A DNA stretch of 64,000 nucleotides from NCBI GenBank assembly GCA_963674785.1, contig OY771555.1:1088001-1152000 (forward strand), read 5' to 3'. The stretch is from Caldisericia bacterium. GTDB lineage: Bacteria; Caldisericota; Caldisericia; JAAYUI01. The position numbers and the translations under genes were made by a program. Positions 1-64,000 of this stretch are shown here, in pieces; within the stretch, counting starts at the first letter, position 1, and each line of letters starts with the position of its first letter. Below the pieces are notes generated by a model. That model had not been told where the DNA came from, ran no database searches, and saw only the letters and a list, made by a program, of their open reading frames with translations.

Positions 1-318
1 ATCAGTCCAGAAACCGAAATTGAGGTCTTTTACAAAGAGCTGAAGATGATTGAAAAACTAGGAGTCAGATTCACAAAAACGGGTGTAGTTACCGGTAGTA
101 TTTCATATGACAATATCATTCCAATTGGTAGTGTCGAATCTGAGCTTTGCAAGCTTGAAGATAGCAAACGCGGCAAGCATATTGAATTATCAGAGATAAA
201 TGAGTTTTGGCGGGTATCAAAAAATCATTTTCCTTCGGGATTTTCATTGTGGTCAGCAGATTGGATGAACAATGGCGATTGGAATGCTTTTGGTGAAATG
301 GAAGTAAATCCAAAATAA
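1..318 (+). CDS. Hypothetical protein, 5'-partial
   Basis: Frame is open from base 1 (ISPETEIEVFYKELKMIEKLG...) to TAA at 318; no recognisable motif. Confidence 0.55.
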   Translation: MSPETEIEVFYKELKMIEKLGVRFTKTGVVTGSISYDNIIPIGSVESELCKLEDSKRGKHIELSEINEFWRVSKNHFPSGFSLWSADWMNNGDWNAFGEMEVNPK

Positions 319-319
319 A

Positions 320-1045
320 ATGAGTAACGATGATAAACCAATAGCACTTGATGGATATAATAAGATGGCAAAGCTCTTTCACGAGCAAGCAGACACAAAA
401 CCACATAATGCTTATTATGAGAGACCTGCAACACTATCACTATTGCCAGATGTGAATGGTTTATCAGTTCTCGATGCAGCTTGTGGTCCCGGTTGGTATT
501 CAAAATGGTTGATTGACCATGGTGCAAAAGTCACAAGTCTAGATGCAAGCCCAGAAATGATAAAATATGCGAAGGATAGATTGAGTGGTCACGAATCTTC
601 GATTATTTGTGCTGACTTAGATAAAGAGCTTCCCTTTAGTGAGGGAACATTTGATATCGTTCTCCTGCCACTTGCAATATCATATCTGAAAGATTTGGAT
701 TCTACTTTGGCGGAGTTTAACAGGATACTGAAAAAGTCCGGTTTATTCATTTTTTCAGACGGGCATCCATTCTTTGATTTTAATCATAGAAGCTCAAAAT
801 CTGACAACTATTTTGGTAGTGAACTTATTAAAATCACATGGCAGGGGTTTGGAGTTCCTATTGAGATACCATTTTTTCGAAGACCATTATCAAAAGTGAC
901 TGACGCTCTTTGGGGGAATGGATTTATAATTGAGAGAATATTAGAACCAAAACCAACAAAAGATTTCAAAAAAGCTGATCCAGAAGGTTATGAAAAGTTA
1001 ATGAAATTTCCCGGATTCATTTGTTTCAGATGCAAAAAAGTCTAA
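320..1045 (+). CDS. Class I SAM-dependent methyltransferase
   Basis: Motif I VLDAACGPG, LDASPEMI, FDIV, and 'EFNRILKKSGLFIFS...HPF' typical of Methyltransf_11-type proteins. Confidence 0.9.
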   Translation: MSNDDKPIALDGYNKMAKLFHEQADTKPHNAYYERPATLSLLPDVNGLSVLDAACGPGWYSKWLIDHGAKVTSLDASPEMIKYAKDRLSGHESSIICADLDKELPFSEGTFDIVLLPLAISYLKDLDSTLAEFNRILKKSGLFIFSDGHPFFDFNHRSSKSDNYFGSELIKITWQGFGVPIEIPFFRRPLSKVTDALWGNGFIIERILEPKPTKDFKKADPEGYEKLMKFPGFICFRCKKV

Positions 1046-1049
1046 TCAT

Positions 1050-1142
1050 TTGACTATTTTGCTGTATTCTATTATCATATAGATGTCCGATCTCCTCGTG
1101 CTTGATTTAACTTGACAAAAAAAATTTGTAAAGTACTATAAT
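1050..1142 (+). promoter_or_regulatory. Tandem sigma70-type promoters for the sulfur-relay operon
   Basis: TTGACT(1050-1055)-17 nt-TATCAT(1073-1078); TTGACA(1112-1117) with TACTAT(1134-1139) or TATAAT(1137-1142). Confidence 0.55.
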
Positions 1143-1147
1143 AGCAA

Positions 1148-1164
1148 ATACCCCAGGGGGGTAT
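1148..1164. promoter_or_regulatory. CsoR/CstR-family operator
   Basis: ATACCCC-AGG-GGGGTAT: inverted repeat with C/G tracts just downstream of the -10 box, matching the TACCC..GGGTA operator style of CsoR/CstR repressors. Confidence 0.75.
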
Positions 1165-1179
1165 AGATAGGAGAAGAAA

Positions 1180-1659
1180 ATGACTGAAAAAGCGACGATA
1201 GTGTTGTTCTCAGGTGAGTTAGATAAGGCGATGGCTGCATTTATTATTGCAACCGGTATGGCTGCGCAAGGTATGGATGTCACAATTTTTTTCACTTTCT
1301 GGGGTTTGAATGTCATCAAAAAAGACAAAGGTAAAATTGTGGGTGCAAAAAACTGGATGCAAAAAATGTTTTCAAAGTTAAATCGAGGTGGAGTTTCCAG
1401 GTTGCCACTTTCAAAATTTAATATGGGTGGTATGGGTAAATCGATGCTCCAAAAGATCATGAAGAAAGAAAAAGTATCCTCTCTACCAGCATTGATGGAA
1501 ATGGCACAAGACCTTGATGTTAAGTTTTGGCCTTGCAAAATGAGCATGGATGTGATGGGGATTGCAAAAGAAGATTTGATTGATGGTGTTGAAAAAGTAG
1601 TTGGTGTTGCTGCATATGCAGCGGAAGCTGCGAATGCGAAAGTGAATCTATTTATATAA
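1180..1659 (+). CDS. DsrE/DsrF/DrsH-like (DsrE2) sulfur carrier
   Basis: FSGELDKAMAAFIIATG, FFTFWGLN, SKFNMGGMG, CKMSMDVMGI, VGVAAY motifs. Confidence 0.9.
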   Translation: MTEKATIVLFSGELDKAMAAFIIATGMAAQGMDVTIFFTFWGLNVIKKDKGKIVGAKNWMQKMFSKLNRGGVSRLPLSKFNMGGMGKSMLQKIMKKEKVSSLPALMEMAQDLDVKFWPCKMSMDVMGIAKEDLIDGVEKVVGVAAYAAEAANAKVNLFI

Positions 1660-1685
1660 AAAAGATTTGAAAAGGAGAAACGATT

Positions 1686-1913
1686 ATGGATTTTGATGTT
1701 GAATTAGATACATTAGGGCTTCAGTGTCCAGTGCCAATTGTAAAAACAGCAAAGAAAATGAAAGAACTGGAGTCTGGTCAGGTTTTAAAGGTCATCTCCG
1801 ATGATGAGGGTATCCAGGAAGACATGCCGGCATGGGCAAGCTCAACAGGCAATGAATTCCTGGGGATAGAAGAAGTAGACGGGGCATACCACGTCTATGT
1901 AAAGAAAGCGTAA
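1686..1913 (+). CDS. tusA: TusA/SirA family sulfurtransferase
   Basis: LDTLGLQCPVP (CPxP motif), 75 aa. Confidence 0.9.
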   Translation: MDFDVELDTLGLQCPVPIVKTAKKMKELESGQVLKVISDDEGIQEDMPAWASSTGNEFLGIEEVDGAYHVYVKKA

Positions 1914-1918
1914 TTCTC

Positions 1919-2269
1919 ATGAAAATTGGTTTTCTTGTTCTTATGACTCCATATACATACCAGAATATGGACACTGCTCTCTCTCTTATTGAGGCTTCAC
2001 TTGATAAGGGTCATGAGTGCCAGCTTTATCTCTATATGGATGGTGTCATTGCTACATCTGGTCTCATCAAACCAGGAAACGACAGATCGATTCCGGATCG
2101 AATCCAGAAAGTGATTGAGCGTGGGGTAAAGGTTATTCCTTGTAGTGTTTGTTGTAACTACAGAGGAATTCCAAAATCTGGAACTGCAGAGAATATCAAG
2201 CAAGCAGGACTTGCAGCACTTGGTCGAATGGTTGACGAATACGATCGAGTCATCACACTGGGGGCGTAA
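1919..2269 (+). CDS. DsrE/TusD family sulfur relay protein
   Basis: TPY, LYMDGV, CSVCCNYRG (active Cys...RG), GLAALG. Confidence 0.85.
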   Translation: MKIGFLVLMTPYTYQNMDTALSLIEASLDKGHECQLYLYMDGVIATSGLIKPGNDRSIPDRIQKVIERGVKVIPCSVCCNYRGIPKSGTAENIKQAGLAALGRMVDEYDRVITLGA

Positions 2270-2271
2270 CC

Positions 2272-2628
2272 ATGGCTAAAAAAGTAGCGATTGTTGTATC
2301 AAAACCACCATATGGAACAGCCTTCATGGGTGAGGGCTTCAGGGCGGCTATGGGGCTTCCTGCGGTTGGACTCGAAACAAATGTAATTCTTGAGGGTGAT
2401 GCGGTTTTTGCGCTCATCAAAAAAGCTGATCCAAAATCAAGTCTTGATATGGAAAGCTTAGCTGATGCTTTCGCAGCCTTTGAAGATTTTGGTTTCAACC
2501 TTTATGTCCATGGTCCATCTGTCAGGGCAAGGGGTCTTAAGTGTGAAGAGCTTATAGCTTGTCAGCCACTTGAAGATTACGAATTCAAGACGATGCTTCG
2601 TGATCAAGATACGATATTGAGGTTTTAG
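2272..2628 (+). CDS. DsrF/TusC family protein
   Basis: KPPYGT..EGFR, GDAV, SVRARGL; lies between DsrE and DsrH homologs. Confidence 0.8.
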   Translation: MAKKVAIVVSKPPYGTAFMGEGFRAAMGLPAVGLETNVILEGDAVFALIKKADPKSSLDMESLADAFAAFEDFGFNLYVHGPSVRARGLKCEELIACQPLEDYEFKTMLRDQDTILRF

Positions 2629-2632
2629 TAAT

Positions 2633-2944
2633 ATGTATAAGCCAAGAAAAAAAATGTTGATAATGCTTCTTAAATCTCCGTGGGCATGTGACCTTGAGAC
2701 TCTAAGAGTCCAAAATGCTCTTCCTGGTGATGCAATTGTTCTAACTCAAGATTCAGTATTGGGAGTCACAAATCCACCAGAAAAGTTTAAAAAAATAATT
2801 GAAGAAAAAATTAGTGAAGGTGTGAATGTTTATGCGTCAAAGGCAGATTGCGTAGCTCGTGGAATCACTCCGATTGAAGGAGTTACCATGATTGATTATC
2901 CTGAGATTGTCGACATCATCTGCGAGTGTGATCTGTCGTATTGA
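2633..2944 (+). CDS. DsrH/TusB family protein
   Basis: KSP, DAIVLTQDSV, DCVARGI, IDYPEIVD motifs. Confidence 0.85.
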   Translation: MYKPRKKMLIMLLKSPWACDLETLRVQNALPGDAIVLTQDSVLGVTNPPEKFKKIIEEKISEGVNVYASKADCVARGITPIEGVTMIDYPEIVDIICECDLSY

Positions 2945-2978
2945 TTTGAATATTTCAGTTTGTTTTCTATATTCCATA

Positions 2979-3011
2979 ACAAAACCCCCAGGATATTCCT
3001 GGGGGTTTTGT
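2979..3011. terminator. Bidirectional intrinsic terminator
   Basis: ACAAAACCCCCAGGA-TAT-TCCTGGGGGTTTTGT, a perfect inverted repeat between convergent genes. Confidence 0.85.
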
Positions 3012-3033
3012 ATTTGATTTGGAAATATAACTG

Positions 3034-3804
3034 TTACCAATCGAGGTTTTTCTTCTCATTCTCTGGAAGGATCGGGTTTTCTTTTCCTTCGATTTCTGCA
3101 AGCAACTCTGTAGCGTGCATGTAGAGTGGATAATCGATGAATGTGTTGAAGAGCATTGTGATATAGAGATTTAGGATAAGCATTACATAGAAATTCATTC
3201 CTGTAAGCTGAAGTAAGAATGTAACAATTGCCTGAAGGATTACAAAACCAAGGAGAGGACCATATACGAGTTTTACTTTTTTGAATGACTCACCAATTGT
3301 CGCGGTAATTGGGGTATCGGTAAGAATTGCTTCGTTGAGCATAAACATAAAGAAGACTATTATAAACAACATTCCTATTGCAATAATAAGTGCAAAGAAA
3401 TATGTGGCAATAAGATTTCCATCCATCATTGCATTTACCATTAATGAACCAAATATTAAACCAAGGATAGCTCCTGCAACGAGTGCGACCACAAAAACTA
3501 TGACAACCTGAAGAAGGTTTGCTCCAAGAGCCCTGCCGAATTTTGCAGCTGCGCCATTGAAAAATATCGTGTACGGACTTTCGTTACTGTTTCTTGTGTT
3601 GATGTAGGTATAGTAACCTGCCATTACATATGACTGGACAACAACCGAAAACAGCATCAGGAGTAGTGACATTCCGATAATGGTTCCAGCTGAATCTGCA
3701 TAGGAAATTCCACCGCCACCTTGAAATAACCCGTAAGAGTTTGGCATTGGGATTCCTGCTGTTGTTCCGCTGATAAGTGCGATAATAATCCCAGGAAGCA
3801 TCAT
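3034..3804 (-). CDS. Multi-pass membrane protein, possibly N-terminally interrupted
   Basis: 5-6 hydrophobic helices. The frame continues upstream to an ATG at 3891, with one in-frame TAG at 3862-3864. Confidence 0.65.
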   Translation of the reverse strand: MMLPGIIIALISGTTAGIPMPNSYGLFQGGGGISYADSAGTIIGMSLLLMLFSVVVQSYVMAGYYTYINTRNSNESPYTIFFNGAAAKFGRALGANLLQVVIVFVVALVAGAILGLIFGSLMVNAMMDGNLIATYFFALIIAIGMLFIIVFFMFMLNEAILTDTPITATIGESFKKVKLVYGPLLGFVILQAIVTFLLQLTGMNFYVMLILNLYITMLFNTFIDYPLYMHATELLAEIEGKENPILPENEKKNLDW

Positions 3805-4062
3805 AAGTCCAATTGCAATGTGGTTAATCAGAATAAATGCACTTGGATTGCTGTTAAAAATCTACATAACGTTGTTTATATGTTTTCTCATGTTTGATAA
3901 TTGTAGTATCAGCTTGTTTATTGTCAAACTTTAAGACTCCCGAGAAAAACACTTTTCTGAAGGCAGAAAATCTTTTCTATTTGGATTGTTTTTAAAGATA
4001 ATTTCTCGAAAAAACCGCTATGAATATATTGAACATCACATTTATTCAATTAGAATGTAATC

Positions 4063-5877
4063 ATGAGAAAATTCGTGTGTTTGGGTCTTGTTCTTGTTTT
4101 TATGTTTGTCGGAGTAAACTCCTCTATGCTTTTTTCCGCATCAGCCTTTGGTTGGTCTCAACCGTGGCCTGATGCAAGAGGTAACGCTCACATGGATGTT
4201 GTTCTGCCTTCGGGTGAACCACAAATAGCATGGAGTCAAGAAATAAAAGACACGACAGCCCCGATTGTATCTGGTGATGAATTGTATTTTGGTGCAGGAT
4301 CTCAAGCTGTTTGCATGGATCTTTTGACAGGGGATAAAAAATGGGTAACTCCTGTTCCTGGCAAGATCCTTGCCTCTCCAGTTTTTACAGCAGGAAGACT
4401 AATTTTTTGTGATGAACTGGGTTCAGTTGTTTCAATTGATATGAAAACAGGACAGATAATGGATAAATTTGGTGCCGGTGCAAGGATAGAAACACCTCCG
4501 GTAGTCATTAAGGGTGGAGCGGGTGATGTGCTTGTTGCATGTACATCTGGATACCTTCACAGATTGTCACCTGATCTGAGGGAACAATACAAGGTGAATA
4601 TGAACTCAGCTCTTAAGGTTTCTCCAATAATTACGAGCCAGGGAATTATCCAGCTTGGGGCAAACGGTAAACTTGCATATATCGACCCAGAAACAGGGAA
4701 AATCCAAAAAAGCGAGGTGACAGTCATTCAGGATGGTGCTCTTCAGCCTTGCCAGAATAACGGTCTGATAAATCTCATCAAAGATTCAAAACTCATAAGA
4801 AAGATGAGCAGTCAGGATTTCGAAGTTGACTTGAAATCAACTGCCAGCATTCAAACATCACTTACATCTGGAGAGCTTTTGGTTGGTATCAGTAACGGAT
4901 TGGTGCTTGTTGACAGCACCGAGATCAAATGGAAGGTCGACACAAAAGAAGCAGTGACTGCAATCTCCACAAATGATTCAATCGCTTTTTTTGGTACAAA
5001 TGATGGTGAGCATGGAGCAGTTGAAATTGCAACAGGAAAGGTGCTTTGGAAAGATTACACTGCAGGAAAAGTAAGACATCCAATAGTACTACTTCAATCT
5101 GGTATCTTGATGTCAACAGGGCATGGAATCAGTTACAGGCAGCTCTGGAGTCTTTCACCTGAACCAGATGAAATAGATTTTGGGCATGTCCCAACTGGAG
5201 AAACCCACCAAAAAACATTCCAGATGGAAAACCCATCTGATTCACCAGGAACAGTGAAAGTGGTTGCAAGGTCTGAGAGCGACTTGATAACAGTTGAGCC
5301 TGCTGAAGTTGACATTGCCCCAGGTGAAACAGCAACATTCACAATTTATCTTGAGAGCAAAGGTATCAAAGAAGGCAGGTTTTACACAAGTGTTGTGCTT
5401 GAAACCCCAACTTCCTCATATCATGTGAGCATTTCGTACTACATTGTTCCTCAACCGTTTGTTGCAAATATCCAGATTGGAAATGAGGTTATGAAGATGG
5501 ACAGGGGTACTGCAAGCTGGGACGTCACTCTAGACCATCCGCCATATATCAAAAACGACAGGACGATGGTTCCTCTTCGCGCAATCTCTGAGTCATTTGG
5601 CCCCCGAGTTGAATATGTTCAGGGAGGCTGCAGCAATGGAAAAAACCAGGTCATAATAACACTTGGTGATACAATCATTCATCATTGTATCGGAGAGAAT
5701 ACTCTGCAGATGAGTGTTGCTGGTTCTGTGATGACTACCCTCACGTTTGACACAGCGTCAGAAATAAAAAACGACAGAACATTTGTGCCAATCAGGTTTA
5801 TTGCTGAAGCCTTCCAAGCAGAGGTCGGCTGGATTGCGGAGACAAAGACTGTAACGATTACTTATCATGAGAGGTAA
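4063..5877 (+). CDS. Secreted PQQ-like beta-propeller + Ig-like + copper amine oxidase N-terminal (stalk) domain protein
   Basis: Signal peptide; TG..KW repeats; IDFG..P.GE Ig-like segment; PPYIKNDRTMVPLRAISESFG and RTFVPIRFIAE. Confidence 0.85.
   Translation: MRKFVCLGLVLVFMFVGVNSSMLFSASAFGWSQPWPDARGNAHMDVVLPSGEPQIAWSQEIKDTTAPIVSGDELYFGAGSQAVCMDLLTGDKKWVTPVPGKILASPVFTAGRLIFCDELGSVVSIDMKTGQIMDKFGAGARIETPPVVIKGGAGDVLVACTSGYLHRLSPDLREQYKVNMNSALKVSPIITSQGIIQLGANGKLAYIDPETGKIQKSEVTVIQDGALQPCQNNGLINLIKDSKLIRKMSSQDFEVDLKSTASIQTSLTSGELLVGISNGLVLVDSTEIKWKVDTKEAVTAISTNDSIAFFGTNDGEHGAVEIATGKVLWKDYTAGKVRHPIVLLQSGILMSTGHGISYRQLWSLSPEPDEIDFGHVPTGETHQKTFQMENPSDSPGTVKVVARSESDLITVEPAEVDIAPGETATFTIYLESKGIKEGRFYTSVVLETPTSSYHVSISYYIVPQPFVANIQIGNEVMKMDRGTASWDVTLDHPPYIKNDRTMVPLRAISESFGPRVEYVQGGCSNGKNQVIITLGDTIIHHCIGENTLQMSVAGSVMTTLTFDTASEIKNDRTFVPIRFIAEAFQAEVGWIAETKTVTITYHER
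5830..5877 (+). repeat. 48-bp direct repeat, copy 1 (copy 2 at 7453-7500)
   Basis: TGGATTGCGGAGACAAAGACTGTAACGATTACTTATCATGAGAGGTAA ends both genes identically. Confidence 0.9.
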
Positions 5878-5895
5878 TGAGAATAGGGAGGGTTA

Positions 5896-7500
5896 ATGAA
5901 AAAAATCATCGTGATTATTATTTTGCTGTTGCTTATTATTTTGCCATTTAACCAGCTTTGTTTCAGCCAGGAAGTTGAAAGCAGTTGTAGAAGTTGGTCT
6001 GCAGGAGAGTTTAAGCATTACATTGGGAGCAACAACGGGATTTCCTTGTTTGCTGAATTTGAAAATGAGATGTATCCATTCGAGGGTGATATCAGTATAA
6101 TGGCTTTTATCTCGTCAAATGGATTCAAAATATGGGATAGCCCCATTGTTTTTCAAAACTATCAGTTTTCACATATCCAAACCATATTCGTTGTCCAAAA
6201 CAAGCTAATCATTTTTGACGACAAGAGTGCTAATTCTGATTTTAGGAAAGAAGCATCTTTGACGTGTTATGATTTATCCAAAAAAAATCTTTGGGAAAAG
6301 AAATTTTATAGTGCTGAAAACAAACCTGAAAAGATACAGCTTGTTGGAGAGAAATTATATGTAGTAACAGAAAAACCTGAGTTTCTCATTTTTGACATAA
6401 ATTCAGGGAAAATTGAATCAGAAATTGATGTATCCGAATATGGTAGCTATTTTGGCAATTATACTGTGATGACAGTGTTAGATGACTTTGTTATAATACG
6501 AGGCTCATTTACCTCATGTTATCAGATTTACGATGGTGAAATCGAGTTTCTTTGGGATACTCAGTATTTACTCGGAGAGCATCATGTTAGAAACCAAATA
6601 ACATATTTTCCAGATCCAATACTACTAGATGGTAATTTACTCGTATGTGATAATGATATTGAGATTTCTTACAACACAAACTTTTACCTCCTGGATATTT
6701 CAACAGGAAAACCCATTTGGGAAAGAGAATACACCCCTGATATATACAAAGTTATTGATGGTCAGTTAGTTGTTCTCGAATCTACCTATGGTAGTGATCT
6801 TTTATTAAGGAGAATTTCGATAGAAGATGGCAAAGAAACAGGTGTCCTGTTTTCATGTGAAAGACTCAATTATCCACGTTTTATTATCGATAAGGATAAG
6901 TACTTGATTACAGGGTACAATGACGATTATAATGAATTTATTGTTCATGAAATCGAGAAAGATTTCTCTGAATCAAAAACATCAACAATCAAAGAACAGT
7001 CATCTGAAATATTCACTTTTTTTGATTATCTCCATAGTTATTATGAAGGTCGAATAATAATTTCTGGGAACGTCATGCCCCTAGAAAGTTGTTCTTCATC
7101 CTATCAAGTTTTGAATTATAAAATAGATTCAACAGAAATGAGATACAACGGAGTCCTGACCCCAATAATGGACGTCTCTCCTGTAATACAAAATAGTCGC
7201 ACCCTTCTCCCAGCGCGCTTTGTAACAGAACCTCTTGGGGGTTTTGTTACTTGGGATGGTAATGAGAAAAAGGTTGTTTGTACCCTCTCTGACAAAACAG
7301 TTGAATTCTGGATAGATAAACCCACAGCCAAAGTGAATGGTCAAGAAGTCCAAATAGACCCAGACAACCCAGATGTGGTACCAACCATCATCAATGACAG
7401 AACAATGGTGCCAATGAGATTCCTTGCAGAAAGCCTGGGTTGTGAAGTTGAATGGATTGCGGAGACAAAGACTGTAACGATTACTTATCATGAGAGGTAA
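5896..7500 (+). CDS. Secreted beta-propeller + stalk domain protein
   Basis: Signal peptide; LDISTGKPIW repeats; C-terminal RTLLPARFVTEPLGG...RTMVPMRFLAESLG. Confidence 0.85.
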   Translation: MKKIIVIIILLLLIILPFNQLCFSQEVESSCRSWSAGEFKHYIGSNNGISLFAEFENEMYPFEGDISIMAFISSNGFKIWDSPIVFQNYQFSHIQTIFVVQNKLIIFDDKSANSDFRKEASLTCYDLSKKNLWEKKFYSAENKPEKIQLVGEKLYVVTEKPEFLIFDINSGKIESEIDVSEYGSYFGNYTVMTVLDDFVIIRGSFTSCYQIYDGEIEFLWDTQYLLGEHHVRNQITYFPDPILLDGNLLVCDNDIEISYNTNFYLLDISTGKPIWEREYTPDIYKVIDGQLVVLESTYGSDLLLRRISIEDGKETGVLFSCERLNYPRFIIDKDKYLITGYNDDYNEFIVHEIEKDFSESKTSTIKEQSSEIFTFFDYLHSYYEGRIIISGNVMPLESCSSSYQVLNYKIDSTEMRYNGVLTPIMDVSPVIQNSRTLLPARFVTEPLGGFVTWDGNEKKVVCTLSDKTVEFWIDKPTAKVNGQEVQIDPDNPDVVPTIINDRTMVPMRFLAESLGCEVEWIAETKTVTITYHER

Positions 7501-7978
7501 GAACCTCATCGGTTTATGCCTAACATTGTTGCTGGTATCGAGTTTCCTTTTTGTAAATTTGATATACTCAAAAGAAATCTCACAATGTAACGATATTGTG
7601 TTTTCAAACCCTGCTGATGGGGCAGAGATAATAATACCCAATATTGAAACCTGGAAACTGAAATACATAATCTCTGATAAGGTGTTAGATGCGGTTGTTG
7701 TGCTGGCCAGAGAAAACAGGAAGATACCTTCAAGCTACAATAATACTGATGATTGTGCCAGAGAGTATGTTCGACAAAATCTTGTTTTTGCAACCTGGGG
7801 CAAAGATTGTGATGGCAACATCTGGATTCAAAGTTACAGGCTGGGTAACGGGCTGGTGCAAATAATCTGGGGACCAGATAGTCCTCATGAAGAGCTGATT
7901 GGGAAGAAATATCTTCCTGAACAGATATTAACTGAATCTGATGGGTCTAAACAGCATTATTTTTTTGGAGATACATGA
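7490..7978 (+). CDS. Secreted hypothetical protein, N-terminal part; in frame with 8039-8416 across one TGA
   Basis: Signal peptide; the ORF ends at TGA 7976-7978 and the same frame stays open to 8416. Confidence 0.55.
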   Translation: MRGKNLIGLCLTLLLVSSFLFVNLIYSKEISQCNDIVFSNPADGAEIIIPNIETWKLKYIISDKVLDAVVVLARENRKIPSSYNNTDDCAREYVRQNLVFATWGKDCDGNIWIQSYRLGNGLVQIIWGPDSPHEELIGKKYLPEQILTESDGSKQHYFFGDT

Positions 7979-8038
7979 CTTTTTGATTGCTGGACTGGAG
8001 GTTCAGACAATGGCAGAATCCCAAATACCTGCAAAGAA

Positions 8039-8416
8039 ATGGGAACGTATAATACCACGGGTGAAAGAATAGAATTATTTCTGACAACAAGCGATAATGA
8101 CTATGTGGGAAGAGGAGTTTTTTCATTAGAGATTGCTCCGGGTATTAATAATTATCAAAATGATTATATATTGGGGGCAAACAAAAAAAGAGGTTTTGCA
8201 TTCATTGGCACATCAGAAACAAATGGGACGGGTGGAAATTCCCTTTTTTCTGCTGGCACGATGCATGTTTCTGGGGGAGTGGTTTGGGGACAAGGTTTGA
8301 CAGGCAGTGTTGGTAAATATAAAAGCAAAACACTGTACACAAACAAATTAGAAAGAGATATTTGGTTTGGACTATTTTGGCTTAAATTCATGTGGATATT
8401 GCCTTTGTTGCCATAA
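8039..8416 (+). CDS. Hypothetical protein, probable C-terminal part of the 7490 gene
   Basis: Same frame as 7490; the intervening codons read LFDCWTGGSDNGRIPNTCKE. Confidence 0.45.
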   Translation: MGTYNTTGERIELFLTTSDNDYVGRGVFSLEIAPGINNYQNDYILGANKKRGFAFIGTSETNGTGGNSLFSAGTMHVSGGVVWGQGLTGSVGKYKSKTLYTNKLERDIWFGLFWLKFMWILPLLP

Positions 8417-8441
8417 GTTATTTTGAAAATGAATCAAGATA

Positions 8442-10178
8442 GTGACAAATCGTTTATTTTTTCCGAGGTCTGCTGTACAATATGAAAGATATGAGGAGAA
8501 TAGTTACAATATGGGAGAAAAAATGAGAAAATGTTTGTCGATTGTATGTTTATTTGTGGTGTTAATTCTAAGCTCATCTTTGTTTGTATCTGCAGATGAG
8601 GCAAAAAAATATATCACACCTGCGTCTAACCCCTGGATTTGCTCAACAGAATCTCCAGGCAAACATGTTAGAAAACTTTGGGAGATAGAAGGAATAAGAG
8701 AAACTGTATCACCTGGTTGTTTTGACAGTGTGTTTTACGCTTCAGAAAATGAATTATTCTTTATAACAGATACGAATAAGCTTGCAATACTTGATATTGA
8801 AACTGGCAAAATAAAGAACACATGGTCTAACTTCAAATATCTGAGTGTTTTTTATAAGGTTGATGATGCATTGTTGGTCATGATTGAGAAAAGTAGTAGT
8901 GAAAATACGATTGTTGCACTTGATTATAACACGAAGAAGAAAATATGGGAATATTCATTTACCATAAACCCTGAAAGTTTTAGTGAATCAAGTTTTTTCT
9001 ATAATCATATTGTTTCAAGTGGAGATTATTCGATCTTTTATGAGAATCGGGAAACTAAAGTCTGTTTTGAGACAAAAACTGGAAAAGTACTTTGGAAGAT
9101 TGTTGATAATAATGACATAGAGCTTGGTGCCGGTTTTCTTGTAGATGATAAATTTTATCATGTAATTGATAGAAGAAGACCCAAACCTAAATTCTCATGT
9201 TTTGATATTCTTGAGAAGAAAACAATATGGACTATTGATGAGCCTCGATGTTTGAAAAACAAGGACAAAGTTGAACCTGGTGAAAAGCAAAATTTTTCAA
9301 TTAGGGGGATTGAGTTTAGAGAAGACTTCTATTATGTTCTGATTGACAATTTTGAGTCTACGTATTATGTGATATGTCTTGATTCGAAAAACGGTTCAAA
9401 AAAGTGGGAGTTTGAAACAAAAACCCTAATATCGTATATTGAACAAATCCCGTACCACAATAAAATATTGGTGTATGACTATGATGGCACAATCTTTATG
9501 TGTCTAGACAAAGACACAGGAACTCAGCTGTGGCAAAAAGAAATAACTAGTGGGGCAGATTCCTTCCTACCTACAGAAAAATACATCTATGCCTTCAATA
9601 GTTCTGAGTTCTACACCATAGATGTTGATACAGGTGAAAGACATATATCTATTGAAGAATTTACATGGCCATCAGGTTTTGAAATGGCTATAATCGACAG
9701 AAGATTATTCTTGTTTAGTAATGATAAACCCTCCATTACTTGTTATGATGGATACACAGAAATCAACTATAGAGTAGATCGAAAATCCTACTATATTGGT
9801 GAAAGCAGAACATCTATGGACTCATCACCTATCATACAAAACGATAGAACACTACTACCTGCAAGATATGTGCTTGACCCATTAGATGGAGAGATCACAT
9901 GGGATGGAGATGAAAGAAAAGTCATATGTAAGCTACTGACACCAAGAGAATTCACAGATGACTTGTCTCATGTAACAACAGTAGAATTGTGGATTGACAA
10001 TCCAGTTGCAAGGGTAAATGGAATGGAAACTCAGATAGATGAAACCAATCCAGATGTTACTCCAACAATAGTTGACGGTAGAACAATGGTTCCGATGAGA
10101 TTTTTAGCTGAGTCACTAGGCTGCAAAATAGAATGGATTGCAGACAAGAAAGAGATAAATCTATCGTATTTGCCTTGA
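8442..10178 (+). CDS. Secreted PQQ-like beta-propeller + stalk domain protein (likely start MRKCLS near 8523)
   Basis: Signal peptide, repeated CLD..TG...W blades, C-terminal stalk domain. Confidence 0.85.
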   Translation: MTNRLFFPRSAVQYERYEENSYNMGEKMRKCLSIVCLFVVLILSSSLFVSADEAKKYITPASNPWICSTESPGKHVRKLWEIEGIRETVSPGCFDSVFYASENELFFITDTNKLAILDIETGKIKNTWSNFKYLSVFYKVDDALLVMIEKSSSENTIVALDYNTKKKIWEYSFTINPESFSESSFFYNHIVSSGDYSIFYENRETKVCFETKTGKVLWKIVDNNDIELGAGFLVDDKFYHVIDRRRPKPKFSCFDILEKKTIWTIDEPRCLKNKDKVEPGEKQNFSIRGIEFREDFYYVLIDNFESTYYVICLDSKNGSKKWEFETKTLISYIEQIPYHNKILVYDYDGTIFMCLDKDTGTQLWQKEITSGADSFLPTEKYIYAFNSSEFYTIDVDTGERHISIEEFTWPSGFEMAIIDRRLFLFSNDKPSITCYDGYTEINYRVDRKSYYIGESRTSMDSSPIIQNDRTLLPARYVLDPLDGEITWDGDERKVICKLLTPREFTDDLSHVTTVELWIDNPVARVNGMETQIDETNPDVTPTIVDGRTMVPMRFLAESLGCKIEWIADKKEINLSYLP

Positions 10179-10265
10179 TATGCTGCCCGATAATACTTGA
10201 AGAGCAAAACAAAAACAGTGACAATTGCGTACAATGATAGTGATGGATAAACGAACTTTGAAGGG

Positions 10266-10991
10266 TTGTATTTCATGAAATTTTTTAGAATTCTTGCCGC
10301 TTGCTTGCTGGTTTGTGTCTTGATTTCTACACCAAATCTGAAAGCAGAGTCAGAACCTGAAATCATCGAGGTTGCCAAGATTTGGCAGTTGGACAGTGAG
10401 TATTCTATTTTAGGGTATTATGATGTTTTTGTGTTCCTATCTACTCCTACTGATAATGGGATAATTCTATCAAAAATGGATGTTAGGTCAGGTGAATTGG
10501 TCTGGGAAACTGAGACTGAGTATACCAATTATAAACCAGTCTTTTCCCAAAATGGATATGTGGTTTTGTTTGATGAAGATTCTAAGCTGGTTTGTTTTGA
10601 TGATAATGGTGCAGAGATTTGGAAGTCTGAGATCATTGATACTCAATATAAATATGAATCAGGAATATCCATGAAAATAATTGAGGATGAAATCTTTATT
10701 TCAAAGTATGGAAAAGAATCTCACAAAGAAGGCAGCATTATTGAATCGAACCTCTATGCAATTGATATTTTTACAGGAGAACATGTTTGGTCAAAGGTTT
10801 CTGATAAGCCAATTACCGAATGTTTTGCTAAAACCTCTGAATATACCTTCTGGGGTGGAGGAAAAACCCTTTACTCATTTGGTGAGGGTGGCGAGACAGC
10901 TTGGGAGGATTATAAGCATTGTGATGTAGTTTCAAATACTCCAGACAATTGTGTGAGAGGTGATTACCTATTTTTTGGTTCATTCACCTGA
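10266..10991 (+). CDS. Secreted PQQ-like beta-propeller, N-terminal part of a gene interrupted by TGA
   Basis: Signal peptide, MDVRSGELVW and IDIFTGEHVW blades; TGA 10989-10991 is in frame with the 11061 ORF. Confidence 0.65.
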   Translation: MYFMKFFRILAACLLVCVLISTPNLKAESEPEIIEVAKIWQLDSEYSILGYYDVFVFLSTPTDNGIILSKMDVRSGELVWETETEYTNYKPVFSQNGYVVLFDEDSKLVCFDDNGAEIWKSEIIDTQYKYESGISMKIIEDEIFISKYGKESHKEGSIIESNLYAIDIFTGEHVWSKVSDKPITECFAKTSEYTFWGGGKTLYSFGEGGETAWEDYKHCDVVSNTPDNCVRGDYLFFGSFT

Positions 10992-11060
10992 AAACCCGGA
11001 GAATACAAATTAACAGTTGTTAATTATAAAAATGGAGAAAAGATTGCTGAGTATAGGCAT

Positions 11061-13172
11061 TTGCCGACATCATTCCCATACCGATATAGTGGTGATTACA
11101 TCTTTATTGATACTGGCCCGAATAGGCTTGCGGTTCTAGATTCAGAAACTTTTAATGAGATACATAGTCTTGAATATAAAAGGTCGACATACTCTACCTT
11201 CCAAGCTTTAGATGACATGTTGTATATGACCAATAAAAGGGCTGACTCCCCTGGGGCGATTGCAAAAGTAGATCCCGAATCAGGTGAGATCGATTCTCTG
11301 ATTTTGATTGATAAAAAGATAAAAGACTTTGAGATAAGCAATTCTGATGATTGTTTGTATCTTGTTGTCACCACTAAGGATGGGATTTTTGCATACAAAC
11401 AAAAACCCGCGGATGTTTTATCGGAACCAGTTTTATATGAGTATTCAGACGAACCATTTGGCTTTCATCCAGCATTGATCAGGGATGCTAACATTGGTTA
11501 TTCTGAAGCTGAGAATATTGGTGTTTGCTGGACTAGACCTTCCCTTTATGCTTATCAGTTTATCATTCAACCTGATATAACCAAAGAGGTTTATGATTTC
11601 AGAATGCATGACCGATTATATGGAGAAACGCCTGATAATATATCAATCCTCGGAAATATCTCTCCAGATATTTCAGGCAAGGGGGCAAGGGAGAAAGATC
11701 ATCCTGATTACATGAAAAAGGGTTCCTATGAACCAGTTGATGTTTCTGCATACGAAAAGTTTGTAAGAGCAACAGTCGAAAGATATGATGGGGATGGTAT
11801 AAATGATATGCCAGGACTTACAAATCCTGTAAAATACTGGCAGGTTGACAATGAGCCACCAAGAGATGGCAAGGATGATTTTGCTGTCTTGCAAGAAATC
11901 ACCTACAAAGCTATCAAAGAATCCTGCCCAGACTGCCAGGTGATGATCGGTGGTGCAACAGGATTCCCGGATGTCTTTGATGATAATTTCAAAGCGTATT
12001 CAAAGATTTTAAAAGACCTAAATGGTGAATATATCGACATCTTTGATTTTCACTGGTACGGGGATGCTTTTGGAGATTATCGAGAGCTTGGTTTGTCGCT
12101 TGAGCTTATCAGAAAAACTTTGAATGAAACTGGATTCTCTGATATTCCAATCTGGATTACTGAGATGGGTGCATATTCTGGAAGCCCAAGAAGCTTTTTG
12201 AAGCTTGAGTCTCCCCCTCAAACTGAGCAGATGCAGGCTGTAGATTACTTCAAAAAATTTATCTATCCAATCTCTCAGGGAGTTGAAAAAGTCTTCCCTG
12301 CCTTTGGGCTTATTGAAGGCTTCAAACAGGATAATGGGTATTTTGATCATACTGGTTTGATCTATGACGGAAAATTGCCTGATGACCTTGGTAAGGGTGT
12401 AAAGAAACTTGGTTATTGGACATATAAATATATGACGGAAAGACTCACCGGTTCTGATTGGGATACATTATCTGAGATCTATTCAGAAGATGGTGTCTAT
12501 GGATACAAGATAATAAAAGATGATAATCCTCTTTGGATTTTCTGGTGGGATTGGTTTGAAGACTCATCGCTTGAAACAAAAGAGACCTCTGTAAATATTG
12601 ATAATATCTCTGGAACTGTTGAATTAGTGGAGGTTGTACCAAGCACGCAAACAGGCAAAGAGCTCCAAGACTCCGACTATCCGAACTTTTTTGCATCGAG
12701 TCAAAAGGAAATTAACAACGGGGAGTTGAACCTGGAACTTGGAATGAACCCTGTGATAATCGAGATAACTGATTTGAAAGAGATCATCGAAATCAAATAT
12801 CAAATTGACAAATATTCCTATTTGGTGGATGGGGTGGATTACCCAATCGATACTCCACCTGTTGTAAAAGATGGAAGAACCCTCCTCCCCGCAAGGTTTG
12901 TAACAGAACCACTTGGAGGGGATGTAGGTTGGGAATCCACAGAAAAGAAGGTCATCTGCACTCTTGGTGAAGTGGCTGTAGAAATGTGGATTGGAAAACC
13001 AATTGCCAAAGTAAATGGCCAAGAAGTTCAGATTGACCCAGACAACCCTGATGTTGTCCCAACAATAATCAACGACAGGACAATGGTTCCAATGAGATTC
13101 CTCGCAGAAAGCCTTGGTTGTGAGGTTGAATGGGTAGCAGAAACTAGGGAGATAATCCTACAATACAAATAG
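11061..13172 (+). CDS. Beta-propeller remainder + clan GH-A (GH39/GH5-like) glycoside hydrolase + stalk domain
   Basis: YWQVDNEP (acid/base), DFHWYG, PIWITEMG (nucleophile); C-terminal stalk domain; no signal peptide of its own. Confidence 0.75.
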   Translation: MPTSFPYRYSGDYIFIDTGPNRLAVLDSETFNEIHSLEYKRSTYSTFQALDDMLYMTNKRADSPGAIAKVDPESGEIDSLILIDKKIKDFEISNSDDCLYLVVTTKDGIFAYKQKPADVLSEPVLYEYSDEPFGFHPALIRDANIGYSEAENIGVCWTRPSLYAYQFIIQPDITKEVYDFRMHDRLYGETPDNISILGNISPDISGKGAREKDHPDYMKKGSYEPVDVSAYEKFVRATVERYDGDGINDMPGLTNPVKYWQVDNEPPRDGKDDFAVLQEITYKAIKESCPDCQVMIGGATGFPDVFDDNFKAYSKILKDLNGEYIDIFDFHWYGDAFGDYRELGLSLELIRKTLNETGFSDIPIWITEMGAYSGSPRSFLKLESPPQTEQMQAVDYFKKFIYPISQGVEKVFPAFGLIEGFKQDNGYFDHTGLIYDGKLPDDLGKGVKKLGYWTYKYMTERLTGSDWDTLSEIYSEDGVYGYKIIKDDNPLWIFWWDWFEDSSLETKETSVNIDNISGTVELVEVVPSTQTGKELQDSDYPNFFASSQKEINNGELNLELGMNPVIIEITDLKEIIEIKYQIDKYSYLVDGVDYPIDTPPVVKDGRTLLPARFVTEPLGGDVGWESTEKKVICTLGEVAVEMWIGKPIAKVNGQEVQIDPDNPDVVPTIINDRTMVPMRFLAESLGCEVEWVAETREIILQYK

Positions 13173-13223
13173 GTCTTCACAAATAAGTAACTTGTTTCAG
13201 CCTTTATTTAGGTTAGTATTTTC

Positions 13224-15257
13224 ATGGAGGAAATAATGAAAAGAGTGCTTGTTGTTTTGTCTGTTGTGTCGGTTTTAGTGCTGTCGACAAATGTTACTGG
13301 AAACACAATTAGATCATTACCATATAACATATTAGACATAGGGCCAAAATACTACCCTCATATTGATATGATGTATGAAGAGACCGAAGTCTTTGTCGAC
13401 ACTCCACCATCAGAATACCCAAAACTAGTCAAAATTGGGGATTCATCAAACCCAAACATTGTTGAGTGGTTTCCAGATGAGCCGGAATTTACTGGTCAAT
13501 TGGATATAAAATGGACAACAGACATTCCATACAAATACAGACAAAATAATACTTTCTTTAACAACACTCCAGAAGGATGGTTATTCATTGAACCGGATAT
13601 AAAGCCAGATGAAGATGATATTGTAAGAGGTGAAAACTATACAAACCATCTTCTAAACCCTGAAGATGGTGAAGATAAAATATTACCACCAAAGTTTTCA
13701 TTGTTTAGCTACTTAAACACTGTACCAAAAATATGTAACCCACCAGTATCACACCTTGATGGTGATGATGAGTATGAAACAGACATCAGATGTTATGACA
13801 TATCAAAGAATGAGATTATATGGCATATAAAAGATGATAGGGTTGGCACTCATGATTGTGCACCATATCTTCCAGTTGATCTCAGAGATGGAAAGCTTTA
13901 TTACCTGATTGATGGGGTAACATGTATAAACCCAAAAACAGGAGTCGTTGATTGGTCATATTCATATAAAGCAGAAAAGCCTTTAGAGAAGTTCTATTCA
14001 CCAGTTAATACATCAAGATATCATATACGGATGTATAGACCGTTTGATTATTATGAGGATCGACAGGCTCAAACTTATTTCTACTTTTTTGACCTGAATA
14101 AGGATTATAAACTGCTCGTATCATATTATATTGTCGGGACTCTTAGCTTTAAGCTATTACCTGACAATTCCAGAAATGTTGATGTATATAACCAGATGGA
14201 TGAAAATGGAGAGTCATGGTATACACTTAGCGTATATCCTGAGCACCGATGGGCTGGTTGGAGGAACTTTGGTTTAAAACTATCAGTCATATTTTTCACC
14301 CTCCACCCGGAACTCCTTGGCAAAGGATATATAGTTTCTGATATTGGACTTATGGAAGACAAACGAATGGTCACATTCTGTTCAGGTTGTGAAGAGTTTC
14401 CTGATTATGGAAAGAAAGAATACTACACAAAAGAAAGAGTTCCTGACTATGTCAATGAAAAGTACAACTTCTTAATTGATAGATATGAACCAAAAGAACT
14501 CATAGAAATCCCATCTGTTCTCTTCGACACAAAAAGCACACATGCACAGGTTGTTGATAATGAACTTGTCATCCAAACAAAGGACAAGATATTCGGAGTA
14601 GACACAGAATCCTTATCAATCAAATGGCAGATAGACAAATCAGATTATGATAATCCAGAAAATGCTATAGTGTGTGCAGTAGACTGGCGTGGTGTACTTG
14701 TACTGGAAGATATCATCCTTGAAGAAGATAATAAGATTGCAAGATTCAGATGTTACAATATTGTCCCTGATGAACCAGAACCTGAGCCTATACCTGAGCC
14801 CGACCCCGAACCTGACCCAGATCCTTCCCCAATCCCTGAACCAGTTGTTCTAGACCCTGTGATACTTGAGTTCCAGATAGACAGAGAATCATACATTATT
14901 GATGGTAGCGAAAGACTGATCGATGCAGCACCAGTAATCCAAAATGGCAGAACTCTCCTCCCCGCAAGGTTTGTAACTGAACCACTTGGTGGTGATGTCT
15001 CTTGGAACGCAACAGATAAAGCAGTTGTTTGTTCACTTGGAGAAATCACAGTCGAATTCTGGATTGGCAAACCAATTGCCAAGATTAATGGAGAAGAAGT
15101 ACAAATTGACCCAGACAATCCAGATGTAGTCCCAACAATAATCAATGACAGGACAATGGTTCCAATGAGATTTCTAGCAGAAAGCCTTGGTTGTGAGGTT
15201 GAGTGGGTAGCGGATACTAAGGAGATCATACTGACATACACTCCATTAACTCAGTAA
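13224..15257 (+). CDS. Secreted beta-propeller-like + Pro/Glu linker + stalk domain protein
   Basis: Signal peptide, CINPKTGVVDW, PE-repeat linker, stalk domain; paralog of 15418. Confidence 0.8.
   Translation: MEEIMKRVLVVLSVVSVLVLSTNVTGNTIRSLPYNILDIGPKYYPHIDMMYEETEVFVDTPPSEYPKLVKIGDSSNPNIVEWFPDEPEFTGQLDIKWTTDIPYKYRQNNTFFNNTPEGWLFIEPDIKPDEDDIVRGENYTNHLLNPEDGEDKILPPKFSLFSYLNTVPKICNPPVSHLDGDDEYETDIRCYDISKNEIIWHIKDDRVGTHDCAPYLPVDLRDGKLYYLIDGVTCINPKTGVVDWSYSYKAEKPLEKFYSPVNTSRYHIRMYRPFDYYEDRQAQTYFYFFDLNKDYKLLVSYYIVGTLSFKLLPDNSRNVDVYNQMDENGESWYTLSVYPEHRWAGWRNFGLKLSVIFFTLHPELLGKGYIVSDIGLMEDKRMVTFCSGCEEFPDYGKKEYYTKERVPDYVNEKYNFLIDRYEPKELIEIPSVLFDTKSTHAQVVDNELVIQTKDKIFGVDTESLSIKWQIDKSDYDNPENAIVCAVDWRGVLVLEDIILEEDNKIARFRCYNIVPDEPEPEPIPEPDPEPDPDPSPIPEPVVLDPVILEFQIDRESYIIDGSERLIDAAPVIQNGRTLLPARFVTEPLGGDVSWNATDKAVVCSLGEITVEFWIGKPIAKINGEEVQIDPDNPDVVPTIINDRTMVPMRFLAESLGCEVEWVADTKEIILTYTPLTQ
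14766..14845 (+). repeat. Pro-Glu/Pro-Asp low-complexity linker (second copy at about 16924-17020)
   Basis: Encodes PDEPEPEPIPEPDPEPDPDPSPIPEP. Confidence 0.8.
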
Positions 15258-15281
15258 CAGCAACAGATGAAATAAACTTTC

Positions 15282-15329
15282 AAAGGTAGTTTGATAGTCT
15301 GTTTGATGATGATTATCAAGCTACCTTTT
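15282..15329 (+). terminator. Long intergenic hairpin (terminator or mRNA stabiliser)
   Basis: AAAGGTAGTTTGATAGTC / GATTATCAAGCTACCTTT, an 18-bp stem with 2 G-U pairs, ending in a short T run. Confidence 0.6.
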
Positions 15330-15417
15330 GGAATATAAATCACGAAATTATGGATTCTAAAGAATCTTTCAGTTTTGTTTTAGATAATATTTATATTAAC
15401 CTACATGTTTAATAATA

Positions 15418-17409
15418 GTGTTAGACTTCATAATGGAGGAAGCAATGAGAAAAACTCTGGTTATGCTTTTAGCGCTACTTGTTTTTGTATCTGTTTCAAA
15501 TCATGATGGATACAGCTATAGTTCTTTACTTGTCGAATCGTCAGATTGGGAGATCGTAGAGAGTTCTGATTATCCTGAGGTCAGAAAAAATGAAAACTCA
15601 GAAGAAGTTACCGTTTCAAAATGGTCTCCAGAACCATTTAATGGAAGAGGAGAGCTTATAAAAAAATGGGAAAAGGAAATTGGTTATATTGACGAAAGCC
15701 AATTCAATATCCAACCAACAAAAAATGGATGGATCTATATATCTCCAGACCAAGAAATATCAGATGATTCATTTGGATATCTAGGTGGGGAAAACTATAC
15801 AAATATTTTAATTGATCCAGAAACTGGCGAATCAAAAACACTGACTCCAAAATTCCTGATGCAAAGTCGCTACTATCGAACCGATAAGCTTGTTTGCTCA
15901 CCTCCATATACTCCAAAAGCCAGCGGAGAACCAATTGATATCCGATGTTACGATCTTGAAAATGATAAGGTTATTTGGTCAATTCATGATGAAAGAGTTG
16001 GTCGAATTTGGGCAAGTCCAAATGTTCCATTGTTTCATTCAAATGGAAGATACTTCTATATTCATAGCGGAATAACTGAGTTTGATATCAATACTGGTGA
16101 GATTCTTTGGTCATCAAACCTGATCGAGTCAGATACTGAAAAGAGTTTTGATGGATATGTTTTCCCAGGAATTGCACATGTTCATGTTCTTGACGATTTT
16201 GTTTTGATTACAACTGGAAGTCGCAACTATTATTGGTACTACAAAATTGATATGAAGAATAAAACTATTGATAAGGTAGTTCGATCAATTAATCATGAAC
16301 AGAGATATATTTTAGATGAAAAAGAGTTATGGATGACATCAGAGGATGATAAATTTATTCTTAAATATAACCTAGACTCAATGATGGTTGAAAAGAAATA
16401 TGGAATCAAACTATCACTTAAAAGTAGAATCGATAAATCTTACAGTGATACTGAAACATATTATTCAATAGATGCACCAATAGGAAGATTTACTCCAATT
16501 AGAGTTTTTATCGCATCTGAAAAGCAAATCCTAAAATGTGACTCTTGTCCTGGAGAGTATTTTGTAAGCAACACTTTTTCGCGTGGATATCAATCAATTC
16601 TCCCTTGTTACAAGTACAAGACATACGACTTTTTATTCGATAAGGATAATCCGTATGAGTTAATCGAAGTTCTTCCAGAAATAGCTTCAAACAAAGAAAC
16701 ATATATACAGTATTTTGACAATCAAATAATTGTTCACACAAGAGATTCTATTACAAGTTATGATTTTAAGACAAATGAAGAGTTGTGGTCGATAGACAAA
16801 AGTAAATTCAGCAGTCCAGAAAAAGCAAAAGTACTAGCTTCTGATTCACATGGAATTTTGGTTCAAGACTATAGCAACAATAAGAAAGCACTCTTTTATT
16901 GTTATGATGCAATTATTGAAATCCCCGAACCTGAACCAGAACCCGAACCAGAACCAACTCCAGAGCCGGAACCCGATCCAGACCCCTCCCCAATCCCTGA
17001 ACCAGTGGTTCCTGATCCAATAAAAATAGAATTCCAGATAGACAGAGAATCATACATCATTGACGGTAGCGAGAGGGTTATCGATGCTGCACCAGTAATC
17101 CAAAATGGCAGAACTCTCCTCCCCGCAAGGTTTGTAACTGAACCACTTGGAGGGGATGTAGGTTGGGAAGCCACAGACAAGAAGGTAGTTTGCACACTTG
17201 GTGAAACAACAGTTGAAATGTGGATTGGAAAACCAATTGCCAAAGTAAATGACGAAGAAGTTCAAATTGACCCAGACAATCCAGATGTAGTGCCAACAAT
17301 TATCAATGATAGGACAATGGTACCAATGAGATTCCTTGCAGAAACCTTTGGCTGTGAGGTTGAGTGGGTGGCTGAAATAAAGGAGATAATATTGACATAT
17401 GAACCATAG
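15418..17409 (+). CDS. Secreted beta-propeller-like + Pro/Glu linker + stalk domain protein (likely start MRKTLV near 15445)
   Basis: Shares GENYTN, DIRCYD..IW.I.D.RVG and C..C motifs with the 13224 product; stalk domain. Confidence 0.8.
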   Translation: MLDFIMEEAMRKTLVMLLALLVFVSVSNHDGYSYSSLLVESSDWEIVESSDYPEVRKNENSEEVTVSKWSPEPFNGRGELIKKWEKEIGYIDESQFNIQPTKNGWIYISPDQEISDDSFGYLGGENYTNILIDPETGESKTLTPKFLMQSRYYRTDKLVCSPPYTPKASGEPIDIRCYDLENDKVIWSIHDERVGRIWASPNVPLFHSNGRYFYIHSGITEFDINTGEILWSSNLIESDTEKSFDGYVFPGIAHVHVLDDFVLITTGSRNYYWYYKIDMKNKTIDKVVRSINHEQRYILDEKELWMTSEDDKFILKYNLDSMMVEKKYGIKLSLKSRIDKSYSDTETYYSIDAPIGRFTPIRVFIASEKQILKCDSCPGEYFVSNTFSRGYQSILPCYKYKTYDFLFDKDNPYELIEVLPEIASNKETYIQYFDNQIIVHTRDSITSYDFKTNEELWSIDKSKFSSPEKAKVLASDSHGILVQDYSNNKKALFYCYDAIIEIPEPEPEPEPEPTPEPEPDPDPSPIPEPVVPDPIKIEFQIDRESYIIDGSERVIDAAPVIQNGRTLLPARFVTEPLGGDVGWEATDKKVVCTLGETTVEMWIGKPIAKVNDEEVQIDPDNPDVVPTIINDRTMVPMRFLAETFGCEVEWVAEIKEIILTYEP

Positions 17410-17528
17410 AGATCATCAATCAAACTCAAAAAGTTCATTCCAATCTGCAGATAAATCGCAAACCCAGAAAAAAGAGTTGAGATGATGGAGAAACCGAACA
17501 CAAAATTACCTAATATAAAGGAGAAATA

Positions 17529-18995
17529 ATGAAAATAAAAAATATTCCAAGAAAAAGAATAATAATGTTTGTTTGTGTTGCGGTTGTAATTTCTGCATCG
17601 ATCATCGCTTGCTCAACAAATGAAGACAAATCTTCTGGTTCTTTAGATATTCATCCTTTTCTTCAAGATGGTGAAACAATCATAAACATGAAAGATGTTA
17701 CTCCTGATCTGATTCCAGATGGTTACGATGAAAACACACTTTTGCGCACAACAAATGATTTTTTAATTTGCACTTTTGAGCTGGAATTTAAGACATTCTC
17801 AAAGAAGAAAATTGATTCCTTCACAGCCGATAACGAAATCAGTTTTATTGAAGGTAACAAGCAGCTAAAGGAAGTATGGAGCTGGAGCGGACAGTGGAAT
17901 AATCCGACAAAAGCAGGACGTTTTTGCAATTTAGGAGAATCTAACTTTGGAAGATTCTGGAAAATAGAAGTTAGAGGTGAAACAAAGTACCTAAACACAA
18001 AAACATTTAAAGAGATTAAGATGAAAAAAGACCTCCCTGAGATGATGTTCATTGACAAAAAGCAGGGTCTAGCTATAGGGAAACAGGACAGTGATGTAAG
18101 ATCCTCTGAAGATATATCTTTATTTGATATGACTGGAAAAAAATATTGGGAGTTTACAGAAAGAGATGCTTCAACATTTCATTTAATTGGAAATTATCTT
18201 ATATATTCAAGACGGGATCTTACTGGTTATTTTATTGTAGATATTACAAGTAAAAAACCTATTGCAAGAATGAGAACAAGGGCAAGAGGTAAGATGTCAT
18301 CAATAAATGGTAGCCCAGTTTTTTCTGATAAATACTTCTGGTCAATTGGCTCAAACACAATGAGAGATGAAACAAACCTGTATAGGATTGACCCTGAATC
18401 CTTTGAAGTATTTACATACGATATCAAAAATCCTGATCGAGTTTTTTACATTGATGAGAAGCTGTATGTTGTTGATGAGACACAAACAAATCTATATGTG
18501 ATTGACCCGGATTCTGGAATTACAGAAAGTGTCTATTCTGTGAATGAGCTTTTTACGGATACAAAGTTCACCATATTTACAAATTCTTATCATCCTTTTG
18601 TGTGTTCAGATGAAATGTATATACAAGCAGCTATTGAGTTCCGTGAAGAAAATGATGAACTACCACCAGAAACACCTTTTACATACTCTTCTTACAAATC
18701 TACAAATGATATATCTGATTATATCTTTAATCCAGCTATCCCAGAAAACTCCTTCGAGATTGAAACCTTTATTGCAGAATCTAACTACAACAATGGAAGG
18801 TGGCTTGGTTGGAAAAACTATTGGTCAGCAATTGATGGAGAAAAGATTTATGGAATCGATACATTCACAGGAGAACACTTATGGTGGATTGATATTGATG
18901 AGTTAGGTTCATATCCCGAGGTTCTCCTTGCAGATGAGCACGGTGTTCTTATTGCTCATGGGAACACGATATCAGCATATGCTCCAACTGAGTAA
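17529..18995 (+). CDS. Lipoprotein, beta-propeller-like, no stalk domain
   Basis: Lipobox IIAC; C-terminus IYGID..TG..LW.ID...VLLADEHGVLI resembles the pre-linker region of 13224 and 15418. Confidence 0.7.
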   Translation: MKIKNIPRKRIIMFVCVAVVISASIIACSTNEDKSSGSLDIHPFLQDGETIINMKDVTPDLIPDGYDENTLLRTTNDFLICTFELEFKTFSKKKIDSFTADNEISFIEGNKQLKEVWSWSGQWNNPTKAGRFCNLGESNFGRFWKIEVRGETKYLNTKTFKEIKMKKDLPEMMFIDKKQGLAIGKQDSDVRSSEDISLFDMTGKKYWEFTERDASTFHLIGNYLIYSRRDLTGYFIVDITSKKPIARMRTRARGKMSSINGSPVFSDKYFWSIGSNTMRDETNLYRIDPESFEVFTYDIKNPDRVFYIDEKLYVVDETQTNLYVIDPDSGITESVYSVNELFTDTKFTIFTNSYHPFVCSDEMYIQAAIEFREENDELPPETPFTYSSYKSTNDISDYIFNPAIPENSFEIETFIAESNYNNGRWLGWKNYWSAIDGEKIYGIDTFTGEHLWWIDIDELGSYPEVLLADEHGVLIAHGNTISAYAPTE

Positions 18996-19168
18996 TATTG
19001 AAAAGACAAGTGGAAACAAGTTGATAAACAATAATTTAATTGGCTACAGGTCTTTAGGATATTTGAAATTGATGTGGTTACATAGATTGGAGTTGTTCTA
19101 ATTCATCCCGAAAAATAAAAAGGCATCCAGAAATGTATGCCTTCGAGTATAGGGATGATTTTATTTAT

Positions 19169-19951
19169 CTAGATTTCGAGTTCTTTTTCGATTGAAAGCC
19201 TAGCGTTACAACCTAGTGCAAGAATGCCAACCGCAACAATGAAAAGTGGTGTGTTAACGACCATGGTTGTTGGCAAAATGGGTATACCCTTGAGACTTGT
19301 GAATATAAGCTGAATATGAGCGCCAACAAGCAAAACAAATCCGATTGCAATCACAACGTATGATCTTGCAAATTTTCCACCCCAGGTGAGTGATGCATTC
19401 ATCCAGGAAAGATATAGCATTAAAGCATCAAACAGCACAAAGATAGCAAAGCTCACTGTCATTCCAATTCCAAAAGTGCTAGTTGAATACATTCTAAACA
19501 GGAAGAACAAAATAAAGGCTGAAATAATTGAGATAACAATTATTGGAATCAATGTATTTGTTTTCTTCTCTCCTTTGAAATACCTGAGTGAGAAAATGAA
19601 ACCGATTATCATACATAAGTAACAAGCAACAGACAATATCTGTGATAGAAGAGCAAATGATTGAGGTAGTGTTGGGATAAGTGTTCGGAATAATGAGGTT
19701 GTAGACAGCAGAAAGCAGGCAATGCTGCCAGCAAAGATGAATATCCAGGTCTTACTCTCGGCAACTTTTCTTGATCTTGTTGCAACATAAACTTGGTATG
19801 AAACAATCACAAGAAGTGCAGAAAGAATAAAGAATCCAATTGCCACAATCCCTATTCCACCAATCACTGGTACCTCACCAAGGAAGAGTCTTAAAAAAGC
19901 AACAATCAATGTTACCGCAATAATGATATATCCTGTGGTGCTAAGCTTCAT
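19169..19951 (-). CDS. Multi-pass membrane protein
   Basis: About 8 hydrophobic helices, RBS AGGTG, no soluble domain. Confidence 0.7.
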   Translation of the reverse strand: MKLSTTGYIIIAVTLIVAFLRLFLGEVPVIGGIGIVAIGFFILSALLVIVSYQVYVATRSRKVAESKTWIFIFAGSIACFLLSTTSLFRTLIPTLPQSFALLSQILSVACYLCMIIGFIFSLRYFKGEKKTNTLIPIIVISIISAFILFFLFRMYSTSTFGIGMTVSFAIFVLFDALMLYLSWMNASLTWGGKFARSYVVIAIGFVLLVGAHIQLIFTSLKGIPILPTTMVVNTPLFIVAVGILALGCNARLSIEKELEI

Positions 19952-20123
19952 TTTTCACCTTCTTTCACAATTAGTTTTTGAGAAGTTACTATAACACCTT
20001 TTTTTTCAAAATGGAAATGATCATCAATTGAATTATTGAATCAACTTATGCAAGTAATTGAAAAAATTTCGGAATCGCCTATAATCTCAATGTTTGAAGC
20101 ATTCATGAATCTGGGGGCAAGAA

Positions 20124-20864
20124 ATGAAACTAAACAGAATGTATGATGAATTTGCCGACCTCTGTATGCTTATTTCAAAACCTGAGGGTTACGCAAATGA
20201 AGCAAGTTACTGGAAGAAATCAATAATAAAACATCTTGGTGAGAAAAGACATTCTATTCTCGAGCTTGGTGTAGGTGGTGGAAGCAATCTCTCTCATCTT
20301 ACTCCATTTTTTGAAACAACTGCAGTTGACCTTTCTCCCAAAATGCTTGAATACTCAAAAAAACTCAACCCAAATACAAGGCATTTCGTTGGAGATATGA
20401 GAATGGTACGGCTTGGAGAGACATTTGACGCTGTATTGATTCATGATGCGATAACATATATGACAACACTCGATGACCTTGAGGCAGCATTTAAAACTGC
20501 TTGGGAACACCTTAAACCTGGGGGAGTTTTGATTACAGCCCCTGACTTTGTCAAAGAAACCTTCAAAGAAAACCTTCTTGATGAAAGCATCACTGAGTCA
20601 GATGAAAAAACCATGTTGACTTACACTGAGTATTTTTATGACCCAGACCCAAACGACACGACATATGAAGGAAGATATGTTTTCTTCATCAGGGATTTGG
20701 CAACGAACAATCTCAAGATTAGGTTAGATCAACACGTCTTTGGACTTTTCCCAAAAGCTGATTGGATAGCCACAATGGAGAAAGTTGGCTTCAAGGTCAC
20801 TCTTGATGATTATCCTGTTTTTGAAAATGGGAATGAAGGATGGTTGTTTGTTGGGAGGAAGTAA
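20124..20864 (+). CDS. Class I SAM-dependent methyltransferase
   Basis: ILELGVGGG, VDLSPKML, GDMR, FDAVLIHDAITYM, HLKPGG. Confidence 0.9.
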   Translation: MKLNRMYDEFADLCMLISKPEGYANEASYWKKSIIKHLGEKRHSILELGVGGGSNLSHLTPFFETTAVDLSPKMLEYSKKLNPNTRHFVGDMRMVRLGETFDAVLIHDAITYMTTLDDLEAAFKTAWEHLKPGGVLITAPDFVKETFKENLLDESITESDEKTMLTYTEYFYDPDPNDTTYEGRYVFFIRDLATNNLKIRLDQHVFGLFPKADWIATMEKVGFKVTLDDYPVFENGNEGWLFVGRK

Positions 20865-20928
20865 TTATACTATTATCGAGAAGCTATAATTGAAAATTTG
20901 AAGTGGTCTATAGAAAGTGTAGAATTTT

Positions 20929-22521
20929 GTGAATATCAAATTGATTAAAAGAACATGTTTAATAGTCTTTGTTTTTGTAATCTTGTTTTCGATTGTTTTA
21001 TATCAGTCGATTCCAGCTTGTGAATTGTTAGGAGGGGAAGAACGTTTTTACAATTCTGTTGAATACCATTGTTCGAATGGGCGATATTTTACGACAAGAT
21101 GGCAAAAAAGATTGAAAACAGAAATCATGTCTCCATTGTTTCCGGCATTTTATGATGAAAAGATGTATTATGCCGATGATGGTAAGATTTTTATTGCTGA
21201 CCTTATAACAGGAGAGATTCTAAACATACTCGATGATCAGGAATATCTTGATGGCATTACAACCATAACAAACAATTTATTGATGGTGCATTCAAAGGTT
21301 GATGATAAGACACAGCTGATGAGAGCTATTGATATCAACACACTTCAAACTGAATGGACATTCGAGTATCCATTGTTAGACCTTCGTTTAACACCATTTG
21401 GGTCAAAGAGTTTTGTGCTAGTTCTCTATAGAGTGGGAGGAGAACTTGTATGTTTAGATGCATTGACAGGTGAAAAGAGATGGACAAGAAAAGATATCCA
21501 CAATCTGGCGGTCTTCGATGATACTGTCATCTTGGTCTTCGATGATTATATTAGATGCTACAAAAATGATAACCTGGAGCTAATTTGGGAGATAAAAACA
21601 GATGACTTCGATTACTCAATAAGAAATGCAGTCTTGATTGAAGATCGATATTATGTTCTGTCCGCAGAATCAATAATTGAAGAAGGAAGATTTTTGACAT
21701 CATCATATCTTTATTCAGTTGATGTAAAGTCAGGTGATATTTTGTGGCAAACAGAGAAGCATGAGTCATTTAGTAGCAGAGGTCCTGATATAGTTGCAGA
21801 TAAATTATCAATTTATTTATATTATGATAATAAGATCTACAAATATGATAAAAGTGACGGCAAGATAATATGGAATTATTCTTCTACAGATGTTGTAGAT
21901 TTCCAAAATCTTATATCAACAGAGAGAGTTCTTCACTTAATAGATGTTGATAAGATTTATACAATAAGCACTTTTGATGCTAAACCAATCTGTACCTCAA
22001 AATCAGAACTGAATCTCTGCTGTGGTCGTTTTTACATATCCAATAGACACGTACTATTCTGCTCAGATTTTGGGAATTTGATATGTTTTGATGGTACAGC
22101 AAAAGCAAGATACCAAATTGATAAAAATGGATATAGTGTAAATGGTAATAATTATGATTCCGACACATCTCCACTAATTATGAATGATAGAACACTTCTT
22201 TCAGCAAGATATGTTGTTGAGCCATTTGGTGGCGATATTGAATGGGATCCTATTGAGAAAAAGGTCACCTGCAAACTTCTTAAACCCAGTGAACTTACAG
22301 ACGATTTAACAGATATGAATGTCGTAGAATTATGGATAAACAAACCAACAGCAAAAATCAATGGCATTGAAGTCCAAATAGATCCCGATAATCCAGATGT
22401 AGTTCCCACAATAATCAATGATAGAACAATGGTACCAATGAGATTCCTGGCAGAGAGTCTTGGTTGTGAGGTCGAATGGATGCCAGAAACTAAAGAGATT
22501 ATTCTTACTTATACTCCTTAG
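20929..22521 (+). CDS. Secreted PQQ-like beta-propeller + stalk domain protein
   Basis: CLDALTGEKRW and VDVKSGDILW blades; stalk domain carrying the same KLL.P.E.TDDL insert as 8442. Confidence 0.85.
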   Translation: MNIKLIKRTCLIVFVFVILFSIVLYQSIPACELLGGEERFYNSVEYHCSNGRYFTTRWQKRLKTEIMSPLFPAFYDEKMYYADDGKIFIADLITGEILNILDDQEYLDGITTITNNLLMVHSKVDDKTQLMRAIDINTLQTEWTFEYPLLDLRLTPFGSKSFVLVLYRVGGELVCLDALTGEKRWTRKDIHNLAVFDDTVILVFDDYIRCYKNDNLELIWEIKTDDFDYSIRNAVLIEDRYYVLSAESIIEEGRFLTSSYLYSVDVKSGDILWQTEKHESFSSRGPDIVADKLSIYLYYDNKIYKYDKSDGKIIWNYSSTDVVDFQNLISTERVLHLIDVDKIYTISTFDAKPICTSKSELNLCCGRFYISNRHVLFCSDFGNLICFDGTAKARYQIDKNGYSVNGNNYDSDTSPLIMNDRTLLSARYVVEPFGGDIEWDPIEKKVTCKLLKPSELTDDLTDMNVVELWINKPTAKINGIEVQIDPDNPDVVPTIINDRTMVPMRFLAESLGCEVEWMPETKEIILTYTP

Positions 22522-22526
22522 TTGCT

Positions 22527-24806
22527 TCACTTTCCAATCATCGCAAGGAATGAATCAATCCTGAGTCTGAGTTGTCCAGTATCAGATGGTGAATAGTCAG
22601 TTTCGATTTTGAGGAATGGAAGGTTGTGTTTTTCCTGGATGTGTTTTTTGAGAAGCTCTGATTCAATATTGTAGGTGTGGCATGCTTGCCATATAAGGTC
22701 AACAATTCCGTCTGGTTTGTGTTTTTCAATCATCTGGTCAAGTAGATCGAATCTTCCCTGGTTTGGCATCATGACAGAGCATGGGAGCTTGAAGTATTTT
22801 CTGGCGAGATTTTCAAAAAGATCACCTTCTGTTGAAATGTTATCAACAAGTGGTTTGATTCCGGTGCAGTTTTCCTGAACACAGACAACAGCTCCCGCCT
22901 CTTCGATGATGTCTAAAACTTTTTCGGCACCATGGGGTTGTGGTACACCGGTCATCAGAATCTTTGGTTTGTGAGCATGTTTTGGATTTTCTTTTTCGGC
23001 CTCAGAGATTATATCTTCATACGCCTTGTGGTCACATGGGATTCCAGAGATGAGACTTTTTGCATCAAGCACCTCTTTGCCTGTAAGCACTGTTCCGCCA
23101 AACTCAGATATTTTTAATCGAAGTTCTCTTTCTTTGTTCATGAGATTGATTGCAGAAAGCAACCTCTCATTTGTCATTTTGTTTCCAGTGAGTTCTTCGA
23201 GTTTTTTTACTAGCAATTTGATTTCAGTAAACCAGTGCTGGAAAGCTGATTCCTCATCTGGTTTCTGGGTGAGTTCAAGGATGTGCATTGGTTTGTCTTT
23301 TGAAAGCAGTTCATACATCTTCTTTTTGCCATCACATGTTGTTTCAGCGATAACAAGGTCTGACATCTCGAATATTGGGTTTGCTTTTTCAAGAGCAAAT
23401 CCATATGAAGATTTGATGAGTGGGCAGAGGTTTGATGGCAAATCTTTTTCCGATGCAGTTGCCATATTATGGCTTCCACCACAGGCACAAACAGGGACAG
23501 CACCAACAGCCATGATGAGTTCCCTTGGAGTATATTCACAAAACATCGAAACAACTTTTTTACCCATATTTTTCATCATCTGAGCTGTATCGATGCAGTT
23601 GCTTACCATTCGGTCAAAGTGACCCAGAGCTGGAACGGAGTGGGTTATGTTTGAGCCACTACTATCACAACATGAAGTTTTTGGCTCTTCCTCTCCACAG
23701 CAAGATGATGGTTCAGATTCCGAATTACAGCATGGTGAAGGAGATGATGCTGTTTCAGCACAACATGGAGATGGAGCTGGTTCATCACAGCAGGCAGACT
23801 TTTGCTCTTCTGATTCGCAACAAGAAGAAGCGGGTTTCCATTCGCAGCATGGGTTTTTATTCTCATTGCTTTCACAGCAAACATCCTTTATTGGTTTTGA
23901 GTCACTGCAGCAACACTCATCTTTTTTGGTATTATCTTCATTGCAACATTTATCAATGTTCATCTCTTCACACTCCTTGTGGCAGGTTATATCTGTGTTC
24001 AGCTCTCCAGGCATAATCTTTATCCCCATCTGTTTGGCAGAAATCAGTGCTGCCCCAAGTGCGCCGGTAACTCTTGGATCAATAGGGATAATAAGTCTTT
24101 CCTTCAGTTCATTGCCTAAGAAAATCCTCATAGCATTATTGAGGGCGACTCCTCCGGTAAATGCAATTGGTGCGGTTATGTTCCCACGCATTATCATGCT
24201 TGCAATTCTTCTTGCTATGGCAACATGAATTCCTGCTGCAATATCTTCTCTGGGAGTGTCTTTTGCTAGAAGTCCAATCACTTCGCTTTCTGCAAAGACC
24301 ACACACATTGAGCTTATTTCTGTTTGATTGCCCGTATTCATTGCAAGTTCTGAGATACCATGAGAATCTGTCTCAAGTATTTTTGAAACGACTTCAAAAA
24401 ATCTACCAGTACCTGCTGCACACCTATCGTTCATGATAAAATCTTTTATTTGACCATGATCATCAAGAAATATTGCTTTTGAATCCTGTCCTCCTATATC
24501 AATGATTGTTCTTACATCGGGGATGAGTGTTTTTACACCCAATGCGTGACATGTGATTTCTGTTGCAATCTTATCACTGAAATCAGGTGAATATCTCCCG
24601 TAGCCGGTTGTTGTTACGAATCCAACATCGCATTTTGTGATTCTGGCTTTCTCAAGAAGGTCAGAGTAAATTGATTCAGCAACACATTTTGGATTTGTTC
24701 CAGCGTCTGCAAAACTTCTTGCAACCAATTTTTTTTTCGAGGTATCAATTAAAGCTCCCTTTACAGCACGGCTTCCAAGGTCAATGCCTACCACAAAATT
24801 TTTCAT
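22527..24806 (-). CDS. Fusion: HgdC/BadF-type ASKHA ATPase activator + Cys-rich linker + double-cubane-cluster/YjiM-like 2-hydroxyacyl-CoA dehydratase family reductase
   Basis: N-terminal GIDLGS, TTGYGR, EITCH, DIGGQDSK, MNDRCAAGTGRF, SSMCVVFAESE; C-terminal FCEYTP, LCPLIKSSYG, ETTCDGKKKMYE, ENCTG, QACHTYNIE, ETDYS. Confidence 0.9.
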   Translation of the reverse strand: MKNFVVGIDLGSRAVKGALIDTSKKKLVARSFADAGTNPKCVAESIYSDLLEKARITKCDVGFVTTTGYGRYSPDFSDKIATEITCHALGVKTLIPDVRTIIDIGGQDSKAIFLDDHGQIKDFIMNDRCAAGTGRFFEVVSKILETDSHGISELAMNTGNQTEISSMCVVFAESEVIGLLAKDTPREDIAAGIHVAIARRIASMIMRGNITAPIAFTGGVALNNAMRIFLGNELKERLIIPIDPRVTGALGAALISAKQMGIKIMPGELNTDITCHKECEEMNIDKCCNEDNTKKDECCCSDSKPIKDVCCESNENKNPCCEWKPASSCCESEEQKSACCDEPAPSPCCAETASSPSPCCNSESEPSSCCGEEEPKTSCCDSSGSNITHSVPALGHFDRMVSNCIDTAQMMKNMGKKVVSMFCEYTPRELIMAVGAVPVCACGGSHNMATASEKDLPSNLCPLIKSSYGFALEKANPIFEMSDLVIAETTCDGKKKMYELLSKDKPMHILELTQKPDEESAFQHWFTEIKLLVKKLEELTGNKMTNERLLSAINLMNKERELRLKISEFGGTVLTGKEVLDAKSLISGIPCDHKAYEDIISEAEKENPKHAHKPKILMTGVPQPHGAEKVLDIIEEAGAVVCVQENCTGIKPLVDNISTEGDLFENLARKYFKLPCSVMMPNQGRFDLLDQMIEKHKPDGIVDLIWQACHTYNIESELLKKHIQEKHNLPFLKIETDYSPSDTGQLRLRIDSFLAMIGK

Positions 24807-26236
24807 TTCTCTCTCCTTGCTTTTATTATCTCGATGAATGCTGAAATTCTTGTCGATAGTTGCCCTAAACTTGAATCAGCAAGTGGGGGGATGGTGATAT
24901 TTAATACCGGAATATCAAATCTTTTTTGCACTTCTTCCCTTATGACGTGACCTTCAGTTGCACAGTGAGATGCACCCGGAATATCACTTATCAATACTCC
25001 CTCAGAACCGTATTTCTCTATCTCATCACATATGAGTTTTGCACGGTATCTTGAGCTTCCAATCATTGGGTCACAAAGTGCTATCATTGCCAGAGCTTTT
25101 GTTGGTCGGGTATCCTCTGGGATTTGTGTTAGAGAATGACTAAAAAGATATTCAGAGCCAGCAACTCTTCCACCCAAGTCTTCAAAAATATTCATGATTC
25201 TAAGGTCTGCAACCGGATTTACCCAGAGAGTTTTTGCGTTTTCTGCGGGAAGAACCCCGATATTGTTATCTACCCGGTCTGCAACCATCTGTTCAACAAA
25301 CTCAATTACATCTATTCCCTCTTCCAAGTCAGAGCAGTAGTGGAGGGCAAACATCTCACAGATTTGAGCTTCAAGTGAGGGTAAGGGAGCGGGTGATATT
25401 CCGTATGTCATGTCTCTGATGTTTGCCAGAGATTTCCTGAGTCTGTTTGCATTTTTGATGCTTTCAGTCAACATTAAATCCGTGATTTCTAAATCCAAAT
25501 GGTTTTTGATTTCTTGGATAATTGTTTTGAATTGTTCTTCTACAAAGTCGATCAGATGGTTTTCTATTCTTATTCCAGTTGGAAGCTCAGTTGTGTTGAC
25601 CTTTGAATTTGTTTCCCTTCTGTATGGCAATTCCCACCACGACAACTTCACATCAGTTCTGCTGATTCTGGACATCACGGTAGAAAAATCGTCACAGCAT
25701 GAACCAACCGCACCAATTAAAAGCTCAGGCATCGGGAAATGAGCACGATTCAAGAAAGCAGATAATGCAACCCTTGCGGGACAATACTCCTCACCAAGTC
25801 CCGCACCATCTGCAATCTTTAGAAGACCTGCATTCATCTCCATTACGCAAGGAATCCACCATGCGCCATCTGGATAGAATGAAATGATTTCAGGGTGGGC
25901 ATATGCGATGATTGGGATTGTTCCCAAGTCCTTCATTGCCCCGATAATTTTCTTGCCAGCTTTTCTTGATTTGTGAAGTCTCTGCTCTTCAGAAAGTAGC
26001 ATTGACCATAATCTTATTGATGCAAGTGAATTATCAAATTTCAGACTTGCAAGTCTTGTGTCTCCCTCAAGTTCCGAAAAACATGCTGGACTTGCCATGT
26101 ATGAGTATTCCTCGGAAGTTCCAGTCAGGGCGGTGAATCCCTTTTTTATCTTATCTGGAATCTCTCTATGAATTCGGTTGAACTCATTCAAGTCGACTTT
26201 TTCTGGGTGTTTGTCTTTATAATTTTTATATGTCAT
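24803..26236 (-). CDS. 2-hydroxyacyl-CoA dehydratase (HgdA/B, BcrB/C-like) family protein
   Basis: GKKIIG, YCPAR, GSCCDDFS, SHCATEG, GQLSTRISAFIE; ATGA overlaps with both neighbours. Confidence 0.8.
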   Translation of the reverse strand: MTYKNYKDKHPEKVDLNEFNRIHREIPDKIKKGFTALTGTSEEYSYMASPACFSELEGDTRLASLKFDNSLASIRLWSMLLSEEQRLHKSRKAGKKIIGAMKDLGTIPIIAYAHPEIISFYPDGAWWIPCVMEMNAGLLKIADGAGLGEEYCPARVALSAFLNRAHFPMPELLIGAVGSCCDDFSTVMSRISRTDVKLSWWELPYRRETNSKVNTTELPTGIRIENHLIDFVEEQFKTIIQEIKNHLDLEITDLMLTESIKNANRLRKSLANIRDMTYGISPAPLPSLEAQICEMFALHYCSDLEEGIDVIEFVEQMVADRVDNNIGVLPAENAKTLWVNPVADLRIMNIFEDLGGRVAGSEYLFSHSLTQIPEDTRPTKALAMIALCDPMIGSSRYRAKLICDEIEKYGSEGVLISDIPGASHCATEGHVIREEVQKRFDIPVLNITIPPLADSSLGQLSTRISAFIEIIKARREK

Positions 26237-27198
26237 AGATTTTCTAAAAATGCTTCTATTCGAGTTTTTATTCGATGTGAACCAATGTCTGAGTATGAAT
26301 AATCGAGTCCAAGAACTGGTGCTTTAAGCAGTTCTTTCGCTGTTTTTATCTCTGAATTCCAGAGATCACAACCGCGAAGTGTTTTCCAAATAACACCATC
26401 AATTTCTAAATCAGTTATTTTTTTGTTCATCCATGAGAAGAAATCATCATTTGGTCTTGCCCTGATACATGGAGTCTGATTGAAATATGCTGATGCAGCT
26501 GCTTCAAATGGGTCGATATTTGCATCAATCTCTATTTCTAAAAATCTATCTCCCGTGCATGTTGCATCAAACACAATTTCCGCTGGGAACTTTTCAATTT
26601 CACAAAGCAACTTGATTTCTTCTTTTGCTGTTGGAGACCCTGCAATGGCAATCCTCGGCAATATTTTCTTTCGTTGGGTTGTTTTTATTTCTGGGATTTC
26701 CAAGTTTTGAAAAACTGAATGAACTAAGGAAACAAAATCAGAATCTGATAAACTAGGTCTTTGTTTTCGAATCTCTTTTCTGAGTTTGTTGCTTTTTTCA
26801 ATTTCTTTACTCAATAAATTCTTATCAAACTTTTTTCCTGATAAATCTTCAAGTTTCTCAGTCAGAACCGATAGTTCTGACTTAAATAATTCAAAAGTAC
26901 CTTTGTTTCTGGTTGCAGGCATATGTGATACAAAACTTTTGCAACTACCTGAAACATCCAGTGTATCTAAAGTCCTAGACATCTGATCACATGTACAACT
27001 TCCAAAATGAAATACATCCTTATTTTTCTTTTCGCCAATTAATGACTTGCACCAGGAGCAAATCCCAGGGTGTAGTTCACCATTTGACTCATCAGAGATT
27101 TTTCCCGATGATACAAATCTTTTTGGCATAAAACCAAAACTTTTTATGAGCTCAATCGGAATGAATGAACAATGGATCAAGATATCTAGGTTATTCAT
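26233..27198 (-). CDS. 2-hydroxyacyl-CoA dehydratase family protein
   Basis: CSFIPIELI, ICSWCKS, TCDQMSR, DATCTGDR, PCIR, GCDLW, TRIEAFLE. Confidence 0.85.
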   Translation of the reverse strand: MNNLDILIHCSFIPIELIKSFGFMPKRFVSSGKISDESNGELHPGICSWCKSLIGEKKNKDVFHFGSCTCDQMSRTLDTLDVSGSCKSFVSHMPATRNKGTFELFKSELSVLTEKLEDLSGKKFDKNLLSKEIEKSNKLRKEIRKQRPSLSDSDFVSLVHSVFQNLEIPEIKTTQRKKILPRIAIAGSPTAKEEIKLLCEIEKFPAEIVFDATCTGDRFLEIEIDANIDPFEAAASAYFNQTPCIRARPNDDFFSWMNKKITDLEIDGVIWKTLRGCDLWNSEIKTAKELLKAPVLGLDYSYSDIGSHRIKTRIEAFLENL

Positions 27199-27205
27199 AT
27201 CTGTT

Positions 27206-28000
27206 TTATTTTTTTATTGCGATGAATCTTCCTCTTGTCATCTTGTTTGCGTGGGCAAGTTCACTCATGTTCATCATTTCTCCGCCCATTGCCTGGAATA
27301 ATTCCATGTCGTTACCAATAATTCTGAGAGCATCTGATGTGAGTTGTTTTGTGAGCATCTGGATGTAAAGGTCAACATACTCTGCAAAATCAATCTGGTT
27401 TGCTTCCTTTATCTCGAATCCGTTTTCCTCAAGGAGCTTTTTGTATCCCGAAATTGATTCCATGTATGGGAATTTCATGAAGGTATTGACTCTATCGGCT
27501 TCGTCATCTGTCATTCCAGCGGGTCCCTCAACCCAATCTGTAAATGCTATGGTGCCACCTGGTTTTAAAACTCTTGCAGCCTCTGAGATGAGCCTTTCTT
27601 TGTCTTCGACATAACACCAAGCATCCTCACCCCAGACAAAATCAAATTTTTCGTCTTCAATTGGGATGTCAGTGACGTCACCCTTTACAAAATTGACTTT
27701 ATCAGCAAGTCCTCTTGCTTCATTTCTTGCTTTGCCTGTTTCGATAACCTTGTCTGTTGCATCAACACCTGTCATCTCGGTTTTAAAGTTTTCGGCTAAA
27801 AATCTCATTCCTGCACCATTGCAGCAGCAAAGATCACAACCATGCATACCTTCTTTGATTCCCGCATTTTTTGCAAGTTCCATGCTTGAATTCATTCCAC
27901 CAACATGGATCTGTTCACCCATGATGAGTTCCCATAAAGTTCCTTCTGCACCACTGTAAACTGCCTGAACATCACTTAGTTTTTTGTCTGTCCTTTTCAT
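27206..28000 (-). CDS. Class I SAM-dependent methyltransferase with a Cys-rich motif I (likely start MKRTDKK at 28000; the ORF track extends to 28042)
   Basis: IHVGG, CDLCCCNGAG, FDFVWGEDAWCYV, EAARVLKPGG; RBS GAAAGG upstream of ATG 28000. Confidence 0.85.
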   Translation of the reverse strand: MKRTDKKLSDVQAVYSGAEGTLWELIMGEQIHVGGMNSSMELAKNAGIKEGMHGCDLCCCNGAGMRFLAENFKTEMTGVDATDKVIETGKARNEARGLADKVNFVKGDVTDIPIEDEKFDFVWGEDAWCYVEDKERLISEAARVLKPGGTIAFTDWVEGPAGMTDDEADRVNTFMKFPYMESISGYKKLLEENGFEIKEANQIDFAEYVDLYIQMLTKQLTSDALRIIGNDMELFQAMGGEMMNMSELAHANKMTRGRFIAIKK

Positions 28001-28111
28001 GACACTACCAACCTTTCGTTTGGAAATATTGCATGACAACAAATATTAATTGGATTTCTTGTCGTCATGGTCTCCCGTGACCAGTTGGTAGACTGCAACA
28101 GATGAGATTAA

Positions 28112-28201
28112 CTAGAAAGATATACCCAATGGAAACGGGTTTTGACCAATATTTTTCTGAAGTCGAACCGACTTCAAATCTTCGAATCAAACACAATTCA
28201 T
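28112..28201 (-). CDS. Putative 29-aa leader selenopeptide MNCV(U)FEDLKSVRLQKNIGQNPFPLGISF, or a 4-aa uORF if UGA stops
   Basis: SD GGAAAGGGGTG before ATG 28201; TGA at 28187-28189; SECIS-like hairpin 10 nt downstream; TAG at 28112-28114. Confidence 0.45.
28158..28176 (-). promoter_or_regulatory. Bacterial SECIS-like hairpin
   Basis: UGAAGUCG-GUU-CGACUUCA: perfect 8-bp stem, loop starting with G about 19 nt after the UGA. Confidence 0.45.
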
Positions 28202-28247
28202 CAAAGAACCACCCCTTTCCACTGATATGTTCAAAATATCCGACGTG

Positions 28248-28271
28248 TTGGACTATTTTTCAATAGTCCAA
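28248..28271. promoter_or_regulatory. Perfect 10-bp inverted repeat overlapping a putative -35 box (operator)
   Basis: TTGGACTATT-TTTC-AATAGTCCAA; the minus strand reads TTGAAA-17 nt-GATATT through it. Confidence 0.45.
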
Positions 28272-28306
28272 TTGTGTCGAAATTTTATTATTTTTGTTTT
28301 ATGTGT

Positions 28307-30037
28307 TTATGGGTAATATGTCACACCAATATATTTAGCACAGATGAGAACATCTTCTAGTGTCACTTCTCCGTCTTCATTTACATCGAATCGACTGTCT
28401 TTTTCATCACGATCCAATGATTCAAAGATTTTCTCAATGTCTGCTGAATCAATTTTTCCATCATAGTTTGTATCGATTTGCGCAATTACGTTTTCCAACA
28501 TAATTACCTTTGAAAACTTGTCACCCTCATACTCAAAATATATGGCGATTGGAATATCCCTGCATTTGAAATTATCATCTGGGATTCTTAAATTTGCAAA
28601 GAAAGAGTATTTTTCTCCTGGAGGAAGAGTAATCTCATCTGCGAGGTAATCGCTACTGACTTTTAACTCCCGGTCAAGTGGGTTTTCGATTTCAATTCTT
28701 ACTTTTCTGTCATGAAGAAAGCCAGCTTTGACCATATCAGGAGCAGTTATTTCAATATGTTCCCTTGGTTCAATTGTTATTCTAACATTTACTCCAGAGC
28801 TGTCTTCTGATATAACCTCAACCGTTATGTTCTCTGTGTTATCACCAAACTTTGCGTTTGTGCTTGGGTTTGTTTCTGGACTGATTATTGAAATACCATC
28901 AGAAGTGTAGCAGGGGTTTGTATGCCATACATCATCTCGGGGGTTGAAAAGAATTGCATATTGCTCTCCGGTGTCGTCCCAATCGGTATTATTCCAATAA
29001 TTTGTTCTTTCATTTATTCTGTATGCAATTAATCCCTCTGATGGAATCCCACCCCAAAATGCGTCTATTCCATCTTTTATTCGGTATTCAAGAGCTAAAA
29101 TCTCTTTTGTTCCAGCAATTGGTATTTTTACATAGGCATCTTTTTCGTTTGTGATGACAGGAGGAATCTTGATTTCATGAACTCCAACTCCCGTTACTTC
29201 TGTTGGTTCGAGCCACCCGAATTTTTCTCTATGAAGACCTGTAAGACCCAGTCCACCATGCCTTGCTACCATAATATCATAGTATGTGAATGGATATGTA
29301 CAGTTGCCCATAGATGGCCCACCACAATGATAATCATAGAGGTCAGCAAGCCCTAAAACATGACCGACTTCATGAGTGGAAACCAATGCTCCGTCGCCGT
29401 AAAAACTCATGTCTTCTGTGACAAGAACCATATCAATCATGATGACCCTATCGTCACCTTCTTTTGAGTGTCTTATCTTTCCGCGACATGGCCAGAAAGC
29501 GTCATCTCTCGGATAATTTGTATATCCTTCTGCTGGACCTGCGACCACAACAACGATCACAAGGTCATTTAAAAACCAAAAATGATTATATCCTGGGTAT
29601 GAAAACCCATTCTCATAATCAATTTCAAGACCATCAGAAATTGCTTTTTCCAGAGCCCAGTTGAGGACTTCATTCCTTCGGATATCGAAATCTTCTTCAG
29701 TATCTTTCGCGTAATATCTTAGCTCCTTTGGGGCTCTGTACCACCCATTTGGCACAAAATCACCAGGTAAAATCTCCTGCTTTCCTGAAGAGGCGAGATT
29801 CCAAAACGTTCGAACAGTTTCACCCTCAACACTAAAGAATTCATCGCTGATCTCAGAATAATCTCTCATATGTGGTTGATCTGAAAAATCGACTGTCAAC
29901 AATGTGAGTTTACATTCGTCAACTTCTTCAGAGTTTGCTAATGTTCCTGGGTAAGCCAACCCGAGAGCCATGAAAAGTACTACAAAAACAATTATTGATT
30001 TTCTAATTTTCCCCATATTTGAAATGATATGTCCCAA
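28307..30037 (-). CDS. Secreted M6 (immune inhibitor A-like) zinc metalloprotease with C-terminal dockerin-like domain
   Basis: LLTVDFSD, HEVGHVLGLADLYD, YDIM, FGWLEP, EYRIKDGID; tandem DTNYDGKIDSAD / DVNEDGEVTLED EF-hand-like repeats. Confidence 0.85.
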   Translation of the reverse strand: MGHIISNMGKIRKSIIVFVVLFMALGLAYPGTLANSEEVDECKLTLLTVDFSDQPHMRDYSEISDEFFSVEGETVRTFWNLASSGKQEILPGDFVPNGWYRAPKELRYYAKDTEEDFDIRRNEVLNWALEKAISDGLEIDYENGFSYPGYNHFWFLNDLVIVVVVAGPAEGYTNYPRDDAFWPCRGKIRHSKEGDDRVIMIDMVLVTEDMSFYGDGALVSTHEVGHVLGLADLYDYHCGGPSMGNCTYPFTYYDIMVARHGGLGLTGLHREKFGWLEPTEVTGVGVHEIKIPPVITNEKDAYVKIPIAGTKEILALEYRIKDGIDAFWGGIPSEGLIAYRINERTNYWNNTDWDDTGEQYAILFNPRDDVWHTNPCYTSDGISIISPETNPSTNAKFGDNTENITVEVISEDSSGVNVRITIEPREHIEITAPDMVKAGFLHDRKVRIEIENPLDRELKVSSDYLADEITLPPGEKYSFFANLRIPDDNFKCRDIPIAIYFEYEGDKFSKVIMLENVIAQIDTNYDGKIDSADIEKIFESLDRDEKDSRFDVNEDGEVTLEDVLICAKYIGVTYYP

Positions 30038-30190
30038 CTAGCTTTGGTCAACTCCAACTTATCGTCACAAAAATTAACAATGATTTAATAGGATTCTCAA
30101 TTCAGTGCTAATGGGGAATGAAATAAAGAAGGATTCTAGCTAATTCTGTCGTCTTCATTTACTTGACAATACTGTTACCTTAGAATCAGT

Positions 30191-31099
30191 GTGTTTTCAA
30201 AAGAAGCGAAAGGGGGTATGCATAAGGTGTATACCATAATCTCTAAAGTAGACCTGGCCGATCGTATCTGCAAGTATGTCTTTCTAGCTCCTCAGATTGC
30301 AAAAAAAGCAAAACCCGGACAATTCGTGATGATTCGTGTTGATGATGAAGGTGAAAGAATCCCGCTTACGGTTGCAGACACTGACCCTGAAAAAGGAACT
30401 GTGACAATTGTTGTTCAATCTGTAGGTACAACCACAAAAAAGCTCCATTGTAAATGCGAAGGTGAGAGCATTAATGATTTGGTTGGACCACTTGGAACGC
30501 CAACTCATCTTGAGGGACACAAGAATGCTGTTTGTGTCGCTGGAGGTGTTGGAATTGCGGAAATTCATCCAATTGCCAGAGGCCTCAAAAATGCCGGTGC
30601 CCATGTGACATCGATTATTGGATCAAGAAATCATGATCTTCTGTTTTTTGAGGAAGAGATGAAAAAAGCTTCGGATGAGCTCATTGTTACAACAGATGAT
30701 GGAAGTTATGGAATTAAAGGGCTTGTTCTCAATCCTCTTAAGGAAATGATGGATGCTGGAAAACAGATTGATATAGTGTTCTGTGTTGGTCCAGTTATCA
30801 TGATGAGAGAGGTTTCAAAAGCAACAAAACCTTATGGGATTCCAACATTTGTTTCACTTAACCCATTGATGGTTGATGGAACAGGAATGTGCGGAGCATG
30901 CCGTGTTACTGTTGGCGGAGAAACAAAATTTGCCTGTGTTGATGGTCCAGATTTCAATGGACACGACGTGGATTTTGATGAACTAATGGGTAGATTGGTT
31001 GCCTTCAAAAATGACGAAGGTGCATCACTTGAACATTGGGAAAATCATGTTTGCAAATGCCATGGTAAAGAAGGAGAATGCACATGCCAAGAGAAATAA
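30191..31099 (+). CDS. nfnA: NfnA/SudB-like FAD/NAD-binding subunit (PyrK-like) of electron-bifurcating transhydrogenase
   Basis: PGQFV, GERIPLT, GPLG, AGGVG, LNPLMVDGTGMCGACRV, CVDGP; coupled to a GltD-like gene. Likely start near 30218-30227. Confidence 0.85.
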   Translation: MFSKEAKGGMHKVYTIISKVDLADRICKYVFLAPQIAKKAKPGQFVMIRVDDEGERIPLTVADTDPEKGTVTIVVQSVGTTTKKLHCKCEGESINDLVGPLGTPTHLEGHKNAVCVAGGVGIAEIHPIARGLKNAGAHVTSIIGSRNHDLLFFEEEMKKASDELIVTTDDGSYGIKGLVLNPLKEMMDAGKQIDIVFCVGPVIMMREVSKATKPYGIPTFVSLNPLMVDGTGMCGACRVTVGGETKFACVDGPDFNGHDVDFDELMGRLVAFKNDEGASLEHWENHVCKCHGKEGECTCQEK

Positions 31100-32490
31100 A
31101 AAAGGTTAGAATTCCAACAGCAGAGCTTCCACCAAAAGAAAGAGCAAGAACCTTCGATGAGGTGAACTGTGGATATACCCACGAGCAGGCAATTGAAGAA
31201 GCAAGCAGATGTATCCAGTGTAAAAATGAGCCATGTGTAAAGGGTTGTCCTGTTGAAGTTCCAATTAGGGATTTCATCGCCTTTATTGCTGAAGGTGATA
31301 TGGCAAGCGCAATTGCAAAAAATAAGGAAAAGAACAATCTGCCAGGAATCTGCGGCAGAGTTTGTCCCCAGGAAAGTCAGTGTGAATCAGTATGTACGAT
31401 GGCAAAGATGGGTGATGCAATAAATATCGGTAAACTCGAAAGATATATCGCAGACTGGGAGTTAAAGAATAAAAATGGTGATGCTTGTGCGGTTGGCTCC
31501 CCAAAATGTGAACCAAGCAAGGGTAAAAAAATTGCTGTTGTTGGTGCTGGTCCTGCCGGACTTACATGTGCTGGAGACCTTGCAAGAATGGGTTATGATG
31601 TCACGATTTTTGAAGCTCTCCATAAACCAGGTGGTGTACTTGCATATGGAATTCCTCCATTTAGACTTCCAAGACCAACGATTGCAGCTGAGGTAGATTA
31701 TGTAAAAAGCCTTGGAGTTGAAATCAGATATAACCAGGTAATTGGAAAGATCCAAACACTCGAAGAGCTTTTTAATGATGGTTATAAAGCAGTTTTCCTT
31801 GGAACTGGTGCTGGCCTTCCATCGTTCCTCAGGGTTCCTGGTGTGAACGCTAATGGAGTTTTCTCCGCAAATGAATACCTTACCAGAATCAATCTCATGA
31901 ATGCAAAAGCATTCCCAGACACAGATACCCCTGTTTGGAAAGGTAAAAGAGTTGCCGTTGTTGGTTGTGGTAATGTTGCTATGGATGCTGTCCGTTCTGC
32001 CCTCAGACTTGGTGCCGATAAAGCAATGATTATCTATAGAAGAACAATCAAAGAGATGACAGCAAGAGAAGAAGAATATCACCATGCTCACGAAGAGGGT
32101 GTTGAGTTCAATTGGTTGACAAATCCTGTTGAAATAATTCCAGATGAAAAGAACTTCGTTAAAGCAATCAAACTCATGAAAATGGAACTTGGTGAACCAG
32201 ATGATTCTGGCAGAAGAAGACCTGTTCCTATTGAAGGTTCAGAGTATGTTGAAGAAGTTGATACAGTAATTATTGCTCTTGGAACCTCACCAAACCCACT
32301 CATCCCATCTGTTACCCCAAAACTCAAGACAACCAAATGGGGCAACTATGAGGCAGATGACAAACTCATGACAACCTATCCTGGAGTATTCACAGGTGGT
32401 GATGCGCTAACAGGTGCAGCAACTGTAATTGAAGCTATGGGTGCTGGAAAAATTGCCGCAAGATCAATTGCTGAGTACGTAGGTGAATAG
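31078..32490 (+). CDS. nfnB: NfnB/SudA (NADPH-dependent glutamate synthase small-subunit-like)
   Basis: EASRCIQC...CVKGCPV, CGRVCPQESQCE, GAGPAG, YGIPPFRLP, GCGNVAMD, GGDALTGAATVI. Confidence 0.9.
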   Translation: MHMPREIKKVRIPTAELPPKERARTFDEVNCGYTHEQAIEEASRCIQCKNEPCVKGCPVEVPIRDFIAFIAEGDMASAIAKNKEKNNLPGICGRVCPQESQCESVCTMAKMGDAINIGKLERYIADWELKNKNGDACAVGSPKCEPSKGKKIAVVGAGPAGLTCAGDLARMGYDVTIFEALHKPGGVLAYGIPPFRLPRPTIAAEVDYVKSLGVEIRYNQVIGKIQTLEELFNDGYKAVFLGTGAGLPSFLRVPGVNANGVFSANEYLTRINLMNAKAFPDTDTPVWKGKRVAVVGCGNVAMDAVRSALRLGADKAMIIYRRTIKEMTAREEEYHHAHEEGVEFNWLTNPVEIIPDEKNFVKAIKLMKMELGEPDDSGRRRPVPIEGSEYVEEVDTVIIALGTSPNPLIPSVTPKLKTTKWGNYEADDKLMTTYPGVFTGGDALTGAATVIEAMGAGKIAARSIAEYVGE

Positions 32491-32543
32491 GTAAGAATTT
32501 AGGTAATTGCCACAGATTGGTTTGTGGGATATAATTTAGTCTC

Positions 32544-33566
32544 ATGAAAAAAGCTGAGTTGTGGTTAACAGAAGGAAGAAAAGGTATCAGATGCACCGCT
32601 TGTGTTAAGCGGTGCATCATTCCTGTTGGGAGAACGGGATATTGTGGTACAAGGGAAAATGTTGATGGAGAGCTTTTCTTAAACACCTGGGGTCATATTG
32701 CTGGTAGTGGGTCGATGGACAATATTGAAAAGAAACCCCTCTATCATTTTTACCCCGGAACCCTCGTGTATTCTATTGGAGGATGGGGGTGTAATTTTAG
32801 GTGTGGAATGTGTCAAAATCATCATATAGCACATATTGTTCCACATTTGTCAGATGGGGACATTGTCACACCAAAGCAACTTGTTGAAGAGGCAATCAAC
32901 AAGAAGGCAAGAGGAATTGCTTTTACCTATAACGAACCTGCAATCTGGACTGAATACATAAGGGAGACATTCAAGTTAGCCAAACAATATGATCTCTATA
33001 CCGTTACAGTTACAAATGGAACATTTACAAAAGAGGCACTTGATTACATTGGTGAGTTTACTGATGCGAGTGCAGTTGATATTAAGGGGATGTCAGATAT
33101 CACGCTCTCACATGTCGGCGTTGAGGGGATTGATCCAGATGATATTCTTGAAAACACTATGTATGCAAGGGATAGGTGGGGTATCCATGTTGAGTGTATC
33201 ACAAATGTTATCCCCACCGTAAACGATCCAGATGATGAACTAATCTCAATTGCAACCTGGATAAGGGATAATCTTGGACCAAGAGTACCGTGGCATGTAA
33301 CAAGATTTTTCCCAGCCTTAAGGTTCAATCACCTGATGCCAACTGACCTGGCGGTTTTGAATAGAGCTTATAGAATTGGCCTAGATGTCGGTTTGAGTTT
33401 TGTTTATGTGGGAAATATTATGGGTGGCACTGGAACATCAACAATATGCCCCAATTGTAGGTCGATTGTTGTTGAGAGGGATGGGAATAAAATCAAGGAA
33501 AAACGAACTGTTGCCGGTAGATGTTCCAAATGTGGTGAACCTTTGGGGATCATTGAAGATACATAA
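32544..33566 (+). CDS. amrS: AmmeMemoRadiSam system radical SAM enzyme
   Basis: C..C...C...G..GYCGTREN, IEKKPLYHFYPG, GCNFRCGMCQN, FTYNEP, PWHVTRFFP, VYVGN, C-terminal CPNC/CSKC. Confidence 0.9.
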   Translation: MKKAELWLTEGRKGIRCTACVKRCIIPVGRTGYCGTRENVDGELFLNTWGHIAGSGSMDNIEKKPLYHFYPGTLVYSIGGWGCNFRCGMCQNHHIAHIVPHLSDGDIVTPKQLVEEAINKKARGIAFTYNEPAIWTEYIRETFKLAKQYDLYTVTVTNGTFTKEALDYIGEFTDASAVDIKGMSDITLSHVGVEGIDPDDILENTMYARDRWGIHVECITNVIPTVNDPDDELISIATWIRDNLGPRVPWHVTRFFPALRFNHLMPTDLAVLNRAYRIGLDVGLSFVYVGNIMGGTGTSTICPNCRSIVVERDGNKIKEKRTVAGRCSKCGEPLGIIEDT

Positions 33567-33571
33567 TATAG

Positions 33572-34156
33572 ATGGAAAAAAATAAAAACGCAAAAATTAT
33601 TCTTGCTTCAAAATCCCCGCGAAGGGTTAAGCTGCTTGAGCTTTTGGGGATTGAGTTTGATGTTTGTACAGCGTATTTCAAAGAAAAGGAACTAGAAACC
33701 GCAGAAAAGACGGTTATCTACAACGCAGAAGGAAAGGCAAACATTATTTCTGAGATGCTTCCTGGAAACGTTGTTTTAGCTGGGGATACGGTAATTGATG
33801 TTGATGGAGAGCAGATCGGAAAACCTGCAGATATTTATACTGCAAGAAAAGTATTGGAGTTTTTGTCTGGTAAGACTCATCGTGTGATTTCTGCTGTATC
33901 GATGAAGATAACCGACTATGATATTGTGACCGAGCTGTCAGAAACTCATATTTCATTTGATACGCTCTCAAAAAAAATGATCGATGACTATATAAGGAAA
34001 GTGAGTGTCACAGATAAGGCCGGGGCTTATGGAATTCAGGAGTATGGGTATATGTTAATAAATGGCGTTTCAGGGGAGATTTCTAATGTAATGGGATTAC
34101 CACTTACTGCAACCTTCAAGCTGCTAAGGCTTGCAAGGAAACTTGGTTTTATATAG
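33572..34156 (+). CDS. maf: Maf family nucleoside triphosphate pyrophosphatase
   Basis: IILASKSPRR, GDTV, GKP, LSGKTH, DKAGAYGIQ, NVMGLP. Confidence 0.92.
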   Translation: MEKNKNAKIILASKSPRRVKLLELLGIEFDVCTAYFKEKELETAEKTVIYNAEGKANIISEMLPGNVVLAGDTVIDVDGEQIGKPADIYTARKVLEFLSGKTHRVISAVSMKITDYDIVTELSETHISFDTLSKKMIDDYIRKVSVTDKAGAYGIQEYGYMLINGVSGEISNVMGLPLTATFKLLRLARKLGFI

Positions 34157-34820
34157 AATTGGGAACATGGCAAGAGTTAAGACACCTGAGTCGGCGATCT
34201 CTATTAAGGGAGGAATCAACGGGGCTATTATTCATCTAGACGATAGCTACCGATTATCGACGCTTTTTAATATGCTTGAGAAAAAAGTCAGACAAAATAA
34301 GCAGTTTTTTTCTCATGGGACAATTACGATAAACCTTAAGAATAGACTGTTTACTAAGTTGGAACTTGGGTATCTCAAGAATCTTCTGATGTTTAAGTAT
34401 GGAGTTGAAATCCGAACCGATTCAGCTCCCGATTCTGTGAATGCAGAAAATTCTGTCCCAACACCGGTCAAAGCACCCGAGAAAGCTAATGATGATGGTT
34501 GCAAAGTTATTAAACATACCTTGAGAGCTGGACAATATGTTGAATCGAAGGGTGATATTGTAATCATAGGTGATGTTAACCCTGGTGCTGAGGTGAAAGC
34601 TGGCAAGAATGTTTTTGTATACGGCATTCTCAGAGGTCGGGTTGAAGCCGGTGCAAATGGTGACTCTTCAGCATATATCGTGGCACTCGATTTTGAACCT
34701 GTGCAATTGAAGATTGGCGACAAGATTGCAACATCTCCAGCAGAAGGATTCAAAAGGGAACTTAGACCTCAAAAAGCGTTTGTCCATGATGGCTCGATTG
34801 TCGTCGAATTTCTAAGATAA
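34131..34820 (+). CDS. minC: Septum site-determining protein MinC (likely start 34167)
   Basis: IKG N-terminus; TLRAGQ, GDIVIIGDVNPGAEVKAGKNVFVYGILRGRVEAG, PVQLKIG. Confidence 0.9.
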   Translation: MQGNLVLYRIGNMARVKTPESAISIKGGINGAIIHLDDSYRLSTLFNMLEKKVRQNKQFFSHGTITINLKNRLFTKLELGYLKNLLMFKYGVEIRTDSAPDSVNAENSVPTPVKAPEKANDDGCKVIKHTLRAGQYVESKGDIVIIGDVNPGAEVKAGKNVFVYGILRGRVEAGANGDSSAYIVALDFEPVQLKIGDKIATSPAEGFKRELRPQKAFVHDGSIVVEFLR

Positions 34821-34868
34821 AAAACCAGAAGATTTGCCTTTTTTATGATTTAGTTTTATCATGAGGGC

Positions 34869-36560
34869 ATGAGAAAACTGCTTGTTTTTGTTGTTGTTTT
34901 GGGTTTAGTGCTTCCTATCTTAACATTGAACGCTGAGCAAATCGGGATATCCCTTCAGATCGGAAACGAATATGCGACAGTAAATGGTGAAAAAGTAAAG
35001 CTTGATTCGCCACCAGTCATTGTTAATGGGAGAACGATGGTTCCATTACGTTTTATTTCTGAAAGTATTGGAGCTGAGATTAGCTGGCAAGCTGAAACTA
35101 AATCAATACATATTACCCAGGAAAAACCTGAGATTATCAAACTTGAACGTTTTTATGATTTTGTTTCAACCCTATTTGATGAGGCAGAGGGTACTATTGA
35201 TTTTTTCATAAACATTGAGAGATTGGTTGAGATTAAAGATATTTTCAAAGGGAAAACAAATAATGATTTGAAGGTGAGAATCATAGCCATTTGTTCAAAA
35301 CCTTATTCTGATGCTTCTAAATTGGATGATGAGCTAGAAAATAATGGATGCAGATTGTTATGGTATAACACAGAAGATCCAATGTATGGCTATATTATCC
35401 GCGATGGAGCTGATGTTCTCTTGATTGATGAGAAGCTTTTGGTCTATATGTCAGATAAAGATCAGGCAGACGAATTGATAGTTAGCTTTGATTCCTATTG
35501 GAATTCTAGTGAAGTAGTTGACAAACCAACTCTTGTTGAGTTGAAACCACCCGAAGGTTTTATAAAAGTTCCAGCAAATCCAAAATTTGGAATTTCAGAA
35601 CCTTTTTATGTTTCAAAGTATGAGATGAAAATCAAAGGCGAGGATAATGGTGAGAAGGGATACAAGGAATCATATGTTGCAGAGTGCAGGGCAAGTGGGA
35701 CTCCTTGGATAGGTCTTACCCAGGTTGAAGCAAAGAAAGCATGTGAAGTGCTCGGTGATGGATATTCGCTTATCACAAACGATGAGTGGATGACAATAGC
35801 ACACAGCATTGAATCAAACCCAAAAAACTGGAGCGATAATGAAACCCACCTGGTTGGGCAGAATACAGCAAAACTAAATGTTGGAAACGTTTGCAGATAT
35901 GGTAATCGTGGAACTGGTGCAAGAATAAGTGTTGGTCAGAAGAAACCATATTACGGAGAAGGAGTATTGTCCGCATCTGAGAATGATGAACTCGGATGTT
36001 TCGGGTTCGAAGAGTTCTCGGCTGGAAGTTTTGGTATTGTTGAAAAACCTGAACTAAACTCAAATGGTTGGAATATGTATAGAAGAACTCACTATCTTTC
36101 AAACGATGAAGTCATATGGGATTTTTCAGGGAATGTTTGGGAATGGACAGACTGGTATATCGAGTGGTCAAAAGATAGAGCAAGAATTGATGACAATTTT
36201 GATGAGAATTATCTTGAGATAAATGCCTGTAATACTTTCAGTTCGAAGATGAAAGCAGAAGATATCCAGAGTTTGAATCCTGATATAACCGATTCTTCAA
36301 GGTACACAGGAGATAACTATTATCCAAACGGTGAAGACACTTATGGGATAACTGCTGACAAATATACAAATTTCAATTTGCTTGGAAGATTTCACCCAAC
36401 TAGCAGGGATAGAACTGCAGGTGTTGCTATGCGTGGATGTAGTTTGATGCACGGAGATTCAACTGCTGGAATATATTCGATTGCAATGGGATATGGACCT
36501 GATCCTGATCATATCCAGTGTAAAGTTGGATTTAGATGTGTATGGAGACCTGTAAAATAG
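34869..36560 (+). CDS. Secreted stalk domain + FGE-sulfatase/C-type-lectin-fold protein
   Basis: Signal peptide; GRTMVPLRFISESIG; FYVSKYE, LITNDEW, WDFSGNVWEW, terminal VGFRCV. Confidence 0.8.
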   Translation: MRKLLVFVVVLGLVLPILTLNAEQIGISLQIGNEYATVNGEKVKLDSPPVIVNGRTMVPLRFISESIGAEISWQAETKSIHITQEKPEIIKLERFYDFVSTLFDEAEGTIDFFINIERLVEIKDIFKGKTNNDLKVRIIAICSKPYSDASKLDDELENNGCRLLWYNTEDPMYGYIIRDGADVLLIDEKLLVYMSDKDQADELIVSFDSYWNSSEVVDKPTLVELKPPEGFIKVPANPKFGISEPFYVSKYEMKIKGEDNGEKGYKESYVAECRASGTPWIGLTQVEAKKACEVLGDGYSLITNDEWMTIAHSIESNPKNWSDNETHLVGQNTAKLNVGNVCRYGNRGTGARISVGQKKPYYGEGVLSASENDELGCFGFEEFSAGSFGIVEKPELNSNGWNMYRRTHYLSNDEVIWDFSGNVWEWTDWYIEWSKDRARIDDNFDENYLEINACNTFSSKMKAEDIQSLNPDITDSSRYTGDNYYPNGEDTYGITADKYTNFNLLGRFHPTSRDRTAGVAMRGCSLMHGDSTAGIYSIAMGYGPDPDHIQCKVGFRCVWRPVK

Positions 36561-36647
36561 GTACTTTTTTAAAGTTAAAAGCCGGTAAGTAACTTTTCTA
36601 TACTAGCAGGCGTAGTAATATTTATAACCAGAAAAGGAGGTTATAAA

Positions 36648-37376
36648 GTGAAAAAAGTTTTAGTACTAGCATTAGTAGGAATCATGTTGATAGGTGCAGG
36701 AGCTGTTGTTTTTGCAGCACAGACAGAAATCTGGGGGAGAGTCGAAAGTATTGATGGTAATGTAATTACTGCTTCCAATAACAGACTAGGTGAAATCACA
36801 ATCACAGTTGATAGCTCATCAGAGATTACAATTGATGGAGAAAGTGCATCAATCAGTGATATTGTGGTTCCATCTGGATTCAGAGGAACCGTTGAAGAAG
36901 TCAGTGAAAGCAACTATAAAGCAGTTGAGCTTGATTTCAAAGCAAGTTGTGCAGGTGGGGACCCAGGCAGCGGGGGACCAGGTAATGGTGGACCACCAGA
37001 TGGTGTGGAGCCAGGTTCATTTGTCGGTGGATTTGTTGTTAGTGTTAACGAGTCAACAAGAACAATTGTTATCAACAACAGAAGAGATGACACAGATTAT
37101 ACTGTAAAGCTTACATCGGATGCAGTAATCACAAAGGATGATGTTGAGGTAGCTCTCTCGGAAATCAGTGTTGATGACCACTTGATGTTTGATGCCGAAA
37201 AGCAGGATGACGGAACATATCTTGCAACCTCAGGGAGAATTGATGACATGCCAAGAGGCGGCGGAGCTGGTAACGGCGGCGGCACACCACCAGAAGATGG
37301 AAACAATGGTGGCAGAAAAGGTGGAAGAGGTGGACAGTCCGGAAGTGGCGGAAAAGGTGGAAGAGGAGGTAACTAA
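36648..37376 (+). CDS. Secreted protein with two DUF5666-like beta-barrel repeats and a Gly-rich tail
   Basis: Two G.V.S.......V...A.I..D.....SDI.V repeats; SD AAGGAGG. Confidence 0.65.
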   Translation: MKKVLVLALVGIMLIGAGAVVFAAQTEIWGRVESIDGNVITASNNRLGEITITVDSSSEITIDGESASISDIVVPSGFRGTVEEVSESNYKAVELDFKASCAGGDPGSGGPGNGGPPDGVEPGSFVGGFVVSVNESTRTIVINNRRDDTDYTVKLTSDAVITKDDVEVALSEISVDDHLMFDAEKQDDGTYLATSGRIDDMPRGGGAGNGGGTPPEDGNNGGRKGGRGGQSGSGGKGGRGGN

Positions 37377-37403
37377 AAACCAACCTTTCTAAACTTCTCT
37401 TTG

Positions 37404-37432
37404 AAAAGGGCAACATGAGTTGCCCTTTTTTT
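37404..37432 (+). terminator. Intrinsic terminator
   Basis: AAAAGGGCAAC-ATGA-GTTGCCCTTTTTTT. Confidence 0.85.
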
Positions 37433-37609
37433 AAGAAACATATTCACTGCATTTGTGTCAAAGCTAGCGCAAGAAAAAATCAAATTTTGTTGTATCAAAA
37501 TTTTGAGCGAAAACTAAGCTGTTAATAAACCCGAGCTCACAGATTGCTAACAAAGTTGTGTTATTTATTGGTTAGATATTGATAGTTGATTTTTTAAAGG
37601 AATATAGAA

Positions 37610-38128
37610 ATGGAAAAAGTAGAGCACAGTTCACGGTCAATACTTTTAGGTGTTATCAAAGAGGAACTATTGGACAAATCAGCCAATCAGATCAGCAGAT
37701 TTGATTTGAGAGATGGGATGACTGTAGTTGATTACACTTGTTGTTCGGGGAAGAATTTGAAGGCTTTATCAGATATGGTGGGTGTAGATGGGGAAGTGAT
37801 TGCGGTGGATATTGACCCACGAGGCATAAAAACTCAAAAGAAAATAGCCTCACGACATAAACTTAAAAATGTAGAGATTTGTTATGGAACTGAGTATGAT
37901 TCGACTCTGCCTGACGATATTGCAGATGTTGTTATTGTTTCTGATTTGTTTTGCAAAACCAGGAGACCAGGTTTGATGCTTTCTGAGTTTAGAAGGATTT
38001 TGAAAAACACTGGAACTGTCTATGTTGATGTTAATGATAAATCAATGGAAGAGGCAATAAAAAGATTTGAAGAATCGAGCATCTGGACGATTGTTTCAAG
38101 ACATAAAAGTTACATAGTTTGCAAATAG
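37610..38128 (+). CDS. Methyltransferase-domain protein
   Basis: GMTVVDYTCCSG, VIAVDID, ADVV, EFRRILK..G. Confidence 0.75.
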   Translation: MEKVEHSSRSILLGVIKEELLDKSANQISRFDLRDGMTVVDYTCCSGKNLKALSDMVGVDGEVIAVDIDPRGIKTQKKIASRHKLKNVEICYGTEYDSTLPDDIADVVIVSDLFCKTRRPGLMLSEFRRILKNTGTVYVDVNDKSMEEAIKRFEESSIWTIVSRHKSYIVCK

Positions 38129-38206
38129 AAGGAACTTGATCGATAACCGATTGTAAGATTTTGTGAATCACTTGAATGAAAGGTTTTGGATATCTAGAAT
38201 CAGTTT

Positions 38207-39322
38207 ATGAATAAAAAGATATTTGCTTTTTTGACTCTTGTTGCCTTCTTTGTAGCGACACAACTTACTTTTGGTTATCAGAAACCAGAGATGAGTATGC
38301 CGCAAAGGGCATTGAATAGCTATAATTCGGGTTGTCTTGATTGGGAAATTTCTGCAAATCTGACCTGTGAAAAACCAATTCCATTAAATGAAATGGTTCA
38401 TGGGATGGCAACATGGGGAGACCTGATATATGCGACAGGCACAAATGGGTCAATTTTTTGTATCACAAAGTTCGGTGCTTTGGTTTTTGCAGAACGTGTT
38501 CCTGAAAAACCAGTTGGGATTCCTTGTATTGATGAACTCGAAGTTCATGTGATGACTGAAAAAGGCTCTCTTTTCACATTCGATAGAGTTACGGGAGAGA
38601 AAAAATCAACAGTAAGAATTGCACCAGATGGGGTAACTGATATAGCAAGGTATGGGAATTACGCAGTTGTTGGTTCAAGCACGGGTTTACATTGTATAAA
38701 GATAAACAATGGTCTAAGAAAATGGAATGTTAGTTTATCAGGGCAACCACAGCCTGTTGCGATTTTTGATAATAGGGTTGTTGTCAATTACAATAGCGGA
38801 TTGATGTGTATTAGCCTTTTGACTGGTGATATTCTTTGGGAGAAAGAGGTTGAACCCGGAATAGATAAACCATTTTTCCTTGGTGTACCTGTGATTCATT
38901 TTGATAGGATTTTTATACCTTTGTCTGATGGAAAATTGGATTGTTATGGTCTTTACAATGGTGAAAAAATTTGGGAGGCAAAACACGGCTTTTCAAGGGC
39001 ACCTCCAACAACAGATGGTGGGAAGCTTTGGATCCCTGGTGGAAATCAGATATATTGTCATGATATAAAATCAGGAAAAATCCTTTGGCAGAAAGAAGTC
39101 GTTGGTAGTTGGGTGTTGTTTACGCAAGCCTTAAAAAGTGGAGATAAACTTTTTTGTGCTGGGCAAGGTGACGAGGTAGTTGTTGTTTCAGCTAAAAATG
39201 GTGAAGTTATCAACAGGCTTAAGTATATTGTTGGAACAACACAAGAGATTGCAGCTGGCAAAGACTTTATTGCGGTTGTCAATAACGGTGGCAAAAATAA
39301 TATCTACGTTTATCACCAATAA
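38207..39322 (+). CDS. Secreted PQQ-binding-like beta-propeller (BamB-like)
   Basis: Signal peptide; repeated C.....TG.ILW blades. Confidence 0.8.
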   Translation: MNKKIFAFLTLVAFFVATQLTFGYQKPEMSMPQRALNSYNSGCLDWEISANLTCEKPIPLNEMVHGMATWGDLIYATGTNGSIFCITKFGALVFAERVPEKPVGIPCIDELEVHVMTEKGSLFTFDRVTGEKKSTVRIAPDGVTDIARYGNYAVVGSSTGLHCIKINNGLRKWNVSLSGQPQPVAIFDNRVVVNYNSGLMCISLLTGDILWEKEVEPGIDKPFFLGVPVIHFDRIFIPLSDGKLDCYGLYNGEKIWEAKHGFSRAPPTTDGGKLWIPGGNQIYCHDIKSGKILWQKEVVGSWVLFTQALKSGDKLFCAGQGDEVVVVSAKNGEVINRLKYIVGTTQEIAAGKDFIAVVNNGGKNNIYVYHQ

Positions 39323-39337
39323 ATAGTCCTCTATATG

Positions 39338-39378
39338 AAAAAGCCCCCCAAAGCAGTTATTTCTTGGGGGGCTTTTTT
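39338..39378. terminator. Bidirectional intrinsic terminator
   Basis: AAAAAGCCCCCCAA...TTGGGGGGCTTTTTT between convergent genes. Confidence 0.8.
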
Positions 39379-39391
39379 GATTTCCTAGTTC

Positions 39392-40426
39392 TTATAGCTC
39401 GGTATTTATTTCAACCGCACTTTGACCCTCTTCTGGGGCGTCAATTTTGAAGATGATGTTTATGTTTGAAAGTCTGAAATGTGTAAATGTCTTGATTTTA
39501 CGAACACTTTCAAAAGCAGAGACGGAAAGGTCAACAGGAACATTTAGCAGATCACCTTCTTCAATACAAATTGAAGCCGTCAATTCAATCAGCAATTGTT
39601 GCTCAATTTCCTCTTCACCGACTTTTACTTTGTTGGGCACAACAGTTAGTGTTTTCAATCTTCGGGTTTTTCTTCCACCAACCATAAACTCACCAAAGTC
39701 TCTGACATAGTTAGAAGCCTCGAGTGCGAGATTGGCTCTTCCTACGGCATAATCGATGCTATTGAATACATCTTCAAAACCCTGATGCTTTCTTTCATTG
39801 TTGAGGAAATAACCGTCTCCGTAGTCGATCCATTGCTTGTCGCCAAGCTGAATGCAGTACTGAGGTGGTCTTGCACTGCCTTCAGTGCTTCCATCAGATG
39901 TAGGTGATTCTCTGCTGTAGTTTGTACTTAGTTTGAACTGGAATTTGTCTGGTGCAAGGAAGCTTCCCTCTTCTTTTACAGTGATCATATTCTCAGAAAC
40001 ACCGTGCTCAATATTGAAATCGAATGACTCGAGATGATCTATTCTGATCTGCTTGATTGGTGAAGGTTTTGGATTTGTGATTCCGAGAAGTTTCAGGTTT
40101 ATCTCGACATTAGAGGATGGATAGACTGCGAGCACATCCTGATAAAACGGTTCATAATGTTCAGTTGTGCAACTGAGTCTATATTCTCTTCCCTTGTCAA
40201 GCTGGGTGAAGAAAAATCTTCCATCAGTCTGTGTCACAAAAGAATCATCATCAAGATAAACCGTGACTCCTTCAAGTGGTGATCCTGTTGCTTCATCTCG
40301 GACATACCCATCTATGTATGTCACATCCTCTGGATCCTCAACGTTGCCATTGCCACATGCGGCAAACATGGGTATGATACCCACAATCAAAACAAAACTA
40401 ATCAAGTAAATAGCTATTTTTTTCAC
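39392..40426 (-). CDS. Lipoprotein with a carboxypeptidase-regulatory-like domain (likely GTG start 40426; ORF track 40480)
   Basis: SD GGAGGT, lipobox FAAC, GYVRDEATGSPLEGVTV...TQTDGRF. Confidence 0.7.
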   Translation of the reverse strand: MKKIAIYLISFVLIVGIIPMFAACGNGNVEDPEDVTYIDGYVRDEATGSPLEGVTVYLDDDSFVTQTDGRFFFTQLDKGREYRLSCTTEHYEPFYQDVLAVYPSSNVEINLKLLGITNPKPSPIKQIRIDHLESFDFNIEHGVSENMITVKEEGSFLAPDKFQFKLSTNYSRESPTSDGSTEGSARPPQYCIQLGDKQWIDYGDGYFLNNERKHQGFEDVFNSIDYAVGRANLALEASNYVRDFGEFMVGGRKTRRLKTLTVVPNKVKVGEEEIEQQLLIELTASICIEEGDLLNVPVDLSVSAFESVRKIKTFTHFRLSNINIIFKIDAPEEGQSAVEINTEL

Positions 40427-40611
40427 AGTTAAACCTCCGACTGTTTTTTTGGTTCTAAACGTCAATACACACTCTAGCATAAAAAATTCACTTTAATAGA
40501 TGCTTAACATGAACTTGTATCTTTGCTGATGGTTTGTGATTTAACTGAATTTTATCTAATGAATATATCTTCCTTACTTGAACAGATGTCATCAATAGAT
40601 AGACTGGCAGG

Positions 40612-43600
40612 GTGCATTTGTATATGAATGAACATAAGGAGAGAATGATGAAAAAAATCCTGACTACAGCAGTGGTTGTCTTACTTACAATCGGAATGCT
40701 CTACACTTCTATTGGCACAGCATTCGCAGAGGTTGGACCAGTTCACGTTGAGATGAATATCACCGGCGAAAGACTTGGTTCTGCAAGAGCAAACACAGTA
40801 ACAGCCTTCAAAATTTATATGAGACTCAATGTGAACATTGAAGTTCACGATTGGATCAAAATGTGGTTTCCAATCGATGAAAAATCGTGTGATCCAGCGG
40901 ATATTTGTGGTGAAGAGCTTACCATAAAGGGTCAGAAAGAAAGCCCAAGATTTGTTCCAAACGATGAGTACTTCAAAAAATATAATAACGAAGAAGAAGA
41001 GAAGCTTGGAAAGATTTATGAAATCCTTGATGAGCACGAAGTAAATACTCGATTTGGTGAATGCCAGAAGTGCGAAGAGCCAGAAGGCAATTGTCGTATT
41101 GTTGAAGATCCTTCAGGTCTTGGTTGCTGGCTTATGGGTACAGTACTTCCTGCAATCCCAAGAGATCAGTCAGACAGAAAAGAAAGAACAGCACAGATTA
41201 TTCATACAACCTCAATTGGATACTCACCATGTAGTGAGTGCCAGGGTTACCCACTCATCATTCAGAACTGCAACGAAAGATCATATCAGGTAAACTCTCC
41301 AGTCGGAGTTGAGGCATGGAGACAGGGATACAATCCAATCGATATCAATACTTCAAAAGCAACTGGAATTGTTACACCTGCAACCCCAGGCAGATATAGA
41401 CTCAAGATTGCAACTGCTGGCGAACCAACAGCTGTTGAGTCAGATTCATTTGTTCTTCCATGTTCAGATATTATGAATCTTACGGCTGAGCTTTCACCAA
41501 CCGACCTTTCAGCTGATACAAAACTCACATTCGACTTTGATGTAGGCGAAGGTGGAGCTCTTGATGCTGGTAACTCACTTATCATGATCCAGTTCCCAGA
41601 GGGATTTGAGCTTCCAAGAAGAATTAATCCAAGATATGTCAAAGTAAATGGTATTCCACTTAAGACCAATCCACAGGTTGCTCTTCAGTCAAGCAGGGTA
41701 ACAATCGTTTCATCTGCAAACGTTGATAATACAGAACATGTTACAATTGAATTTGATACAAAAGCAGGAATCGTTAACCCATCAAGATCAGGTCAGTTTG
41801 AATTCTGTCTTTCAACAAGTTCAGAGCCAGAAAACATTTGTACAAATGTTTTTGTTGGTACAAAACCAAGTGTTACAGTCACTCCTCCATTTGAAGGAAC
41901 ACCATCAGCTTGGAGCGCGGTTGGACTCGTTAGTGATGGAGTAACAGTCTCAGGTGGTAGCGATGTTGTTATTATCTTCCCAAGTGGAACAGTTATTCCA
42001 AAAACAATCGATCCAAAAACAATCAAACTTAACAAAAAAGAGTACTCAGGAAGTGTTTCAGTCAATGCAACGGAGCTTACACTCAAAGCCGCAGAAGACT
42101 TTGAAGGAGCATTAAGAATCGAAATCTCAGAGGCAGCAGGAATTCAGAACCCACCAAAAGGTGACTATGAACTCAAGTTCAGAGTAGCTGACAAAGAGCA
42201 TGTCTTTGAATCATTTACAATTCAGGCTTCAATTGCTCGAGTAATCAATCTTTCACTCACAGAAACTCAGGGTTATGAGCCAACAGAATACAAATTTACA
42301 TACGTCCCATCAGTAAATGGTGCAATCGCCCCAGGTGAAACTGTAACTATTTCCTTCCCAGACTCCACAATTATGCCAGAGTCAATCGATACATCAAAAA
42401 TCACAGTTGCAGGCGTCGCTGTAAAAGATGCAAAAATTGATGGAACAACTATTACATTAACAGTTGATGCTGATATTCCAGCAATCACCGGTGCCGAGAT
42501 TGTTTTTGCCGAAGATTCTGGTGTACTTACACCACAGATGGCAGGAACCCATAAACTCATTGTTTCAACTGACAAAGATGAACCAGCAGAGTCAGAAGGA
42601 TTTGGTATCACACAGCCAAAACTTCTCACCGAACTCAAATTCCTCGACCCTGACTCCCCAGATGGATGCAACGGTTGGTACAAGACGCCACCAGTACTTT
42701 CACTCAAATGCAGAAACCCAGACGCAAAAATCAGACTTTGGTACGATAAAGACCCAGTAGAAAAAGCAATTATGTACTCAGGAGAAAAGAGACTTGCACC
42801 AGGTTCACAAAGACCAATTATTCACTTCCAGGCTATGTTTGGAGATGAGCTTGAAGAACCAAAGAGTGCTCAGCTCTTCCTTGATACAGTTGTTCCAGCA
42901 CTTGAAATCAAAGAGCCATCATCAGAAAGTCTTGTTACAAAAGAAGACAAGTTTGTTGTCAAAGGTGAAAGATACTTCATCGAGATGCTTACAGACGGTG
43001 GCCCATCTCACCAGGTTGCAGATGGAGTACTCATCAAGGTTAATGATGGAGAATACACACAGATAATTGAACCAGAAATCTTTGCAGTTGCTGACAGAGA
43101 CAGTGTTGAGTCAGAATGGGAACATGAGATAAAACTTGTTGAAGGTGAAAACATTGTCACAATTCTTGGTCGTGACCAGGCATGTAATGAAGAGACATGG
43201 GTCAGAACAATCATCAGAGACAATACACCACCAGCAATCAAGATTGTTGAACCAGCAGATGGTGCATCATTCCCAGAATATGAAATCGTAACTGTCAAAG
43301 TTGAAACAGAAGCAAAAGCCTCAGTCTTCATTAATGGTGCAATCGCATCAGTTGTTGAAGAAAAAGGTGATACAGCAATCTTTGCAGCTGACGTTGACCT
43401 TGAAGACACCGACATGAAGGTTGTTGTTGAGGCAAAAGACGTTGCAGGTAACAGTAGCAAAGAAGAGATCACACTCAAGGTTGCTGCCCCAACAACAAGA
43501 CTCAAACTCTGGGTCAATACAGCCAAGTTTGTTGTTAATAATAAACAGGTTGCAGACTTTGATCCAATGCCAACAACTCAGTCACCACCACTTCCAGCAA

Positions 43601-43923
43601 AACTTGCAGGTAACACATACATGCCAGTAAGAGCAGTCTTTGAAGCACTTGGTGCAACAATTGGCTGGGATGGAGACGAAAGAAGAGTTGATGTTACTCT
43701 CGGTGATATTTTCCTTCAGTTATGGGTGAACAACTCTGTTGCAAAAATTAATGGAAAAGAAGTCACAATTAAAAGTGTTGACGGTAAGACTCTGCTTTAT
43801 CCAGCAATCGTTGCGGATAGAACAATGCTTCCACTTAGATTTGCATGTGAATCAGTAGGTGCAGACGTTAACTGGATTGCTGATGAACAGGCAATTGAGA
43901 TTGTTTATCCATCAGAAAAGTAG
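40612..43923 (+). CDS. Large secreted multi-Ig-like + stalk domain surface protein (likely start MMKK near 40645)
   Basis: Signal peptide; repeated I.FP......P..I.VNG and GI.NP...G Ig-like units; NGWY; DxAGN; C-terminal stalk domain (RTMLPLRFACESVG). Confidence 0.8.
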   Translation: MHLYMNEHKERMMKKILTTAVVVLLTIGMLYTSIGTAFAEVGPVHVEMNITGERLGSARANTVTAFKIYMRLNVNIEVHDWIKMWFPIDEKSCDPADICGEELTIKGQKESPRFVPNDEYFKKYNNEEEEKLGKIYEILDEHEVNTRFGECQKCEEPEGNCRIVEDPSGLGCWLMGTVLPAIPRDQSDRKERTAQIIHTTSIGYSPCSECQGYPLIIQNCNERSYQVNSPVGVEAWRQGYNPIDINTSKATGIVTPATPGRYRLKIATAGEPTAVESDSFVLPCSDIMNLTAELSPTDLSADTKLTFDFDVGEGGALDAGNSLIMIQFPEGFELPRRINPRYVKVNGIPLKTNPQVALQSSRVTIVSSANVDNTEHVTIEFDTKAGIVNPSRSGQFEFCLSTSSEPENICTNVFVGTKPSVTVTPPFEGTPSAWSAVGLVSDGVTVSGGSDVVIIFPSGTVIPKTIDPKTIKLNKKEYSGSVSVNATELTLKAAEDFEGALRIEISEAAGIQNPPKGDYELKFRVADKEHVFESFTIQASIARVINLSLTETQGYEPTEYKFTYVPSVNGAIAPGETVTISFPDSTIMPESIDTSKITVAGVAVKDAKIDGTTITLTVDADIPAITGAEIVFAEDSGVLTPQMAGTHKLIVSTDKDEPAESEGFGITQPKLLTELKFLDPDSPDGCNGWYKTPPVLSLKCRNPDAKIRLWYDKDPVEKAIMYSGEKRLAPGSQRPIIHFQAMFGDELEEPKSAQLFLDTVVPALEIKEPSSESLVTKEDKFVVKGERYFIEMLTDGGPSHQVADGVLIKVNDGEYTQIIEPEIFAVADRDSVESEWEHEIKLVEGENIVTILGRDQACNEETWVRTIIRDNTPPAIKIVEPADGASFPEYEIVTVKVETEAKASVFINGAIASVVEEKGDTAIFAADVDLEDTDMKVVVEAKDVAGNSSKEEITLKVAAPTTRLKLWVNTAKFVVNNKQVADFDPMPTTQSPPLPAKLAGNTYMPVRAVFEALGATIGWDGDERRVDVTLGDIFLQLWVNNSVAKINGKEVTIKSVDGKTLLYPAIVADRTMLPLRFACESVGADVNWIADEQAIEIVYPSEK

Positions 43924-43950
43924 TTTTTAAGTAAGAATTTTCGATATATC

Positions 43951-43980
43951 AAACCCCCTGGAATTTCCAGGGGGGTTTTT
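43951..43980 (+). terminator. Intrinsic terminator
   Basis: AAACCCCCTGGAA-T-TTCCAGGGGGGTTTTT. Confidence 0.8.
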
Positions 43981-44054
43981 CTTTTTGTGATTTTACTTTT
44001 ATGTCCCCTTCTATCTATTGCTTAGAGGTCTTGTTCTGAAGATAATGGTTTTAT

Positions 44055-46559
44055 GTGAGAGGGGGTAGTTTTATGAACAGAAACTCAAAAAAGCTTTTTA
44101 TAACAATAGTTGCAATGTTATTAGTTTTTTCATTCTTATGGATTGATACCACTAGTGCTGTTTTAGGGCCTGTCACTGTTGAGCTTAACTCCCATAGAAA
44201 CTTCAGTTCTCGAGCAAACTCATTGAATGATTTTACTATTAGGTTCCGATTCAATGAGGATATAAAAAAGGGTGACTGGTTAAAGGTCTGGTTTCCAGTC
44301 TCTGAGGCTGGGTCATCCGCTGATTCAATTTGTGATGATATAGGTAAGGAATTTGAGTACGGGAATACGTCAAGACTTGTAACCGATAACACCTTTTACA
44401 AAATCACAAATAAAGAAACCGCTGAGATTGAATATCTGACTTCATCTGGTTGTGAAGAATCAGAAAGTAGGTTAAAAAATATCCTAGAGGTCGATAAGAA
44501 AAAATATCTACTTGGGACAGTTCTGCCAGATATGCCAATAGATGAAAAGGATCGCCAATTTATTCTTTCTGCTACTCACCAGTTTTTTATCGGGTATAGC
44601 GGCTGCTGGTGCGGCTATGATGTTTATCCTATCGTCACCCAGACATGTGATGAGAGATCAATAAAACACTTTAGTCCATATCATTTAGAGTCTTGGAGAC
44701 AAGGGTACAATCCAATGGATTTCAGTATTTCTAAGTTTTTTGGGGTAATTTTTCCGGCGACTCCGGGAAGATATCGAGTTAAATTTGCAACTGAAGCCGA
44801 ACCAACTCCAGTTGAATCTGATTCTTTTGTGCTCCCATGTTCAGAGATATCTAAACCCAATTTCTTTTATTATTTGAATGATGAAGGCGAGATTACAAAA
44901 TATAATGTTGAATTCAATGTCGGTGAGGGTGGTGCTCTTGATAAAGATTCATCAAAAATAATCATCGATTTCCCAAATTGTTTTGAGGTTGCAAAAAAAT
45001 ATACGTTATCAAAATACTTCACAGTAAACGGAGTCCAGGGGATTCGTGAGGATTCGAACTTTGAATTGGACAAAAAGAACAATATCATTTCATTTGTTAG
45101 CCCCGTTGATGTCAATAACAATGGTCATGTAGAGATAGAAATCGATGGGAAGCTTTTTGAAAACAAGTGTGAAGAGCCATTTTCTGTTTTTGTATCAACA
45201 ACTTCTGAACCAGAATTCATCGAATCAGAAGCCCTTGAGGTAAAAGAAAGGGAGATTGAAACAACTCTCAAAATTATTGATGAAGAAGAAAAACTTGGTT
45301 GCGATGGGTGGTACAACGAGCCAATAGAGATAGAGCTAGCTTGTAATAATCCAGATGTGAAAGTCTATTACTACTTTGAGGGCGGTGAAAATGACCCCCA
45401 CGAATATTTAAAACCAATTTTTATTGATGATGAGTGTAGCATCATTGATTTTTACTACTACTCAGAAACCGATGGAACAAAAGAAAGCCCAAACCATAAA
45501 AGAATTATGATTGATACCTCAAAACCCGAAGCATCTATTACCTATCCAACAGAGAATCGAGTGTATACAAACAAAAAAGTATTTACATTCAGAGGTGAAA
45601 TCTTTGCAGAAAACATAGAAGAAAACGGAGAAATCAAGAATCAATACTTTGATTCCGTGACAATCGCTCAGAATGGCTCATCAAGAATAAGTGTTATTTC
45701 AAAGGGAGAAATGACATCTTTTTATGAAGATAAGATGGCAAAAGAATGGGAATACAAAGTTGAATTGATAGACGGAACAAGTGTTTTTGATCTTAAATAT
45801 ACGGATCAAGCTTGTAACTTAAGTTTTACTCCAGTATTTAAAATTACCTATGATATTACTCCGCCAGAGTTTGTGGTTCTTGAACCAAATGAAAACACTA
45901 TTATTAGGGAATTTGAAGCTTTTAGGGTGAAAATTGAAACCGAGCCTGATGCAAGAGTTTTTATCAATGGAGAAGAAGCTGATGAGCTTGTCGACACATC
46001 CACAGAATTAGCTTGGTTTTATAGGGATATTGAGATGACAGGGATTGAGATGGTTATCGATATTAAGGTTGTTGATAGGGCTGGGAATTCAGAAATAAAA
46101 GAATATATGTTGCAAGAGTCTGATACCCGGACAAGACTCAAACTCTGGGTAAATACCCCAAGATTTAAAAAAAATGGTGAAGAGATGCCTGAACTTGACC
46201 CAAAACCAGTCAACACTTCTCCCCCACTCCCTCACGATCTTCATAACAATACCTATATGCCAGTAAGAGCTGTTTATGAAGCACTTGGGGCAACAATTGG
46301 TTGGGATGGAGACGAAAGAAGAGTTGATGCAACACTTGGTGACATCAAAGTTCAGCTTTGGATTGATAACCCTGTTGCAAAAATAAATGGTGTCGAGAAA
46401 AAGATTATTGGTGCCGATGGTACTACAGTTCTCTATCCAACGATTGTTAAGGGAAGAACAATGCTTCCACTCAGATTCGCATGTGAATCAGTTGGTGCCG
46501 ATGTTAACTGGATTGCTGATGAAGGTGCGATCGAGATTGTTTACCCAACGGAAAGATAA
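44055..46559 (+). CDS. Secreted multi-Ig-like + stalk domain protein, shorter paralog of 40612
   Basis: Shares WRQGYNP, PATPGRYR, VESDSFVLPCS, VGEGGALD, C.GWY, DQACN and the C-terminal module with 40612. Confidence 0.8.
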   Translation: MRGGSFMNRNSKKLFITIVAMLLVFSFLWIDTTSAVLGPVTVELNSHRNFSSRANSLNDFTIRFRFNEDIKKGDWLKVWFPVSEAGSSADSICDDIGKEFEYGNTSRLVTDNTFYKITNKETAEIEYLTSSGCEESESRLKNILEVDKKKYLLGTVLPDMPIDEKDRQFILSATHQFFIGYSGCWCGYDVYPIVTQTCDERSIKHFSPYHLESWRQGYNPMDFSISKFFGVIFPATPGRYRVKFATEAEPTPVESDSFVLPCSEISKPNFFYYLNDEGEITKYNVEFNVGEGGALDKDSSKIIIDFPNCFEVAKKYTLSKYFTVNGVQGIREDSNFELDKKNNIISFVSPVDVNNNGHVEIEIDGKLFENKCEEPFSVFVSTTSEPEFIESEALEVKEREIETTLKIIDEEEKLGCDGWYNEPIEIELACNNPDVKVYYYFEGGENDPHEYLKPIFIDDECSIIDFYYYSETDGTKESPNHKRIMIDTSKPEASITYPTENRVYTNKKVFTFRGEIFAENIEENGEIKNQYFDSVTIAQNGSSRISVISKGEMTSFYEDKMAKEWEYKVELIDGTSVFDLKYTDQACNLSFTPVFKITYDITPPEFVVLEPNENTIIREFEAFRVKIETEPDARVFINGEEADELVDTSTELAWFYRDIEMTGIEMVIDIKVVDRAGNSEIKEYMLQESDTRTRLKLWVNTPRFKKNGEEMPELDPKPVNTSPPLPHDLHNNTYMPVRAVYEALGATIGWDGDERRVDATLGDIKVQLWIDNPVAKINGVEKKIIGADGTTVLYPTIVKGRTMLPLRFACESVGADVNWIADEGAIEIVYPTER

Positions 46560-46561
46560 AA

Positions 46562-46589
46562 AATCCCCTCACAGATTTGTGAGGGGATT
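46562..46589. terminator. Hairpin between convergent genes (terminator)
   Basis: AATCCCCTCACA-GATT-TGTGAGGGGATT. Confidence 0.7.
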
Positions 46590-46601
46590 GAAATTTAGTT
46601 C

Positions 46602-49600
46602 TTATTCGCAGTCAACAATTGTAAATTCATCAAGAATTACGAGTGGTGACCCGGGAACTGATGCCGTTCCACAAACCCTAACACATGTGCCTTCCACTAA
46701 ATCAGAACAGATGATACCGAGTTCTGCAGGAATATAGACCATTTTTCTGTTACCTGCACTAATTCTAATTACAAGCATTGTGCCTGCATCTCCAGCACCA
46801 ATTCCACACTGGATAAACTCAATCTCTCCTGTGAAGCACTCTCTTTCAGGTTCAGCGCACGGGCATTCTACTTCCTCCGATGAGATCATGTAGAATTCAT
46901 TGCCCATGATTATTCTAGTCTCATCACCTGCGTCGATTGGGGTTCTAAATCCACAGAATCTCCAGCATTCTCCAACCTCTATATCTGGATTTAAAATTGA
47001 GTCTCCATTTGCCATCATTACCGACCATGTATGCCCAGTCCTATCAAACCCTCTAATTCTACTACCAGTGGATGTGATTGTGATACAGAGACAACCGGGA
47101 ATCCTTATCTCGCATGGTTCTTCGCGTTCGGTCATCTCCATGACTCGAATTTCAGTTTCACCCGTTCGATACATTGCAATAGTTCCACAAACCTCCCAGA
47201 ACTGGCCTTCCGCGATTTCTTCATAGCTTGTGGGTTCCATGTCTTCAAGATTGAGAGTAATTGGTATCGGAATCCCATATGTTCCAGAAACAGCATTTAC
47301 GGTTGGCGGAGTTGTTGATGTGTCTACGGTATCTATTTCAAGACAAAGGCATGTGTAAGGTGGAAGCTCAACACATTCCACAGGTGTAACAGAGATAACA
47401 TCCATCTCCTCTTCACCACTGATTCTAACCTCGTATTCTCCAGGGCTGGTTCTGTTTCCACAAACTGTGTAGCAGTTTCCAGGAACAAGGCTGTCAACGA
47501 GGGTTGGGTCGTCATCAAAGTGAAGTGTCCATCTGGTATAGCTAAGGTCATGTCCTGTTGCGAAACTTTCTGTTGGATCCTCAAGAGTTGTTATGTTATC
47601 AATTTGGATATAGGTGCACATGGCTGTGCATGGAGAATCAAGCGGTAAAGCTGATTCGACTGCGATATGTGGGATAGCTGTACTATCCGGTCCTCTTGTG
47701 TATGTGAATTCGCCACATACTTCCCAATATGAACCTTCAGTAAATCTTTCACAGAAGGTAGTCCTATCAGCTTCAAATGTCAAAAATACATCATTCCTGT
47801 AGATATCAACTGCATTTACAGTGAGTGGGTCAGAAGTACAATCGGATGATACCACCTGAATACACATGCAACCGGTGATCGTGTCAGATGGTGGGCATGT
47901 TATGATTCTGATGTTTTTAGTTTGGATAACAGTTCTGTCCTCTGTTTCTTCTGTTATGAATCCACAGGCAGAGATGCACATCCCTTCAGATAATTCTTCA
48001 CATAAAGTTGGGTCTGTCAGGTTGAGTCTGTAAACATCTTCTTCATTTGAGGTACTTGTTCCGTAAACGACAGGAAGTGCTGAATCACAATTTACTCGCT
48101 CAATTGTTATTTCAACACAAGTTGAATCTGGGCAACAATCTTCATCTTCGATCCTCCACATCCGGATTGTTTTATCATCTTCTTCAAGACAGAAAGATGC
48201 ACATCCGGTGTATGTTTCAATTGTCTGTGTTCTTCCTATGTCATAGTGGTTATTTCGTGTAGTCAGTATTCTGTCCCAACCACCGCATTCTGAGATGAAA
48301 ACGGAAGTGTAACTTCCAGTTTTACTCATGGTTGCGTTTATTTCACCTTTGATCCAGTTGCAATTTGTTTCACATGGCTCTTCTTGCGGAGTGACTGATG
48401 TGACCTGCATTGATATTCCTGTTAAACCCAAACCTTCATGTGTTATGCGGGTTACTTCTCCACAGAATTCATAAAATCTGCCGATTTCAATTTCATCACA
48501 TAAATCTGGGTTTTCTGAAAATCCGAGATTCCACATTTTCCCCTCAGGGTCAATTCCATTGAAGTTCCTGCAATCACCTCTTACGATTTCAAGACAAATA
48601 CACTCAATAATTCTCTCTGGTGGAGGGGGTTCTTCGTCAGAACAGCAATCCGCAAGGTCAGGTAGAGCAATCCATCTGACAATTACTCCATCCTGATTGA
48701 TACAAATGTTTGCACATCCTTCAAAATCACTAATCTCGATTCCTTCGAGCATGTCAGTCATATTTGATGATGCAGAATATGTCTGGGGGCCGTCTTCACA
48801 GGTTTCCACAGATACAGCATATATCCTCATTGAACCAGTCACGAAACTCTGAACATCTGTTATCTCTCCAATTATCCAGGTGCATCCCTCGCAGGGACAA
48901 GGGCAGTCTACTTCTGTGAAGCTTTCTGCTGGCAGTAGTTTTCGATCAGCAAGAGTAAAAGTCATAACCCCGCAGAACTCGTAACATCTTCCGACTTGGA
49001 TTTGCGAGCATGTATCAGAATCTGTCTGGGGAAGACTGACAACATAATCAATTCCAGTACAGGTTTTACCCATCACCAGAATTCCCTCATCAGAACACTC
49101 TTTATTTTCAACCTGGATACAGACACAAACCTGTTCTGGCATGATTTCTTCTTCACAAATATCCTCATCTTGTGGAAAAGCTTCCCACTTTGCAAGATCT
49201 CCAGATTCTCTGAAACAGAAATTCGCATTCCCTGAATAAGCACTCAACATATCTTTTGAGTTTTCCGCTTTCAGGTCGTCTTTCAGGTAGATAATCCTTT
49301 TCTTTCCACCGCAAAGCTCGACAAAAACATCAAAAAAGCTATCCTGAGTAACTGATGCTAGGTAATAGGTCTTCTCTTTCTCTAGAACTCTTCCCGCAAT
49401 CCACTCACATTTTCCACATTCTGGATCATCAAACCTAAGCTCAACAGTCTTAGTATCCCCATACCATCTAATATCATCTGGTCCTGTTGCACCTAAGTTC
49501 TCTGCAACAAACCTCATTGGTAATAGTGTTCTTCCATTCTCAATAAATGGAACTACCTCTGGATTATTAGGGTCAATCTGTATAACCTCACCATTTATCT

Positions 49601-50231
49601 TTGCATCCTTATTACCAATCTGCAGTTCTATTCTTGTACCGTCTCTTGTTGTAACAACAACAGTCTTAGAAGTACCAACCCATTCAAGCATTGTCCCTGG
49701 AATCTCTTCTGTAACATATCTTACAACAAGGAATAGTCTTGAATTAACATTAACAGGAGGAGTATCCATTGGCCCCTTCTGTTCCCCATTTGCAAAATAC
49801 ATCACATTATCCTGCTGATACCTAAGCACTAACTTACACTCATCAGGGTCAGGTTCAGTATAACAAGACGGAACAGCACATGCTTCATTGCTCCTTGCAA
49901 ATTCAGCAGCATCAGCTCCTAAAGCAGTCACATAGTAACAATACTCCTGACCATCTTTTATGTTAATCTCATCCTTAAAAGAGGTCTCCATTATAGGAAA
50001 ATCAAGTAGTGGTGTCTCAAACTCTTCACCTGCACCAAACCCCCTATAGATGAAATACTGTGTAGCACCAGCAACCTCATCCCAAGAAAGCATGTTAAAC
50101 CCACAGCCTGGTGTTACCTCCAGGTTGAAGGATGACTCCTGGGCGTTCATCCCGCCAATTCCGAGCATTGAAAAAACCAAGACCAGACCAGTAAGAACCG
50201 ATAAAAGTTTCCTTTTCATTATTTCCTCCAA
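46602..50231 (-). CDS. Secreted FN3-like + stalk domain + 11 Cys-rich repeats (likely start MKRK at 50219)
   Basis: Signal peptide; WDEVAGATQYFIYRG...YCYYVTA FN3-like unit; GRTLLPMRFVAE; repeated C.C..I...G.C..CG units. Confidence 0.8.
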   Translation of the reverse strand: MEEIMKRKLLSVLTGLVLVFSMLGIGGMNAQESSFNLEVTPGCGFNMLSWDEVAGATQYFIYRGFGAGEEFETPLLDFPIMETSFKDEINIKDGQEYCYYVTALGADAAEFARSNEACAVPSCYTEPDPDECKLVLRYQQDNVMYFANGEQKGPMDTPPVNVNSRLFLVVRYVTEEIPGTMLEWVGTSKTVVVTTRDGTRIELQIGNKDAKINGEVIQIDPNNPEVVPFIENGRTLLPMRFVAENLGATGPDDIRWYGDTKTVELRFDDPECGKCEWIAGRVLEKEKTYYLASVTQDSFFDVFVELCGGKKRIIYLKDDLKAENSKDMLSAYSGNANFCFRESGDLAKWEAFPQDEDICEEEIMPEQVCVCIQVENKECSDEGILVMGKTCTGIDYVVSLPQTDSDTCSQIQVGRCYEFCGVMTFTLADRKLLPAESFTEVDCPCPCEGCTWIIGEITDVQSFVTGSMRIYAVSVETCEDGPQTYSASSNMTDMLEGIEISDFEGCANICINQDGVIVRWIALPDLADCCSDEEPPPPERIIECICLEIVRGDCRNFNGIDPEGKMWNLGFSENPDLCDEIEIGRFYEFCGEVTRITHEGLGLTGISMQVTSVTPQEEPCETNCNWIKGEINATMSKTGSYTSVFISECGGWDRILTTRNNHYDIGRTQTIETYTGCASFCLEEDDKTIRMWRIEDEDCCPDSTCVEITIERVNCDSALPVVYGTSTSNEEDVYRLNLTDPTLCEELSEGMCISACGFITEETEDRTVIQTKNIRIITCPPSDTITGCMCIQVVSSDCTSDPLTVNAVDIYRNDVFLTFEADRTTFCERFTEGSYWEVCGEFTYTRGPDSTAIPHIAVESALPLDSPCTAMCTYIQIDNITTLEDPTESFATGHDLSYTRWTLHFDDDPTLVDSLVPGNCYTVCGNRTSPGEYEVRISGEEEMDVISVTPVECVELPPYTCLCLEIDTVDTSTTPPTVNAVSGTYGIPIPITLNLEDMEPTSYEEIAEGQFWEVCGTIAMYRTGETEIRVMEMTEREEPCEIRIPGCLCITITSTGSRIRGFDRTGHTWSVMMANGDSILNPDIEVGECWRFCGFRTPIDAGDETRIIMGNEFYMISSEEVECPCAEPERECFTGEIEFIQCGIGAGDAGTMLVIRISAGNRKMVYIPAELGIICSDLVEGTCVRVCGTASVPGSPLVILDEFTIVDCE
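49423..50048. repeat. ~626-bp direct repeat, copy 1 (copy 2 at 53068-53693)
   Basis: No mismatch found on manual comparison; near-identity continues to about 50133/53778. Offset 3645 bp. Confidence 0.9.
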
Positions 50232-53200
50232 CTAGATTGCTTGGAAATACTCAGAGCTTGCAGTTTCTTTTGTTGGTTCTGTTATCGTGACTCTGAGAGT
50301 TAGCTGTATTTCTCGAACATCTTCTGGAACTCCATACATCTCACAGCAATGACAGTCGTTTAATGTATAATTGATGGTAGCCTCATGGGTGCCAATCATT
50401 GATTTTGGGTTATCAGGACTTCCTGTAAATCTTATATAGACATTTTTATCATCGGTCTTTTTGGTTATTGGGGAGACTTCCTTTTCAATAATCGAGAATC
50501 TTGATTTTATGAGGGATTCTTTATCTTCAGGCAGTTTAATACTTACGCTGCCCCATTCTATTCTTTTTTCAGCCACTGGTTCATAACAAGCGTTTTGAAC
50601 CGTGTCTCGCAAGTCAAACCCAATATCAAGATGGTCGAGAGGATTATATCTTGTGCCATCAGGTAATAGTTCGTATGCATCAGTTTGAATTTCGAGAGAG
50701 ATTTGACCATTTGAATTTGGGGTAGCAATTACATCTGGGTTAACATTTCTAAGTTCCGGGATCAATATTGGTTTGTGATTATTGTTGATCGTTACAAAAA
50801 CGTCTTCAGCAGCTTTCCTGATGTTTTCTACATAATATCTAAGTTCGAATGTCATTCCCTTTGTTCGAATGTTTATGTTTGCATCGTAACTTCGAGTGTA
50901 TGTTTCATCATCAGTTTCTACGGTTGCAACAGCTTGGATTGGAACTTCAACAAATGCTGGGAGCCCACCTTCAGTTAACATGTATCCATTTGCGTCCAAA
51001 GGTTGTTTTCTAAGACCAAATGCAGATACGGCGGTATAAACTTCCACTTCTTCAAATGGGTCTAAATCAACGGTTAGAGTTTCATATGTTCTCGCTCCTG
51101 ATTCAGAAAATTTGCTGAATTTTACATGTTTTCTTTCACCGCATTTATCGAGTGATGACTCATCATCGCAGGATAATCTTATTTGTGTTGGGTGTATGCT
51201 AAAATTCTTGACTTTCAGTTTTCTGTAATAATCGTTTTCAAAATCAATATGTTGACAATTACAGAAATCGTATATCAATTCAGAAGCATCTAGCCCAACA
51301 GCCACAGGATTTAGCCTTATTAAGTCTGGGTCAACTATCTCCTCCCCATCCTCTCCTGGAATCAAAACCTCATACCCAGGTAAAATAGCCATCATGTCTG
51401 ATGATCTCCAGTACTGAGGGAATGATTGATGATATGTCTGAGAACCGTCATCATGGTCTTTCCAAAATCCTGCTGCAGCCCAGTCATTTGCAAGGGCGTA
51501 ATCATATGCGGTTTTCCAAGAATAGTTTCCTGGTGTTGCAGTCAGTTGGTCTCTTAGGCTGATATTGAATGGGGTAGAAAAAGAACCTCCCGTTTCTTCG
51601 CCATATGTATCATAATGGGCATATCTCCAGCTTCCCCATCCATTTCCAACATCATTAGATGCCGTAGCAAGACAGACAGCATCAAGACCAGTTGTTTTAA
51701 GCTCATCATTGAAATCATCGACAAATTCACCAGCATGACAGGTTCCAAGCATCACTCTGATTGTTGGTTTTTGTTGCCAACCACAGGCTGCATTGATTCT
51801 TTTTACCTGGGCAGTAAACCATGTATCATCAAGCCAATTCCCGCTGTATGAACAGATATATCCGGGAACGTTGTCATCTTCAGATGCCTCTGCACCAAAT
51901 CTTGAACCGTGATCAGAAACCAGAATGTATATCTCTGGGTCAACATCAGGATGGGCTTCAATGTCGGCAACTATTGCATCAATTGCGTTCTCAAAGTTTG
52001 CTTTTGTTGCTGCTTTAACCCTCCAGGTTTCGCCAACCCTCCACTTATCCTGTGCCTGATTCTCCATCAGAGTTCGATAAAGTGCATCAGTCCAGTCGAA
52101 ATTAAATGGATTTCCATCGCCATCATCTGCACTGATGAGGTCAATCTCATTGTCTCCTCTTCCAAAAAGAACATGTATGTTCAATTTGCAAATACCAAGT
52201 GAGAGCAAAGTATCATAACCTCTTATTGAATCAGCGACAAAATCTGCTCTTAATCTCTCATATGAATACTCAACACCATTGTTTTCAGCATGTTGTGCGT
52301 TTGTGCCACCTGTAAACATTATTCCATATTTTCCGCCACAAATTATGTCTGCAATACTTCTTTCTGGTGCAAGCACCATCTCCGGCATTTTCGCGATTTC
52401 TATCTTTTGAATTATGCTGAAATCTTTCAATTTAAGAACTGGTGTGATATCTGTCGATTTTTCCTTTTCAACTTTGCAAGAGATGTATGTTCCTGTTTCT
52501 ATGAATGTATCTTTTGGAAGTTTTATATGAACTGTAGTTCCGGCAGGAGGGGCTTGTCTTTCGAAAATCTGCCAGTAATCAGAAAACAACATTGGGTATG
52601 GTTCATGTGTAAAGAATCCTTGAATGGTCTCTTCATCGTCCTCTTTCAATTTTGACAAATCCAACTCTGTGATTCTCTTTATTCCCTCGAGTGGGGTGAG
52701 GAGTGGTCCAAAGAGTCCTTCCTCTGGAAGTCTTTCTTGAGTTTTATCGGCTTCAAATGCATAGAAATACATAATACCTGGATCAAGTTCTAGTACCCAT
52801 GAGAATTTTGTTGCTGTTCCATTTTCTGGAGCAAGTACTGTGACAACTGGTTTACCTGCTTCGATATTATAGAAGTTATCTCCAAGGATAGCTCCGCCAC
52901 GTTTTCCAGAAATAGATATGTCTTTTGAGCCTTGTTTTTTTGAAAGCAACAGGTCAACGGTTGGAATAGATTCACCTGACGAACTGTAATACGTTGCTGA
53001 AATCCTGAATCTACCGTCAGGAAGTTCCTCAGCAACTGGGTCAAGAATACCATTTTTATCACACATCGGATCATCAAACCTAAGCTCAACAGTCTTAGTA
53101 TCCCCATACCATCTAATATCATCTGGTCCTGTTGCACCTAAGTTCTCTGCAACAAACCTCATTGGTAATAGTGTTCTTCCATTCTCAATAAATGGAACTA

Positions 53201-53861
53201 CCTCTGGATTATTAGGGTCAATCTGTATAACCTCACCATTTATCTTTGCATCCTTATTACCAATCTGCAGTTCTATTCTTGTACCGTCTCTTGTTGTAAC
53301 AACAACAGTCTTAGAAGTACCAACCCATTCAAGCATTGTCCCTGGAATCTCTTCTGTAACATATCTTACAACAAGGAATAGTCTTGAATTAACATTAACA
53401 GGAGGAGTATCCATTGGCCCCTTCTGTTCCCCATTTGCAAAATACATCACATTATCCTGCTGATACCTAAGCACTAACTTACACTCATCAGGGTCAGGTT
53501 CAGTATAACAAGACGGAACAGCACATGCTTCATTGCTCCTTGCAAATTCAGCAGCATCAGCTCCTAAAGCAGTCACATAGTAACAATACTCCTGACCATC
53601 TTTTATGTTAATCTCATCCTTAAAAGAGGTCTCCATTATAGGAAAATCAAGTAGTGGTGTCTCAAACTCTTCACCTGCACCAAACCCCCTATAAATGAAG
53701 TACTGTGTAGCACCAGCAACCTCATCCCAAGTAAGCATATTAAACCCACAGCCTGGTGTAACCTCCAGGTTGAAGGATTTTTCTTGGGCATCAATACTGA
53801 ATCCAAAGCTAAACACCAAAATCAGTGCAAGCACCAAAGTTGCAAATCTTCTCATATGCAC
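50232..53861 (-). CDS. Secreted FN3-like + stalk domain + clan CD (C13 legumain/caspase-like) peptidase
   Basis: Same N-terminal module as 46602; KYGIMFTGG, ATKANF, ILVSDHG (His), MLGTCHAG (Cys), LATAS. Confidence 0.75.
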   Translation of the reverse strand: MHMRRFATLVLALILVFSFGFSIDAQEKSFNLEVTPGCGFNMLTWDEVAGATQYFIYRGFGAGEEFETPLLDFPIMETSFKDEINIKDGQEYCYYVTALGADAAEFARSNEACAVPSCYTEPDPDECKLVLRYQQDNVMYFANGEQKGPMDTPPVNVNSRLFLVVRYVTEEIPGTMLEWVGTSKTVVVTTRDGTRIELQIGNKDAKINGEVIQIDPNNPEVVPFIENGRTLLPMRFVAENLGATGPDDIRWYGDTKTVELRFDDPMCDKNGILDPVAEELPDGRFRISATYYSSSGESIPTVDLLLSKKQGSKDISISGKRGGAILGDNFYNIEAGKPVVTVLAPENGTATKFSWVLELDPGIMYFYAFEADKTQERLPEEGLFGPLLTPLEGIKRITELDLSKLKEDDEETIQGFFTHEPYPMLFSDYWQIFERQAPPAGTTVHIKLPKDTFIETGTYISCKVEKEKSTDITPVLKLKDFSIIQKIEIAKMPEMVLAPERSIADIICGGKYGIMFTGGTNAQHAENNGVEYSYERLRADFVADSIRGYDTLLSLGICKLNIHVLFGRGDNEIDLISADDGDGNPFNFDWTDALYRTLMENQAQDKWRVGETWRVKAATKANFENAIDAIVADIEAHPDVDPEIYILVSDHGSRFGAEASEDDNVPGYICSYSGNWLDDTWFTAQVKRINAACGWQQKPTIRVMLGTCHAGEFVDDFNDELKTTGLDAVCLATASNDVGNGWGSWRYAHYDTYGEETGGSFSTPFNISLRDQLTATPGNYSWKTAYDYALANDWAAAGFWKDHDDGSQTYHQSFPQYWRSSDMMAILPGYEVLIPGEDGEEIVDPDLIRLNPVAVGLDASELIYDFCNCQHIDFENDYYRKLKVKNFSIHPTQIRLSCDDESSLDKCGERKHVKFSKFSESGARTYETLTVDLDPFEEVEVYTAVSAFGLRKQPLDANGYMLTEGGLPAFVEVPIQAVATVETDDETYTRSYDANINIRTKGMTFELRYYVENIRKAAEDVFVTINNNHKPILIPELRNVNPDVIATPNSNGQISLEIQTDAYELLPDGTRYNPLDHLDIGFDLRDTVQNACYEPVAEKRIEWGSVSIKLPEDKESLIKSRFSIIEKEVSPITKKTDDKNVYIRFTGSPDNPKSMIGTHEATINYTLNDCHCCEMYGVPEDVREIQLTLRVTITEPTKETASSEYFQAI
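53068..53693. repeat. ~626-bp direct repeat, copy 2
   Basis: Matches 49423-50048. Confidence 0.9.
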
Positions 53862-54067
53862 CCCCTTATTGTGCGGTGACTTTTTAGAAAATGTGTTGAG
53901 GATATCCAGACAACTCTATTGTGTATTTGACATTACCAGGATTAATGATGAGTCTCTTGAATTTTTGCATACCTCACCTCACATATTCTTTGGCTACTAT
54001 TGTAGCACAGATTTGTCGATTTTGGTCGTGTAGTAGTTGACAAATAGTTGATAATGCTTAAAAGGCT

Positions 54068-55546
54068 TTATTTTGTTGCCTTGATGGAAAATACCAATGG
54101 TATCGGGTCTCCTTCTGCTCGATATTCCCTGTCAGCAACTTTTTTCAAAAACTTGTGACTATTATATCCGATATAGTCGTATTCTTTGAATTCTTTTATG
54201 GTGAGACCAGCTTTTATGAGAGAATTGATAATATCTCCAAGGGTGTGAACCCACTCGTATGATCTGGAATTTTTAATAATCGTTCCATCAGCATATGATC
54301 TGTCATCATCATATCCTTGAGGTGTCCCATCAGAAAAATACTTGTATTTGACTTTCATTTCACCTGATTCACCATCAAACAGGTAACCAAATGGATGGAA
54401 TTCAACAATGAAGAATGTTCCACCAGGTCTTAAAAAGTGGCTCACAATCTCTCCCCATTTGTCAATATCTTTCAGCCAACAAAGAACACCGTATGAGGTG
54501 AAAACATAGTCAAACTTTCCAGTCAGATTTTCTTTCAAATCAAAGATATTGCTCTGCACAAAGTTTGCAGGAATGGATAATTCTTTTGATAATGACCTTG
54601 CAAGGGTTATCGCTTTGTCGGAAAAATCGACTCCTGTAACTTCTGCACCCATTCTTGCAAAGCTCAATGTGCTCATTCCAAAATGACACTGAAGGTGGAG
54701 CAGGCTTTTATCTGCAACATCTCCAAATGCGTTTTTTTCAATCTTATCAAGTGCAAGATATTCGGAATTGCTTTTGAATTCTGGGAGGTTGTACATCTTT
54801 GATCTGCTGTTTGCATCAACAAGTTCATTCCATCTTTTAAGGTTTGTTTTTTCTTCGAGTGTGGTTGTGTTTGATGTGTTAAAAGGATCAAAGCTATTTA
54901 CGCTAACATCTTCTGTTTTTGATGCTCTAGTTTTTTCAAATTCTTTTAGTGCCTGGAAAGTTTCAAAAATAAAATTTGGAAATGGATCCACTGTTCTTGA
55001 TGTAAGCATAAAAGGTGGGATATCTGGATTAATGTCGACTCCCTTTATTTTTTGATAGTCGTCAATTCTTTCAACAAAGAGGTATTCTGTATCATCAAAT
55101 CTATCTTGGTCTCTATGGAGGATGATTAAGCATAAGCAGAAAAAGAGCTGAGCTCCTCTTCCGCCTCTTGCCTGGATATATCCATAAAATTCAAAATTTT
55201 TTCCATCAAACATCTTCTCTTTATTTTTGAATATTTTGAGTCCTGTTAAGCTTTGAATCTCAAATCTCATTTCTTTGCAGGATGTTGTTCCGCCAATCGC
55301 ATAGGCAACGGCATAAATTGCGAGACAACCAAATATTATACCAATAAAAACAAGAGGAATTGAGTCTGAATCTATACTCTCAAATCCTCGAAAAATGAAT
55401 ACCAGAAGGGCAATAAAAACAACAATAGCAAATGACCAGATGAAAGCGTTTTTTATTCTTTCATCCTCAAAAATGATTTTCCCCTCAAATTTTTGCATGC
55501 TCATTAATATACAAAAAAATCTTTCTTTTGAAACTTTATTCTTCAA
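54068..55546 (-). CDS. Membrane-domain + class I SAM methyltransferase fusion
   Basis: N-terminal 2-TM domain paralogous to the 55536 product; C-terminal LLHLQCHFG, GVDFS, FTSYGVLCWL, LRPGG..EFHP, EWVHTLGD. Confidence 0.8.
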   Translation of the reverse strand: MKNKVSKERFFCILMSMQKFEGKIIFEDERIKNAFIWSFAIVVFIALLVFIFRGFESIDSDSIPLVFIGIIFGCLAIYAVAYAIGGTTSCKEMRFEIQSLTGLKIFKNKEKMFDGKNFEFYGYIQARGGRGAQLFFCLCLIILHRDQDRFDDTEYLFVERIDDYQKIKGVDINPDIPPFMLTSRTVDPFPNFIFETFQALKEFEKTRASKTEDVSVNSFDPFNTSNTTTLEEKTNLKRWNELVDANSRSKMYNLPEFKSNSEYLALDKIEKNAFGDVADKSLLHLQCHFGMSTLSFARMGAEVTGVDFSDKAITLARSLSKELSIPANFVQSNIFDLKENLTGKFDYVFTSYGVLCWLKDIDKWGEIVSHFLRPGGTFFIVEFHPFGYLFDGESGEMKVKYKYFSDGTPQGYDDDRSYADGTIIKNSRSYEWVHTLGDIINSLIKAGLTIKEFKEYDYIGYNSHKFLKKVADREYRAEGDPIPLVFSIKATK

Positions 55547-56171
55547 ATGGATTATCAGATTTTTTATTAATCTGGCTTCCTGGCTGATTGCTCCATTCTA
55601 AAAGTGTGTTGTATGCTTCAAACACAAATGATGGGTGCTGTTCTAGTGTTTTTGCGGTTATTCCCTCAAGTATGTTTGTTTCACTGCTTTCGATATTTGA
55701 AATATTTGTCCCAGGTTTTATTTCTTCTGAATATGAATACTCATTTCCTTTTTCATCGAAAACTCGCAGAGTAAAAAATGATGATACCTTTGTACTTTTG
55801 TAGGCACTGAAATTAGCCAATACTCCTTCAAAAAGAAAATTATCACTATTGAATAATTCATTATCTGCGTGGTGTATTATAAGTTTTTTCTTTATGAAAT
55901 CAAAATTGAATGTAACTGTTCGGATCGATTTATTCCTGTAAAAAAGAAGACTGAATGAAATAGAAATCAAAGCAACCATGGAAAGAAGCCAAATAACGGT
56001 TTTGAAAGTTGGTGTTTTTTGAGGTGTAAAGTTTGTAATTCCAATAATTGATCCAAGAATAATTATAGCAATAAAGAAGATAAATATTGCCAGATATTCC
56101 TTTTCACTGACAAAGTCCATTTTTCCCTCAAACTTTTTTATCATTTTTCCCTCCTTTGAGGTTTTTGACAC
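55536..56171 (-). CDS. Two-TM hypothetical membrane protein (likely start MIKK at 56144)
   Basis: SD AGGAGG; two hydrophobic helices; resembles the N-terminus of 54068. Confidence 0.65.
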   Translation of the reverse strand: MSKTSKEGKMIKKFEGKMDFVSEKEYLAIFIFFIAIIILGSIIGITNFTPQKTPTFKTVIWLLSMVALISISFSLLFYRNKSIRTVTFNFDFIKKKLIIHHADNELFNSDNFLFEGVLANFSAYKSTKVSSFFTLRVFDEKGNEYSYSEEIKPGTNISNIESSETNILEGITAKTLEQHPSFVFEAYNTLLEWSNQPGSQINKKSDNPFEE

Positions 56172-56926
56172 AATGGATAGATTTTTGGTTATTAATTTTT
56201 GAAGGTTTTGCTATACTTTTAAATATGAAAAAATCACTCCCGAGCAAAAATGGAATCTCCGAAGATTTTGACAAGATTGCAAAGAAATACGATCTTACAA
56301 ATCGAGTGATCTCGCTTGGTTTCGATATTTCCTGGCGAAAAAAACTCTTGAAACTGATTGATGCAAAATATAATGCGAAGATTATTGACCTTGCCTGTGG
56401 GACGGGTGATGTTTCATTCATGCTTTTTGATAAGTTCCCTCAAAGTGAAATCATCGGCGCTGATTTATCTGAGGGAATGCTTGCAGTTGCAAAACACAAA
56501 GCCGCAAAACGCGGAATAAAAGATATTGAATTTGTCAAAGCTGATATTTTGGATATGCCGTTTGATGACACCCGATTTGATGTCTCCACGATGGTTTTTG
56601 GTCTCAGAAACCTTCCTGATCTTGAAGCTGGATTAAAAGAAATTAGCCGTGTCATGAAACCTTCTGGGAGGTGCTATTTTATGGAGTTTTCAGTCCCAAG
56701 AAATCCCATCATGAGACTCCTTCACAGGATTTATATTGAAGCATTCATCCCTGTTATTGGTTCATATTTGACCGGAGATGTTGACATGTATCAGTATCTT
56801 GGAACAACAATCAAAGAGCTTCCACAACCAGAGCAGATTGTAGAGATGATGAAAAAACACTTCACAGGGGCAGAGTTTAAGAGAATCTTTATGGGGATGG
56901 TTACTATTTATTTATTGGTGAAGTAG
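56156..56926 (+). CDS. menG: UbiE/MenG family methyltransferase (likely start MKKS at 56225)
   Basis: FDKIAKKYDLTNRVISLG...WR, IDLACGTGD, FGLRN, RVMKPSG..MEFS, YQYL. Confidence 0.85.
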   Translation: MRFLTQWIDFWLLIFEGFAILLNMKKSLPSKNGISEDFDKIAKKYDLTNRVISLGFDISWRKKLLKLIDAKYNAKIIDLACGTGDVSFMLFDKFPQSEIIGADLSEGMLAVAKHKAAKRGIKDIEFVKADILDMPFDDTRFDVSTMVFGLRNLPDLEAGLKEISRVMKPSGRCYFMEFSVPRNPIMRLLHRIYIEAFIPVIGSYLTGDVDMYQYLGTTIKELPQPEQIVEMMKKHFTGAEFKRIFMGMVTIYLLVK

Positions 56927-56930
56927 GAGG

Positions 56931-56958
56931 TTGACAAAGTATAAAAATATGGTACCAT
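56931..56958 (+). promoter_or_regulatory. Sigma70-type promoter for a small RNA
   Basis: TTGACA(56931-56936)-16 nt-TACCAT(56953-56958) with an extended -10 TG; no plus-strand ORF follows. Confidence 0.7.
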
Positions 56959-56963
56959 ATGGG

Positions 56964-57029
56964 TAATCCAGTTGATCTGGAGGTGGGTGGCGGTTGCCAT
57001 CGGACGTCCTCTTTGAAGGGCGTTTTTTT
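56964..57029 (+). ncRNA. Putative DUF3800-associated small structured RNA
   Basis: Three consecutive hairpins (TCCAG/CTGGA; GGTGGC/GCCATC; GACGTCCT/AGGGCGTT) ending in a T7 tract that overlaps the last stem; G-U pairs favour the plus strand; adjacent to the DUF3800 gene. Confidence 0.65.
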
Positions 57030-57819
57030 ATAGCATCTTTTTTCCGTAAGTGTAACCATTATTTTTATCGTATTTATCATTCATAATTGAGAATAATTTC
57101 TTTGAAAAATCTGTTATTTTTCCATGTGTATGGTTCTGTTCTGATAAGATTTGTTTTCTACTATCGTGAACTAAAATATCTGCAATTTGTAGTCCTGTAA
57201 GATTTTTATCTTTTTTACTCATTTTCAGTTCTATAGAGGATAGAGAATTTTGCACGACCATTGGTGACAAATACTCTGTGCCTGTTAAAATCATATGTTT
57301 GTAAGACTCCTTTAAGCCTTTGTCTTCTGGTTTTCCTCTTGATTCCGCGAGTATATCACCGGTAGTATTCTCCCTTTTCAGGAAATAAATATATTTTTCG
57401 CTCAACACTCGCATTGAGTATTCGTATGCGTTGTAGGCAAAACTTTTGTAAGTGTCGAGATGTCTTTTTTTGTCAATACAAACTGAAATTAATGTGTAAT
57501 CAGTTTCTGTTAGGAAATTCAAGAGATCGTTATCAAATCTCGATTTAATATCTGCATCAAGTAGAGTAGAGAAATGACCTTTTGCTTTCTGTATCTCTTT
57601 TCTATGAAAGATTATTTTTTTAGAATGACTATTTTGAAAGTATTTAGTTTTCAATTCTTCAAGTGCAGGTGTAACAATCTTTTTTTCATATTCAAGATTC
57701 AAAATAACTCCTGATAAGCAAAGGAATCTTTCGTTCTGGTCTAGGTTTGGTTTAAGAGATGAATTTCCTGATTCATCAACATACATTCTGTATTCAGGTT
57801 TTTTCGCATTACCGTACAC
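57028..57819 (-). CDS. DUF3800 domain protein (predicted RNase H-like fold)
   Basis: N-terminal MYVDESG, FHRKEI, ESRGK.ED and C-terminal GLQIADI (QxAD) signature. Confidence 0.85.
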   Translation of the reverse strand: MYGNAKKPEYRMYVDESGNSSLKPNLDQNERFLCLSGVILNLEYEKKIVTPALEELKTKYFQNSHSKKIIFHRKEIQKAKGHFSTLLDADIKSRFDNDLLNFLTETDYTLISVCIDKKRHLDTYKSFAYNAYEYSMRVLSEKYIYFLKRENTTGDILAESRGKPEDKGLKESYKHMILTGTEYLSPMVVQNSLSSIELKMSKKDKNLTGLQIADILVHDSRKQILSEQNHTHGKITDFSKKLFSIMNDKYDKNNGYTYGKKML

Positions 57820-57833
57820 ATTTACTCCCCATC

Positions 57834-57864
57834 AAAAAAGGGTGAGAATTTCTCTCACCCTTTT
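57834..57864 (-). terminator. Intrinsic terminator of the GlcD/GlcF-like operon, directly upstream of DUF3800
   Basis: AAAAGGGTGAGA-ATTTC-TCTCACCCTTTT; the A6 at 57834-57839 gives a U tract on the minus strand. Confidence 0.8.
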
Positions 57865-57881
57865 GTTATCTTAAAACCAGT

Positions 57882-59102
57882 TTATTCGGCGGATTCTTCT
57901 TTAGCCGGCTTCTCTTTTTTAGGAAGCTGCTTTGCAACAAGCTCAATGATGTCTTGAGACTTGAGGTTAACCCCTGCTCTTTTGGCTGTATCTTTAAGCT
58001 GCTTCTTGCAGGCTGGGCATGCTGTCATTACAACCTCAGCGTACTCTGCAAGGCTTGCAGCACGCTTCTGACCTATGCTTTCTGCCATCTCGGCATTGGT
58101 CATGAGCATGTCACCACCAGCACCACAGCAGTTGGATTTCTCACGACTTTCTGGGTGTTCAACAAATGTGATGCCCGGAATCATCTTGATGACATTCCTT
58201 GGGGCATCATATACACCGGCGTTTCTTCCAAGGTCGCAACCATCATGGTATGTGACGGTCTCTTCCTTTTTAGCTGGTTCGAGTTTGACTTTTCCACTCT
58301 TGAGGATCTCTTCAACATATTCTGTTGCATGTTTGACCTCAAATGGCAATTCTTCATGAAGATAATGAGAGTATTCATCTCTCCAGGTTTTCATACACGC
58401 TGGACAAGCCGAAACCATCAATTTCGCACCGTATTTTTTAATGACATCCAGGTTGTGTCGCATCAGGGAAACAGCATCTTTTACTTTACCAGCAGAGAGA
58501 AGTGGGAAACCACAACAGTATTCATCTTCACCCATGATGGCGAATTTGATACCGGCTGCTTCCATGACCTGAGCAAATGATCTTACCATTGGCTGAGATT
58601 GTGGGTAGTATGCACCCATACACCCAACAAAAAGCACTACATCGGCTTTTTCAACCTTTGATGGGTCGAAATCAAGTTTTGCTTTTTTGAGCCAAACATT
58701 TCTTTCTTCATTTGGTTGGTCGGCAACATTTTTCTTTTCTGAGATTGTTTTTCCGACCATCTCAACAACGTCAATCTTTACACCAGAGTCCATGCACATT
58801 TCTCTGAGGTCTATCCAGACTTCTGGGAAGTTGATGTCTGTGATACACTCAACACCACATCTTCCACACATTGTGCATTCAAAAACTCTTTTGCTGTATT
58901 CTTCAGTTATCTTTGGTCTTGACCATGGCCTTGCATACAGAATGTCTCTTGCGTGTAAAACCTTTGACCTTGCGGATGCTGAAAGCCATCCGGATTCTGT
59001 TGCTGTTGGGCAGTTTACACGGCATGAACCGCACTGGATGCACTTTCTAATCTGTTCTCTCAGGAGTTTGTACTTATTTTTTGCGATTGCCATAGTTACC
59101 AC
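57882..59102 (-). CDS. (Fe-S)-binding protein, GlcF/HdrD-like with two CCG domains
   Basis: CIQCGSCRVNCP, CTMCGRCGVEC, FVGC, EYCCG, CPAC, YHDGCDLGR, NCCGAGG. Confidence 0.9.
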   Translation of the reverse strand: MVTMAIAKNKYKLLREQIRKCIQCGSCRVNCPTATESGWLSASARSKVLHARDILYARPWSRPKITEEYSKRVFECTMCGRCGVECITDINFPEVWIDLREMCMDSGVKIDVVEMVGKTISEKKNVADQPNEERNVWLKKAKLDFDPSKVEKADVVLFVGCMGAYYPQSQPMVRSFAQVMEAAGIKFAIMGEDEYCCGFPLLSAGKVKDAVSLMRHNLDVIKKYGAKLMVSACPACMKTWRDEYSHYLHEELPFEVKHATEYVEEILKSGKVKLEPAKKEETVTYHDGCDLGRNAGVYDAPRNVIKMIPGITFVEHPESREKSNCCGAGGDMLMTNAEMAESIGQKRAASLAEYAEVVMTACPACKKQLKDTAKRAGVNLKSQDIIELVAKQLPKKEKPAKEESAE

Positions 59103-60574
59103 CTCCTCTTGATTCCGCCTGTTAACCAGCAGACAGGTTCAAGACATTTCATTGCAGAGAAATAAAGCGATGGTCTTAGGAAGAATGGTGGGTCTGTCCA
59201 TTTCCCAGGATTGAGGATCCATGCCTCATCAAGGGATTCCTTCCTACTTATAAAGGCATCTCGATCTTCCTTTGTGCGAAGGGAATAGACGTATGGGGTG
59301 TTAAGCAGTCCAATTCCACCATTTGGAGCTCCGCCATATTTAAGAGCCCGAAGGATGATCTCCATCTGATATGGGGCGGTTGACATAAATTTTACAAGTG
59401 AAAGCTCGTTACCCAAAACCATGAAGAACATAATTCCAGCCTGATCTGGAGAGAGGAGTTCTCCCTTGTAACCCATTTTAAACTTGAGCTTCATTGTGTT
59501 TGTGAGGAATGCATCGAGGCTTTCAACTGGAACTGAAATGTCGGCAGGTGTCACAGAGCTGAATGCGTTTTTGATTCTGAAGTAATCAAGTCTTTCTTCG
59601 TATTCTTCATCAGCCGTTTCTTCTGGAAGAACCTTGATTTCAGGGTCTTCTGTAACTATCGCTTTGATATGTTCTGAGCCAAGTCCGACTTCTTTTGCAG
59701 TTCCTTCAAGCCTGATTACGACACTGATGTTTTCTTCAGTGTGTTCAGGTGCGTGGAAACCGGCCTGTTCAAGAAGATCAAGATATGCACCGTTTACAAA
59801 CTCAACAAAATAGATTCCATCAAGCATCGCAAGCTTTTTGGCATACATGGAGAAATGTGTGTGGTTTTTGAAAAGTAGAAGATGTGTTTTTGTGGCTTCT
59901 GGATTTTTTCGAATCTCAAGAATAACACTTGTGATTATTGCCATCATTCCTTCAGAATGGAAGAAGTCATCGAATTCTATGAGTTTGCCATCCTCTGTTT
60001 TCGCTGATTTTCCAGCTTTTACATTGACAATCTCACCAGATGGCAATACTGCCTCAACTTCATGGATGAGTTTTTTGATGTGTCCAAAGGCGATGCTTCC
60101 GATTCCATAACCCTCAGTTTGCATCCAGCCAGCAACGGTTGATGATCTGTAGGATGTTGGATATGTTTTGAGGCAGTAGCCGTGTTTTTTAAGCTCGAAT
60201 TCAATCTGAGACCAGATAGCACCTGCTTCAACCTTTACGGTACAATTCTTCTCGTTGATTTCGCCAACCTTGTCCATAGCAAGCATTTCACAGGATATAC
60301 CGGCACGTCTTGGAACTGCCTGAAAATATCCAGCTGTTCCACCACCTCTTGGTGTAACTGGAACTTTGTTTTTGGTTGCCCAGGAAAGAAGAGACGAGAT
60401 CTGTTCAGCTGTCTCTGGTCTTACAACAACCTGCGGGATGTGTCCTTTGAAAGCCCAGTAGGCCTCTCCTGGAAGCGGAGTTACATCGAATCCGTAAAAC
60501 CGTCTCTCATAGGGACTTGAGGTAACTTTGATGCCCATTTCGGCAATCTTCTCATGAATAAGCTTGGTTTTCAC
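59096..60574 (-). CDS. FAD-binding oxidoreductase (GlcD/D-lactate dehydrogenase family)
   Basis: PQVVVRP, PVTPRGGGT, VEAGAIW, STVAGW, SEGMMAII, GIG, ILNPGK. Confidence 0.85.
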   Translation of the reverse strand: MKTKLIHEKIAEMGIKVTSSPYERRFYGFDVTPLPGEAYWAFKGHIPQVVVRPETAEQISSLLSWATKNKVPVTPRGGGTAGYFQAVPRRAGISCEMLAMDKVGEINEKNCTVKVEAGAIWSQIEFELKKHGYCLKTYPTSYRSSTVAGWMQTEGYGIGSIAFGHIKKLIHEVEAVLPSGEIVNVKAGKSAKTEDGKLIEFDDFFHSEGMMAIITSVILEIRKNPEATKTHLLLFKNHTHFSMYAKKLAMLDGIYFVEFVNGAYLDLLEQAGFHAPEHTEENISVVIRLEGTAKEVGLGSEHIKAIVTEDPEIKVLPEETADEEYEERLDYFRIKNAFSSVTPADISVPVESLDAFLTNTMKLKFKMGYKGELLSPDQAGIMFFMVLGNELSLVKFMSTAPYQMEIILRALKYGGAPNGGIGLLNTPYVYSLRTKEDRDAFISRKESLDEAWILNPGKWTDPPFFLRPSLYFSAMKCLEPVCWLTGGIKRRW

Positions 60575-60619
60575 TTATACCGTCTCCTTTCCATCAAATC
60601 ATCGGCGTTTTGCTTTTGA

Positions 60620-60880
60620 TTATTTTCCAATAAGTTTTTCGATTAATCTTCGAAGGGTTTCAACTTTTTCGTCTTTGATTTTTACATCAACGCACTCAGC
60701 AAGTTTGTTTTCAATCAGCAGATAACCGATTTTGCCAATCCCAGCTCTTACTGCAGACACCTGATGTGCTATCTCTTCGCATGGTCTGTCCTCTCTTACC
60801 ATACGCGAAAGACCTCTCACCTGTCCTTCGATTTTTGCAAGTCTTGTAATTAGACTTTTTTGGAATTCTTCACTTCTCAT
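60620..60880 (-). CDS. CsoR/RcnR family repressor, CstR-like (Cys-Cys, no Cu-liganding His)
   Basis: RLAKIEGQVRGL.RM....PC....QVSAV; ENKLAEC has K at the usual His position. Confidence 0.85.
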   Translation of the reverse strand: MRSEEFQKSLITRLAKIEGQVRGLSRMVREDRPCEEIAHQVSAVRAGIGKIGYLLIENKLAECVDVKIKDEKVETLRRLIEKLIGK

Positions 60881-60947
60881 ACTTTAACCCATTATGCCAG
60901 GGCAAGGAGATTTAGACAAGTCAGTTTTTAAATAAATATTATTAAAA

Positions 60948-61430
60948 TCAAGAATTCTGACTCTCAATATCGAGAAGACGTGTTTTCATGTTCATGCCAT
61001 ATTTGTAGTTACCGCCATGATTTTTTGCAACAACTCTGTGGCAGGGGATAATTATTATGATTGGAATTTTCTTAAGGGCACTTCCGACCGCTCTGCTTGC
61101 TCTCGGGTGACCGGCGATTTCTGCAATATCCGAATAGGTGACTGTTTCACCATACTCAACCTCTTCAAAAACTGTTAACCAGACTTTCTTTTGAAACTCA
61201 GTCCCATCAAGATCAAGTTTCACATCAAACCTTTTTCTTTCACCTGATAGATATTCATTCATCTGGGTTCTAATATTTTTTGCAAAATAGGAAAGGGATT
61301 CTTCTTCGGTTAAATCTTGTTCTGTCGGCAAAAAACCCGACAATTTCCCGTCAGATTCGATCAACAGGAAATTGCCAAGTTCGGTTTTTATAACGAATTC
61401 AAGCGACATTATTCGGTTGGCGATTCCCAT
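60948..61430 (-). CDS. ogt: Methylated-DNA-[protein]-cysteine S-methyltransferase (likely start MSLEF at 61409)
   Basis: GTEFQKKVW, YGETVTY, ASRAVG, IPCHRVV. Confidence 0.92.
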   Translation of the reverse strand: MGIANRIMSLEFVIKTELGNFLLIESDGKLSGFLPTEQDLTEEESLSYFAKNIRTQMNEYLSGERKRFDVKLDLDGTEFQKKVWLTVFEEVEYGETVTYSDIAEIAGHPRASRAVGSALKKIPIIIIIPCHRVVAKNHGGNYKYGMNMKTRLLDIESQNS

Positions 61431-62311
61431 TTTTCGAGTGTCAATGTGAGTGTCATTTTTGGAGTCTCGAGTGTTCCAGCTTCAAGCCTTTGGGCACCGG
61501 GATGAGACATATATCCCTGATCCTGCTCGTATTTTATCATTCTTCCAGTATCTTTTTCGTACCATAATCTCTGGGCGTATTCATTGGCATAGATTCCAGC
61601 GGCATATGTATGATATACGTTATTGTTGATCATGATATCATGCTCTTCGCCTAACCAAATCATTCCCTGAAGTGGTGTTCCAGACTTGTTTGTGAAATAT
61701 GTAAAGTATTTTTTGAAATCTGGCTTATAAGGAATTGTTGGAGTGTGCCAAACGACTTCGTCACCATCAAGATATTCCTCGCCTTCGAATGTTTCGATGA
61801 ATTTAATATCGTTGGATCTTGATCCTGCAGGTGTTTCCTCAGTCCAGCTTACCATTCCATTCCCATAATTTGAATTTGTTTTGTGCCATCCGGAGACATC
61901 TCCATCCCATGATAGTTCATAGCTAGATGTAAGAGGTTTCCAGTCCTCAAACCTGACTGCAGTTTCTCCAATGCTTTCAATATTTTGAGTGAGTCCCCAC
62001 GCACTATCTTGATATTGGGTTGTTGACTCGTTTTTTATCTTTAAAACCTTCTGCCCATCAATTTCATCATGTGTAAATGTGTAGGTCACTTTACCGATGT
62101 AAATGTTGTCGGCAAACATGTTGTATGTCGCCTTTGTGCCATCTAAGTAAAGATTTTCGTTGACGGATGTTTCAACTGTTGGTGTTCTTTGTTCACACCC
62201 AATAGAAACTATCATAACCACTGCAAGACAAAGGATAAAATATTTCTTCATAATATCTGATGTTATTTCCTGCTTTGTTTTTTTCAAGGTTTTCATATCT
62301 GTATTACTCAT
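61409..62311 (-). CDS. Hypothetical lipoprotein (likely start MKKYF near 62251)
   Basis: Lipobox SIGC; beta-rich sequence. Confidence 0.65.
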   Translation of the reverse strand: MSNTDMKTLKKTKQEITSDIMKKYFILCLAVVMIVSIGCEQRTPTVETSVNENLYLDGTKATYNMFADNIYIGKVTYTFTHDEIDGQKVLKIKNESTTQYQDSAWGLTQNIESIGETAVRFEDWKPLTSSYELSWDGDVSGWHKTNSNYGNGMVSWTEETPAGSRSNDIKFIETFEGEEYLDGDEVVWHTPTIPYKPDFKKYFTYFTNKSGTPLQGMIWLGEEHDIMINNNVYHTYAAGIYANEYAQRLWYEKDTGRMIKYEQDQGYMSHPGAQRLEAGTLETPKMTLTLTLEKWESPTE

Positions 62312-62402
62312 TGGTCATTGATTTTGTTTCATGATATTGACGGTTTTAATGATCTTAATTCAAAGTTGATAATAACTTAGAATTTGACCTGCTGAACCAT
62401 TT

Positions 62403-62418
62403 ACATAGAATATAGTAT
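62403..62418. promoter_or_regulatory. Possible NrdR box
   Basis: ACATAGAATATAGTAT matches about 12/16 of acaCwAtATaTwGtgt upstream of nrdJ; no clear second box. Confidence 0.3.
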
Positions 62419-62496
62419 TCGTTTTTGAGACGATTTATTAGATGTGAAGAAGCAAAGAAATGCTCATGAAAAGGGCATTAACCGACAGGGGTGAAG

Positions 62497-64000
62497 ATGA
62501 AAGAGCCTGCAGTTACAAAGAACGCTTTAGCTGTTTTGAACAAGAGGTATTTGAAGAAGGATAAAGAGGGCAATCCGATTGAAAAACCAATTGATATGTT
62601 CATGCGGGTTGCAAGAACTGTAGCTGAGCCTGACAAACTATATGGTGCTGATGATGGTCGAGTTGAAAGAACCTACAAGCAATTTCTAGATGTCATGCTT
62701 GACCTGGATTTCCTGCCAAACTCACCAACTCTTATGAATGCAGGAAGAGAGCTTGGTCAACTTTCGGCTTGTTTTGTTCTTCCTGTTGACGATTCAATTG
62801 AATCAATTTTTGATGCGATCAAGTATACTGCGATAATTCATAAAAGTGGTGGTGGAACTGGATTTTCATTCTCAAGACTAAGACCAAATCTTGATAAAGT
62901 TGGCTCAACAGGTGGCGTTTCATCTGGTCCTGTTTCGTTTATGAAGGTTTTTGATGCCTCGACTGAGGCTATCAAGCAGGGTGGCACACGTCGCGGAGCA
63001 AATATGGGTATCCTCAGGGTAGATCATCCCGATATCCTTGAATTTATCAAATGTAAAAGTGTTGATGGAGAAATAAGTAATTTCAATATTTCTGTAGGAT
63101 TGACCGCAGAGTTTATGAGGGCAGTTGAGCATGATCAGGAATACCCACTCATTAATCCTAGAGATGGTAAGGAAGTCTCAAGGATCAGGGCAAAGGAAGT
63201 ATTTGATCTGATCGTAGATATGGCCTGGAAGAATGGTGAGCCGGGAATCGTGTTCCTCGACAGACTAAATGCCGATAACCCAACACCTTCTATTGGTGAG
63301 ATTGAATCGACCAATCCTTGTGGAGAACAACCACTCTTGCCTTATGAAGCTTGCAACCTTGGTTCAATAAACCTTGCTCATTTTGTAAAAGATGGCGAAG
63401 TTGATTGGACTAGATTAGAGAAAGTAACAAAGATAGCAACTCATTTCCTTGATAATGTTATTGATGCAAACAAATACCCACTTCCTCAGATTACGGAGAT
63501 GTGTCAAGCCAATAGAAAAATTGGTCTTGGAGTTATGGGTTGGGCAGATATGCTTTTCCTACTAAGAGTTCCATATAACTCCGAAGAAGCGGTTTCTTTG
63601 GCTGAAAAGGTGATGGGTTTCATCCTTGAAAAGGCGAGAGAAAAATCGAAAGAAATAGCCGAACTTAGGGGGCCATTTCCAAACTACAAGATTTCGACCT
63701 TTGCAAATGCTGGAGAACCTCCAATTAGAAATGCCACAATAACAACGATTGCACCAACCGGAACAATTTCGATGGTTGCAAACGCTTCATCCGGAGTTGA
63801 GCCTGTTTTTTCACTTGCCTATATAAGAAATATTATGGGTGGAAAAAAGTTCTTTGAGGTCAATTCTGTTTTTGAGGAGGAGATGAAAAAGACTGGGTTC
63901 TATAGTGATGAGCTTCTCGAAAAGGTCGCATCAGAGGGAACTCTCCATGGAAATCCAGATATCCCGAATGATGTAGCTGATGTCTACAAATGTGCTCATG
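62497..64000 (+). CDS. nrdJ: Vitamin B12-dependent (class II) ribonucleotide reductase, 3'-partial; absent from the ORF track
   Basis: Own translation from ATG 62497 (SD AGGGGTG): KRYL, FLPNSPTLMNAG, QLSACFV, GGGTG, GGTRRGANMG, GEPG, TNPCGEQPL..YEACNLGSINL, RKIGLGVMG, RNA..TTIAPTGTIS, SSGVEP. Confidence 0.95.
   Translation, partial: MKEPAVTKNALAVLNKRYLKKDKEGNPIEKPIDMFMRVARTVAEPDKLYGADDGRVERTYKQFLDVMLDLDFLPNSPTLMNAGRELGQLSACFVLPVDDSIESIFDAIKYTAIIHKSGGGTGFSFSRLRPNLDKVGSTGGVSSGPVSFMKVFDASTEAIKQGGTRRGANMGILRVDHPDILEFIKCKSVDGEISNFNISVGLTAEFMRAVEHDQEYPLINPRDGKEVSRIRAKEVFDLIVDMAWKNGEPGIVFLDRLNADNPTPSIGEIESTNPCGEQPLLPYEACNLGSINLAHFVKDGEVDWTRLEKVTKIATHFLDNVIDANKYPLPQITEMCQANRKIGLGVMGWADMLFLLRVPYNSEEAVSLAEKVMGFILEKAREKSKEIAELRGPFPNYKISTFANAGEPPIRNATITTIAPTGTISMVANASSGVEPVFSLAYIRNIMGGKKFFEVNSVFEEEMKKTGFYSDELLEKVASEGTLHGNPDIPNDVADVYKCAH

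Follow-up and report, generated by a model that had tools for sequence, protein, structure and literature searches.

The window analysed here is a 64,000-nt stretch of the genome of a Caldisericia bacterium. On its minus strand it carries a gene for a class I SAM-dependent methyltransferase, ArsM/UbiE-like (27206..28000, start ATG at 28000), followed by genes for two subunits of the HGD-D family (26233-27198 and 24803-26236) and for a fusion of an activase with a double-cubane-cluster reductase (22527-24806); an M6 protease also belongs to the neighbourhood of the leader described below. The methyltransferase could not be assigned to any curated family, its best NCBIfam matches all lying under cut-off. 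Its orthologues align from residue 1, and 537 relatives were found in genome contigs. The same partners lie beside it in 51 of 80 genome-contig loci (rows counted by hand). The initial annotation, made from the sequence alone, spoke of a methyltransferase/dehydratase operon; the second label held in part, the products being better described as 2-hydroxyacyl-CoA-dehydratase-like / double-cubane-cluster reductase components with their activase.

Upstream of the methyltransferase, on the same strand, lies a short leader ORF. Its Shine-Dalgarno sequence (SD), GGAAAGGGGTGG (28220-28209), which has equivalents in the Caldisericia orthologues, gives eight contiguous pairs, one of them G-U, when set against the complement of the genome's 16S 3' end (GGATCACCTCCTTTCT), and is separated by 7 nt from an ATG (28201-28199). 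The codons AAT, TGT and GTT follow, and then TGA (28189-28187), so that the part up to the putative recoding site, M-N-C-V-UGA, spans 28187..28201. Past the TGA the frame stays open for 24 codons and is closed by TAG at 28114-28112 (read-through part 28112..28186); with TGA read as U, the product would be MNCVUFEDLKSVRLQKNIGQNPFPLGISF. The SD, the codons up to the TGA, the open frame to TAG and a hairpin starting 10 nt after the TGA had been claimed in the initial annotation, and they held for every base. No ORF of at least 60 aa overlaps 28043-28306 on either strand. The remark that the SD shares its style with those before nrdJ and the gene at 53861 gains no support from counts of similar sites: the window has no second copy of the exact 11-mer, and allowing two mismatches gives 13 matches, versus 13.7 in shuffles.

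Evidence for the transcription of this region is limited. A promoter-like site on the minus strand (TTGAAA-17 nt-GATATT, 28235..28263) might place the mRNA start just 5' of the leader; it rests on a consensus scan only, which found 3 sites versus 1.4 expected. A metatranscriptome contig from a relative (~89% identical) covers 26811-28215, joining the leader to the methyltransferase and to the first part of the following gene, and stops at 28215 beside adapter letters, which could be a weak hint, from a single contig, of a 5' end in the area. As this contig is all the RNA evidence available and comes from an RNA library that may contain DNA, neither strand nor expression level can be deduced from it.

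The core of the hairpin consists of TGAAGTCG (28176-28169), a GTT loop (28168-28166) and CGACTTCA (28165-28158), that is, UGAAGUCG-GUU-CGACUUCA in the RNA (28176-28158), and is separated from the UGA by a 10-nt spacer (28186-28177). Two extra pairs lengthen the stem to 10 bp (28178-28156), leaving 8 nt after the UGA. The fold has an energy of -11.3 kcal/mol (z -2.48) and 6 of 200 shuffles are equally good; stability by itself is only moderate evidence. Bacterial SECIS elements are hairpins situated just 3' of the UGA in selenoprotein genes, of the type known from E. coli fdhF. The bSECIS consensus model (Fig. 2 legend, PMC13188914) specifies an apical loop of 3-9 nt, an upper stem of 4-16 bp, and a G at loop position 1 or 2 that is usually followed by G or U. 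The hairpin at the locus meets all four constraints tested: its loop (GUU, 3 nt) and stem (8 bp, 10 when extended) are in range, the loop starts with G then U, and the 18 nt from UGA to loop go together with an energy of -10.5 kcal/mol (model limit: below -7.5). Among 28 curated leaders from other loci and our own, 22 satisfy all four constraints and 26 have a G in the first two loop positions. Rfam gave no gathering-score match in the window, and only chance-level matches in 27900-28450 at E up to 10; it was also blind to the second leader presented below and to the selD SECIS of the same genome.

We scanned the genome for the background frequency of the pattern, defined as an SD, a start within 30 codons, a stop and a hairpin 5-22 nt on. 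It matched at 250 of 112,651 TGA triplets (~0.2%), 229 of 70,546 TAA and 99 of 32,137 TAG, with 20, 17 and 7 intergenic matches, respectively. Because the same pattern is frequent at all three triplets genome-wide, the single leader taken alone is not significant, and its weight comes from conservation upstream of orthologues.

Such conservation was observed. The arrangement of SD, short ORF, TGA and G-U-loop hairpin is present in all seven Caldisericia orthologous loci with enough upstream DNA, which belong to three genera and whose leader sequences are unrelated; the SDs are strong in all seven, and 19-24 open codons follow the TGA. The hairpin of the same-genus orthologue, GGGAUCG-GUU-CGAUUCC, differs from ours by two compensatory pair changes. 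The first stop is TGA in eight of eight Caldisericia methyltransferase leaders, and TGA ends just 28% of the long ORFs in this genome. The pattern also occurs in Aminicenantes, Calditrichota, Verrucomicrobiota, Lentisphaerae, Planctomycetota and others. The initial annotation would have been refuted by the lack of a conserved uORF or hairpin before orthologous operons; being kept in three Caldisericia genera and many phyla, the element passed. Used as a DNA query in 41 related genomes, the 310-nt leader retrieved its own copy only. The operon has probably moved horizontally along with its leader.

The specificity for TGA was also evident when the genome-contig loci were counted together with our own (74 loci): the pattern was found with TGA in 26, with TAA in 1 and with TAG in 1, out of 522, 370 and 171 available triplets, and dinucleotide shuffles of the same loci gave a mean of 5.05 (sd 2.2, max 11). 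An independent metagenome set gave a weaker signal (TGA 16/74 versus TAA 2, TAG 1 and reverse complement 5), with shuffles at 8.1 (sd 3.1, max 14) and thus a TGA excess of only ~2.5 sd. The reading frame beyond the UGA is preserved as well. In the curated leaders 4-17 codons precede the UGA, and frame 0 stays open for 18-45 codons after it in 27 of 28, versus 8 of 28 for the +1 and 6 of 28 for the +2 frame; a blind strict scan gave at least 18 codons after the UGA in 23 of 26 (other frames 14 and 10). A Cys at -2 is found in 13 of the 28 curated leaders and a G right after the UGA in 18; the M-x-C-x-U motif proposed in the initial annotation is therefore not general. These counts have their limits: 537 + 478 methyltransferase loci are known, of which only the best 80 of each were examined, the curated set was partly picked by eye, and kin among the compared loci are not independent. 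In alignment-based consensus folds (MAFFT/RNAalifold) of the eight Caldisericia D1 regions, and of our own locus versus the same-genus leader L024, the leaders did not fall into register and the resulting structures had no meaning; we relied instead on folds of single sequences, on permutations of duplexes across loci and on alignments within a genus.

The genome is equipped for decoding UGA as Sec. It encodes selA, selB, a tRNA-Sec (69.5 bits) directly after selB, and a selD that itself contains Sec (one in-frame TGA); the absence of this machinery, which would also have refuted the initial annotation, is excluded. A strict scan for other candidates (two looser ones, based on open frames and on a hexamer coding score, were too noisy) yielded two beta-propeller paralogues with an in-frame TGA and, 12 nt on, a stem of 8-10 bp closed by a GUC loop. 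This hairpin is present solely in the repeat following the TGA, and, as far as can be inferred from sequence, these are likely to show what true SECIS elements look like in this genome. Across many phyla, selA is present in 42 of 45 methyltransferase-bearing genomes; its share among bacteria is quoted as 21.5% in PMC10418091. Within the class, selA occurs in 11 and the methyltransferase in 9 of 84 genomes, both restricted to one family. The methyltransferase operon thus goes together with selenium use. Double-cubane / HGD-D-like proteins and activases have been reported near selenium genes, in Sec-using genomes (PMC10418091, PMC5322559); these are the same protein families, and the association agrees with our selA count. 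In the sections bearing on it, these papers mention neither a UGA leader nor this methyltransferase, and the words 'leader', 'SECIS' and 'upstream' have no occurrence in PMC10418091.

A second leader of the same type is present elsewhere in the genome (C1:172853-172967; MTTYRSL-UGA, GUU loop), where it precedes a NitT/TauT-type ABC transporter and selD. It is found in all four genomes of the genus, with TGA as first stop and 21 codons after the UGA each time, and its SECIS stem shows compensatory changes at five of eight pairs. The distal stop sits within the strand that pairs with the SD of the next gene, and placing a modelled ribosome there raised the accessibility of that SD from 0.22 to 0.53.

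Folding predicts two structured domains in the RNA of the methyltransferase leader. The minimum free energy (MFE) structure contains a 14-bp helix, P1, whose 5' arm (28225-28211) covers the leader's own SD and whose 3' arm (28140-28126) lies within the read-through ORF. For the domain 28126-28225 the folding energy is -36.2 kcal/mol (z -4.94), a value reached by none of 200 shuffles. The P1 self-pairing at our locus (-23.3 kcal/mol) is the best of 28 when compared with pairing to the 3' regions of the 27 other leaders (mean -16.8), and over all leaders self-pairing averages -17.7 versus -13.9 kcal/mol across loci, with 0 of 20,000 permutations as low. Roughly one leader in three shows P1 clearly, and it is absent from others, e.g., L059, L080 and L082. 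A further helix, P2, joins the surroundings of the start codon (28207-28197) to those of the UGA (28190-28179); it is predicted in the MFE structure only and is weaker in the centroid structure. As an alternative to P1, its 3' arm can form a weak terminator-like hairpin (28140-28124, 5-bp stem followed by a U-rich tract; 1 found versus 0.1 expected), which was not seen in the leaders of the Caldisericia relatives inspected and is not relied on in the mechanism. Further downstream, the long hairpin D2 (28004..28092; outer helix 28091-28083 / 28013-28005, inner 11-bp helix 28069-28059 / 28042-28032) is predicted to bury the SD of the methyltransferase, extending as far as the start codon of this gene. 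It folds at -30.9 kcal/mol (z -3.71; equalled by none of 200 shuffles), and the SD window within it has an unpaired probability of 0.10. SD-sequestering helices of differing sequence are predicted before the methyltransferase in every Caldisericia orthologue; over the curated leaders, sequestration of the methyltransferase SD by the spacer is significant in only 7 of 28, our own locus having a z of -1.9 with 10 of 200 shuffles as good.

How the leader might be coupled to the methyltransferase start is less clear. Modelling a ribosome on either the UGA or the distal stop did not shift the accessibility of the methyltransferase SD, either at our locus (0.10 to 0.11), where the anti-SD arm begins 14 nt past the leader stop, or at L024 (0.28 to 0.28). 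For the methyltransferase leaders of genus g2, a ribosome modelled at the distal stop raised it from 0.49 to 0.87. The simplest model of coupling by SD unmasking is hence unsupported by these predictions at our own locus, and another link, such as polarity, mRNA stability or a relay, must be assumed. A small ORF at 28068-27997, whose stop overlaps the methyltransferase ATG, was considered as a relay and rejected, being found at our own locus only among seven Caldisericia loci; the short ORF at that place in L026 is unrelated and not equivalent. The direction of control cannot be read from the sequence, and the arrangement in one leader, L071, might have an effect opposite to the one we favour.

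Weighing these observations, we lean, by a modest margin, towards the view that the element is a Sec-decoding regulatory leader of the methyltransferase / double-cubane-reductase operon. According to this proposal, the mini-ORF would be truly translated, its fifth codon being a Sec UGA served by a bacterial SECIS hairpin. The strong SD would load ribosomes; SelB and Sec-tRNA(Sec) on the hairpin would allow Sec to be inserted, and the ribosome would proceed through 24 more codons and the P1 3' arm, keeping the leader open and translated. When Sec-tRNA(Sec) is scarce, RF2 would terminate translation after four codons, upon which P1 would shut over the SD of the leader itself, that of the methyltransferase remaining buried in D2. 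The leader would in this way signal selenium (Sec-tRNA) status to the operon, most likely with the logic that available selenium means ON. Sec insertion, SelB binding, the regulatory effect, its direction and the link to the methyltransferase start are all inferred here, as there are no binding, labelling or footprint data.

The initial annotation had left two alternatives, a tiny selenopeptide (substrate, carrier or RiPP-like precursor) or a Sec-tRNA-sensing leader, and the evidence favours the sensor. A RiPP-like precursor is not supported, there being no RiPP-type enzyme adjacent and no conservation of the peptide. More generally, a functional selenopeptide of ~29 residues could use a Cys-x-Sec centre as carrier, substrate or metal(loid) ligand for the methyltransferase and the double-cubane reductase, with regulation being secondary. 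Such a role would be compatible with a regulatory leader, and some observations speak for it: Cys stands at -2 far more often than the Cys background would give, a residue for which a pure sensor has no need, and the frame is maintained beyond the UGA. In addition, Planctomycetota and Kiritimatiellia have, at the same position before the methyltransferase, a predicted membrane-anchored selenoprotein of ~210 aa (...YG-U-GGTCRYSWRVP...) in which the sequence after Sec is conserved. The table of a 2026 review (PMC13188914) moreover includes methyltransferase selenoproteins and very short Sec peptides. Against this stands that only the UGA context of the peptide is conserved, even between sister genera, whereas the RNA helices, the frame and the read-through length are kept, and this is one reason for preferring the sensor. 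Another is that none of 37 leader-negative loci has a small uORF with Cys in place of Sec (early C-x-C), and nearly all true selenoproteins have Cys homologues (PMC13188914). A third is that the sister leader heads an unrelated transporter and selD operon, which is easier to reconcile with a sensor than with a dedicated cofactor peptide. Furthermore, the 29-aa product has no Pfam or NCBIfam match, and S-L-U without any Cys is found in the genus g2 methyltransferase leaders and in all four ABC/selD leaders. We therefore consider that constraint probably acts on the RNA rather than on the peptide, and that the selenopeptide is an unlikely main explanation.

The remaining alternatives seem to us considerably weaker. 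The hairpin could be a SelB-binding operator with a UGA that is never decoded, bound SelB, with or without Sec-tRNA, modulating initiation or mRNA fate. SECIS-like hairpins in the 5' leaders of selenium-linked operons, the precedent reported for the selAB leader of E. coli (Thanbichler and Bock 2002, cited in PMC3892789) and the pairing of the start codon with the UGA region in P2 would agree with it. It leaves unexplained why an SD-led AUG always lies in frame with the UGA at 4-17 codons, why frame 0 and not the others is open beyond it in all but one curated leader, and why the distal stop lies exactly 21 codons on, inside the anti-SD, in every copy of the second leader; we regard it as very improbable. 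Equally poor are the prospects of an ordinary structured leader (an unknown riboswitch or a protein-binding RNA) with a conventional four-codon uORF ending at UGA, where the likeness to SECIS would be incidental. The strong structure of domains D1 and D2, the 250 TGA matches in the genome and the lack of an Rfam model would suit this idea; against it, no junction or loop nucleotides are conserved across lineages, unlike in an aptamer, and it has to face the use of TGA as first stop in eight of eight methyltransferase leaders and four of four copies of the second leader versus 28% of long ORFs, the 26 to 1 to 1 preference for TGA over TAA and TAG, and the presence of selA in nearly all host genomes. 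That a short ORF and a hairpin came together in an intergenic spacer by chance, without selection, is supported by the lone instance not being significant. It is contradicted by an arrangement kept over three genera and many phyla with unrelated sequence, by TGA specificity, by frame preservation and by the sister leader, and is in our view the least likely of all.

The Sec-decoding leader proposed here resembles known systems in part. With the SECIS of selenoprotein genes it shares a UGA followed by a small G-U-loop hairpin; there, however, the UGA encodes a catalytic residue of the enzyme, whereas here it is codon 5 of a 29-codon 5'-leader ORF, for which no conserved protein and no Cys homologues were found. 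The selAB leader of E. coli likewise links, through a SECIS-type hairpin in a 5' leader, the expression of selenium genes to the Sec-decoding machinery. That element reportedly acts through bound SelB, no in-frame UGA being decoded (Thanbichler and Bock 2002), whereas the SD-led ORF, the in-frame UGA and the preserved distal frame suggest actual recoding in our case. In Treponema primitia fdhF(Sec), a UGA left undecoded at low selenium uncouples translation and lowers downstream RNA, and SECIS has been discussed as attenuator-like (PMC3892789); the UGA lies inside the regulated enzyme gene there, while here a dedicated mini-ORF before non-selenoprotein genes would do the sensing. Leader-peptide precedents such as the trp leader (PMC3892789), the Salmonella mgtA-region uORF (PMC8092293) and the mycobacterial polycysteine uORFs (10.1101/834739) have in common with our leader a short ORF that reads out one charged tRNA and alternative helices involving SDs. 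They rely on stalling at sense codons, and not on recoding versus termination at a stop, which requires SelB and SECIS; no conserved terminator/antiterminator pair of the trp type was seen in the relatives' leaders that were inspected. We found no description of such a leader in the literature searched, although PMC9879109 (Haft and Gwadz 2023) and the supplements of PMC10418091 and PMC13188914 may list the methyltransferase or short Sec ORFs.

In bacteria, the known forms of selenium-dependent control operate by way of the selenoprotein genes themselves or of regulatory proteins, and to our knowledge no cis-acting selenium sensor is known. A bolder reading, which in our judgement could as easily prove wrong as right, would be that UGA/SECIS mini-ORFs are a widespread, hitherto undescribed class of bacterial cis-regulators that sense Sec-tRNA(Sec) by recoding versus termination and switch methyltransferase / double-cubane operons in at least eight phyla as well as a transporter-selD operon in Caldisericia. 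In some lineages such mini-ORFs might derive from an upstream selenoprotein gene trimmed to its UGA-SECIS tail. If true, this would represent a new attenuation logic, based on recoding versus termination rather than on stalling, and the leader would be a simple reporter of Sec-tRNA availability that marks the genes under its control as selenium-linked. Double-cubane-cluster reductases are enzymes without known physiological role. The genes so marked would comprise these reductase partners, a very conserved methyltransferase of unknown substrate and an ABC transporter beside selD. According to a 2026 review (PMC13188914), a specific high-affinity system for the transport of selenium has yet to be identified in prokaryotes; this makes the function of these operons directly testable.

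On the minus strand upstream of the methyltransferase operon, the leader opens with a strong SD, GGAAAGGGGTGG (28220-28209), which offers 8 contiguous pairing positions to the 3' end of the host 16S rRNA and precedes, after a 7 nt gap, the ORF ATG-AAT-TGT-GTT-TGA (ATG 28201-28199, TGA 28189-28187). A 10-nt spacer separates the TGA from a SECIS-like hairpin, UGAAGUCG-GUU-CGACUUCA (28176-28158), and the read-through frame continues for 24 codons more until a TAG (28114-28112); with the TGA read as selenocysteine (Sec, U), the product would be MNCVUFEDLKSVRLQKNIGQNPFPLGISF. This base-level reading of the minus strand at 28112-28225 (SD, ORF, TGA, hairpin and open frame), made in the initial annotation, held exactly. 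The leader is intergenic: on one side lies an M6-type, dockerin-bearing protease gene (28307-30037), on the other the class I methyltransferase, whose true start is ATG 28000. Its hairpin qualifies as a bacterial SECIS (bSECIS) under the published structural model; the element matches no Rfam family, and its product belongs to no selenoprotein family of Pfam or NCBIfam.

Taken by itself, this instance hardly exceeds chance, and the case therefore rests wholly on comparative evidence. The hairpin has a stability z of -2.48, with 6 of 200 shuffles equally stable, and the general pattern (SD, start, at most 30 codons, stop, and a hairpin 5-22 nt beyond the stop) occurs in the host genome at 250 of 112,651 TGA, 229 of 70,546 TAA and 99 of 32,137 TAG triplets, or 20, 17 and 7 times, respectively, when only intergenic instances are counted.

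Of the family's 10 other genomes, 8 have an orthologue of the methyltransferase (62-81% identity); the 73 remaining genomes of the class have none. Seven of the orthologous loci have sufficient upstream DNA (the truncated locus L030 was left out), and each of them has a strong SD ahead of a short TGA-ended ORF, a hairpin 8-11 nt on with a G-U-containing triloop, and 19-24 open codons past the TGA. The leaders are otherwise unalignable across genera, and their peptides ahead of the TGA read MNCV at the own locus, MTIYCK in the same-genus copy, MKTLRFCL, MARNKLFCL and MRTLKFCL in genus g3, and MYSRNVNHRSL in genus g2, two other genera of the family. The own and the same-genus hairpin share the GGUUCG centre and differ in both partners of two stem pairs (G-C becoming A-U, and A-U becoming G-C). 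The initial annotation named two refuting conditions, and neither holds: uORF and hairpin are conserved upstream of orthologous operons (7/7 Caldisericia loci), and Sec machinery is present, since the 2.23-Mb genome encodes selA (533 bits), selB (317 bits), tRNA-Sec (69.5 bits; C1:1784782-1784869 on the host contig, 64 nt beyond the selB end) and selD. Across the family, selA was found in 11/11 genomes and tRNA-Sec in 10/11. The host selD has a single in-frame TGA (C1:175829, ...FAGCAG-U-ESKWGPG...), so that SelD itself is a selenoprotein; 9 nt after this TGA comes a 7-bp stem capped by the loop CGGGA.

The same genome holds two paralogues with PQQ-like beta-propeller repeats that carry an in-frame TGA (C1:1075718, locus L213, and C1:1493975, locus L214) with coding sequence on both sides. 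A stem of 8-10 bp with a GUC loop begins 12 nt on; this hairpin, which encodes CLSG, is restricted to the repeat after the TGA and missing from the other repeats, and the residue equivalent to the TGA varies in sister repeats (W, Y, F, D, S, A). We infer from sequence alone that these are probably Sec-containing proteins, apparently undescribed. The leader hairpins fall within the range of the likely true SECIS elements of this genome (propellers and selD). A perfect hairpin, CCCTCCCT-loop-AGGGAGGG, is also repeated in intergenic DNA of the host (e.g., C1:584659, 807059, 852113, 532313) and, by its appearance, may be a dispersed repeat or terminator family.

A genome-wide scan retrieved one further element built in this way (a strong SD with an ATG start, an 8-bp stem, a GUU loop and a gene closely downstream). 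This leader 2 (C1:172853-172967; L216:1353-1470) reads GAAGGAG-6 nt-ATG ACA ACT TAC AGA TCG CTT TGA, 9 nt, GGCAGAUG-GUU-CAUCUGCC, encodes MTTYRSL-U and remains open for 21 codons past the UGA. In the operon behind it, the genes of a NitT/TauT-type ABC transporter come first and selD immediately after; SaoX, SaoP and SaoA are the best or near-best NCBIfam matches of the transporter's binding protein, permease and ATPase, all below cut-off. Leader 2 is kept in all four transporter-bearing genomes of the genus, each copy with ...(R/G)-S-L-UGA and exactly 21 post-UGA codons, and compensatory changes affect 5 of the 8 SECIS upper-stem pairs. In the alignment (four sequences only), 92.5% of cells are paired vs 30-47% when partners are slid. 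The UGA sits in an internal loop set by a lower stem. The strand that pairs with the transporter gene's SD includes the distal stop codon, and a ribosome modelled on that stop raises the accessibility of this SD from 0.22 to 0.53; in the same model, SD accessibility in the methyltransferase leaders of genus g2 rises from 0.49 to 0.87.

The methyltransferase is widespread and highly conserved (~60% identity), with 537 relatives in genome contigs and 478 in metagenome contigs, of which we surveyed the best 80 each. A strict blind scan over 400 nt upstream of the gene compared TGA, TAA and TAG: in genome contigs plus the own locus (74 loci) it returned 26, 1 and 1 matches, respectively, with 522, 370 and 171 such triplets available, vs a shuffle mean of 5.05 (sd 2.2, max 11; 73 loci). 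Frame 0 stayed open for ≥18 codons in 23/26 matches, vs 14 and 10 for the other frames. The metagenome set (74 loci) supports the TGA preference more weakly, with 16 TGA, 2 TAA, 1 TAG and 5 reverse-complement TGA matches, and shuffles averaging 8.1 (sd 3.1, max 14). Such leaders were found in MAGs labelled Aminicenantes, Calditrichaeota, KSB1, LCP-89, Verrucomicrobiota, Victivallales/Lentisphaerae, Kiritimatiellae, Planctomycetota and Ca. Kuenenia. We curated 28 non-redundant tiny-ORF leaders, picked partly by eye and thus subject to selection, with 4-17 codons ahead of the UGA and a post-UGA frame of 12-37 codons (median 25). This frame spans 18-45 codons in 27/28, vs 8/28 and 6/28 for the other two frames; all four bSECIS constraints are satisfied in 22/28, and 26/28 have a G within the first two loop positions. 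Of the 28, 13 have Cys at -2, 8 have Leu at -1, and 18 have G after the UGA.

At some loci other genes lie upstream of the methyltransferase. A predicted membrane-anchored selenoprotein gene of ~210 aa (...F-x-Y-G-U-G-G-T-C-R-Y-S-W-R-V-P...), ending ~110-130 nt ahead, directly precedes it in Planctomycetota (L091, L100, L106, L129), Kiritimatiellia (L126) and metagenome loci L152, L153, L200 and L210; in NCBIfam it has no more than a weak match (E 0.12) with OS_HP2, a (seleno)protein family. Short ORFs at L084, L110 and L113 (...EYG-U...SW...) retain UGA and hairpin and, by appearance, could be shortened tails of this gene. In MAGs labelled Myxococcales (L055) and Deltaproteobacteria (L056), the directly preceding gene ends in a Cys-rich ...C-x-x-C-R-H-N...H-C-W-G-C-R-A-S-A-Y-H tail, which may resemble a radical-SAM SPASM domain; any leader there would sit farther upstream.

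No curated family covers the methyltransferase, in which three Cys are invariant (DLCCC...G, WCYVED). Double-cubane/HGD-D-family genes follow it in 51/80 loci (hand count), and the leader tracks the methyltransferase, since several leader-bearing loci lack these partners. Among 45 methyltransferase-bearing genomes of many phyla (loci L054-L132, leaderless ones included), 42 have selA, compared with 21.5% quoted for bacteria overall in a preprint (PMC10418091), which also gives a dicubane cluster protein a provisional link to selenium metabolism; a STRING table (PMC5322559) places HGD-D-like subunits and activases beside YedE/YedF/SelD. Within the class, selA (11/84 genomes) and the methyltransferase (9/84) are limited to the same family, which counts as one event because both belong to one clade.

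Two domains make up the predicted fold of the own leader. The closing helix of D1 (28225-28126, minus strand; -36.2 kcal/mol, z -4.94, 0/200 shuffles equal), P1, joins the leader's own SD (28225-28211) to a segment of the read-through ORF (28140-28126) over 14 bp; D1 further contains the SECIS-like hairpin and P2, in which the start-codon region pairs with the UGA region. D2 (28092-28004, minus strand; -30.9 kcal/mol, z -3.71, 0/200) buries the methyltransferase SD (unpaired probability 0.10). Helices of the P1 type recur in many lineages with very different sequences; in the Verrucomicrobiota/Lentisphaerae group, for instance, GGUGAUACAAUG pairs with CAUUGUAUUGCC. For the 28 leaders, pairing within a leader averages -17.7 vs -13.9 kcal/mol across loci (0/20,000 permutations as low), and the own locus is best in its row. 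P1 is absent from several curated leaders (e.g., L059, L080, L082). An anti-SD for the main gene beats shuffles (z < -2) in 7/28 leaders, starting -10 to +30 nt from the distal stop; at the own locus it scores z -1.9, with its start at +14 nt. The 3' arm of P1 shares sequence with a weak intrinsic-terminator-like hairpin (28124-28140, minus strand; ACCCG-UUUCCAU-UGGGU, then AUAUCUUUCU), which makes P1 a possible antiterminator; no such hairpin was seen in relatives' leaders. The 11-bp inner helix within D2 buries the start of a 23-codon ORF, MTTRNPINICCHAIFPNERLVVS (27997-28068, minus strand), whose TGA overlaps the methyltransferase ATG (ATGA). We rejected this ORF as a relay, as it is not conserved, being found at the own locus alone among 7 Caldisericia loci examined; the short ORF that L026, another Caldisericia methyltransferase locus, carries in the matching region is unrelated and not equivalent.

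A single contig of a metatranscriptomic library, from a ~89% identical relative, spans 26811-28215 (leader, methyltransferase and start of the next gene). Its end at 28215 abuts Illumina adapter letters and lies 14 nt ahead of the leader ATG. It has three indels in this region, at 28058, 28092 and 28099, each within the spacer and none in the leader ORF. Together with a promoter-like TTGAAA-17-GATATT (28263-28235, minus strand), this may hint weakly at leader transcription; the library could contain DNA, and gives neither strand nor expression level.

A Sec-dependent leader seems on balance the most economical reading, albeit without experimental evidence for Sec insertion. With Sec-tRNA(Sec) present, ribosomes would get past the UGA, melt P1 and hold the leader open; in its absence, RF2 would terminate after four codons, P1 would shut and the main SD would remain buried. 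Leader 2 and the leaders of genera g2 and g3 have their distal stop within or beside the anti-SD, which leads us to favour 'Sec present = ON'. The final unmasking step is unsupported at the own locus, where the anti-SD begins 14 nt past the stop and a ribosome modelled at the stop leaves SD accessibility unaffected (0.10 to 0.11); the occupancy model is likewise without effect in the same-genus orthologue. Another link between read-through and methyltransferase would be needed here, e.g., polarity, mRNA stability or an unseen relay. Nor does a pure sensor account for the frequent Cys at -2.

The leader resembles known leader-peptide regulators in its working, but its input is recoding versus termination and not stalling; it is similar in purpose to the SECIS-like operator of E. 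coli selAB, but differs by its in-frame UGA; and it recalls the coupling mechanism of fdhF(Sec) in T. primitia (PMC3892789), but is a dedicated upstream mini-ORF. We found such leaders undescribed in the full text searched (supplements and Haft and Gwadz 2023 being outside its scope), and the term 'leader' occurs 0 times in a 2026 review of prokaryotic selenoproteomes. The interpretation in the initial annotation is supported in its 'Sec-tRNA-sensing leader' form. We are highly confident that the element is a selected UGA-SECIS leader, and consider it probable that Sec is inserted at its UGA, which no experiment shows; the regulatory reading as a whole we hold to be more likely than not. The element likely combines known kinds in a new form, a SECIS with a regulatory leader ORF.
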